A stretch of DNA of 64,000 nt, from positions 62,496,001-62,560,000 of the forward strand of contig OX597817.1 of the NCBI GenBank assembly GCA_951406725.2, read 5' to 3'. Below the pieces are notes generated by a model. It did no database searches and had not been told where the DNA came from. It worked only from the letters and a program-made list of their open reading frames with translations. The position numbers and the translations under genes were made by a program. Shown in pieces: positions 1 to 64,000 of the stretch (positions are counted from its first letter, which is position 1; each line of letters opens with the position of its first letter). Source of the stretch: Octopus vulgaris (taxonomy: Eukaryota).

Positions 1-89
1 GCACACACGTACATATTGATACATTTACATATATATATACATATATATGTATATATATATATGTATATATATGTGTGTATATAAATACG

Positions 90-120
<31 letters not shown>

Positions 121-278
121 GTATATATATATATACCTATTTGTATACATATATCTGTATATATATATCTACATAAATGTACACATATATATGTATATAT
201 ATATTTGTGTATACATATATATGTATGTATATATGTATACATAAGTATATATATATATATATATATATATGCATATAT
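1..278. repeat. Degenerate (TA)n/(TG)n microsatellite
   Basis: Direct reading; source of the spurious YI-repeat ORF 47..244. Confidence 0.95.
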
Positions 279-1065
279 GTAATTAAGTATTAGTGTCATA
301 TCGTCACTATCACAACACTAACTAAAGCTTCTTTATTGTTACAAATCTGACACCAGCATATACTAAAATCTCACAAATAACCATTATACCAATTATCTCC
401 CGTAATATATTATTCACTGTCTTAATATAAATTCTATGCAAATAAATTTCATATTCTCTTATATCATAGTTATCGATTACTCCATTTCTTTTTTTTTTTA
501 CTCATTCCTGTCTTCAGTTGTTTGATTTGGTCAGTTTCCAGATTAGGTTCTTGGAACTCCATGTTTTCTTGTATATTACTTGTTAATATTCCCAGAGCTA
601 ATTCATTACGACTACAAAGTAACATTTTCGTTCAGGAATCGTTTATTTGCTTGTTTGTTTTTTTGTTTTTTCTGTTTTGTATTTTTGTTCTTGTTTTAGT
701 TATTTATTTTCACCAAATCTACATACATATTCTTGTGAATGGTCAACATGCCAAAACACTATTCGTCCAACAGCGATCAACGCCAAATGATGAAATATTT
801 TCTCACAAACATCAAGTGATTCCTGTTTGAATAAATTCTGGCGGAAGTATTGTCCTTGCTGCTGGCATCGTCATTGTTGTTGCTGTTGTTGTTGCTGTTA
901 TTGTTGTTGTTGATGTGGATGTTTTGCCTTTTATTTTTATTTCTATTATTATTATTTCTAAATATAATTTATTTGGTTTGGTAAGTTTTTTCCTATTTAA
1001 TCTATTTCTATTATGCTCCGTCAAATGAAAAATGAGAAAAGAAAAAGAGCAGTATGAGGAATAGT

Positions 1066-1101
<36 letters not shown>

Positions 1102-1406
1102 AAAGAAAACGTGTCATTCCTATTCAAGGAGGAAATGTGACCCGAGAAAACACATTTACATGCAAAAAAACATACAGGAGCATATCTATTTTTATCAATA
1201 TTTAGAAGCAACAGAAGAAATGAAGGGACGTGAGTTTCGTGCGTTAGTACTTATTAAGCGTATGAACACATATATTCAAATTTTGATGCAAACATACACA
1301 CGAACACAATCATTTATATGTTATATTTACAGACAGACAGAAACATAAAATCGAGATATCCGATTTATATTCCTAAATATATTTTGAGTATTGCATACAG
1401 GCAATA

Positions 1407-1482
<76 letters not shown>

Positions 1483-2281
1483 ATGTATGTATATATACCC
1501 AAATGCTAATTTGTTATTTTCATTCTTATGAGCAAGGAATATGTCTTTTCCATGGTGGGTACTTTCTATTCTGGTGGTGTTGACTTCTTTCCTCCTGATA
1601 GAGAAAATCTAAGCCCTACAAGATGAGAAATACTACTCGAACCTACCCGTATTTACAGACTATATCAGATAATTTTACGATACTTAGACGTTTTCATTGA
1701 ACGGGTGTTTAGTTGTGAAATTGGGACCTACGTAGCCTCACGCTTATATAAAAGATTATTGAAATTTGTTTGAAGCATTGTAGTATATGATAAAATCAGA
1801 TAAATACTTCTAAAACCTTTCAATAATCCGAGTGAGAAAGCAATCAAAACATGTAAAGTGTGATCAATGTATTAAACAAATAACGATATTGTATTGCGTG
1901 TTATATTTTGCTTAAATCTGCTCTTCATATAAATGAAGAAAATAACCAGTGTTCAGTGAAGTTGCAGTTATGAGATTACTGGTTGTAGTTTGTTAGCGAT
2001 CTGCTACAACCTAAACAGATGTTTGTTTGTATTTATATGAGAAAACCCGTCATTAGGCGATAAGGCTGTTGGGCACGGAATTTTTAAGATCGTGGCTTAG
2101 ATTCTCCGAATCACCCGGCGTGCTGAGTCAGTGAACAAGGCGCTTCATCTTAAGTTTCTCTTGTCCTCTTAGATGAAAAGGAGCTGCAACTGCTACAAAC
2201 ATGAAAGATTTTGAATCATTACTGGTCCCAAACCTTGCAAATAAAAATTATCATTAGCTCTCAATGGCTACAGGATACTGG

Positions 2282-2605
2282 ATACCTTATTCAACGTATT
2301 TCAAATACCTTTAAGGAAGGTACGGTTTTGTCCTTGTTATTTATATATATATTATATATATATTTATATATATTTATATATATAGGCGCAGGTGTGGCTG
2401 TGTGGTAAGTAGCTTTCCTACCAACCACATGTTGATACATATAAAGAATATATAAATATATAAGAAAATAAGACATAATACTTGAAGCTGGAACGTTTTC
2501 GGTTTAAGGTTTCCGTAATTAGGGCTAAACATCAACAGCAACAACAATAACAAGGACAAAACCGTACCTTCCTCAAAGGTATTTGAAATACGTTGAATAA
2601 GGTAT
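2282..2605. repeat. ~60 bp inverted repeat pair enclosing a TA tract and a truncated SINE head
   Basis: 2282-2341 is the reverse complement of 2546-2605 with few mismatches; SINE head ggcgcaggtgtggctgtgtggtaag at about 2385-2430. Confidence 0.85.
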
Positions 2606-3721
2606 TTTAAAGCATAATATTGCGATGTTGTTAGGCGTAGGTCAACGGTCATTGAACAATCCTGACCCTGGAGGCTGGCAGGCGAGAAGAAGGAAATTGT
2701 CCATAAGAGGTTTCTGTTACAAAGGCTTAAGGTGACTTTAGCTGAAGGGACTATGCTACAGGCGCCTTAATGTGCCATGCCGCATTATATGAAGGTGGTA
2801 GTGTGATTAAGCGTGCCCCACCGTTTTCGTTAAACGAAATATGAAGTCAGAACTCAAAGCGTCGGAATAAACATTGCAAATATTTAGCTCGGTTAGAAAT
2901 AGACGTCCAATCAATTACCCTTAGACGTCCAATCAATCACCCTTGATCAGTACTTCTTTATCAGTCCCGAAAGAATGTGAGGCAATGTTGACCTCGACAG
3001 GAATTAAACACGAATTGCAGAGAATCGGATCAAATATCGCAAGGCACTCTATCCGATTGCCTAACGATTATTCCAATTTCTTGTATTTTTAATATATATA
3101 ATTACATACTTATTTACAGACAGCCATACACACTCATAAATACACAAAAATATATGAGTGTATGCATATGTATCTAAAGCTTTCTGTGTTTCTCTGTCTT
3201 CGTATTTTCTTCATAGTAACAAACGTTTTTAAATCATCCAATTACATATATGTAGTTTAATCTTAAAGTATCTCAACAGTGTAATATTGAATTTTAATTA
3301 TTTATAGAAATGAAATAAATTTATTTTTTTGTAAATTAGATTTTTTATTTTTTGGTCTCTATTTTTATAAATAAGAATCTTTTATTGTGAACTCGATAGA
3401 CAGTGATTTAAATCATGGGAAAGATTTTTCCCCTACCATTCCACTTTGGAAAATCTATCTGATGTATTTGAAAAAATAACTTTCTAATAAGGAAAAAAAA
3501 ATGGCGATTTTTTTTTTTTTTGTAGTTTTCGTTATTTGATTATTTCCTTTTCAAATAAGGAGTTACACCCTAAACTTTCGATAATTCTGAAATATTTTGC
3601 AGTTCTGCTAACAAACTGTATAGCAAAGTTCTTTTTGCTAGTCACCCTATTTGCCTGAATGTCCCATTTCTTCGCGTTTATCAATTATTCATTCTCTAAC
3701 ATAATTATGTGCATTAATAAT

Positions 3722-3937
3722 CTTTTCTAGTATCGGCACCAGGCCTAAAATTTGCTGGGGGGGGGGGGGCTTGTCGATTACATCGACCCCAGCACTTGAC
3801 TAGTACGTATTTAATCGAACCGAAAGTATGAAAGGCAAAGTCGATCTCGGCGGAATTTGAACTTAGAACATAGAGACATATGAAATACTGCTAAGCCTTT
3901 CGCCCGGCATGTTGACGATTCTGTCAGCTCACCGCTT
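3722..3937 (-). mobile_element. SINE family 2 copy (ttctgagttcaaattccgccgaggtcgactttgcc core)
   Basis: Homologous to copies at 17858, 53575, 55578 and 56357. Confidence 0.8.
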
Positions 3938-3971
3938 TATTTTGTGCACTAATAATCACATCCATGTAACG

Positions 3972-4183
3972 CAGCGAGTAGGTAGAATCATTAGTGTACC
4001 GGAGAAAATGCTCCTCGACATTCTATTCAACGCTAACGTTTTCAGTTCAAAACCCGCCGAAGTGGCCTTAGCCTTTCAATTTTTCAGGTTCGATAAAATA
4101 AGTACTAACTGAATACCGCTGTCGATGGAATCAACCGATGCCTTCCCTTCGAAATTGCTTGTCCTGTGCCTAATTCAGAAACC
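3972..4183 (+). mobile_element. SINE family 2 copy (diverged)
   Basis: agttcaaaacccgccgaagtggccttagcctttc...gataaaataagtac matches the family consensus. Confidence 0.7.
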
Positions 4184-4274
4184 ACTTATTTTGTCAGCAT
4201 CATACATTATTAGAAGATAATAGCGAAATTAAATACTTGGTCAGCTTCCAATCATATGAATACATGTGTATAGA

Positions 4275-4305
<31 letters not shown>

Positions 4306-4323
4306 TTATATATATACATATAT

Positions 4324-5206
4324 TGTTACGAATGTGTTTTCCTTGGGAAGAAAGAAAAATAGTGGATTTCGCTTGGGCATGTAGATTCGAACCTGAATCG
4401 ATGGATTTCCCCTTTAAGTTATGACGGTATTTTCACATGAAAGTACGATAGCTGACAGCTGAGACACTCAACAGATGGCCTATGCCAAGCCAATTTATGT
4501 ATTCTCCACTTAACCCTTTTGAACTTTCTATGTCAACAAGAGATGAAATTAAATAAAGTTACCTAAAGCAGTTTCCCATTGGTCTTGGCAACATGTTTCT
4601 CTGTCTTTCCCTTTTACGATAGTTATAAATACTAAGATCCCGTAAGCTGAAGGAGTTAGTGAAAGAAGTTGAAGAGAAATGAAGACGACTACGACCATGA
4701 ACGACTAATGTTTATAACTTTCACAAGCTCACTTTAGAATGACAAGTGTCATTCTGTCTTTCTCCAGTGCTGCTAAAATGACCGGCAGAGCGTTGGCATC
4801 ATTCTGTCTTTCTCCTTTATTTCGCTGTCTCTATCTACCGACTACAATTACTAACAACTTGAACAGTAAACAATGACCTTTATGTTTTGATCGCAAATTG
4901 ACGATTCACGATGGACCAATGAAATTGACAACTTCGGTCTCTAACACTGGATTTTCAATCAAGAAGGGCTGACAAACAGAAATGTATTTGTAACAGCTCT
5001 GCGCTTTGAATCCTAATGCTTTATGACGGCTTGTAACGTGGACAGAAATATATTATAACAGCTCTATGCTTTGAATTCTGATTTGCTATAACGGCTTTGA
5101 GCAGCCTCAGATGTGAGTTTTTGCAATAAATAATTCTTTCATGAACATAATTGAATTATTAACGAACTTGTATGTTATAATTGCTGTGTTAATTTTGTCT
5201 AACCGT

Positions 5207-5210
<4 letters not shown>
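4324..5210 (+). mobile_element. Solo LTR (Gypsy/BEL type)
   Basis: Termini TGTTACG...CGTAACA (7 bp inverted), ATAT on both flanks (possible 4 bp TSD inside a TA tract), TATAAATA at about 4624, AATAAA at about 5125, internal short direct repeats. Confidence 0.75.
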
Positions 5211-5266
<56 letters not shown>

Positions 5267-5547
5267 GTGATTTTAAATTCTCAAATGCAGGACAATGCTA
5301 ATAATATAGCCTGAACAGGATAAGCTACCCTTATTTTGCAGGAAAAAGTGTTGGCGGCCGGCTATGAGACTTGAACTCACACCTCCGTGATTACGCACCG
5401 CGACGCGTAATCACGGGCGCGTAATCACGGAGGTGCGAGTTCGAGTCTCATAGCCGGCCGCCAACACTTTTTCTGCAAAATAAGGGTAGTTCATCCCGTT
5501 CAGGCTATATTATTAACATTATCCCGTGTTTGAGGATTTAAGATCAC
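5267..5547. repeat. Fold-back palindrome (~130 bp arms) containing a tRNA-like 3' half
   Basis: 5267-5396 is the reverse complement of 5419-5547; B-box AGTTCGAGTCT at about 5438, T5 at about 5468; homolog at 33050-33215. Confidence 0.85.
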
Positions 5548-6615
5548 TTCTTTAACATTCTAAGACATCCTAATGCTTCTAAAGCAAACTTCGTTTGTTT
5601 GTTTACGTTCATCGTAATTTGAATTTATATGTATACAATTATTATCGACTTTATCATACATTTTTTTTTTAATATTGTGACAGTTACACTATTTCAATTG
5701 GTCGGCGCTTGGGTGTCAAATGATTGGATGCTGCCACACCATTAGCAGAAATACGGTACATATATGAAATATTACAAGCGTTCGGACTAGCATCGTTACT
5801 CAAAAATATTGGAATCACTATATATTACACATTCTGTGGAATCCTTTTATCACAAGAAATTTGTTTAGTTCATCGAAATTAAGTTATATTATATTAAGAA
5901 TTAACGAAGTTAAATTTTCGTATACTCAGTTTTAACAAAATAATTGCGTACGAATACTAATATCATCTTTACGCAATAATTCAATCTAAATGACAATTTT
6001 TATAGATTTACAAGTAATCAATTAAAAATAATTCAGTAATAATTTGTTTAATTCGCATAACTATTCCATTAACATGTGTATCATAATGCGAATTATCTTT
6101 TTTATAATTATTTCGGTTTCGTACCTTCGCTGTTATATAGATTCGACTTCATTATAGATCTAGTTTTTTTAATTATCATGGTAATTTGCAAGCAGTGTGA
6201 AATATGTTTTTTTATTATATATATATTGGTATGAAGAGTATTATAATGAATTTAATTATTCGAAATTAAAAATCATATTTTGTACATTTTCAAATTTCTA
6301 TATTAGGAATTCGGTTTAATAATTATCGTAATATAATAATTCACACACGAGTCTCTTTTCGTTTTCAGATTCCAATATTTTATAGCAACAATGCTAGTTC
6401 CATTCTTTTTAAGGTTTATTATGATATTCTGTAACCATTTTCAGCGAAAGCATTTTTCAATTCTACATATATCTACTCATCACAACATATGAATATGAAG
6501 GGGTGATAGATGAATAAGGAAGGAAGGGGTGAAAAAAATCAAACGGTGTTCCAACTCTGTGTGTGTATATATGTGTATGTGTGTGCGTGTACAAAGGAAG
6601 TATGTGTGAACCAGC

Positions 6616-7203
6616 TTTCTTTCAGTAACAAACGATGATCGATGTCACAGCTCAAAAGACAACCACTAGATAACATTGACAAATGTATAACTTTGATTTA
6701 CCATCCATATTCTATATATTTTGTTAAAAATAATTATTACAACCACACACACCTACATAAACATATACATACACAAACTCATCAGAGAAAATAATTATTG
6801 CCTGAGTGTATCAAGAATATAAAACGACTGCAGTTGAAAAGTATATAAATACACATCTTAATTTAACAGTTTATACATGTCCTTAATTTATTTATATAAA
6901 GAAATTTTTACCAAGTATTCTTTCAGTAACTATACATAAACTAACCGGCGTTCTTTCAATAATTAACGATGATTGATGTCACATCTCAAAATACAACCAC
7001 TAGATTGATAAGTGTATTAATTAGAATTACCATCCATATTCTATCTGTTCTATTAAAAATAATATACATATACAAATTCATTAGAGGAAATAATTATTGC
7101 CTGAGTGTATCAAGAATATAAAACGACTGCAGTTGAAAAGTATATTATAAATACGCATGTAACAGTTTATACATGAGCCTAATCTGTTTATATTAAGAAA
7201 TTT
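6616..7203. repeat. Diverged tandem duplication (units about 6616-6909 and 6951-7203)
   Basis: Shared blocks such as aataattattgcctgagtgtatcaagaatataaaacgactgcagttgaaaagtata in both units. Confidence 0.85.
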
Positions 7204-7359
7204 GTGTAATAAATTTTGAATAGGGAGTTTTTACAACATCATCTATAAGTCAGGGAATGCTTTTTGTGGTTTTAAGTCGTATGAGTTTAGCTTGGTTTCA
7301 GTAATGGAGAGCATAATTGAAAGGAAAACTCGCTTTGTTTTTTCTCGTGTTTGTTCTTC

Positions 7360-7710
7360 GCATGGTTCCCGGTTCAGTCCCACTGTGTGGCACCCTGGGC
7401 AAGTATCTTCTACGATAGCGTCGGGCCGACCAAAGCCTTGTGAGTGGATTTGGTAGACGGAAACTGAAAGAAGCCCGATGTATATATATGTGTGTGTGTG
7501 TGTGTGTTAGTGTGCCTGTGCTTGTTCATCCAACATGGCTTGACAACCGATTGTGGTGTGTTTACGTCTCCGTAACTTAGCAAGGTTCGGCAAAAGAGAT
7601 CGATAGAAGTACCAGGCTTACAAAGAATAAGTCCTGGAGTCGATATGGTAGACTAAAGGCGGTATCCCAGCATCGCGACAGTCAAATGACTGAAACTAGT
7701 AAAAGAATAA
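7360..7710 (+). mobile_element. SINE family 1 copy (tRNA-like head, internal TA/TG tract, LINE-like tail), 5' clipped
   Basis: catggttcccggttcagtcccactg...gtcaaatgactgaaac matches 23450 and 37695. Confidence 0.9.
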
Positions 7711-7927
7711 CAGAATATATTCATACATACATACATTTATAATTAAATAAATCAATAAGTGACATAGATGCATGTTTTGATTGTATGTATGTTTATGTGT
7801 CTATGTGGGCACGCAAGTGTGTGTGTGTATGTAATGTATTGTGTGCGTGTGTGTTTGTACTCGTAAGTGCGTACACAGTGATATAGATTATCTAGGCACA
7901 CATAAACAAACACACACACACATACAT

Positions 7928-8092
7928 ATGCAGGATTGGCCAAAAGTCATCTGAAAGTAAATCAGAACCATTTAATTCCATGATTTATTTATGTTTAACA
8001 ACTGAATGAATTTAATAAATGTACATATGAAATATCATAAAATTTGTTCAAACTGAAGCCCTTCTTAAGCGACGCATTTTACCGTTTGAGTC
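7928..8092 (-). mobile_element. Tc1/mariner end: TIR plus transposase C-terminus relic
   Basis: TIR-like caggattggccaaaagtca; minus strand translates KCVA*EGLQFEQIL*, resembling the C..xGxHFEHLL* end of Tc1-like transposases. Confidence 0.5.
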
Positions 8093-8232
8093 TATACAGA
8101 ATTACAGATATTTATGGAATTTTGATTAACTGTATATGTATATTTATGCATATGCATATATATATCTGTATATATACATATATATGCATGTATGTATATA
8201 TGTGTATATAAATATATATATATATGTGTGTG

Positions 8233-8267
<35 letters not shown>

Positions 8268-8277
<10 letters not shown>

Positions 8278-8900
8278 AACCTTTACATAAATAAATAACG
8301 TGAAATACACGAAGGGACGAACAAAAAGACAAACGGGTCATTCAAAGCCTTCATTCTTCAGTCAGAAACTGATCCCTCATCACAGATTTCGGCTGTTTAA
8401 TTCTGAGATCCGCTCTGAATCAGCCAGCCACAGAACGAAAGAATGCAACGCAACAGAGACGAACATGAAACGAAAAATCTTTTTTGGAGACAGTAACGGT
8501 TAAAAACATGGATGACACAGGCGCCCTACGGCTTTGAGACAAAAAGAGACACAAAAACAATATCAGCAAGCGTGGAAAAATAATTACCTTTTCGGTGATA
8601 AGACACATGTTGAACAAGCGGCCGATGGAAACGAGGCAGCAAGTTGCAAGAGGGTAAGAGAGAGAAGGGGGTAAGAGAGAGAGGGGACAGTGACCGAGAG
8701 AGAGAGGGAGAGAAGGAATCGAAGGAAAGAAAATAGTTTAAAGACATCGTGCAGGGGTTTTGATATGATAAACATAAAGAAGTTATTATGCACGTACGCT
8801 GCGAAATATATAATAAACCTTTACATAAATAAATAACGTGAAATACACGAAGGGACGAACAAAAAGACAAACGGGTCATTCAAAGCCTTCATTCTTCAGT
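8268..8900 (-). mobile_element. Partial-tandem non-coding element with 95 bp identical direct repeats (period 538 bp), PLE pseudo-LTR-like
   Basis: 8268-8362 = 8806-8900; abuts (TA)n; decayed HHR-like fold on minus strand at about 8375-8435. Confidence 0.6.
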
Positions 8901-9097
8901 TAATCCAAACAAGAAAACACAAAAAAAACAAAAAACACAACAACGTGAGGACGTGGAACAAATAAAGTATTATTGGACGCTCAGGAAAGAAGGGAAGAAG
9001 GATAGGTTAACGTTTCGAGCGGAGCTCTTCTTCGGAAACATAGGAGAAGGAAAGATCCCGAGAAGGGAAGACAGAGGAAAAAAATCGCCGGCGGTAA
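8901..9097 (-). mobile_element. PLE-type terminal fragment with HHR-like core
   Basis: Minus strand CCGAAGAA-GAGC-UCC-GCUC-GAAA-CGUU (9035-9009); related copy at 22790-22930. Confidence 0.55.
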
Positions 9098-9109
9098 TAT
9101 ATATATATG

Positions 9110-9159
<50 letters not shown>

Positions 9160-9169
9160 TATGTATATA

Positions 9170-9501
9170 TTAGAAAAAACCCAAAAGTTCAATAATGAAA
9201 AATTAAATTATACCATCCAGAAAAATTACATATTATAGAAAGATTAAATATAAGATAATACGTTTTATTTACTATTTTGCACATTACTTAATAATTGTTA
9301 TAAGTTTTATCGTAATCTTTCTATAATATGTAATTTTTCTAGATGGTATAATTTAATTTTTCAATAATGAATTGATAAAAGGTGGGTTTTTTTTCTAATT
9401 TATATATATATATTATACTTTGTGAAATTTGATTTAGTATTTCTAAATTGAATTTTTCCCTGTAAGTTTGGAATAATATTCCCTCATATTATTATTATTA
9501 T

Positions 9502-9502
<1 letters not shown>
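9170..9502. mobile_element. AT-rich fold-back cassette between microsatellites
   Basis: 9196-9246 is the reverse complement of 9313-9363; 9411-9500 is homologous in reverse orientation to 59972-60050. Confidence 0.7.
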
Positions 9503-9545
<43 letters not shown>

Positions 9546-10142
9546 TGTGTGTGAGTGTGTGCCCCAGCTTGGCAACAGCATTAGGCCTGAAACGCATAAC
9601 AATAACAGAATATGTATATATATATATATATATACAAATTTACACTGATAATATTTGCTTAACACAATAAAGTGGACATAGACAATCCTATTAATCCTGA
9701 CAGCTGGTCAAGTAAGGGATATAAGTAAAGAAACTTCGTTCCAACGAAAGATACCGTCTCAATATTACACTTTTTAATAGAAACCTACCCTACGGCTCAT
9801 ACTTCACTATTAGTTTTCGAGAATTACTCTCGACTGATAATATTGTAGTACCACGAATGATTCAATTATATGAAATAAGATTCCTTCTTAAAACACTTAA
9901 CTGCCATCGTATTAATCTATTTATTTGTGACAGTGTTTACGCTGTTGCTTTTTACTACTTTTTATTATTTTTTTCTTTGGTTTCTTTCGTTTTGCTTTGT
10001 TTTTTTTTGTTTTTATTTTGTTTTGTTTTTTTCAGGGCGGAATTATACGCGTGAAAACTTTCATGCTTTCAGTTGTATATCTACGTATATTTCTTTGTAG
10101 GTATGTAAACTCGTGCATAAAGATGTATATAAAGATGTGTAT

Positions 10143-10190
<48 letters not shown>

Positions 10191-10279
10191 GTATGTATGT
10201 ATATCTTTATACATGTGTGCATATGTGTATATGTATATATGCAGCTATGCATACAGACCATTATATGCATATATGTGGG

Positions 10280-10328
<49 letters not shown>

Positions 10329-10525
10329 TTAAGCTGCTGGACATATACCTACCCACTCGCGTTGTCTAATCAGTGTAGTAAGGATCATGATATGTAAAAC
10401 CTAGTGTTCGCAAACATTACATTAATTATGTACTCCACTCATTCAGAAGTTAGTTCATACATGTGTCCTCGGGACTTTCTCCTTTTATATAGCCTTTACA
10501 GCCTGCTAAGTAAGAAGGAGAAGAA

Positions 10526-10560
<35 letters not shown>

Positions 10561-10749
10561 AGAAGAAGAGGAAGCAGAAGAAGAAGAAGATTATGATGAT
10601 GATGCATACATACATAATAAGAAGAGGACGATACTATTTGTGATAAATAGATTAGATCTGTTTATTGAATTGAACAATATTTCGACAGTGTCTGTCTACC
10701 TCGGGTTGAAAATGAAATAGAGATGTACAATCATATGTAAATGTAATGG

Positions 10750-11200
10750 TATCGCCTGTCATTTTGAGTATTCCTCCTGGGTGTTACGCTATTTATTTAC
10801 ATATATATTTATCCTCATGTTCTATGAAGTCTGGATGTGCAGTGGAGTCAGAATATTTTCTGAGAATACGTACCTCCAGTTTTACCTTAAATTTAATGTT
10901 GTTTAATATAAAATGTACAACAGGTTCCGTCGAACTCCTACTATAGTGTGCCTGACGTGAAACCTACGCCCATTGAATTTTTTATTTAAATTGTCAGCGC
11001 ACCCAACATAAATAAAATTGTGCTTGGTGCATTCTGCTGCGTACACCTAATGAGAATCCTTACCTTCAGTACAAATTATAACGTTTCCCTTATAGTTTGT
11101 AACGGAATTTACTTGACACAATGAACATGGCTTAACTCTCTTACAGCTGTTTTTGGTGGGTATGGGAGTACAGTCTTCGAAATAGCAATGGATTATTTCT
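10750..11200 (-). pseudogene. Decayed Penelope-like GIY-YIG endonuclease domain
   Basis: Minus-strand translation PCSLC ... VYAAECTKHNFIYVGCADNLNKKFNGRR ... EHEDKYICK*IA*HPGG, matching the PLE Cys-motif plus VY...YVG...RFxxH...ExxWI..P.G pattern; stops and frameshifts. Confidence 0.55.
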
Positions 11201-12967
11201 TGGACACGGACGTAGAGGTTACTAGTTCTCTTATATGTTTATATATGAGAGACGAGCTAGATAGACAGATTATATGTTTATTATGTCTAAACAGGCGGAT
11301 GAGAAACTATTTGTTTGGAACGAAGAAAGTTTTCTGACATATGCTGGTAAATTTCATGCAACACTTTTGAAATGTCAGCGAAATTTCAGTGCCAAGTTAA
11401 TCACTAATGAAATTTACGCAAAGCTTTTTAACTAACTGTTCTCTTTCTTGCTATCGTTTTACTTTTTCGTTTCTTCTTTTTTGTGTTTCCTTGTTACCAG
11501 TTACGAAAAGGCGTAAATTCATTACGTTGTTTTTTTCTAAAAAGGAACGCAGAATATACCAAATCAAATTTTGAATTGCTGTATTTCAGTGTACTTTTCA
11601 ATTTTCACTTTGAACCCAAACAAGACAGACATACTGCTGAAATATTATTCACTTCAATAAACAGAGTCCATCTCTATTTATTAAAAATGGTGTCATGCTC
11701 TTTTTATAGTATATTTACTTTCGTGAATAGTTCTGTCACTCTTAATAATAATAATAAGAAGAAGAAGAAGAAGAAGAAGCTTATCGTAAATGATGAAATG
11801 CGACAAAAGTCTATCTCGACGGCATTTGAAGTCCGAACGTACAATTTAGAAACGAATATCTCTACGCATTTTGTTCAGTGCAGTAACAATTGTGCAACCT
11901 TTTCTTTACCGCGAGAGTGTCTGATGAAAGGGACATTACAAGGCCTTTTTACTTTGTGTATGGGGTTTTGAAGGCAGGGAAATACATGAGATGACACAGT
12001 CATCTTGAAAGATGAGAACGTCTAACAAGAACCAATCAAATTTCGGTTTCTGACTTGAAGAAACAGTTCCCCTTCAGGCGGTAATAAATGAAGTATTATC
12101 TAATTAGAGCCCCACCCTACTCAACATAAAAAGTAGAATATATAGAAAAAATGGACAACATTTTAAGGAAGTAAAAACCATTCGGTTATCTTTAAGAAAA
12201 CCGAAGAACTAACTGATGGCAAATGCAGTTGGCTTTGGTTAAAAATAGAGTAGGCCAGATTTTTTGTCCTTTCTAATTTTGGTATAAAACTAGCAATTTT
12301 GAATGAAGGGATAAGTCAATGACATCGATCTCAGTGTTCAACTGGTAATTTATCTTATCGACCTCGGAAAGACAAAGTTGGCATCGGCAGAATTTGAACT
12401 TTAAACGGAAATAGCCGGAGTAAAATATCACTAAGACGAAGTCACCACGTTTGAGTATGCCATATACTAATACATACTTAAAATTAGTGAGTAATCAAAT
12501 ATGATTCTATCAATACGTATGTGTGTGATTGCGCGTACGTATAAATATAAATAAATGAATATAAGTAAATACAAACGTATGAGATCTTCCCATCATCAAA
12601 GGGTTCCTAGGAGTCAAGCAAAATACGGAAAAGCGTTATATTCATATTCACTTGGGTATTTAAAATACATCCCTAACAGTAAATATGAAATGTGTAGACA
12701 AAATCATACTCGTATTCCAACAAATACACCCAGACAAACGTAGATGTATGCGTGAGTGTGTTTATTTTAATGTGTTCGTTGATTTGCTTTCATATGTCAC
12801 TTCGTTTCCATTATATTACATTATAGCTCCAGTAGATTTGATGTAATTCGATAAAAATATTCTAAAATTTATCGAGCAAATGAGTGAACTACACTTCATC
12901 TGAAAATATATTTGCGATATATTGGTAAAATATTACGAATACACCATACACCCTGGCACTCACTCAT

Positions 12968-13430
<463 letters not shown>

Positions 13431-14234
13431 TATAGATATGCATATATACATACATAGCTTAATAAGTATTATAAGCATACTTAACTTATATATGTAAATG
13501 TATATATACATAGACACATAAAGACCCGCATGCACATATGCACACACACACACGCATACTCACATATATACACACCTTCTTGGAAACCTACATAAATCCA
13601 TATATTAGTCTATATTATTCGTTCAAACAGCTACGCGTATAGGTTTCCGTGTGTCTGTCTGTGTGTGTGTATAAGAAATTGAATAATATCGTGGGTGGAG
13701 ATTCGCTCTAGCTACCAATTCATCTCAAGAGATTGGATTAGATTTATGGCAGCTAACGACTAAGCCAATTGTATGTCAAACAGTGTAATACATTGACAAA
13801 TCTAGTGAGTATATGACTGTAATGAACTACTTCTTAGAACAGAGGGCATTTACCTGATCACTTCAGCTGATAGACGTACCAGCCGAATCTCGTTCAAACT
13901 AAATCCTACTACATCATAAACGAACCAAGTGTGTACTACTTAGATCTGACCTCACCTATGGAAAAGTAACAACCCCAGGAGACAAGGATATAAAATATGT
14001 AATTATGTAGTCAATATTGCCCTGAACTAATGTCACTAATGTTACTAATAACAATAATTGACTCTTATTAATGAAACGAGCACAGGATATTGCAAGACCA
14101 CTTCTCTACAACACTACGCCATGTAGCAGCAGGACATTTAAATATTGTCTCCGCCAGTCAATGTGGCCAATGGAAGGTTTGTTGTAGTAGTAGTAGTGGT
14201 GGTGGTGGTGGTGGTGGTGGTGGTGGTGGTGGTG

Positions 14235-14293
<59 letters not shown>

Positions 14294-15289
14294 CAAATTG
14301 CTACACACAGGCTACCGTCGTCGGATGGAAGGTCCTAGTGGATAATATTCGCATGAATTCACTGAGCCTATGAAAATATGAAAGAGAGAACCTCTTTCAT
14401 AGCACTCACTCATGTACACACGCACACACACACACACACGTAGTATTATATTATCGAATGTGATTTCATATCACGGACGGGCTGTTCCATTAATCGGATC
14501 AGCTGGAACCCTTGTCGTCGTAACTAACGGACTACCAGTTATTTGAACTACATTATACCTAGCAAATGTGTAAAACAATGTCTATTTTGCCGTTGCTGCT
14601 ACTGCAGTTATTGCTGTTGACGCTGCCATACAGCTAATAGAACAGATCTATTTTGTGTAAGCAGAAAGCCTTTTCATGTTGGTGTCACTATATATATGGC
14701 ACATGGGTCTCGTACCTTCCACCACACTGTACTGTTGATTAGCACCACTCTGTCACTGCCGGCGGCGCCGATAATGACGGTGATGATTATGGCGACAACG
14801 ACATTGATGATTATGATGACTCCGATGAAAAGGAAAAGGAAGACATTTTCCCGGAATACCTTTCTGACTTAATATATGTTTACATCTTACCCATTTGTAT
14901 AGTTCGAGCTAAACCTTCTCGTTTGTACAAAATTAGACGTTATTGAAAACAAAAATAAAACAAGAAATCTAAATTATTCTATGTGAAGGTGACCGAATTG
15001 TCACACGCTACTTAATTCTTCTCGTTACATTCTACTTAAACCGGTTCTTAAACCGTTACTCATTTGTGTTTCCAGTAGGATGTAATGATGCTTAACGTCA
15101 GCAGACATTTTGTTTTTCAGTGTTATAATGATCACTTTCTAATATTTCAGGAAAGGTTTGATTTCTCTTTGCTTTTTTGTTTTAGTTGACGTATTCAATC
15201 AGCTGAATCAACACCATTATATAACTGTTAGGTTATTATATTGTACAAGAAATAAATATGTAAAGCCGTTTGCTGAGAGAAACATGACA

Positions 15290-15988
15290 CGTTATACTAT
15301 TGTCCGACGTCCTATTGTCTTAGTACATTAGTACATTAGTATTTAGTATTGATTTGCGTGCGCTAAAGGGTTGGACGGCCAATTCTCGTAAATTAGATGT
15401 ATATGTTGTTTGAATGAAGCCTAATGAGATATTATTTATTTCATTATTGAGACAGACTGCATTTGAAGTCCGAATGTACGACAATGAAATTATACAAGAA
15501 GACTAAAGTATAAGACACTGTAGTAATTTGCTTCAAGCTTTGCTACGTGTGTAAGTGATATAAATGTTTGAAAATATTTCTGAACGATGTAGGTGAGAAA
15601 TGAGTCAGAATATGTTAGATAGCGTCCATAAATAGAAAAAAGATGAGAGAGTATAGTTTGAATCACCTTACATACGTTATTTAATGATTCTATAAATATT
15701 CGAGAAAGATTATCGCTTGGAATATTTTGGATCCTTCTATTCGTTGGATATACTGATTTCACGAAGACGGGATACGCACAACTGTCTTCACACGACGCAC
15801 TTCAAATTATTCCACTAAACATGATACTCCGATAAATACAATTCTCAAAGTTCTCAGCGACTTCCTACGATTTCCACGAACTCTCAACGATTCCTTCGAC
15901 CTCTCTCGCTCAACCAATATTCGTTATAAGCGTTCGGCTAGTCCATTCTTCCAAGCCCACAGGTGATTCATTCACTCTCTCCATAATA
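15290..15988 (-). mobile_element. Probable 3' LTR of a Gypsy element
   Basis: On minus strand a purine tract (agagggtgaga) precedes TATTATG; distal end TATAACG; both read as decayed TGTTAT...ATAACA; lies downstream of the integrase tail. Distal boundary uncertain. Confidence 0.5.
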
Positions 15989-16091
15989 TCTCACCCTCTG
16001 AGATTAGACTTCTTTGGAAGTTAATATTATCATTTTTATTTTCATTTCTTTTTTGATTCTCCCTTTTTTGAGATTTATTTCCTATGTAAGT

Positions 16092-16570
16092 TTAATATTT
16101 CTTCCGTTTAGGCACTACATCCAAACCTTCTATTTGTTTTCTCTCTCTTGTGCTGCTACGCCTAGGTTCGACTTCTTGTGGAGCTGAAACATCAAAGGTG
16201 TCGTAGAGTACTTCCATGGGTATCTCTTTTCTTTTTTCAGTATATTTATCTCTTAGCTGGTTTAAATGTCTTTTGTGTTCCCATTTTCGCCTCTTATCAT
16301 ATACGTCATTTTGCCTATTCTTTTCGTTACTACTCCCTCTTCCCAACCTTCTCTCCCATTTTTATATATTTTGAAAAACCCTTTGTCACCGATATTAAAA
16401 TACTTTGTCGTAATTTTAGTGTTTTCTCTATTTGTTTTTCTTACTGGCTGTCAAAAATTGATTTTATTTTTCGAGCAAACATTAGTTCTGCAAGTGACTT
16501 GCCTGAACAAGTGTTTTGGTAAAATGTTATCCTATAAACACTCAAGAATTGTGTCAATGCTGCGTAATCG
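16092..16570 (-). pseudogene. Gypsy (Mag-like) integrase C-terminal region, frameshifted
   Basis: [11 protein letters not shown]...GKSLAELMFARKIKSIFD...FNIGDK...WEEGVVTKRIGKMTY...KRHLNQLR...PRRSSTRERK, typical of Gypsy integrase tails. Confidence 0.8.
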
Positions 16571-16686
16571 GTACACACACACACACACACACACGCTCAC
16601 ACACAGATACACACAATCAGACAAGGATACAGGCAAGCATATACATATGTGAATATATGTGTGTCTATATAAATATGTATATATAA

Positions 16687-16763
<77 letters not shown>

Positions 16764-16894
16764 AATCTATATAGAATATGTATATATATATATATATATC
16801 CATGAATATATATGTGTATGTACATATATATATGCATATGTATACATATGTGTGTGTTCGCACGCGCGTGTGTGTGTGAATGTGTGTATTTTAT

Positions 16895-17350
16895 GTCAGG
16901 TCACTGAGAACATGTAACCCAGTCCAACCTGTTGCATGAGCGGGTTGTCTGCGACTAAACAGGCAACCCTGTGGAGCTGGCTTAGTGTGGAGGGTGACTG
17001 CTGGACACCATGCGAGACGAAATATAGGACCTGTCAAAGGGCGAAGGAACGCGTGTGTTTTTATATATCGTATCTATATTCTTAAATCTCATATCTTTTC
17101 ACATTTGCTATGCATTTATATATATATATGGGCCAAATGAAGGTGCTTAGCCGTGCTCAGGCAACCCACCTAGGAGAAGGAAAAGTCCTATACATAATCA
17201 AAGCTTGTGGTTGCTGATGGTCCCCTTAGATAGTGTACATTTACTTATTTATAGGCAGTCTGGGGTCCGTAGATTTTGAGCAACTAGGCTAGGAGAAGGC
17301 TACTATGATATCAAATCTGCGATCGATTTGGTATCTGGCACGTGGCACAC
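16895..17350 (+). mobile_element. Possible RTE-type LINE 5' UTR relics
   Basis: Repeated motif ggcaacccacctaggagaaggaaaa / gcaactaggctaggagaagg, which I recall from RTE 5' regions; no coding support. Confidence 0.3.
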
Positions 17351-17857
17351 TGAAAAATTACAGAAAGACTTCTCTTGATGGAGAGAATGTGCATTGTAGT
17401 GCACAAGCAATGACCATTGTATATATATATATATATATATGAGACGATTTTCTTTCAGTTTCTGTCTCTCAAATCCACTCTCAAAGTTTGGTCAGCATAT
17501 GTGACTACAGCAAATGTCATTTGCCCAATTTGCCCAAGATGCTATGCAGTAACTTAATATCTACAAATATGAATTTGTGTAATTAAATATGCATTAGCTT
17601 TGTATATAAAGATGTGCCGTTCAAATTGCTATGCATTTGCAATTTACTCTTAGCAGTGAAAGGTCCATCACATTTGACAGCTGTTAATAATCAAATTAAT
17701 TTTCGGTAATTACTTCGACCAAAATTCCAGTACAGTTGACTAAAATGGTTGGTAACATCTCTTATGGATTACTTAAAGTTTATGGCCAGTTATGTCTCAC
17801 AAAAAGGGAGCGTAGGTATATACTTCTATATTACATTGTGTTTTTTCATTTTTAATG

Positions 17858-18050
17858 TGGCGGGATAGTAGATTCGTTAGTACGCCGGTCAAAATGCTTC
17901 ACTTTCTGAGCTCAAATTCCACCGAGGTCGACTTTGCCTTTCATCCTTTCAGGGTCGCTAAAATATGTACCAGTTGAACATTGAGGTTGGTATACTCTAC
18001 TTATCACCCGACCCCCAAAATTGCTGCCCTTGTGCCAAATTTAGAAATTA
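17858..18050 (+). mobile_element. SINE family 2 copy
   Basis: ttctgagctcaaattccaccgaggtcgactttgcctttcatcctttc. Confidence 0.85.
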
Positions 18051-18104
18051 ATAATAAATTATGTTTCACACACACATGCGCGCGTGCTCACGCACACACA
18101 CACG

Positions 18105-18156
<52 letters not shown>

Positions 18157-18204
18157 CACACATACACACGTATATGTATATATAACATTATTTATGCAAA
18201 TGTA

Positions 18205-18612
18205 CAGGTGTGGATGTGTGGTGAGGAGGTTGTTCCCCAACCACATGGTTCCAGGTTTAGTCCCACTTTTAGTCACACCTTGGACATTTGACTTCTACTA
18301 TAGCCTCGGCCAAATAAGCCTTCTGAGAGGATTTGTTACGCGGAAACTGAAAGAAGCTCGTCGTATATATATATTTTTATGCTTCAATCTGTGTGTGTGT
18401 GTCTGTATTTGTCTCCCATCAACCCTTGACAATTAGTTTTCGTGTGTTTTTGTCCATGTAAATTAACGGCTCGGCAAAAGGGATGGATAGAATAAGTACT
18501 AGCTTTTACGAAGAAAAATAATTAATATTGAGTTCGATTCATTCGACTAAACATTCCTCAAGGCGGTGCCCCAGAATGGTTGCAGTCTAATGACCGAAAC
18601 GAGTAAAAGATA
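18205..18612 (+). mobile_element. SINE family 1 copy (diverged)
   Basis: Head and tail match 23450-23860. Confidence 0.8.
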
Positions 18613-18690
18613 AAACATATGATGCTATGATTTATATCGTATATTATATGTGTGTATATGTACATATGTTTATGCATATATATATATGTA

Positions 18691-18729
<39 letters not shown>

Positions 18730-18732
18730 TTA

Positions 18733-18861
18733 TTTATTTTATAGAAGGAGCTTCTACAGGACTAGAACTGTTTTATTCAAAAGAAATCATCAGGAAGCTT
18801 CCTGATGATTTGTTTTGAATGAAACAGTTCTAGTCTGTAAATTTCCTTCTATAAAATAAAT
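18733..18861. ncRNA. Head-to-head palindrome of two type I hammerhead ribozyme folds
   Basis: Minus 18799-18749: AGCUUC-CUGAUGA-uUUC UUUU GAAu-AAAA-CAG(loop)CUG-UA-GAAGCU; plus 18796-18839: same fold with GAAA intact but the 3' strand of stem I decayed. Confidence 0.7.
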
Positions 18862-19008
18862 TAATTTACTCTGCTATGTATTGAGTACCTTATTTACTGT
18901 GGTTAACCCCAACTCAACCCGGGACCTACATATATATATATATATATATACAAAATATGGGGATTTAGTTCACAAGTGATCTAAACGATTGGGTACGCAA
19001 GGTAACTG

Positions 19009-19548
<540 letters not shown>

Positions 19549-19758
19549 TCAAATTATTTACATCAAATTCAAATTATTTACATCAAAATGGTGTTTTTTA
19601 TTCTATGAAAAGCCCTATTTTTTACGATTTTTTGCCTGCTGTGTCGCCATTTTTCAATGTATTTCAACCAGAACATTTTTCACTTAAAGAGAATAACAAG
19701 ATACATAATGCAAAATTTTACTTTTCAAAAATTCCAATTCTAAAGGGCGATACTGCTA

Positions 19759-19838
<80 letters not shown>

Positions 19839-19917
19839 GTGTATGTGCCTGTGTATGGGTGTCAGTATGTGTATGTGCGTGCGTGCATATATGTATAACT
19901 GCCTGTATGTTTACACA

Positions 19918-20480
19918 CAATTATCTATATAGGAAGAATCGTTACTTGCACTGTGTGCAGCGAGATCTGAATCGGATATTTTCATATCGATTCTTAATAC
20001 GTCCAGGCAGGTTCGAACGCAAAATATACTGCTCGCAATAGTGTACGTCAGCGTCAAACAACTTTTCATTTTTACGACAAAAGATTGTTTTCACAAAACA
20101 CTAGACTTTTTGGTACATGGGTTTCTAGGATACGATGTTTCGATACTTTGTAACTCGGCTTCCAACTTAAACGCGCTACTGGTTTCTTTATACTTTCAGT
20201 AAACAGTTTGCCGATCGGGGCGTTTATCAGCCAACCGACAACTAATCGTCTAGTGGGTTGTTTAGGCTCAAAGCCTCGGTGATTTCTGATTTACAGGACG
20301 TAACATGTCGAAACATTCGTGTCCCAGAATCCCCTGCGCCAAGGCGCAAAGTGAGCTACGTACACTCTGTCGTCATAAAACGGAGTTGTTCTACTATGAA
20401 ATACAAGTTATACACTAGATTGCGTTCGAACCTGCCCGGACGTATCAAACAAAAATATGCAAATAATCGTATATAATTGT
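19918..20480. mobile_element. Non-coding cassette with subterminal inverted repeats between TA/TG tracts
   Basis: atacgtccaggcaggttcgaacgcaa (19997-20022) versus ttgcgttcgaacctgcccggacgtat (20419-20444); HHR-like fold at 20281-20331. Confidence 0.6.
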
Positions 20481-20483
20481 TTG

Positions 20484-20571
<88 letters not shown>

Positions 20572-20663
20572 TGTATGTATATGAATATATGCGTGTGTGT
20601 GTGTGTTTTGTTGTGCTTCGTGTGTGGGCATATATATGCATGTAGGTGTATGTGTGTATATAT

Positions 20664-21513
20664 ACTCTTTCATTCTTTTATTTGTTTCAGTCATTTTGAC
20701 TGCGGCCATGCCAGAGCACCGCCTTTAATCGAACAAATTGACCCCAGGACTTTTTTTTTGTAAGCCTAGTACTCATTCTATCTGTCAACTTTTGCCGAAC
20801 CGTTAAGTTGTAGGGACACAAAAACACAAACATCAGTCCTCAAGCGACACACATACATACATATATGCATATATATATATATATATATATAATTTAGAGA
20901 CGAACCGCTATCTAGTTATTCCATCAATAGTGAAAAAATATCTATAATAACCACATAGAAATTAATTAAATATCTTATAATCATCATTCTAAAAATCTCA
21001 TAACAAATCAAGCGTTAAATTGATTACACGCTTCATGACTAAATATATAAATCAATAATATTAAAAGTTAATATTAATTTAATTTAAAAATATATAGCCA
21101 CTCTTCAGGTAAAGAAAAATAAATAAATTAAGATATAATAAAACAATAAATATATAAATATATTTATATTAACAGTAAATAATTCAATAAAATTTAACAG
21201 CGATCATGTTGAGGCACAGCTTCAAAGGGATGTAGTCGAACAAATGGACCACAAGACTTACTTTTTTAAAGCCTAGTACTCATTCTATTTTTTTTATGTA
21301 TGTGTATATAGATACATACATATATATTAATAATATCAATATATATACGACGGGCTTCTTTCAGTGTCCGTCTACCAAATCCACTCACAAGGCTTTGGTC
21401 GGCAGGAGTCTATAGTAGAAAACACTTGCCAAAGTTGCCGTGCAGTGTCACTGAACCCGTAACCATGTGGTTGACTAGCAAGCTACTTACCATACAGCAG
21501 CCACTCATGCGCC
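20664..21513 (-). mobile_element. SINE family 1 pieces (20664-20846 and 21199-21513) flanking an AT-rich PLE-type terminal fragment (20890-21195)
   Basis: SINE consensus matches; 20891-20940 is homologous to 60059-60105. Confidence 0.75.
21022..21112 (-). ncRNA. Decayed HHR with long AU-rich stem II
   Basis: CUGAAGA (21108-21102), stem II closed by UGGCUA/UAGUCA (~65 nt hairpin), GAAG in place of GAAA, then CGUGUA. Confidence 0.5.
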
Positions 21514-22367
21514 AATATATATATATATATATATTCAATAATTATGTGTGTATGCGTGTGTATGTATGCGAACGTGTGCGCGTGCACATTGTATGAGTAA
21601 CCTGGGAAAAGCATCGACCGTAATTTATAAATAGGGTGTATGCATTTCGATGTCTAGAATTGTATAACCTTTTGTAAACGAGTTATAAAATCTTATACAT
21701 GTCAAATTAAACACTATAAAATATGGAATGATATATTATATCAAGTGTCTCGGCTTTGTTGTCTTCGTTATTTCGGATAGCTTTGCAGTTTTCTCCGTAT
21801 CCATTTCCCAACATATTAATGTTTTTAATAAATAATATTTATTGACTAGTACGTTGCAGTTTCTGACATATTAGTCCTTTGATTCATTATACATAAGGAG
21901 CAAAGTAACATTGAAACGGAAAACGCGTTCTGATATTGTTTCCATTGCTTACAACTTTTCATAAATGAAATGCACGCAATTTAATGAAGATATTCGTTGC
22001 GTGCAGCAGCAGTTAAACCAATGTTCTGACTGCTTACTCTCTCGAATCATGTCCCATAACGATTTTGATCCCCAAGTTAATGCGTATTTATTGCGAGTTA
22101 AGAAAAACCAGAATATTTGTCTATAGAATTATCTCTTGTACCATTTAAGTTAATTTATTATGGAAAGAAGCCCATAAATACGAAGAATAACTCAAAAGCT
22201 TGTACCTGGAATATTTGTTTCTCATATAAATCCAAGATAATTATGGACTTTTTGTGAATTAGTTTTTGAAATTGTCATTTTTTTTGCCTAGTACTAATTC
22301 TATTTATTGATGTATGTGTATATACATACATTCATACACATACATACATACACGCACACACGCATAG

Positions 22368-22451
<84 letters not shown>

Positions 22452-22497
22452 ATATATATTCATATGTATATATGTATGTATGTATATATATATATGT

Positions 22498-22538
<41 letters not shown>

Positions 22539-23205
22539 CATACGTACATACATACATACATATATGCTTACATAATTAAGGATAAAATCAACAGTGGTCA
22601 GCATGTAAAAAGCCATATAGGTAAAAATTAATATGTAAATAGTTATATAGATATAATTAAGGGTAGTGAGAAACCAGCTGCATGCTAGAGATAGATGTCA
22701 AATACTTTAAAATCCAATATATTATATCTATATAATTATGCCATGATAGATCTCTAGCCACAAAACCTTTTTGTTTTGTTTTCTCTCCCTGTTTATTTCT
22801 GTGTTCCTTTCTGTCGAAGAGCATATGCTCAAAACTTAAAAGACTTTCTCACTTTCCGAGCGTTAAATACATCTTTTTGTTGTTTACACACCCGTCTTCG
22901 TCTTTTGTTGGGTTTTGTTTTGTAAATTCTCAATATATATATATATACATTGTTTGTTACCCATTCAGTTTTTTAAGTGCTAGCCTCTGATAAGATCATT
23001 AATTTATTTTATCTTTAATTATGTATGCATATATTTATTTATTCACTCTGATCCTGATATCTACTGCTGTAGTATCTTGAGCAAACAAGCATGTGCTTGA
23101 AATGAATAATCAGATTTGCTTCGTATATACTTGTGAATATCAGTACATATATGCATGTATTCGTATGGATATGTATATATATTTACATTTATATAATTTC
23201 GGTAT

Positions 23206-23265
23206 ATTCTACTGATGAAGGTAAAGTAATTATATTACTAAACCAGAAATCGTACTGTCTAGAAT
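23206..23265 (+). ncRNA. Type I hammerhead ribozyme with intact core
   Basis: AUUCUA / CUGAUGA / a-GGU-aa-AGUAAU-uau-AUUACU-aa-ACC-a / GAAA / U-cguacu-G / UC / UAGAAU: 6 bp stem I, full conserved core, GUC triplet at 23257-23259. Confidence 0.75.
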
Positions 23266-23404
23266 TAACCTCAAATTTTTTTTTTACTAAATCTCTTTTA
23301 TTCATTTTCCCGTTATCAACTTTGTGCTATTTGAGTGCATTTTGAAGTTCTTTTTAGATCCATTTGACGTCTATCTCTAGTATGTAGGTGCTGTTTCTCA
23401 GTAC

Positions 23405-23449
<45 letters not shown>

Positions 23450-23451
<2 letters not shown>

Positions 23452-23620
23452 CACAGGAGTGGCTGTGTGGTAAGTAGCTTGCTTACCAACCACATGGTTC
23501 CGGGTTCAGTCCCACTGCGTGGCATCTTGGGCGATTGTCTTCTGCTATAGCCCCGGGCCGACCGATGCCTTGTGAGTGGATTTGGTAGATGGAAACTGAA
23601 AGAAGCCTGTCGTATATATG

Positions 23621-23659
<39 letters not shown>

Positions 23660-23860
23660 TTGTGTTCTGTGTTTGTCCCCCTGGCATTGCTTGACAACCG
23701 ATACTGGTGTGTTTACGTCCCCGTTACTTAGCGGTTCGGCAAAAGAGACCGATAGAATAAGTACTGGGCTTACAAAGAATAAGTCCCGGGGTCGATTTGC
23801 TCGACTAAAGGCGGTGCTCCAGCATGGCTGCAGTCAAATGACTGAAACAAGTAAAAGAGT
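23450..23860 (+). mobile_element. SINE family 1, near full length
   Basis: A-box-like tggctgtgtggt, B-box-like gggttcagtcc, internal microsatellite, tail ggcggtgctccagcatggctgcagtcaaatgactgaaacaagtaaaag; inverted partial copy follows at 23880-24022. Confidence 0.92.
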
Positions 23861-24899
23861 ATATATACACGTATATATATACGACGAGCTTCTTTCAGTT
23901 TCCGTCTACGAAATCCACTCACGTTCAGCCCGAGGCTGTAGTAGAAGACACTTGCCCGAGAATCCACGCAGTGGGCCTGAACCCAGAAACATGTGGTTTG
24001 GAAGCAAGCTTGTTACCACACCACACATATTGTCATACATAACTATATGAAACATCTTGATGATTTTGATATTCCACGAACATAGAAACAGGTCATCATT
24101 CGTTAAAATTAACCAAGATTATTTCCACTTTTGTTAGTTACCTGCTACAATTTCTAATAATATTTCATCAAAACGATGATTTTCTGACACATTTCTACTC
24201 AATTTGCTGAGCATATTCAAAACATGCTTTAACTATGAAGATAATACGACTTGAAGGTCAGTATCCCATAGTCTATTCAAACTGATGGCATTGTGATTCT
24301 AAAATACAGGTCTTTTTTTACTAAGTATCATTATTGGAGTTGTTTTTTCTGTGCTATCCAAACAGATATCTGTTGCCAGTATACACTGGTACTTATGTTT
24401 GTAGCACTTGTCTATATATAGATGGGAAGATATTTAACTGGCACTGCAGAAATGGGGCCACTTGAAACGGAACATATGTATTCTGTAAATATTAATATTA
24501 AAAGAGCAAGTGTGAAGGAAACAAACCTAGTTATAATCCATCACTGATATCTCACAGACCAAATAATGTCGGAAAATATCATTTATCCGTGAGCATGAGG
24601 AGACGAATAAGTGAAGATACTTGTTTATTAATAAGTTAGATTTCGAAAACTATACTTACAGTATATTTGAAAAATATAGATGACTGTCTTTGCACTAGGG
24701 ACCAAAAAGTAAACAGTGAATATATTTGCCAACCATTTGATGACTCATATCAATATGACTGAAATCGAGAAGTCGTTGCTTTTGCTGTTTAATGTAATCC
24801 CAGTACTGATCGTGTAGACAAATGATATAAGTTTATCTCCACTTCTTCTCATGTATATCTCTAGTAAGTATATTGATCTGTTTACTATATACTCTATCT

Positions 24900-25400
24900 C
24901 ATTGGTTGCTATATTTTCTACATCAATTTTATTTTCTGCGCTTATCTGCTTTTCCTAACTTCATCTCACATATATCCCTGCTAAGTATACTGTATCTATT
25001 ATATTTCCAAGCCCTTTTATTTTCTGATATGTACACATCTATGAACACGGTTTCCTTGATATAACCCACAGAACATCTGTTAATACCTCTCTATTCTAAC
25101 AAGCTTATATTTTGGTCAGCGAATAAACATTAGATAATTCCTAAACACTACGAATACGCATGTATTCCTCTCCTTAATAATATATTCTCTGTTTAGCTTC
25201 ATGTCAAAGACCAGCCTCACCTTTTCAGTAACTTTGGATTCTTTTTCCTTTCCCTTCCCTTTCAAAATGTCACTCTACAGCATACCGAAATATTTATATC
25301 TCCCACATCTCCCCAAATCCCTTCTCCAGTAATCCTGTTACATTGTCATCTCTAATTCTTCGACACGTTCCCCGTCCCCCGTTCAATTCACTCATTGCAA
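24900..25400 (-). pseudogene. Highly decayed non-LTR RT thumb region (R4/Dong-like)
   Basis: Minus strand YKYFGML*SDI...KVRLVFDMKLNREYIIKERNTCVFVVFRNY resembles YKYLG...ILKSKLN..N.I.AINT.AV.V.RY. Confidence 0.35.
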
Positions 25401-26431
25401 TCATATCACTATATTTGTCAATACCTCCCAATATATCAACGGAAACCCAATGCTTTCTCTAAACATAGTAAAAATTTATTGTTCATTGTTTTTGTTGATT
25501 TTGCTGTTGTTCGTATTGCTGTTCTTGTTCTTGTTCTTATTGTTGTACTGTTCAGTTGCTGACGTTGTAGTTGTTGTTTCATTGTTGACTTGCGCTCTTG
25601 TTGCTGTTGTCGCTGTTGTTCGATTCATCTCTGAAAGATGTGTCACGAAGTCCTGTGTGACTTATCATAAAAGTGGATTTTCTATTGCATAAATTAGAAT
25701 CGTTTCATAAATAATTGCTTATATAACACGAAAGAGGAACACAACAAGAAACAGGTAGAGGAGACGAGGGACACAAAAAGACATCATTATTTGTAATATA
25801 GCGTTTCCATTTAAGAGAGGACATTTTTCGCATTTGTTATTTGCTTTTGTTGTGGCCATAGAAACACATTCCAGCATCTTTTCGGCATACCTGCAATGGT
25901 TCCGATAGAAGAAACTTTTATTATGATGGTAATGAAGTCCCTTCACCATAGAAATGCTTAGGAAAGTAGAATGGTTTATGGATTGGGAATTCTGGCCCCA
26001 ATAACATCAGGAATTTTTGCATTAACAACATCAACGGCAAAATGATATATAAACAACATTCAGAAGAAAAGAAAAAGGACACCGTCTATGACATATGGTG
26101 ATCGTGATGATGATGATGCTCATCATCATCATTATAATCATCACCGTCATCACATTTAGTTTATTGACATCCACAATGAATACATACAAGAACCTTCTTC
26201 ATATTAAAAAAGGGGTAAGCATGTAATTCTATACACACATATATATCTATTTATTTGCGTTCATGTCTGTGTTTCTGGGGGTTTTTGTGTGTGTGTGTGT
26301 GTGTGTTTTTCAATGGCTTACAATCATCTTCCACGCTGCAATTGTTTTTGTTTCAGCACACGATCTCAGATCAGATCGTGTCACCTGTGTCAGATCTTTT
26401 GTTGCTCGACCGGTATCACAGGTGAACTTTA

Positions 26432-27565
26432 TCCAGGACAGACACCAGCTGGCAGACCAAATTTAACTTACAGATTATTTAACATGAAATTTAGGAATCT
26501 CTTCTATGATATTTTGGAGAAGAATGTTTTGGGAGAAGTTTCAAGGTATATGTAGACTATACAGTTTCAAAAGCGTGGACTACCCCAGTGTCATATGTTG
26601 CTCATATTAAAAACGAATCCAGAATATTATGATAAATTTGTTTATGCAGAACTTCCAAATCCACCAATGCAGTCAATTCTGTTTCAACATGCCACCAAAA
26701 ACATGCTACATGGTCTATGTGGAAGAGATAAACCCGATGTAACGTGCATGGTTGATGGGAAATGTAAAAAACATTTCCCTAAAGACTTTAAAGAAAATAC
26801 GTTACAGAGTTATAATGGCTATCCACTTTACCGACGTCGAAATAATGGTTTTACATTTACAAAGTCTAATGTTGAATTAGATAATCGTTCAGTATTGCCA
26901 TATCCCTCCTCCTTTTTAATCAAATATGGAGGTCATTGTAATGTAGAGATATGTGGATCTGTAAAATCAATATTTGTGGACAAACCAATGCACGACAAAC
27001 GCACAAACATGAAATTGAAAATTATATCAATGGCTGCTATGTGTCCTCATCAGAGTCAGTCTGGGGGAATTTAGGGTTCAAATTACATGGTCCATATCCT
27101 GCAGTCCAATAACTTACAGTTTATTTACCTCAACAGAAATACATTTACTTTAATGTTATCCACACACGTTACAGGTCCACTCTCACTGAATGGATGCGAG
27201 TTAACCGGGAATCACCAGCTAGCTTGTTTGCATATACATTACACTATACTGATTTCCCCGAATTTTACACATGGAATAATAGTGAAAAAATATGGCATTT
27301 CAGAAAAAATAATACACACTCAATTGGGCGTACCAACTTTGTTTCACCAAAGGAACAAGAGCGATTCTATCTGAAAGCTTTACTATATCTTATTCCAGGA
27401 ACTATATCATTTGAAGATATGGGGACTATTAATGGTGTAGTTTGGTATAGTTACAAAGAGGTTGCAATGAAACTGGTTTTAGCACATGATCACCGTGAAT
27501 ACAATCGGACTATGGAGTTTGTAAATATTTCAGTTACTCTATATCAGATGCGAATACTTTTCTGC
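26432..27565 (+). pseudogene. Helitron Rep (HUH) domain relic
   Basis: PGQTPAGRPNLTYRLF...IQFQKRGLPQCHMLL (motif 2, EFQKRGLPHxH), MLHGLCG, KCKKHFPK, GYPLYRRR, LDNRSVLPY, HCNVEIC, ERFYLKALL...SFED; stops, frameshifts and loss of the catalytic YxxKY segment. Confidence 0.92.
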
Positions 27566-27669
27566 TCCAATTTTAATTACTGCACTCTAATGTATACTTA
27601 TGTATATAAATATTACACAAATATATAATACAATGCAAAATACGCTCTCCTAAAGATAGCATGTTCGCA

Positions 27670-27711
<42 letters not shown>

Positions 27712-27890
27712 AATGTATGTGTGTGTGTGTATGTATATATATATATAAGCATATATATTCTATATTCTATATATATATGTATATGTACATGTATACATAT
27801 ATATTATATATATATATATATACACATACATACATACATACATACATACATACATACATACATACATTCATACATACATACATACATACA

Positions 27891-27924
<34 letters not shown>

Positions 27925-30900
27925 CATACATACATACATACATTTGTGTGCGCGCGAGTATAACATAATTTCATTTTATTTTTACTGTAATATTTAGTAG
28001 ATTTTTACATTACAATTATCGTCTGCTTTATCCTATTAGTAAAAGCAATCGATAAACATTTTTCCATATTTTCCAATTGTCTGGAATCAGAGAAGATATT
28101 TCATTTTATCGACCGTTTTTCACAACATAGATTTATTTTACTGGAACTCATATTCCACGAATAGTTCAATATTATATTTATACATCTAGAATCCAAATAA
28201 AACATAAAATAGATTTTTATATTCTCAAAGTCGCCAATTAATTTTATAAATATATACCATACTTCAATATATTTATTACAACACTATTTTTTAAACTATT
28301 TTCATGTGGGAAGATTCAATCTTGCCATTTTTGTATAATAAACTCCATGGATTTACTGCTAGTGTTTATTGTGATTTTTATCGTTTTGTATAATTCCAAG
28401 TAACTCCAGGTAGTATATGATAATCCAGGTAGTATATAATATTACATAGTCGAGTATCACCATTGTTTTTCTTTTCTGTTTTTAGATGGAATTGTACGAT
28501 GTACGAAAGGTTAAGCTGTTGGGAGTTTGATCGACCATACTTATTTTGCCTCGTTTATCAGCACAGTTATTTTCTCTCTGATGGTACCTGCTACACGGAC
28601 AAGTAAATGATGTAAAGTCAAGCGAGATCTCTTTCGAATAACAGGGAATAGAAAGAGCGTGTTTTATTTGGTGTTCCAACTTCGTCTGAGGATAAATTGC
28701 CTTCTAAATTTCATTCCGTTGTTTCGATTATGGAAGCGGTTTGGATAATAGATTTGTTTATTGACACGACAAGGCGCAGCAACAACGAAGATGATTAATC
28801 GACGTGTAAAATGCGATTATCTGTGGTTTACCAGTGTTTACACACTTAAATGTCACTGAATGGTTTGATAAAAGATCTGCAAAAGAACTTGCTTTCATTA
28901 ACTATAAATGTACGGCAAAAGAATTGGCTTTCATTAACTATAAATGTAAAAAGGCGGCAAGATGGCAGAATTGTTAACACGCTGGACAAAATACTTAACG
29001 GAAGACCGTCCGTCTTTACGTTCTGCGATGAATTGAGTACCTGTCGAGCACTGAGATCGCTGAAGTCGACTAGTTCACTCACAAATAATTCAGAGGTTGT
29101 GCCTATATTAGAAGGGATTAACTATAAATGAAAGACGGTGTGTCTCGAAAAATGTTCTGCGGTGTTTCGCCCGGGTCTTTACATTCTGGATTGAAATTTT
29201 GACTTTCGTCTTTTCGTGGTCAATAAAATGAAGTACCACTTAATTCCTAGGCTCGATGGTATCGATTAATCATATCCCCTAAAAATCCTGGTCTTGTGCC
29301 CAATGAAAAACCATTAAATATAAATTATGAAGCCATGAATTATTTGTTCCAGCTCTTTACTTTCTGAGTTAAATTCTCACTGAGGTCAGCATTACTTTTC
29401 ATCTTTCTGGGGCTCAATGAAATAAAGCATCTCTCAAATGAACTAGGTGCAAGAGTATAGACCAACTCATTGCTAACCTGTATATAAATTAGCAATCGTT
29501 AAATATTTATTGTAATGGAAGAATGGTTTGATTAATATGAATTCAATTAACACATGCGTAACATAGGAAATAAGATGGGTGGTACAAAGGTAAAAACGTT
29601 AAGGTGCCTCTTAAACGACTTGTGGTGCTTACTAAAGTTCATTGTCCTTCTGTCTAAAAATGATACCGAGATTGATTTTGTCTTCCATTTTCCAAGAGTC
29701 AATACAATGGAAACCACTCGTGAACAGTATCGACATAATCAACTTCTCCTTTGCCCCAAAATCAATAAAGCTGATAACCCTTTCACGTTTACCTCTGTTC
29801 AGCGAAAAATGAAGCAATTGTATTGATTCTATTTATACCCAATGTTGCATGAACAAAATAAGAATAATATCGTAGTAATGATAATAATAAAACGAAAGTT
29901 ATGCTGAGAAATGAATGCATTTCATTGACACAAGATCATGTAGTAGCGCAGATAAAGTTGTATAACATCTTGCAGAAAACACCAGATCTCCTCCAGCTAC
30001 CACCATCAAAAACAGCTTGAAGCAATGTATATGAAAAGTGGCTTTTATGGTAGAGAATGTCTACCATACAGAAGAAAGTTCAAATGAATTATATTAATAT
30101 TTTCGTTTCTATATATCTTCCGGAAAATTCTTATATGAATCAGTTATAAATACCTTAATTTCGTATAAGAAGATAATGCACGATTGAAATAACGTTTATC
30201 ATTTTTGTTTGTGTTGAATATAAGTAAACAAAATTTTGAATTGGATGCATGCAACAATAAAAAAATGAAGAAAATGCAAACGTTTTTCAACAAAAGAATA
30301 AGGTTAGTAACGCTTTTAGCTGTTTCATCACATGTTTGTTGGAGAAAATGGGTTTATGTTTGTGTGGATGCCATTTTGTGGAATGTAGAACATTCGCTGA
30401 GGTGGGTAGTCGAAAGCCATATGAAGTAACTCAAGCTACTTGGTAAAAAATTCGTCATTCATTCAACAAAGTTCTTTTTTTTTTATTTTGTGCAGAGGCA
30501 GACACATATTTTGAGAATTTTCTTTAAAAGCTAGAAACATAGAGTTGGGAGTGAGCATGTCTTTTCCCGAGGATATTAACGACGTAAATGAAGTAAAAAC
30601 AAGACTCTTACTAGTAATTTAGTTCATGAAATAATTACTCATGCTTTATGTGAACCACTCTCTCATAATTTTATTCCAGTTCCATTACAAGAAACTCTAT
30701 AAAGTTAAGGCACTCTAAGTAAGTGCATAGGCATGCATATTTGTGCTACTTTCAATGGATATGAAATAAACATACTTACCAATGTGGCATTATTATGCAA
30801 TGTCTGAAAAGTAACTGGAAATCCCAATTTAGAAGATGTGCTGTCAGTAAGTATTGATTTATTCTTCATGTTTCTTTATTAAACACTTCATCCGTTAATG

Positions 30901-31829
30901 TTCCATTTATAATAAAATCGATTGAACCAAGCAAGATAGTTTCTATTTAAATTTAAGGAGTGTTTTAAGGATGTTAATTTAGAAGAAGCATTTGAGTGCA
31001 AGACAAAAGGCTAATTTGTGAGTAGTTTCTTCTACCTAGTGTTCTGAGTTCAAAATATGATTGAGGCTATAACACCTCTCCCAACGTGGAACGTAATATT
31101 ATTAATATAGTGGATCGAAATCAATCCAGCCTGCAACAAACTGGGATACTAGAATTCTTTATGCGTTTTCAACTAATACAGGAATGATTAAAATCCCTTA
31201 AATTTGCTATGATCCGAAGTACCAGTTACAAAAGTGATCTATTATGTAATTTGGATATTTTCAAGATAAAATTACGACAATTATTTGTGCATCACTATAG
31301 TTCTCGAATGAAATTGTGGCATTGAAATACCTCAAAGCATGTTAAAATAACACTCCTTAAGTTCAACAATGTATTAACACTGAGGGCAACACAAATAATC
31401 ACTCTGATATATTTTATTTTTCTTTAATTGGAGTGTGACAGGCAGAGCTTTCTAATTATTAGAAGTAGTAACGAGATAGAAATGTCCCACAGTAAGTTGT
31501 ATAGATCACCTTTGACCTCATAGAATGATTGAAGATATGGTACAATAGATTGATTTCTTGTTGCTTTCTATTCTGCATAAGTGGTCTTCAGCGCAATATT
31601 AAAGAAGCGATCGAAAAGGAATGGTTAATACACATAAGGCTGATATATAGTTGTTTGGGTGCTTCGAATTTTACCATTTGTAGTGCCCCTCCCCTTAAAA
31701 GATCAGATATTCGTTCAATACAATTTTGTCCTGTAATGTATATTAAATCAAATGAAAATAACTCATGTATGCTTACAATGTACACACATTCAAATACACA
31801 CACACACATATCCATACAGCTACCATCCC

Positions 31830-32051
31830 TTATATGGGCCCGGTATCCCGGTTTCAATGGCGTATGTATTCGCCAGCTGGATGGGGTGCCAGTCCATCGC
31901 AGCGTTACTCATTTTTGCCAGCTTGGTGGACTGGAGCAACGTGAAATGAAGTGTTTTGCTCAAGAACACAACACGTCGCCCGGTCCAGGAATGGAAACCA
32001 CAATCTTACGATCATGATGCTGACACCCTAACCACTAAGACACGCGCCTCC
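31830..32051 (-). mobile_element. tRNA-derived SINE (family 3-like head, different tail)
   Basis: Minus strand ggaggcgcgtgtcttagtggttagggtgtcagc...ggtttccattcctggaccggg. Confidence 0.75.
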
Positions 32052-32636
32052 ACACACACACACACACTCACACACACACATACACACACACACACACACA
32101 TACACATATATATACATGCATACGTACATACAGAAAAAGACGGAGAATATTTGCTAGTCATCATAATAATAAAGTGTTATAGCAACATCATAAAAATTGT
32201 ATCGATCTACTTCCATACTATTTGCGCTGATTGTAATTAAAATAAAGTCATATAAACTTCGGAGGAGATATTGATGAACGTCTGCAAGTTATACACATTT
32301 TTATGGGAGACAGGTTACAAACGTATAAAAAATATTAACTGGAAAATTGAGGGATTTTTTTCGCTCCGTATTGCTTTATTTTATACATGATAACAATGTT
32401 ATTAAACGTAATTTTGTTCCTTCCTGTTTTCTATACTCTGACACGATAATGAAGGTTCGCTGCAATTTACCATGCAGTAAATATTGATGATAGACAATAT
32501 GGTGATTTATAGTTAAATATACTCCTGTATCAAACCTAATCTTAATGTGATATGAGATTGCTATCGATTTTTGGGAGGTTTCTTCATTGTTTTTATATTT
32601 TTTGTCGGTTTTGTTATACATATACGTACATATAGG

Positions 32637-32704
<68 letters not shown>

Positions 32705-33102
32705 CAGATAGATGGATAGATAGACAGAGAGAGAGTGGGGGAGATAGAGATAGAGAGGGAGGGGAAGATAGAGATAGAGAGAGAGATATATAAAAATGGA
32801 CAAACAGATTACCATGTGACTCATATAACGAGAGTTTCGTGCATTGTAGTCATCAGCCTCTCTTTGATAAGAGTCATGTGCTAAACTCACGCCACCTAAG
32901 TCACTTTTGTAAATTTTCATCGGTTAAAATAAATAAATAAATACGTTCTCGAGAATTTAACTCTATCCGGCTTACTCTACCGACCCTATATATAAATATA
33001 TTGAAAGTTACAGAAATAATTTATTCTCAAACACATAATAATGCTAATCAAATAGCATGAACAGGATAAACTATACACATGTTGCAGAAAAATTCGTTAC
33101 CC

Positions 33103-33171
33103 GCCAGCCATGAGACTCGAACTGACATCCCTGTGATTACGCGTCAAATGCTTTACCTTCAAGCTACACTA
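33103..33171 (-). tRNA. tRNA-Thr(CGU)-like pseudo-tRNA inside a repeat cassette
   Basis: D arm GCUU/AAGC, anticodon loop CG-CGU-AA, T loop UUCGAGU, downstream T5; acceptor and T stems imperfect, so probably not a functional tRNA; homologous to the 5267-5547 arms. Confidence 0.5.
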
Positions 33172-33283
33172 AACAACAAACTTTTTTCGCTTACTTTCAT
33201 CGTAAGTTGAATTTAATGTTAGCATCATATATATATATATATGGTGTGTGTATATGTGCATATATATATATATACACACACAC

Positions 33284-33343
<60 letters not shown>

Positions 33344-33349
33344 TATATA

Positions 33350-33638
33350 ATTAATACACAAATATGAGAGAGAATCCGCTATGTGGACGCTCTTACGCTA
33401 GATATAGATCCGCAAAGGATCTTAGTGTGCTAGAAATTTTTTCTTCAGAACAATTCTTAGTGGTTGAGTCCCTTTGCGGATCTATATCTAGCGTAAGAGC
33501 GTCCACATAGTGGATTCTCTCTCATATTTGTGTATTGATAATATTTACTGAATCTCAGTCTTTTTGCGCAAGGCCACTGGAGTTTAAATTGATGTTATTA
33601 AATTAATATCCAATTTTTTCACCCTCATTTTGACTTTA

Positions 33639-33640
<2 letters not shown>
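33350..33640. mobile_element. Fold-back cassette (69 bp arms, 52 bp spacer) plus tail, between (TA)n tracts
   Basis: 33350-33418 is a near-perfect reverse complement of 33471-33539; spacer carries CUGAAGA on the minus strand. Confidence 0.8.
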
Positions 33641-33692
<52 letters not shown>

Positions 33693-34732
33693 TATATATA
33701 CATATATATGTACATATATATGTAGTACATATGTCTATATGTATACGTGAATGTCGAACGGTGATAATGAGTGCTCAACACCGCATTCGTGGACAGAATT
33801 TCACTGGTTTAATAGAGGTCTTACTTGCAAACCTGGTAAACGTGCATATTCGGTCGATTTCATGATAACCATTAAAACACACTCTGCAAGCTGCTGGCTT
33901 CACGCCCGTGAAATTTTTTTCATTCAAACTGGGACAGATACCAATAGGCGAATCTTAGTCTTCCAATCAAAATCAGATATATTCAAGTTGTTTTACACAA
34001 TTACTCAAAAGTCATTGCGATGCAGGTTCTGAAAGCAATCTCTTCAATCTTGACAATTTTTCAAGAGCATCACATGACAAATATAATGCAAACAAATTTA
34101 TCATCAAGTATGACGGTTTTCCCGAGAGTCAAATCCAAGGGAGATAACAACACAAGAGATGTCATCCCAGAATAGCGCTCTTTGATTTATTATTTTCTTC
34201 CCGACAATCTCCGCGAATACAACGAGACTTTGTGTTTTTATACAAAATGGAGACGAACACCATTTCTCTATGAGATTGGCTTGAAAACTTGTTAAGATAT
34301 TAAGATATTTTCTTAACATGAAACCAAAGGCATCAGTAATACATGAAGCCCAGCGCTATAGTAGAAGACGCCCGATTTCCACGCAGTGACACTGAACCGT
34401 GAACCTCGTGGTTGGGAAGAAATCTTCTTACCATACAGACACGACTGGGCGACTGGGACTATATATATATAGGCGGGTACTTCCGGGCAGTCAGTTATAT
34501 TCCAGGTTATGGCTAATCGCATCGAGTTGTAAAGAGCACCTAGGATTACTTAAAGTAAGCAATCTCACTGTGTATCATACGTTGAGTAAATTCTGGGTCA
34601 CTTCGCTGGACTATAGATATTTTATTGAGTATAAACCTGAAACAATTACAATGAATACGGAATTAGTACGGAAGTAGATTAACAAATAGTGAACGGATCG
34701 GCACATCTTAACCCAACGATAATCATATTTCC

Positions 34733-34776
<44 letters not shown>

Positions 34777-36459
34777 CCAGCATCACCATCATCATCATCG
34801 CCAATATCATCATTATTATCATAAACCACCACTACCTTCATCATCATCATCATCAACATCATCACCGTCATCATCATTATCAACATCACTATCACCAACA
34901 TTATAATCTTGTGAGAAATATTGCACCGTTAGCTTGAGAATATCCCGATAATTAAGTTCTTTTTTTTTTTGAAAAAATAGGCTAATGAGAAACAATTTTA
35001 GAGGAGAAAAAAATTAATGTTTAAATTCATTGTTAAAGCCCATTTTCCTATTCGCATGCACATTAAGGAAACAAACGAAGGTAACACGAGAAATTTAAAG
35101 AGAGAAAAATGGAAGATGCCGTGAGGTGTCAATTTATAGAAAACAGGTAATCGAAATATAATTGATCGAAAGCAGTGGCTCCATAAAATAAGTGACCGAA
35201 GTAACAATTTTCTGAATCAATTTCAACAGAAAACTGAAAGACAGGAACTGCTTATTGGAAATACTATTTTTACTATTTAATACCTTAAATATATTTAAGG
35301 TGGTGAGATGCCAGGACCATTAGCACAGCGGGCAAAATTCATGGCGGTAATTCGTCCGTCTTTATGTTTTGATTTCAAATCAGGTCAAAATCGACTTTCC
35401 CCGAGCAGGTCCGATAAAATACGTTCTAGCTGAGCATTAGGCTCGATGTAATTGACTTATCGCCTCCCCCGGAACTGCGGGCATTGTGCCAAAATTTGCA
35501 GGCACTATGTTTTATCTTTTGTTTCAGTTATTGTACTTCGACTATGCTAGGATATCATCTGGAAAGGTTTGGTCAAAGAAATCGAACTTAGCACTTATTT
35601 TATTAATCCGTTATGCATTTTATTGCTTTCTTTTAATGAACCGCTAAATTAGGAGGACGTAAACAAACTAACACCAGTTTTTAAGCGGCGGGGAACGAAC
35701 ACAAATGCAAGACGCACATATCTATACATACATACACACATAGGTACATATATAAATATGTACCGATGGGGCTTGATCGGGATGCAAAGGGTAGGTTCCT
35801 AGCATTTTCAGATTTATAAATTCTCGAAATATTATGTTGATGACGGAAATGAATTTGTATAATTCTAATTCAGAAACGCATCCATAATTAATCGAAGACT
35901 GTTTGATTTCGTTATTTTCCTTCTTTTTGCCTATGTGAATTACAAATATTGTTATCTGTGGAGTCATATCTGTAGTAAAAAGGAATGAGCTGTCTTTCGC
36001 TGCTATTTCTAAATTTTTGGTATGTGGTGAAGCAACTTGTTGCTTAATCCTTAATCATATATATATATATATGTTCTCACGCACACATATACACAGACAA
36101 CAGATTTCACACAGTTTCTGCTTGCCAAATTTTCTCTGAAGGAATTGGTCGGGCATGGGCTACAGAAGAAGACACACACCCAACGTGTCACGCGCGTAAT
36201 GGGCCTGAATTCGTAACCTCGTGGTTGTCGGTCGAGCTTCTTAGCCACATAATAATACCTACGCCTAACGAAAAATTTAGAGCGGTTTGATTTGATTGAA
36301 ACAAAATAATTACATAGAGAGAGAGTCTTCATTGTTAACAACATAGAAGTCACACAAATATTACTACAAACAGCCTCAGGTGTGACTTTGCTACCATGAA
36401 TTTGTTGATGTTCATTATATAGTTCTATATAGTTCTATGGCAGCCTTCGTTGAACAGGC

Positions 36460-37100
36460 GTATAGCCAGAGGGGTATCTAAGACTACAACCTGTAATATA
36501 AACTTCACTTGATACGATTCGTAACAGATGCGGTTTAAAAAAATACACTTGTTCCTTCCAGTATGTTAAGAGGTTCACGCTGCAATATATTTCATGAATT
36601 CGATGTTGATGAAGTTGTATGCGATGAGGCAAATTTCGATGTTTCTGTGCTTTTAGATAAGTCGAAAATCCATAGAGCGATATATTTTCGTCCTTTTCTG
36701 TATTAAATTCAAAACTACAGTAATTTTTAAAAGGCGATGTATTCTAAATGTATGTTAAGAACCTCCTTTTCTTAGTAGAGAACGATGGGTGTTATTGAAA
36801 ACAGCGTTCCATTGAGATATTTATTCATAAATCATATGAATTTCACCTTGTTTTAATATCCATCACGACGACGCTCTTGCATGCATCAACGAAGCTGTTT
36901 CTGGGTTTGAGGGATTTTTGTGTCTTTCATCTATAGCACTTCTTCACCCAGAAGGTGTGTTTGATGAAGTCTCAGCTTGCATCCCAATAGCAAGAAACCA
37001 CTAGTGTTCTCTCTTTATCCAAAGCGACCCAGTGACCTTCACTGCAGTTTCAGTATGGAAGTTATAACTTTCTTCTCTGCTGCACTAGTAACACTGATCC
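36460..37100 (-). mobile_element. Possible hAT relic (TIR-like end and dimerisation-domain remnants)
   Basis: caggcgtatagccagagggg end; minus-strand VTSAAE...LKL...SGFLLLGM and SFSTKKRRFLTYI*NT resemble VTxAxAERSFSxLKxIKTYLR. Confidence 0.3.
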
Positions 37101-37694
37101 CAATCAGAGATTTGCAGAGTGAATATCCCACCAAACTTCACGAATAATAAAATGTTATAAGAGCAAAGAATACAAATACAGTAGAATATTTTATTTGTGC
37201 CCAAATCACTCATATTTAAGTTAAGTCACAACTATACATAAGAGACATACGAAAAACCAAAGCTCTGTGCAGCAAAAAAAAGTACATAGTTGTTTAAGAC
37301 GTTAATCGTAACTCTCTGGTAATGTAATTGCCTTCAATATATAACCCGATGCCTAAAGACAAAGTTACAGGAAATATAGACTTAAATGTGAAATTGTAAA
37401 TTTATCCCCAGTAACAGCCAATTTGTAATATCCTTTACATGGTTCACAAATAGCAAACTCATTTAAAATGTGCTGCGTAACACCAGATCAATGCGATTCA
37501 AGCAGATATTGAACCATGTCATCTCATATGTACCTATGACTATATCACTGAATGTGCTCTGCTTTCCTGTGACAACAAGCTTTTCGAATCTAAAGTGATA
37601 TTGTTTTTATTTCTAGCATGACAAGTACCACATAGATGCTCCATCATTGAGTCATATATACTTATATACACATGTATATAGGCGCAGATGTATA

Positions 37695-37855
37695 GGCGCA
37701 GGAGTAGCTTGCTTACCAGCCACATGGTTCTGGGTTCAGTCCTACTGCGTGACATCTTGGGCAAGTATCTTCTACTATAGCCTCGGGTCGACCAAAGCCT
37801 TGTGAGTGGATTTGGTAGACGAAAACTGAAAGAAATCTGTCGTATATATGTGTAG

Positions 37856-37895
<40 letters not shown>

Positions 37896-38110
37896 TTGTG
37901 TGTCTGTGTCCCCCCCTCCAACATCACTTGACAACCGATGCTGGTGTGTTTATGTCCCCGTAACTTAGCGGTTCGGCAAAAGAGACCGATAGAATAAGTA
38001 CTGGGCTTACAAAGAATATGTCCTGGGGGCGATTTAGTCGACTAAAGGCAGTGCTCCAGCATGGCCGCAGTCAAATGACTGAAACAAGTAAAAGAGTAAA
38101 AAGAGTAAAG
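37695..38110 (+). mobile_element. SINE family 1, near full length
   Basis: High similarity to 23450-23860. Confidence 0.92.
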
Positions 38111-39221
38111 AGATGTGAGTGTATGTTCACATTAAGAAACATAGCATGTGATTCGAACGAAAGTAGATATGGTTTGTGTGATATGTTTGAGGGCTGAATT
38201 TCAATACATTTAATTACATCACTAAATAAATATCTTTTTCCATTATGTTTAAATCATCAGTTCTTAGGACAATCGGATTTTTCAACTGATGAGAAAATGG
38301 GAAAAGTGAACATAAGCAGATTTTTTGTATAAATATGATGACAAATTCAAATCCCTAGTCTATTTGCCGCCAGTTGATCCTGTCAGAAAATCGAAGCAGA
38401 CACATCTACAGATATTATAATGAAGAAAAAGGAGAGTAAAAAGGAAGGCAAACGGGACTACCACAAAGATTGCCATCATTATCATCATCACCACTATGAT
38501 CACTGCCGCATCTCATCCAGCATTTTCACGCATCACTACTACCGACAACTTACTCCATCTTCTTATTCGCGTAAACAAATGCATACAACTATGCGTGTGT
38601 GTATGTGTGTATGTGTGTTTGTGCGTGCGTGTGTGTGTGCACGAGCGCACGTGTACAAAGCAAAACAGAGCCCCAGAAGTTATGAGTTGAGTCGGCAGAA
38701 TCCAAGAAGGCAGTGTATGACTCAGCATGACATTTTAAGAAGACATAGCATACTGAATTGTACCCTACCGGGTCGTGTCCGCAGTTTCAGAGTCTTTCTT
38801 CAAGGTAAAGATTACAGAAGGGAAATAAAGACGATATAGTTTAACACTTTGTTATATTTAATAAACTGGCTGCAGCTGATGGGGAACTTAAAATGCTGTG
38901 AGTTTGTATATGTAGACAGGAAGAAGAAATAATATCAATGGAAAAGGAAATAAGAACGAAAATAAGAAGAGGAGAAACGGGTGAAGATTAGGTGGAGGGG
39001 TAAAATTTAGACAAAATGTGAGCTAATATTTAAGACTGGGATCACTGCACTAAACGGAGATGCAGGAAGGAAAGAAAACACTCATTAAAACCTGTTGATG
39101 ACATGGTTCCTAGTTAGAAGATGAGAGACAATATTCTGTGTTTTACTTGGTGAGCGAATTCATAAATATGTCAAGATGCCCGCGCCCTCATTATTTGCAA
39201 ATGTGATGTCTCGTTGTGTTT

Positions 39222-40796
39222 AAGAATTCATTACTAAATCAATTGAATTCATCCTACATAATAACCACTTCATGTTTGACAATACAATTTACCGTCAAAA
39301 ATCCGGAATTGTTATGGGTACAAGGGCAGCACCAGTCATTGCGAACCTAACAATGGGCTACCTGGAAATAATAATTTACCAGGAATCTTTATCAATCTTT
39401 GGAAACCCCCTCTCTCAATACATAAAAGCGAATTGGAAACGATTCCTGGACGATTGTTTTATACTCTGGAATGAAAACACAGATAAACTCCTAAAATTCA
39501 AAAACCTATTGAACAGCATAAACCCAAATATACAGTTCACAATGGAATACAACCAAAAGGAGCTCCCATTCTTGGATATACTAATTAAAAAATTAACCTT
39601 AAAATAGAAACAGACATTTTTTACAAAGCCACAGACGCCAAACAATACCTACTTTTTGATTCATGCCACCCAAGACACACTAAAACAAACATCCCCTTCA
39701 ACCTTGCAAGAAGGATATGCACAATAGTGTCAGAATAAAAAATACCAGGAACTTTAGACTACAAGAACTCAAAAACACCCTAATTGACAGACATTACCCA
39801 GCTCAACTCATAGAGGATGGGATCAGACGGGCAACAGAAATCGACATAGAAACTTAGAGAAAAGTTCAACACAACAACACACCTTCCCCGAAAATACTAC
39901 CTTACATATCCACATACAATCCCAGAACCAAAGAAGCCTTCACCATCATCACCCAGAATTTACCAATACTTCATACGGACCCCAAATTGAAGGAAATTCT
40001 AAACATACACAAAATCATTGAAAGCTACAAACAACCTAAATCACTTATAAAGATTCTCACAAAGGCAAAATTGTTTTCTGAAATTACGGATGCAAAAGTA
40101 AAAAAATGCGGCAGACCGAACTGTGCAACATGTCCAAACCTGCTAGAAGGATCAGAATTCCTCTTCAAAGAGGGACAAAAATTCAAGATCAAATCTAATT
40201 TTACTTGTGCCTCTGAAAACATAATTTATGTCATAAGATGCTCGGGCTGCCACCAAAACTACGTGGGGTCCACGGGACTATCACTCAGACGTAGATGCAC
40301 ACTGCATCGACAACAGATTGCATTCCCAGAATACAGAATGATACCCTTTAGTGAACACATTGAGAAATGCGCAAAGCAACTACTACCACAATTTTTAATC
40401 TTTCCATTTTACCAATGTGCTATTGGAACACCAACACAAATTAGACTAAACAAGGAAACATTTTTCATTGAAAAATATACGCCCAAACTTAACCACTCCA
40501 ACATTCTTATACTGAGAAACTCCCCCCCCCCCAAAAAAGGCAAGAAATATTAAGCGATTATCTCCCTTACACCGGAAGAAATCACTTATTACCTCCCCTT
40601 ACCCGGAACTCTTTTTTACACTTCTCAACGAAACCATAACGATGTAAGAAATTTGAAAAGCTGAACGCGAAACCGGTCTTTCTTCAAAAACTATGTCATT
40701 GTATGAAAAAATTTATAACATTCTTCTGACATAATGACTCAAATATATATTTTTTAACCTTTTAAAACAAGCCTTCTGTAGTTTTTTCACTTTTTA

Positions 40797-40800
<4 letters not shown>
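39222..40800 (+). mobile_element. 5'-truncated Penelope-like retroelement (RT C-half, thumb, Cys/His linker, GIY-YIG endonuclease), disrupted
   Basis: YRQKSGIVMGTRAAPVIANLTMG, WKRFLDDCF, FTME...LPFLD, TDIFYKAT...YLLFDSCHP, CGRPNCATC, NIIYVIRCSGCHQNYVGSTG-SLRRR..H; frameshift near 39600, stop near 39736; ends in (TA)n. Confidence 0.95.
40646..40684 (+). ncRNA. Minimal HHR fold in the PLE 3' region, core mutated
   Basis: AAGAAA / UUUGAAAA / GC-UGAAC-GC / GAAA-CCGG-UC / UUUCUU: perfect stem I, palindromic ACCGGU stem III, GUC triplet; the CUGANGA box deviates. Confidence 0.6.
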
Positions 40801-40849
<49 letters not shown>

Positions 40850-41510
40850 TATACATATATATATATATATTAATGTATAGATATATGTATGTATATATGT
40901 ATGCATATATATATATATATAAATATTTATATACATATATATATGCATATATATATACACACACATATATAGTATGCGTTCACAATTTAAGTATTATTTA
41001 CATCACAAGTAATTTGTCAAAAGCATTACGCACAGACACAAACACCGATAGTCACATGTACACACGCGCACATACATATACATGCGCGCGCGCGTGTATG
41101 TGAGCATGTATGTGCGTATGACACGTGAGAAAAATTTGCAAAATGAAGAAAAGTAAAAACTGTTCAAAAGCAGAAACAATACAAACATATGAAATGAAGA
41201 AAATATCCTAAGAGTAATTCCTGAATATATCTCCTTCCATTTTCTTTATTTTGTATGTTTATCTTTGTTGTCTTTTCTTGCCAAAATTGAGACGGTTGTC
41301 TCCGAATCTTTTCGAATACTTCTCAAAGTATGACATCGCTTATCCACAACAAAATACAGTAAAAAACACACACAAAAAAAGAAAGAATGAGAAAAAAAAA
41401 GGAAATTGGAATTCACAAGATTCTTTATTGATCACAACGATCGTATTAGTACATCTTGCATCGGTCGATCGCGTGTGAGATACTGTACTATTGGATGTGG
41501 CGCATATATA

Positions 41511-41559
<49 letters not shown>

Positions 41560-41564
<5 letters not shown>

Positions 41565-42272
41565 CCAAATAAGGAAATAAAGAACTTCTTTAACACATCT
41601 TTAATGATTCTTTACAATTGTTTCTGTACCAAATCTGCTTGCAACGCCACTTACCGCAAATTTTGGAAGTGAAAATGTACGTTCTGCTTGCGGGTTTGGA
41701 CATTTGACTGGCAGTTCATCAAACTTGCATCAAATATGTGCCTTTACATATATATTTAAATAATGAGGGAGATAAATTGAATATTAATAATTCAATTTTA
41801 AACCATAATATTCGATTTATCTCCCTCATTATTTAAATGTTAAAATAGATATGTTCTCTAATAGGCAGTATTAACTGCAGTAAATTATTTACTGCAGGTT
41901 TTGTGTCCGGAATTTAGCGCCTAAAACTCAGACATTTGAAATTAACCCCAATGTAATCGGTGGAACTAAGCACGTGTTTGTTTTTATACGGAAAGCTGAC
42001 GGTTGGTTTTACAAATTATATTGCTTTTGGAACGATCGTAATGACGAGTCCTACTGATGAAGGATTGCGTAAGTGATTTATTCGTTAATAGGCGAAACCG
42101 GTTTCCGATTAATTCTTGTTTTTTTAATATAATTTTCATCTGTCTTGCCCCCATATTGTTCTGGTGTCCGCTGAATTTTTCTCTAGAGAATATCCTTTCT
42201 TTGTAGTTTGATAGTAGGTGATCTACTTCTAGCATAAGGCTGTCCACATAGTGGTCCCTAGCCCTTTAAATA
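41560..42272. mobile_element. Composite cassette between (TA)n tracts: two outward-facing HHR-like folds around a central hairpin
   Basis: Hairpin 41754-41838; minus UUGAUGA...GAAACAAUUGUA (about 41722-41613); plus AUGACGA...GAAACCGGUU (42041-42103). Confidence 0.55.
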
Positions 42273-42277
42273 TACAC

Positions 42278-42317
<40 letters not shown>

Positions 42318-42318
42318 G

Positions 42319-42425
<107 letters not shown>

Positions 42426-42616
42426 GTATGTATATACATATATATGCACAATATATATAAATACTTATACATATAGATACTTGTATGTATGTATCATGCT
42501 TATTGATATTATAATCAACCGAATTTCAAGAGGAAACTTTGAAACAGCAGTCAACATTTTTAGTTATAAAAAATACTTTATAATGATATTGAGTCTTTAT
42601 TAAATTTATTTTTCTG

Positions 42617-42669
<53 letters not shown>

Positions 42670-43559
42670 GACGTTTGATTTTTTTTATTTTATAATGAAG
42701 ACAATTTTACATAAAATTGAAGGATTACTCAGTACGTTTGATAAAGTCTAAATTTATTATTCCTTAACAAGAATACTATAGACAGTGACTTCTCCAGATT
42801 TAATGAATAGAAATTCCCCAAAGCATATTGCCATCACAAAGTACGATACAATATAATTACCATTCAACAGAACACACCTTAACCTGAAAAAGTTTAGCTT
42901 AACAAAGACTATGAAAAGCGAAGATGAACTCAAATGTACTCGTCTGACGATGGCTCCGAATCTTCGAAGTCAATATTAATATAATCCGTGTTAAACAACA
43001 ATACACGCACACAAACACATACACACACATATATGCATATATGTATGTGGGCTTGCACTACACTACATTGGTAAACACACCACTTAATTGGAAATAGACT
43101 AGATGATAGTACTATATGTGGAGCACTAGATTAACGAATTATTACACTTATCTTACGCATTTTTCATTGACAATATTTTCATATAAGCTATTTAGTTATA
43201 GATATATTTTATCATCAACTGACAAAAAATCATATTTCAGAAATTTAGTAAACTTTTGAGTTATAAAATGGACTTCCACATTGTTGTGATATACCCTGAT
43301 CAATAAACCACACAGCACACACAAATACACACACATACGCACACATACATATACACACATACGCACGAACCCCCCACACACACGCACACGCGCGCGCGCA
43401 CGCATATAGCGAGAGAAAGGGAGAGAGAGAAAGTGAGTCCTAGTCCACTTAAACATTCCACTTTTATATTCTTGTTGTAATAACCTGTAATATCAAAGTA
43501 AAGATTGTCTAACCTGTCGTCGAATTGTGGCGCAAAATGTCAGAATAAATACCCATGTA

Positions 43560-44377
43560 CTATGTTGAGGAATAATTGGTTGTTTTTTTTTTCAAATTTA
43601 AAAACGCACTCACAAATAAAACGATTTGGCAAAATGTTTTATGTTACCCAAAACAGAAGTTTTTGCTCTACAAGATGGTGTGTTTTGATTTTTTAATGTC
43701 ATTGATTTTTGTGTATTTTCAGATCATTAAAATGGAATGTCAAGTGGACAAAACTGAGCATCTTCAACACCATTTGTTTTTTTCATTCAATCGATGTGTT
43801 TAGGCTTCCGAAGCTGCTCGTAGGGATTTGTGCTGTGCATGGAGGAGCAATGCTTCAAAGTATTTCAAAAATGGAAATTTTGACCTCAAGGACGGATCAC
43901 GCACCGGTCGACCAATTCAATTTGATGAAGAGCGATTGAATCAACTTCTTCACGAAAATCCACGTCAAACGACCCGAGAATTGGCGGCGCAGATGGATTG
44001 TGATAAAAAAGAATGTGGTGAACCATCTTCACTCAATGGACAAGGTTTAGAAACTCGGTGCATGGTTCGGAAACTCACCAATATAACCAAAGACGCGATT
44101 CAAGAACTCAAAGGGGAAGAGCTGTCTCTTTCCTCTATACCCTCCAGATTAGGCACCGTGGAGTACGGTTCAATAATGGCGTGGAATTGATGGCTTGGGT
44201 TGATTAGTTCTTTGAGTCAAGACTTGGAGACTTCTATCGCCGAGGCATCGAAAATTTTATTGAACGATGAGAGGAAGTCGTAAACAAGAACGGAGAGTAG
44301 ATATTTAATTAATTTTTTGTAGTTATTTTGTTTGATATGTTTGGAAAAAAACGCTTTAGAACTATTCCTCAACCCAA
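43560..44377 (+). mobile_element. Internally deleted mariner (Mos1-like) transposon
   Basis: TIRs ctatgttgaggaataatt / aactattcctcaacccaa with TA flanks; FKNGNFDLKDGSRTGRP...LLHENPRQTTRELA, KLGAW (WVPH region), YPPDLGTVEY (YSPDLAPSDY); most of the DDD domain missing. Confidence 0.9.
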
Positions 44378-44409
44378 TACATACATATATTTATATAAAT
44401 ATATATATC

Positions 44410-44459
<50 letters not shown>

Positions 44460-44503
44460 TATATATATATATATATATTTACATATATACATATATACAT
44501 ATG

Positions 44504-44573
44504 GCCAGATAACCGAAGAGATGGTGTTGTGGATTTCCACTTCGAAATCCGAAACTCAGACTTTTATCTTGGC
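44504..44573 (+). ncRNA. HHR-like fold in a short cassette between (TA)n tracts
   Basis: GCCAGAUAA / CCGAAGA / 11 nt insert / GGAUUUC-cacuuc-GAAAUCC / GAAA ... UUAUCUUGGC; stem III imperfect. Confidence 0.45.
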
Positions 44574-44659
44574 TATTGAATAATGGTAACATATTAATTT
44601 ACAGATAAATTTCCTCTACTTACATAATATTGAGGTCTCTTTCTTTTGTTATCTTACCG

Positions 44660-44743
<84 letters not shown>

Positions 44744-46157
44744 TGGAGTGAGAGAGTTTTTATTCTGCTAGGCAATCCTTATTATCGTCATCATCATCAT
44801 CATCATATTACGATTGCCATCGTTATTCCTCATAATCAACATCACTATGTTTGACGTCATAATACCATATTTGACATTACTTTTCACGTCTATGCAAACA
44901 GCTTCGTCTTCGTTGTCGTCGTCATCATAATCTTCGTAGGCGTTGTTGGTGTTATCGCCGTAATTGTCGTCTTTATTATCCAGCACGATAGCAATAAGTT
45001 TTCGTCTTCATTTTAAAGCTAATTATAGTTTTGATACGTATCTCTATTATTGTTGCTGAAAGTAGGCAGTGTGCCAGGCTAGTCCTCCGATGTTCATAGG
45101 CTTGTATTCCGTAACCAAGGCAGCAATATGCTTACGGAAATGATATTTAACTCTTAGCTGACATACAAACAAATCACTCTAAATGAATGGTAATATACAA
45201 TCGTCAAGTAGTTTTTATACTGGAGTAGTGTAAATCGTACCAGTACTGAAACACTTGTAAAATAGATACACGCGGTATAACAAACACCATCTTTAACATT
45301 TATGCTCTGGAGGCCATTATCCACAAATGATTAAAGGTAGCTCTTATAAGTGCATAGAATTCCTCAGATTCCAGCATCTTTATGTTCAGGAAGAAAAATT
45401 TTGATTGCTCATGTTTTTAGAAGATCAAATGTACTATAAAACTGGCAACTCGTTTGAAACACAAAATCAAACGACATACATAAAGTGTCAAAGCAGATAT
45501 AAATTTCGAAAGTTTACGATATCTAGCCAGAGAAAATGAGTGGTTTGTAGAAACTTAAAATCTTTTACAGCGGAAATCAGTCTCATCCACTCAAAATTTT
45601 ATTAGCTTTAACTACAGAAAGCGTTTTTGTAGATCAATCTATCTTTTGTCGACGAATGACATGTTTGAAACTATTTTTTGCCTAGATGTGTGAACTTCAC
45701 TGAGGCAACGTGACTTACCAAAATTATCAATTCTATTTCTTTTTTTTTATTTTTGATAAATATTTCACATTAATAGAATAATCATGAAATTTAATTTAGC
45801 AGTTATGGGGTTAAAGTAACGAACGAAATTATTTGCGGTCTTCGTTCTGGCAAATTACGCTCTGATTTCAAATGTTTCAGAGATCAACAGTGCATTTTAT
45901 GCTTCAAATTGTCGGTACAGTAATGGACCAATCATGTATTGCAGACGGTTTACTCGACTGCTGATCTGTGCCAAAATGCAGTGGATTAGCATGTTACAAT
46001 ACAGAAATACTCCCGCTCTGACGACATACGTCACATTTGTTAGTTTGTTGCCGTCATATCAGCATTATCTATGTCTAACACTCTATATTACTGCCATCCG
46101 TAAAACATATATCTTATCTTCGCTTATACTTACATACTTAATTCATTTTTTTTATGC

Positions 46158-46234
46158 ATAAATTTATCAAGCTTCATAATATTAATTCAATGCTAAAGCA
46201 TTGAATTAATATTATAAAGATTGATAAATTTATG
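46158..46234. repeat. AT-rich hairpin, ~37 bp arms
   Basis: Centered on atgct-aa-agcat. Confidence 0.75.
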
Positions 46235-46587
46235 ATTTTTATGATAAATTTATAATTTTTATGATAATGAGAGAAAAAAACGGAGTGGAATTTTGTTAAA
46301 GATTAAGTTTTAGAATTGATGTACATTTAATCAAAAGTTTTTGAAGGCAAGTTAATATAATTAAAAATTCTAACCTTTTCACTCTATTCCACCCGCAATT
46401 GCTGGCTTCCTGTCTGACAACAATGTCAATAAGACCAAAACGAAGTTCTTTTTCTTTGAAAACTTAGCATTCGAACAGACATCGCGACAAGGTTAATAAT
46501 ATCGTGGAGGATGTGCTAACAATAATTTACCCAAAGAGATGCTTATGTCGTATTTGTGTTGTGTCATTACTAATAACATATATGTAT

Positions 46588-48138
46588 ACTAGCAGAAATA
46601 CCCGGCGTTGCCAGCGTTAAACAGAATAATGAAATTTCTAAATGTCGTCTAGATTACGTAGGTCTCAACTGCTAGTAGCTGAAATACCAACTTTCTACAT
46701 CAATAATTCTCCAACCCATGCCAGCATAGAACATATCCGTGAAGTGAAATATTAGAAGAATGTTTTCAAGTCACATATGAATATAAAGTAAATACACTAA
46801 ATCAAAAAACACCTTTTACGTAGCTTATTTCGTAACCAAAGAACAGCTACAGATTATAAGCAATAAAAAGCCGATTTTGGTGATTCATTTCACAGTGGTA
46901 GTAGAGAGCCAATCCGATGATAGATCTGACCTTGGATCTTGAACGTTTGCATGAATCCTGGCTCAGTTAAACCTGTTGTGGCTCGAATGATGTCATCTGT
47001 AGTGCAGCGTTGTATTGTCTAATTTTGCTTTAGAAGTACTTGGAATCTTGATCAGTTGATGACAACAGTTTCTTCAATACCTCTGAAGGTTGGGGTATTG
47101 CAGGAAGTTTAACATTTCCACCACTGCAGCACAGTGCAGGTGTCTCTCCAGGCCACTTCCTAGCTTTTCAATTTTGCACTCAGTTGCTATTGCACCAATG
47201 GAAACTAGTGACATCTGTATAATGAACTGACGGCTCATATTTGAAAGCTGCTTCATAGAAGTTGCTTCTCTGAGCTGTTGCGACTGCTCTTCGTTCTGCA
47301 ATGGGGATCATATTCCTTGTCAGCAGTGCATACCTCTGTTCATCACTTTGAGATACTCTGGCTTTTGGAGTGCACTGTCTGTTCGTTTCTTGGTATGCTT
47401 CTCTTTCTGCAGCTGTCTCTCTTTCCCAGGACAGAGACATTCTTTTGGCTTATCTTGACATTCCACACAGATTTGACACATTGCTTCTAGGCACGGTTAT
47501 ATATGTATACAAAAATACACGGGTGCAGAAAATAGAAAACAACGAAAATAACTGGGTAATGGAACTTATATTTCTTAATACGGCGGGCAGAAATCAAATA
47601 AGAAGTTTTTACGGAAAATATAAAATTGTACGGGTTGAAGCAAAATTTGTCACTTAGTGAACCAGTGTCGAGGGAACCAGAAAAAAGCCGTTAACAACAG
47701 AAAAACATAAAACCATTGCAAAAGTAAATATGAAATTTGTAGGCATATTTAACGAAGTGTGCGGATTGAAGTGAAATTTATGAAGTTACTTCTATCAGTA
47801 AAATATGTATGAAATTACTTTCATCAGTAATTGCGAAATTCTATCTGTCAATAATTTGCCGTTGTTAATAAATAGCCATTGAAAACTTACAGTGAAAACA
47901 ATAGTAATTGAACTTAAAGTGAAAAGAATAGCGTCTGAAGAGAAAAAGTGGAAATAATAGAGAGTGAAAACAATATAGAGATGTATAGAGAGGGGGAGGG
48001 AGAGAACTAGCTAGTTAGACAAATAAGATAAAGTCTGATATATATATATAGATAGATAGATAGATAGATAGATGGATGGATGGATGGATGGATGGATGGA
48101 TGGATGGATGGATGGATGGATGGATGGATGGATGGATG

Positions 48139-48205
<67 letters not shown>

Positions 48206-48288
48206 AGATACATACATACATACATACATACATACATACATACATACATACATGCATGCATGCATACATACATACATACATACATACA

Positions 48289-48322
<34 letters not shown>

Positions 48323-48728
48323 CATACATACATAAAGATGGATAGAGAGTATTAGATAGAGAGATATAGAGAGATAGAAATAAAGATAGACGTCACTGAC
48401 GCTAGAAAACCGGAAGTAAATATTTTTTAAAAGTTCAAATAAGTGAATGTAATATAAAAAATAATAATTTTTATGACCAATGAACGGAAGGGCGACAATC
48501 AATTTCTGAAAGTTACTTCACAAAGAGTTACTTCTCTTCGCCACGTAACCCAGGAATGGGTGTCTTCTTCCCCCAGGGGACGCTTTACTCATTATCTGAA
48601 AACATTTTGAGAGTCTAAAACCATCCCTGGAACATAAGTAATATATGTTCCTAGTTTGGAGAAAATCAGATAAAAAATACGACCGTTATAATCTTTTACA
48701 CAAACACACACACACACACATGTATATA

Positions 48729-48740
<12 letters not shown>
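46588..48740. mobile_element. Helentron/HINE-like rolling-circle element with minus-strand Helitron N-terminal coding relic (about 46870-47440) and internal tetranucleotide array
   Basis: End actagcagaaatacccggcgttgcc; minus translation AAFKYEPSVHY...KWPGETPALCCSGGNVKLP...KIRQYNAALQMTSF...MQTFKIQGQIYHRIGSLLP; compound GATA/GGAT/GATT/CATA array 48050-48330; right boundary approximate. Confidence 0.8.
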
Positions 48741-48757
<17 letters not shown>

Positions 48758-48760
<3 letters not shown>

Positions 48761-49141
48761 GTTATCGCCATACTAATATGGCATTCTTATAAAAATAAGA
48801 AAAAAGCTGTCCGCTTATTAGCTCCATGAGGCCATCGCCTTAAGTTAGCTATTGATACACAAACTGTATCCATATAACCTTCGAACAAGGGAGGTCAGTC
48901 GCTCCACACTACTTGACCGGCAGCTACAGACGCGTTTCGGGGTATTGCCCCTTGTTCGAAGGTTATATGGATACAGTTTGTGTATCAAATAGCTAACTTA
49001 AGGCGATGGCCTCATGGAGCTAATAAGCGGACAGCTTTTTTCTTATTTTTATAAGAATGCCATATTAGTATGGCGATAACTATTATTTTCCGGGAACGCT
49101 GCCGCTGTTCTCTTTTAGAGACTTAGTAATTTTAATATTTC

Positions 49142-49145
<4 letters not shown>
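48758..49145. mobile_element. Young fold-back cassette: 134 bp arms, 57 bp spacer holding the 3' part of an HHR, plus tail
   Basis: 48758-48891 is the reverse complement of 48949-49083 with one indel; minus strand GGGG-CAAUA-CCCC-GAAA-CGCG-UC-UGUAG (48951-48924). Confidence 0.88.
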
Positions 49146-49623
<478 letters not shown>

Positions 49624-49821
49624 TGTATGTATATACAGATATACGGGTGAGTGTGAGTGTGACTATGAGAGGGGAATATGTTGAATAATATAATTAACTG
49701 ATCCTCCTGTAGTTTCTTTTACCCAAAGTCAGGAACTTATCAGAACACCTCATACATATATGTACGTATATTCATATATATATATGTATATATACTTATA
49801 TTACATATATATATATATACT

Positions 49822-49882
<61 letters not shown>

Positions 49883-49887
49883 TATAT

Positions 49888-50120
49888 ACTCTTACTCTTT
49901 ACTCTTTTCCTTGTTTCAGTCACTTGACTGCGGCCGGGCTGAAGCACCGCCTTTAGTTGAGCAAATCGACTTCAGGACTTATTGGTTGTAAGCCAAGTAC
50001 TTATTCTATCGGTCTCTTTTGCCGCACCGCTATGTTACGGGGACACAAACACACCACCACCGGTTGTCAAGCGATGTTGAGGGACAAACACAGACACACA
50101 AACACACACACACACACACA

Positions 50121-50213
<93 letters not shown>

Positions 50214-50365
50214 TACGGGCTTCTTTCAGTTTCCGTCTACCAAATCCACTCACAAGAGTTTGGCCGGCCCGGAGCTATAGTAGATGACACTTGCCCTAGG
50301 TGCCACGCAGTGAGACTGAACCCGGAACCATGTGGTTGGTAAGCAAGCTACTTAACACACAGCCA
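49888..50365 (-). mobile_element. SINE family 1 copy
   Basis: Reverse-complement match to consensus with an expanded internal microsatellite. Confidence 0.9.
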
Positions 50366-51164
50366 TATAGGATATGATGTATAGTGTACATGTGTATGTG
50401 TGTGTATTTTTCAAGTGCATAACTTTAAACTATTTCTGGTTATGGGGTCCTGGATCGGGATTTCCAGATGTACAAAGAATCTGAGACCAGCTCTTACCCA
50501 CGTTTTTTGTCAGGTTTACTCTGACACGGAGCACTAGCATGGCTCCAGGTGTAGGTTAATTAGTAAGTAAATAAAAACTACCAAAAGTGAAGGATTTCCG
50601 AGCTGTTGTCTCAGCATTTCACGTGATTACTTGTCATCTCGTTTCGCCTCTCACTAAGTATTTATCACGGAGACTCTGATTTTATACAAGTGTCTCATTT
50701 TATACAAGTGTTTATCACTATAATGCAACGACGTACAAATGTCACTTTATAGTGACCTGATTTGGCATTCCAACTAGTGAAAGTCTTCTGGCGATGGAAA
50801 AGTGCCAAAATCTGCACATCTAACCAGGTAGAAGCGCACAGTTACAAAAACACGAGATTGAATAGTCATCTCAATGCTCATGTCAGACATGGCATTGACA
50901 GAAACGAAGCACAAGGAGACAGCAATCTTCTGTGAAAATGGAAAAATCACCGGTTTAGCCTGCGGGGTGGATATCATTTACGTCCAAAACATTTTGTTCG
51001 GCAAACCAACAAATTTGTTATAGAACCCTGGTTATTAACTCTCTCTGTCTGTTTGTCTCTCTCTCTCCCTCTCTCTCCCTCTCTCTCCCATATATATATA
51101 TGGATAAGAGTTATTTTCGATTTACAGGTACAATACTGAGAAAAAATGAAGAGCAAGGAATTGT

Positions 51165-51182
51165 GATGATGAAGGAGGAAAG

Positions 51183-51237
<55 letters not shown>

Positions 51238-51245
51238 AGGAGGAA

Positions 51246-51280
<35 letters not shown>

Positions 51281-51548
51281 AGAAGAAGAAGAAGAAGAAA
51301 AAAAGAAGAACAAAAAGAAGAACAAAAAAGAAGAAAGAAAAAAAGAAGAAAAAGAAGAACAACAACAAAAAAGAAGAAAGAAGAAAGAAGAAGAAGAAAA
51401 GAAGAAGAAGAACAACAACAACAACAACAACAACAAAAAGAAGAACAACAACAAAAAAGAAGAAGAAGAAGAAGAAGAAGAAGAAGAAGAAGAAGAAGAA
51501 GAAGAAGAAGAAGAAGAAGACGCAACAACAACAATAACAACAATAACA
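51165..51548. repeat. Compound (AGT)n/(AAG)n/(AAC)n tract
   Basis: Direct reading. Confidence 0.95.
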
Positions 51549-51766
51549 CTCAATATCAATACCAAGAACTATACCGATACTGTGCTAGTACTTTAATCTT
51601 CCATTCTGAAAGGATGAAAGGCATCGTTAACAAGTTTGAGCCCGACGGCATTTGAGTTCAGTGTGCAGAGACTCAGAACGAATACGACATGACATTCTGT
51701 CCGAAACTCTAACAATTCTGCGAATTCCCTGCCTTATAATATGTTTATTTATAGATGTAGCTAATA

Positions 51767-52069
51767 ATAATAATAAGCTTTTCAAATGTAGGCAGAAGAG
51801 CTGCAATTTTTGACATGAGGGAAGTGTGGTGGATATGCAATCGACCCTGATACTTCACTGCTACTTATTTTCATGAAAAGTAAAGGTATCCTCGGGAGAA
51901 TTTGAACTCCATGATCTTTATATTTTGAGTTCAACTTCTGCCGGGTATACCTTTACTTTTCATGAAAATAAGTAGCAGTCAAATATCAAGGTCGATAGCA
52001 TATCCACCACACTTTCCTCCTGTCAAAAATTGCTGCTCTTCTGCCTAAATTTGAAAAGCTTATTATTAT
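51767..52069. repeat. Palindrome made of two inverted copies of one decayed SINE family 2 segment
   Basis: 51767-51909 versus 51927-52069; both arms share the same internal deletion relative to other copies. Confidence 0.85.
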
Positions 52070-52556
52070 CTTCCTAAGCAAAATTAAATATTCTAGCTAT
52101 AATATTGTTGATAGTAATGATGATAATGCAGTAGCAGCCATCACTAACACTATAATTCTTAAGTCAAAGTGGGAAGGACCTCATGACGTGGCGTGAGCTT
52201 GCTTGAAATAGCAGCAAAATTCCCTCTAATACAATGTTCTTCATAATCGATTCCTGAGAGAGACAGAAAAAAAGTAGAACATATGAGGAGCACTTTGTTT
52301 AACGATACTGGTAAGAGAAAAATACAAAGTTGGTATTGATGGGAACTCAGAGCATAATGAGCCAAAACAAATGTGGAAGTCTTTCTGTCTGATGCTGTGT
52401 AAGGCGGTGAATTACTGACAGAACTGTTAGACCCTCGGACAAATGATCTTGCCTTATTTGGTTTCGCTCCTTAACGTTCTGAGTTCAAATCTTGTTCTGA
52501 TCAAATTTGTTCTTTGGGAATCGTTAAATTAAAGTACCAAACAGGTACGAAGTTCG

Positions 52557-53025
52557 GGATCTTTACCCTTTGAACGGCAGATCCAGAAATTAATATTTTT
52601 GTAACTAAACATTTTCCGAAAATAGTAGCTGAAAAACAGGAAAAAAACTAAAAGCAATAAAAATGCACGAACGATTGTGGTGGTGCCATGAAGTAAACAT
52701 GTTTCAGATACACTCGTTTATTCATACAAACGTAACTGAGATGAAATATACCATAAATAACAGTGACAAACGAAATATATACCGCCGGAAGTCGTTGACA
52801 AACAACAGCAGTAATTTTATTCAGTTGAATACACGTCATTGATTGGTTGAAATTACCGAAATACGACAACTTTAACACGAAATAACTTTGAAAATACAAA
52901 CTTATCTCAATAACACTAAGAGTAAAAGATGTTTTATATGACACATTCTACCCGTGTCCGAAGTTTGAAAGTGTTTAGTTACAAAAAATTCTTTTCTTGA
53001 TCTGCCGTCCAAAGTGTAAAGATCC
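52557..53025. mobile_element. MITE with ~55 bp TIRs and 8 bp TSD (Merlin-like)
   Basis: GGATCTTTAC...GTAAAGATCC termini; GAAGTTCG at 52549-52556 and 53026-53033; inserted into a SINE family 2 copy starting at about 52401. Confidence 0.88.
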
Positions 53026-53300
53026 GAAGTTCGGTATAATATAACACACCGCCACAAATCCCTGTCACTGTAAGACGCTGTTATTGCTGTTACAATTGCT
53101 ATTCTATGGTTAACGCCATCCTTATTTATTTCTACTGTTTATTTATTTATTTTCTTTTTATTTGCATGTTATTTTTATAAGCGGTGTTTTCCTCTTGCTA
53201 TTAAAGTCGTACTTAATATTTTACAGTTATTGTTTTCGTTGTAGCTGCTGCTGCAACTGCTGCTTTTATTTTTATTGCGCTTATGGTGTTCATTTAGGCT

Positions 53301-53752
53301 AACAGTATTGTTGTTGGTGGTGTTCCGGTGAAGATTACATGTCTTAATGTATTTACGCAGTATTTCGACTGAATTTACGTTCTGAGTTCAAATTCCGCTG
53401 AGATCGACTTTGACTTTCATCCTTTCGAGGTCGATTAAATAAGTACCAGTTTCGCACTGGGGTCGATGTAATCGACTTAATACCCTTGTCTGTCCTTGTT
53501 TGTCCCTTGTGGGCAATAAAGAAATATAACAGTATTGTTATTATTGGTGTTCCGGTGAAGATTACCTGTCTTAATACATTTACGCAGTATTTCGTCTGTC
53601 TTTACGTTCTGAGTGCAAATTCCGCCGAGGTCGACTTTGCTTTACATCCTTTCAGGGTCGATAAATTAAGTACCAGCTGCGTACTGGGAGCGATCGAAAC
53701 TACTGGCCTCCTCCCGCAAAATTTCAGGCCTTGTGCCTAGAGTAGAAAAGAA
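53301..53752 (+). mobile_element. Two tandem SINE family 2 bodies sharing a duplicated upstream segment
   Basis: 53301-53367 is similar to 53528-53594; 3' tails differ. Confidence 0.8.
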
Positions 53753-55040
53753 TATATTTATGTTGTTCTTTTTCCCTGTTACTTTTATTATGAATTCTAC
53801 CGAGAATCAACATGTTCGCGTCGTCATAGTTATTTGTTATTGTTATTGTTATTTAAAATAAATACTTGTCACACAATAATGCAATGGTAATAGTTCATTT
53901 TCACCTATTTTCTAATATCGTTTTATAGCGGTTGTCACTTATAGCGCTCCTCTTTTATTCTTACTAATCAGATCAGCAACAACACCAACACTCCGGTATG
54001 ACATTTAAATCTTAGGTTATAACACGAACCAAAGGGTTTGAAATACAAATAATTTCTGGATCACATAAACTGATTTTCGCGTGATTTCAAGCATCTTTTA
54101 CAATCTCTATAACCTGACATTTTGTTCTTTGCACATACTACAACACACATCCCACCTTCACAGTCTCTCTTTCTCCGCTTCCCTTCCCGTTCCACTATAT
54201 TTCTATAACTTTATTGTTTCAAGACCAATGGGATCAGTCGATTGAATCGATTCAGTGTTTATTACTGGAAAGAGTGTTAATCTCTTTGTAGGAATTGTTA
54301 ATCTCTGTATACATAAATGTGGATTTAAACTCATAACCAATAAAACCGGTTGTATAGTCATTACCATATTTTCTATGTTGGCATAAATCTTCTTCTAACA
54401 AGTTCAAAGGTAAGGAAAATAGTTCCTTCGATCCAACATGTCATAAATTTATGGCACTAACTGCTGGAATCTTTAATTACAAATGATAAGTTGCCGATAA
54501 GTAGTGAGAGGATTAATCACCATCCCATGCAGACAACCTTTAACGTTGGTGTAATACAAGACAGACGAAGGAATTCCTACCTGGTCGCTCAACCAGCCAG
54601 TAATGCAATAAAAATCTTTCGCAGATCGTGCAACATGTATTAGTTTTAAAAGATATGACATTGGATAATGTAATTGAGATAAAGATGATCGGAGGGTTAG
54701 TTAGACAATCATTCACCACGCTTTTTAACGATGACCTATTTCTGAACAATCGCAACTCTGATTGGTAAGTTGAACAATTGGCAACCAGCAGCAGCAGTAT
54801 TTGGTCCAAATAAAAATAATGGTTTCAAATTTTGGCACAAGGCCAGCAAATTCGGTGCTCAACTGCTATTTATTTTATCAACTCCGAAAGGATAATAGAT
54901 AAAATCGACCTCGGCGAATTTTATCTCAGAACATAAAGACGAACGAAGCGCCCAGCGTGCTACCGATTCTACCAGCTCCCCGCATTGGTCCAAATATTAA
55001 TAATATACAATATAGCTTGAATAAAAATATACACCCAAAG

Positions 55041-55381
55041 GTTATGACGACGAGGGTTCCAGTTGACCGATCAACAGAACAGCCTGTTCATGAAATTAAC
55101 GTGCAAGACACGTGTACCCTTAACGTAGTTCTCGGTGAGATTCAGCGTGATACAGCATGTGACAAGGCTGGTCCTTTGAAACACAAGTAGAACAGACACA
55201 GAAAGAAAGAGTGAGAGAAAGTTTTGGTGAAACAGTACAGCAGGGTTTTCCACCATCCCCTGCCGGAGCCTCGTGGGGCTTTAGGTGTTTTCGCCCAATA
55301 AACACTCACAATGCCCGATCTGGCAATCGAAACCGTGATCCTACGACCGCTGCCCTAACCACTTGGCCATTGGGCCTCCAC
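55041..55381 (-). mobile_element. tRNA-derived SINE family 3
   Basis: Head is the reverse complement of that at 49236. Confidence 0.85.
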
Positions 55382-55577
55382 ACACTACCATATCTAGGAA
55401 ATGAATATAGGCCGCTCAACCAACAGCAAGATCATGGACGCCAAGTATTTTTCGAGAACAACGAATTTATACCAATAGATATCATTTATCCGGATAGACA
55501 TGCCGCAATGTGACAAGATCTAATAACTCATTATTAAGAAGATAAATTTTACAGGTGTTATTATTATGACCAAGTTT

Positions 55578-55861
55578 AAGGTGATGGGGTGGCACGTTGG
55601 ACAAAATGTTTAGCGGCAATTCGTCCGTATTTACGTTCTGAGTTCAAATTCCACTGAAGTCAACTTTACCTTTTATCCTTTCGGAGTCGCTAAAATATGT
55701 ACCAGTTGTCTACTGAGGTCGAAGTAATCGACTATCCCCTCGTACAAATTTCAGGCCTTGTGCCTATAGTAGAAAGGATTATTGTGACCAAGTTTAATGT
55801 GACGGAGTGGTGTAAACACGCCATCGCCGGTTGTTAAACGGTGGATGGGGAAAAAGAAAAA

Positions 55862-55941
<80 letters not shown>

Positions 55942-56625
55942 GAATGGCTCCTTTCAGTTTCCGTCTACCAAATCCACTTACAAGGCCTTGGTGGAGACGA
56001 AGCTATAGTAAAATACTCTAGCTCATGGTGCCACGCAATGGGACTGAACTCGGAACCATGTGGTTCAGAAGCAAGCCTCCTACCACACAGCTACGTCTGC
56101 ACCTACTAAAAAAAATATAGAAAAGACATGGGAGAAGTGATCTCGGAGAACATCCATCCCTGATTAGAGAAATTTCCATCTTTGTTATACAAATGTGAAA
56201 AAAAATATTTTCCGCATCTAAAATGTTGTACAATTGATGTTTGGAGAAAAACCGTTGTGAAATAATCTCGAAACGAGTAGTGCAGCAGGAATTCTAGTTT
56301 GTAGCAAATATTCCTATTTGAGTAAGGCGGTGAGCAAATAGTCTTATTTGAATTAAGACGGCGAGCTAGCAGAATCGTCAGCACACAAAAATGCTTTGAA
56401 ACCAATCTTTTAGATTCACATTAGGTTTCAAGCTGACAGAATTGTTACCTTGCCAGGCAAATTGCTTTGCAGGCTTTTCGTCCGTCTTAGCGTTCTGAGT
56501 TCAAATTCTGCCAAAGTCGATTTTGCTTTTCATGCTTCCGGGGCCGATAAAATAAGTACCAGGTAAACACTGGGTCAATCCCATCCCCAGAAATTGCTGG
56601 CCTTGTACCAAAATTTGAAATTATT
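55578..56625. mobile_element. SINE cluster: family 2 (+) 55578-55780, family 1 (-) 55812-56103, family 2 (+) about 56357-56625
   Basis: Consensus matches. Confidence 0.8.
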
Positions 56626-57201
56626 ATTATTATTATTATGCTCTTTCCCTTTTGCTTCCATTTCTTACCGAGTGTCTTCCAGACACCTAGGGCAAAGACA
56701 CTGACTGTATACATTAGTAGGTCAATAAAATAAGTACTAGTTGAGCACTGGAGTTAATGTAATTGAATTAACCCCGCCCCTAAGATTACTGTCAAAATTT
56801 GAAACCAATATTCTTATTTGAAGAAATTTCCTTTCGCTCAGCGCTCTTGTGCTGGGAAACTATTTATGGGGAATCTAGGCAGCATTATGTAATAATCGAG
56901 AACATAAAGTAGAGTTTAGTCTTTCACAAAACTTTCCAATGCCTTGCACTGGTCGTGGATATCGTCAGGTCCTCTTGATTAGAGCGTAGAAACAGAATTC
57001 AAAATGACTGCTTCAGCAATGTTCAAACCATCTAACTATATAAGTTTCAGAATGACACCGAATGTGTGCAAGCGTACACATGATGTTTAATTGTACTTGC
57101 CTGCGCGCGCGAGTGTGTGTGCGTGGATGTGTTTAATGTCTGTATTGTCAGTGAGAATAGAAAAAGTCTGTTACAGACCCGTTTGAATCACATGTAGAAG
57201 G

Positions 57202-57376
57202 CAAGAAGACATCAGCGATTGTGTGGAACGTCAATATGTCAATTAAAACCTGTATAAAGATTTGATATTTCGTATTCAATATGAATATTTTACATACTAC
57301 AACACTTATCAATATGGTATATAAAATACATGCAATAATATATTACATATATGTATATATACGTATGTAAATATAA

Positions 57377-57428
<52 letters not shown>

Positions 57429-57444
57429 TTGATTTTCTTGCTAT

Positions 57445-57492
<48 letters not shown>

Positions 57493-57669
57493 TATATACA
57501 TTTACATACGTATATATAATATATTATTTCATATATTTTATATACCATATTAATAAGGGTATGTAAAATAATCTTATTGAATGTATAGTTATTCATATGC
57601 AAAATCGAATCTTCTTACAGGTTTTAATTGACACATTGACACTCCCACACAGTCACTGATGTCTTCTTG
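57202..57669. repeat. Large diverged palindrome centred on a double (TA)n tract
   Basis: 57202-57380 versus 57490-57669, e.g. caagaagacatcagcgattgtgtgg / ccacacagtcactgatgtcttcttg. Confidence 0.85.
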
Positions 57670-57682
57670 GTCGTTGACTGTG

Positions 57683-58080
57683 CTACACCATTATTTGAAA
57701 CCTCCTCCGATATGTGGAATTTGGTCAATGAGAAACTTTGATGCCGCAGTCCTCCTCTGTGTTTCGTGCCGTGATGTAGGCTCATCTGGAACCCTTGACA
57801 GGAAGAGATCTAGTTTTGTTTTGAAGGCACTTACATTCACACCATGCCGATATCTCAGGCATTCTGAAAGGATATTGAAGAGCTGTGGGCCCTTGAAACC
57901 CAAGCTGTTGCAGTATCGGGTCCTTTACTTTGATGGCGATGATGGGATCTTTGGCACTATGCACTGGCACCCCGTTCTGCTGTTTAAGTAACTTTCAAGG
58001 CCTTCTAGGATTTCCAGATGTATATCACTGCATATCTTTCCCGCCTTCGTTCTAGGTAGAAGAGTGTTAATTCTTTCGGT
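57683..58080 (-). pseudogene. LINE (CR1/L2 group) ORF2 C-terminal fragment
   Basis: LERRRERYAVIYIWK...GFKGPQLFNIL...FKTKLDLFLSRVPDEP, typical CR1/L2-group C-terminus; frameshifted. Confidence 0.8.
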
Positions 58081-58109
58081 CTGTGTATATATATATTTAT
58101 ATGCTTATG

Positions 58110-58155
<46 letters not shown>

Positions 58156-59908
58156 TAGATACACACACACAGACACAGACACACACACTCACATATATAT
58201 ATATAATTTTGTGTCCTTATTCTGTCCAACGTCCTACGCTTAGTTTCTCCTCGCCAGGATATCCACCATTTGTAATTCTTTGCTCTTGAATCTATCTTCT
58301 AGTAGTAGTCGTAGTCGTCATCATCGTCGTCGTCGTCATCATCTTGCGTAGTACATATGATAACCGTAAGTTGGTACGGGTAACAAATAGCTTACCGCTG
58401 TCACATAATATTACGTCGTTCCTTTTATTCTTCTCACGACACAGACGATGTTAGACGATGGTCCGCAATTTTATCGCTAATAATTCACAACAGTGAAGCC
58501 GTGTTTCTGATTACAAATCCAGTATTATGCTATTGCACAGCGGTGCATATCAAACTCTGCATGTGCACGTGAAAATTATTATTCCATAACGATGAGCATA
58601 CCAATGTAGTATATACTCGTACATTTTGAAATTAAAATTTTATATTAATAAGTATATAGTGTCTGTATATATTTGCCTGCATGTATCTGCGTCATTATGT
58701 GAGGAATAATACATGCTCCTATTTAGAAAAAAAGCTGTTTACAATGAGAAGAAATATTTTATATGAAAATGACATACAGAAGTTCATTCGATTCAGTGGC
58801 AAATTGAAATATCATTGAAAATAGCGTTCTTCAAGACATAACACAGACAATGACTTGTTGGTATTTCCCAAAACATTTCTAAACACTATATGTATCGATT
58901 TTTCGATATTTGGGCCAATATTTCTCAATGCATGAAAGTTAATAATGAGATTTATACGCGCAAATAAATTACAGCCTGTCTGCTAGATCTACAGTGGACA
59001 CCAAGACTTGAATAAAAGTCATCAAGTTCTTGTTATACAATCGTTAGTTTATTTAAATTAATATGCGTTTCCATAATCATTGAAATACCTGACTACGTTA
59101 GAAAATATTACCTGTGCCCCCACTTTAGGTCAATAAGTGAACACGGAAGTAAAGATTTTCAAAATATACATATATGCATTTTCTACATAAAAGAGTTCAA
59201 GTTTAAAATCAAATTTAATTGAAGTGCTCGACATTTAGATTTTTGTAACTGATATAAAGAGTCAGACAGAAATAGGGAACAATTAACTAAATCAGTTCGG
59301 TTTATATGACTGCTATATATGTTATCGACACAGACAAAAACAAGGAGTTAATTGGGGTTCGTCTACTAAAGACTGTATCTCCTGCTTTCTCTACAACTTT
59401 TGTCAGTTATATATTTTCTGTAATATAGTTAATTATACATTTCCTGAAAATATATAATCCAAGTGTAAATAGTATATGATAATTACAAACATAGTAGTCA
59501 TATTACCAGCATTCGTTTCTGTTTTGACTTCAAGAAATATATCAAAAACGTAAATTAATTTTCAATAAATTGAAAACAACCACGTTATCAAATCTGGAAG
59601 ATATTGTATTCACATTTTAATCAAAGGTTTTTTGGGCGACCATAAAATTTTTATGCTATCCCACACACCACGGTAGTACCGTTTTTATTCAAAACCTAAC
59701 CAGGAAGTTAACTCAAGATTATTGCTATTCAAACAAGTAGTGTAAAAAAGTGGTTTACGAAAGTAAATGCTGGTATGAAAAGGAATAGAAATCATAAGTC
59801 CCAAATACATCAAAACAGCCGATATCTCCACATGTGTACTCAGATGCAGGGTGTCTATTGAAGTGATAACTTTTTCTTAGTTTCATTTATCTTGATATCA
59901 CAATATGT

Positions 59909-59971
<63 letters not shown>

Positions 59972-59977
<6 letters not shown>

Positions 59978-61259
59978 TAGTATTAGGGAGTAAATCCAAA
60001 CTTACAAAGAAAAATTAGATTTAGGATTAAATCAAATTTCACATTATAAATATAAATTAAATTAGAGATAAAACCACTATTAGGCAAATCAAACAGTGAA
60101 AAACATAAAGCAAAACATAAAAATAAATATAATTAATATAATATACAAAATATATGAAATATAAAATTCAAAATTTAAACTATTTGAATTTAAAATTGTT
60201 AATTTATATTTATAATTTTTTATATTTTTTATATTTTTTAAATTTTAAATTAAAAAAATTTTAAACTTTTAATTTTTGAATTTTTAATTTTTTTTTATAA
60301 CTATCAAAAAGTATTAAAAAGTTTAATATAATATAATAAGTAAAAACCACTACGTATGTTTCATGGCCATAACCCAATTCGAATTACAATTAATTTAAAT
60401 TAAATTAAAAATTCGAATTATAATTATGGTCAATCTTCAGGTTAATGATAATAGTTAAATAAATAAGCAAATATATTTAAACAGTATTTTTTAAGAAATA
60501 AATAAAATAATAATTTTTCTTATAAAAATTTTTGTATTATCAAATTAGAAACTTTAACAATTAGGATTATGTCATACAACCCAATTATAATGTTAAATAT
60601 TAATTTTTAAGGTAAAAATAGATAGAAAATGTATTTATCTATTAGGATATAATATGGCTTTAAAAATATAATAAACTTACGAATATCCTAATATCAGTTA
60701 TAGTTAATATCTAATTACCAAATTATTTAACAAAATAATCACTAGTCATATTTGTAAATTGAAGTTCAAATCTAATAATTATAAAATATTTAAGAATAAT
60801 AACTAAAGTATTATGAATAAATATAATAATTAAGATCTAAAAATTTCTCTATCAATAAATATATAGACGTATAATGAAAACTAAATAAATTAATTATTCC
60901 ATTATTACTTACGTAAATATTAAATACTAAATGATGGTAGCGTAAAAAAAGGTTGAGGGTGAGGGTACGAGAAAACAGACACACAGAAACACGCACAGAC
61001 AAACTGCCGTTTATATATAGAGAGATTAATGCAAGATATTTATGAAATATATTAAAAAATTAAAAGTGAAAAAGCAAATTATAAACGTAGAGCCAACGAG
61101 ATATATAGATTGTTAAATAGTTATACGATTTTTTCAAAGATAGGCTATACGTTTAGAATTTGCTTTTTCATCTTTAATTTTTTAATATATTTCATAAATA
61201 TATTACATTAATATTTAATATTTACGTAAGTAATAATGGAATAATAAATTTATTTAGTT
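59972..61259. mobile_element. Extremely AT-rich PLE-type terminal cassette with HHR and nested inverted repeats
   Basis: Homology to 9411-9500 and 20891-20940; inverted repeats 60880-60925/61213-61259 and 61026-61094/61143-61212. Confidence 0.6.
60345..60447 (-). ncRNA. HHR with intact core and ~69 nt stem II hairpin
   Basis: CUGAAGA (60440-60434), stem II UGACCAUAA..AAUUCGAAUU / AAUUCGAAUU..UUAUGGCCA, GAAA (60362-60359), C-auac-GUA; stem I weak. Confidence 0.6.
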
Positions 61260-61342
61260 TGGCGTCATTTGAAGGCTAAAACAATGCGAAGCGCATTGTG
61301 ACCAGCGATGTGTCGCGACATCTGATAGCCTGGTCGGTCACG

Positions 61343-62953
<1,611 letters not shown>

Positions 62954-63190
62954 ATCAGCAAATCAATATCAGCAGACAACATTACATATATATATCTATT
63001 TTTAATAAAGGCATCTCAAACAATATTTCATCTCATATTTAAAACTTGTAAGAACATTATTCACACACATAAGCACACACACACACACATCTACACACAT
63101 ACATGTGTGTGTGTTCGCTTCTGTGTATGTGCGAGTGTTTATGCACGTCTGTGTGTGCGTGCGTGCGTATGTGTGTGCGTGTGTGCGTAT

Positions 63191-63230
<40 letters not shown>

Positions 63231-63236
63231 GCGTAT

Positions 63237-63270
<34 letters not shown>

Positions 63271-63365
63271 ACATAACTTTCAGATTTCATATCTAAGAGT
63301 GTTTGAAATAAATAGTAAAAAAAATATTTTTTTATATGTGTGTATGATGTATGTGTGTATATATA

Positions 63366-63398
<33 letters not shown>

Positions 63399-63695
63399 CT
63401 GCAGAGACACAAGGAGAGAGAGAGACAGATCATTGTATTTTCACAAACACACAAACACATACACATACACTCACACATGCACACACACATACATGCACGC
63501 ACGCATGCACACACACACACGCACACAAATATATACTTGCGCGCGTGTTTGTCTTTGTGTGAACTCACACATGCGCGTTTGCTGCGTCTATTTATATTTT
63601 TTTCTCGGGTTCTCTACTCAAAAAGAAACTTTTGTTTTAAATAACTCTATACAAATTTGAAAATGATCGCTAATATCGACTTTCATATAATTCCG

Positions 63696-63746
<51 letters not shown>

Positions 63747-63914
63747 CCACCACACCACCAGCAGCAGCAGAAGCAGTAGAAGCAGAAGCAGCAGCAGCAG
63801 TAGCAGTGTTAGTACTGGTGGTGGTGGTGGTGATGGTGGTGGCGGCGGCGGTGGTGATGGTGGTGGTGGTGGTGGTGGTGGTGGTTAGTGGTAAAGCGGT
63901 GATGGTGGTGACGA

Positions 63915-63955
<41 letters not shown>
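63696..63955. repeat. Compound trinucleotide tract (CAT/CAG/GGT/TAG)
   Basis: Direct reading. Confidence 0.95.
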
Positions 63956-64000
63956 ATTTTTGTTGTTCGTTTTTATTTGTTTTTGCTGTGTATTTTTTTT

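Follow-up and report, generated by a model that had tools for sequence, protein, structure and literature searches.

The inverted hammerhead arms that are scattered through the Octopus vulgaris genome appear to be made when both ends of a cut (TA)n tract prime reverse transcription of one and the same capped RNA, after which the two cDNAs join head to head at the RNA 5' end, a reading to which we assign a probability of about 0.68 from comparison of genomic copies. In the proposed mechanism, a TATA box in the terminal repeat of a Penelope-like element (PLE) would start Pol II transcription at the A of AGCTTCC, and the hammerhead would begin at +1. The element endonuclease would cut (TA)n; one DNA end would then prime at a distal ATAT site and give rise to an arm with a tail, and the other would prime 68 nt nearer, at an A/T-rich site, and give rise to a tail-less arm. 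Both cDNAs would extend to the cap, often with a C added opposite it, and their 3' ends would anneal by short microhomology, with AGCT yielding a perfect centre. The RNA that is copied would mostly be uncut by its ribozyme. The sequence in the window (the whole 64,000-nt stretch of DNA that was analysed) is a promoterless, mutated insertion of such a terminal repeat, and is likely inert because the TATA box is absent and both of its ribozymes are damaged.

The window insertion and its hammerheads

As the preliminary description had held, the palindrome in the window is real and each strand encodes a type I hammerhead that reads outward from the centre. Over about 73-75 nt the arms can be aligned with few differences; they overlap at AGCT (18796-18799) within the junction palindrome, the axis of which falls between 18797 and 18798. 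A 202-nt stretch of the plus strand folds into a single long hairpin (-85.6 kcal/mol, z -13.5) that none of 200 shuffled sequences equalled in stability, and the hammerhead core motif has 2 matches in the 64-kb window against 0.09 expected. The palindrome was first placed at 18733..18861; it does lie there, but it makes up the left portion of a larger unit, an insertion of ~200 bp in (TA)n at about 18732-18929 that includes a 68-nt tail (Table 1). Likewise, the centre is self-complementary as described, but the native 5' strand of stem I is AGCTTC, and the leading GGA belongs to the mirrored arm only. Sister copies have one arm that ends at the A/T-rich site, another that continues through the 68-nt tail to GGGACCTAC, and (TA)n on both sides. 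The window arm could be aligned to the parent repeats over 135 nt. The genome that contains the window is 2.8 Gb in size and rich in microsatellites.

Table 1. Features of the insertion, in positions of the window.
Feature	Position	Strand	Basis or remark
(TA)n target, left side, few (AAAT) units at the joint	18686..18731	.	sequence
Inverted tail-less arm, from AGCT start to A/T-rich proximal end	18732..18799	-	sequence; sister-arm ends
Type I hammerhead, minus arm; G12A at 18774; predicted cut 18755/18754	18749..18799	-	sequence
Junction palindrome GGAAGCTTCC	18793..18802	.	sequence; A18796 is the putative transcription start of the parent repeat
Type I hammerhead, plus arm; CTGATGA 18802-18808, GAAA 18821-18824, GTA 18837-18839	18796..18846	+	sequence
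A/T-rich proximal end site, stop point of tail-less arms	18847..18861	+	sister copies
68-nt one-sided tail, ending in GGGACCTAC	18862..18929	+	sister copies; in the parent it leads to ATAT and then the ORF
(TA)n target, right side	18930..18951	.	sequence

Each arm carries its own lesion, as had been noted, and both lesions are visible in the sequence. The minus arm has G12A with stems that are otherwise intact, and its hammerhead is one that we take to be likely inactive from established hammerhead chemistry. The plus arm retains an intact core, but the 3' strand of stem I is altered at 18840-18846, helix II carries a C>G change and one nucleotide is missing at loop III; with its stem I 3' strand decayed, this hammerhead is likely inactive as well. 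That the family form is a complete hammerhead with a GUA site was borne out by intact sister copies, which have both the complete core and the site. An intact natural copy folds with a helix I of 6 bp (counted from the first A), a helix II of 3 bp plus a U·U and a helix III of 4 bp. The minimum free energy folds of intact family copies keep helices I-III, with the CUGANGA, GAAA and UH core elements present, and neither window arm qualifies by this standard. Across 130 arms, variants above 15% occur only at N7, loop II, loop III and one site past stem I, a distribution that fits selection for the hammerhead fold in the source copies, with the variant counts at positions 209-234 biased by the search pattern. 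Positions 10.1 and 11.1 are U·U in every arm that spans both sites, and the usual purine-pyrimidine pair, which is not universal among hammerheads, is absent. An Rfam scan returned no hammerhead family at E<=5 and only miRNA-type hairpin matches under the gathering scores; the putative hammerhead assignment draws on motif, fold and family variation.

Small deletions recur beside the predicted cut site (window 18834-18846). Reference G233 is lost in 7 of 130 arms and G236 in 14 of 129, mostly in the tail-less arm, with examples in L106, L112, L115, L122, L135 and other loci. Within the same sample, such deletions occur in 11 of 94 arms of short palindromes, plus L129 and L171 (palindromes that the script mis-sorted), versus 0 of 36 other distant or solo arms. 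They could reflect slips of the reverse transcriptase at a nicked or folded ribozyme, repair of the hairpin or assembly error. Elsewhere in the window, a second imperfect hairpin of ~180 nt lies 420 bp to the right, at 19282-19463, and has only low-scoring matches to miRNA models, while a dispersed repeat family with members 79-88% alike is present in both orientations (23434-23861, 37703-38103, 49895-50365 and 55904-56119).

The parent element and its relatives

The parent of the repeat is a unit of ~5.2 kb in which two terminal repeats flank, in direct orientation, a single ORF with a reverse transcriptase and a GIY-YIG endonuclease. At three loci (L226, L228 and L236) the ORF is joined to the terminal repeat through a microsatellite-rich 3' region. 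A search with the 5' part of the ORF gave 132 candidates, 40 of which were scored, and the repeat and tail directly abut the ORF in 16 of 20 fetched stretches (18 distinct loci). Tandems of 5.2 kb were found at two loci, and in one copy, L286, the 722-codon frame is intact and contains YRDDG and YIG motifs. The long copies have an upstream TATA-bearing region followed by ~2.5 kb of microsatellite-rich sequence. They were first read as uninverted, a reading that was rejected when 20 of them were followed over 10 kb, as 13 have at their far end a hammerhead arm in inverted orientation (without a tail in 12 and with a tail in L229). The microsatellite-rich 3' region also collects nested insertions (L223, L095, L236 and L097), among them another PLE, a palindromic element of 700 bp and LINE-like fragments of reverse transcriptase. 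Among the youngest copies with an ORF (L271-L284, 99-100% identical), many share a ~506-codon frame that closes before the endonuclease domain, and their movement may have been assisted in trans. Each of the two end sites is followed, after a few bases, by a small hairpin (L286:3655-3775), with raw fold energies of -3.7 and -4.8 kcal/mol. No splice joint was seen in contigs from sequencing runs, which are of uncertain type and from which transcript starts are unreadable.

The parent is an EN+ PLE, likely of the Hydra clade, with the clade assigned by motif and not by tree. It has one ORF with a PLE-type reverse transcriptase and a GIY-YIG endonuclease, and the anatomy of EN+ PLEs, namely pseudo-LTRs from partial tandems, inverted 5' copies and a one-sided tail. 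Atlas look-alikes of the parent protein (0.96-0.99) carry HTH_animal (31-99% of members), GIY-YIG and RVT_1 domains; a Pfam scan of three fragments of the L226 ORF did not find the reverse transcriptase or GIY-YIG families. The accessible text of PMC8557442 gives the features of the Hydra clade as a DKT motif in place of DKG, a CxCX5C linker, CxxC and CxH flanking the conserved E and N residues, absence of CCHH, an RWK motif and (TA)n insertion. Read by eye, the L286 protein has DKT (in LDKTKN), the linker (CNCPDKTTC) and the arrangement CDLC...E...N...CMH, which corresponds to CxxC and CxH around E and N, and it lacks CCHH. At what appears to be the N-terminal place of RWK it has RWR, a conservative change. 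Insertion into (TA)n and a hammerhead in the repeat were both found.

Set against the same partial text (PMC8557442), the octopus family resembles Hydra-clade PLEs in its single ORF with a C-terminal GIY-YIG domain and its (TA)n target, and it resembles many of the listed Hydra ribozymes in having a T after the CTGANGA box, a T before GAA and U·U at 10.1/11.1. It appears to be distinct from the listed Hydra-1_Obim: the hammerheads differ, and that entry has no pLTR listed, whereas the octopus family has repeats, tandems and thousands of short copies (PMC8557442, as far as accessible). Hydra elements are generally <3 kb and the octopus unit is ~5.2 kb because of its microsatellite-rich 3' region, a difference in length that we treat as non-defining. 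As in the EN+ PLEs covered in the accessible parts of PMC3846280 and PMC8557442, a head-to-head inverted 5' copy overlaps the direct repeat, the tail is one-sided and a TATA sequence lies in the repeat; the octopus tail is 68 nt long, unlike the tails of 30-40 nt in those elements. A type I hammerhead in a terminal repeat and many solo motifs are shared with PLE hammerheads and animal non-LTR retrozymes (PMC4209133; bioRxiv 10.64898/2026.07.22.740005; both in their accessible portions). These two sources, within the same portions, describe a minimal core with G10.1-C11.1, in contrast to the full 4-bp helix III, 8-nt loop and U·U of the octopus hammerhead, and they describe the non-LTR retrozymes as non-coding tandem arrays, whereas the octopus family has a coding parent. 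They also note nearby hammerhead pairs on opposite strands in Schistosoma.

Other PLE families occur in the same genome (L213, L217, L219 and L206-L211). One of them has a hammerhead in which the base of helix II is likewise U·U; another, a young family with a 781-aa product, has, by eye, a U3-A8-type motif in its repeat. The 781-aa GIY-YIG family and other PLEs recovered in a PF01541 search were rejected as the parent, as only 1 of 45 loci (L202) matched the repeat and did so as an insertion.

Position of the inversion and the putative RNA start

The inversion point is a hotspot that varies among copies. Exact matching across the genome gave 6,237 core arms and 4,824 tail motifs. Perfect centres numbered 354, counted for the CTGATGA variant only, and asymmetric centres with a linked tail numbered 252; 15 palindromes have their centre at the second AGCT, which lies in the 3' strand of stem I just past the cut site. 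Backward-read controls for these counts gave 0, except for one place for the second-AGCT palindromes. A junction sample was drawn from core-arm and tail matches on chromosome C1, 0-33 Mb, with six core-match sites omitted; it comprises 74 tail rows, in which the plus-strand match of L099 is a false fuzzy match and two loci are doubled as local duplicates. An inverted arm is adjacent in 50 of the 74. Whether the inversion is fixed at AAGCTT had been posed as a check; it is not, as just 7 of the 50 sampled inverted copies have that perfect centre. Other copies with a variable or missing inversion, together with a consensus lacking the core, had been named in advance as evidence against the original account; the inversion is indeed variable or absent in other copies, but the core is intact. 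The 5' end of the tail arm falls within reference positions 185-197 in 39 of the 50 inverted copies and that of the other arm in 41, and inverted arms end at position 255 in 30 copies and within 253-263 in 49. Arm lengths range from ~40 nt to >3 kb. A dinucleotide repeat follows 127 tails (3 rows were set apart). One locus, L017 (G000:C15:71995645-71998775), has two palindromic copies tail to tail across (TA)146 with mirrored flanks, a layout that suggests a larger secondary inversion or an assembly artefact.

In LINEs, an extra G at full-length 5' ends is a copied cap. We infer that the hotspot is the 5' start of a capped RNA, and that A18796 corresponds to the transcription start of the parent repeat, because the site lies 30 nt below TATAAA (counted from the start of that motif to AGCTTCC, whose A is reference position 188) and because uninverted starts carry an extra G, seen in 50 of 81. 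Counts by eye of the base that separates (TA)n from AGCTTCC gave G in 42 of 58 copies of one set (C in 10, A in 5 and T in 1) and in 8 of 23 of a second (T in 11, C in 3 and A in 1). G makes up 8.6% and 4.7% of the background in those contexts (p 3e-32 and 6e-6), and the excess persists when bases that continue the repeat are dropped (p 1e-10 and 1e-3). Among the 81 uninverted junction bases, 13 are C and 16 continue the repeat. In the parent, the base before AGCTTCC is T, A or C, and the ORF-bearing copy L285 starts with G+AGCTTCC. Of the 16 copies that abut the ORF, one begins at the predicted +1, another 13 nt upstream and the others further upstream, which suggests that other RNAs or template jumps also contribute.

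How the inverted arms may form

The arms of individual copies differ at 39 of 2818 sites (1.4%), versus 4.7% for shuffled pairs (lowest shuffle 3.8%), and thus either come from one source or were homogenised later; conversion between arms could be responsible for the latter. The description had raised snap-back at the self-complementary stem I. With the same parent, a tail-primed cDNA would fold back at AGCT and copy itself, and the accessible part of PMC3846280 similarly interprets PLE palindromes as self-priming on an antisense template and calls for tests. AGCT is self-complementary and does shape the commonest joint, the perfect centre is common (354 exact matches), the arms of a copy have subfamily variants in common and the asymmetric joint can be drawn as a small hairpin. 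Yet snap-back predicts a single joint orientation, and the first 100 of the 252 asymmetric joints, read by eye, divide 50:48 by orientation to the tail with 2 others (p 0.92 for 1:1). Nor can it yield a tail-less arm that is longer than the tail arm, as is the case for 11 of the 50 adjacent arms (the tail arm is longer in 21 and the two are equal in 18), the tail-less arm being much longer in L092, L099 and L137. The second AGCT is rarely used (15 palindromes versus 354 at the first, in one subfamily variant), and an antisense template leaves the extra G at the TATA-defined site unexplained. The balanced joints and the freedom of either arm to be the longer favour two cDNAs over one-strand snap-back, which we regard as unlikely, and the octopus junction counts favour a capped sense template copied twice over the antisense self-priming of PMC3846280 (seen in part). 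Microhomology of 1 nt could also produce an asymmetric joint, with no cap base involved, and the 50:48 division could reflect flipping of the centre or the trimming of a two-tailed intermediate on one side or the other; two-tailed loci exist, one among the asymmetric-joint matches in addition to L229.

The orientation and arm-length data fit equally well with a dimeric enzyme that makes two cDNAs from two separate RNAs of one source locus. A dimer is predicted for the anole protein (accessible sections of PMC11167929), and recurrent sites differ between the arms in a few copies (L046 and L114, for example). Several subfamilies coexist, though, and arms of mixed subfamily are rare, and tail/no-tail pairs outnumber tail/tail pairs, leaving this variant improbable. 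Selection for a bidirectional ribozyme cassette, or for a small-RNA hairpin that serves the host, has in its favour that a hammerhead is encoded on both strands and that a read-through RNA would fold as a long hairpin. The description had rightly expected that hairpin to compete with the ribozyme, and at -85.6 against about -8 kcal/mol it outweighs the ribozyme fold. Its suggestion of a unit designed to be bidirectional did not hold, as centres vary, arms run from ~40 nt to >3 kb and the parent repeats are direct around the ORF; in the window, moreover, both ribozymes are damaged and the promoter is absent, and we consider a selected cassette very improbable. Still less credible is a non-autonomous retrozyme or MITE-like DNA element, even though the unit is short and non-coding, with a type I hammerhead and inverted arms. 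A SINE/retrozyme reading was dropped on finding that the repeat is the end of a coding RT/GIY-YIG element, and no short head-to-tail arrays were present among the loci examined. Against a MITE are the one-sided tail, the asymmetric ends and the variable centre, without matched terminal inverted repeats or a fixed internal structure.

Extension of both strands has an in vitro precedent. In the accessible parts of PMC11167929, the anole Poseidon protein cuts and extends both strands in vitro from two start sites that bound the tail, and unprocessed RNA is its main substrate. The octopus family resembles Poseidon of Anolis carolinensis in having two end sites that bound the tail and A/T-rich targets, and the uncut template that we propose agrees with the in vitro result (PMC11167929, in part). 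None of the 74 tail rows ends in the cleavage zone (229-240), which suggests that cut RNA is seldom the template, and the 15 palindromes centred just past the cut also support uncut templates. Poseidon belongs to another clade, and its ORF begins inside the hammerhead, whereas the octopus ORF lies downstream of the tail; no difference in start sites was seen between its strands, which alone would not explain the dominance of tail/no-tail pairs (PMC11167929, accessible parts). Neither 5' joints nor a cap base is discussed in those parts.

Inverted copies that bear a tail on one side, insertion into (TA)n and a hammerhead in the repeat are already known for PLEs, at least in the sources to the extent accessible. 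For the interpretation of the inversion point in terms of a cap and double copying, no paper was found in a search that had subscription papers, Repbase and bioRxiv supplements outside its scope. The origin of the PLE inverted repeat and one-sided tail is called open in the available parts of PMC8557442 and PMC3846280, and the junction counts of the octopus family separate the candidate mechanisms. Although the window copy is ordinary debris, the family supplies thousands of dated junctions and an intact, recently active ORF, and its insertions seed many perfect DNA hairpins across the genome. That the inserted RNA is rarely cut bears on the role of PLE hammerheads. We tentatively suggest, at somewhat less than even odds, that PLE enzymes copy one capped RNA twice, from both ends of the break and through the cap nucleotide, and that the inverted repeat with its one-sided tail would be the direct footprint of this process; the hammerhead at +1 may then act as a self-decapping switch, cleaving off a capped leader of 45 nt and withdrawing cut RNAs from the transposition pool.
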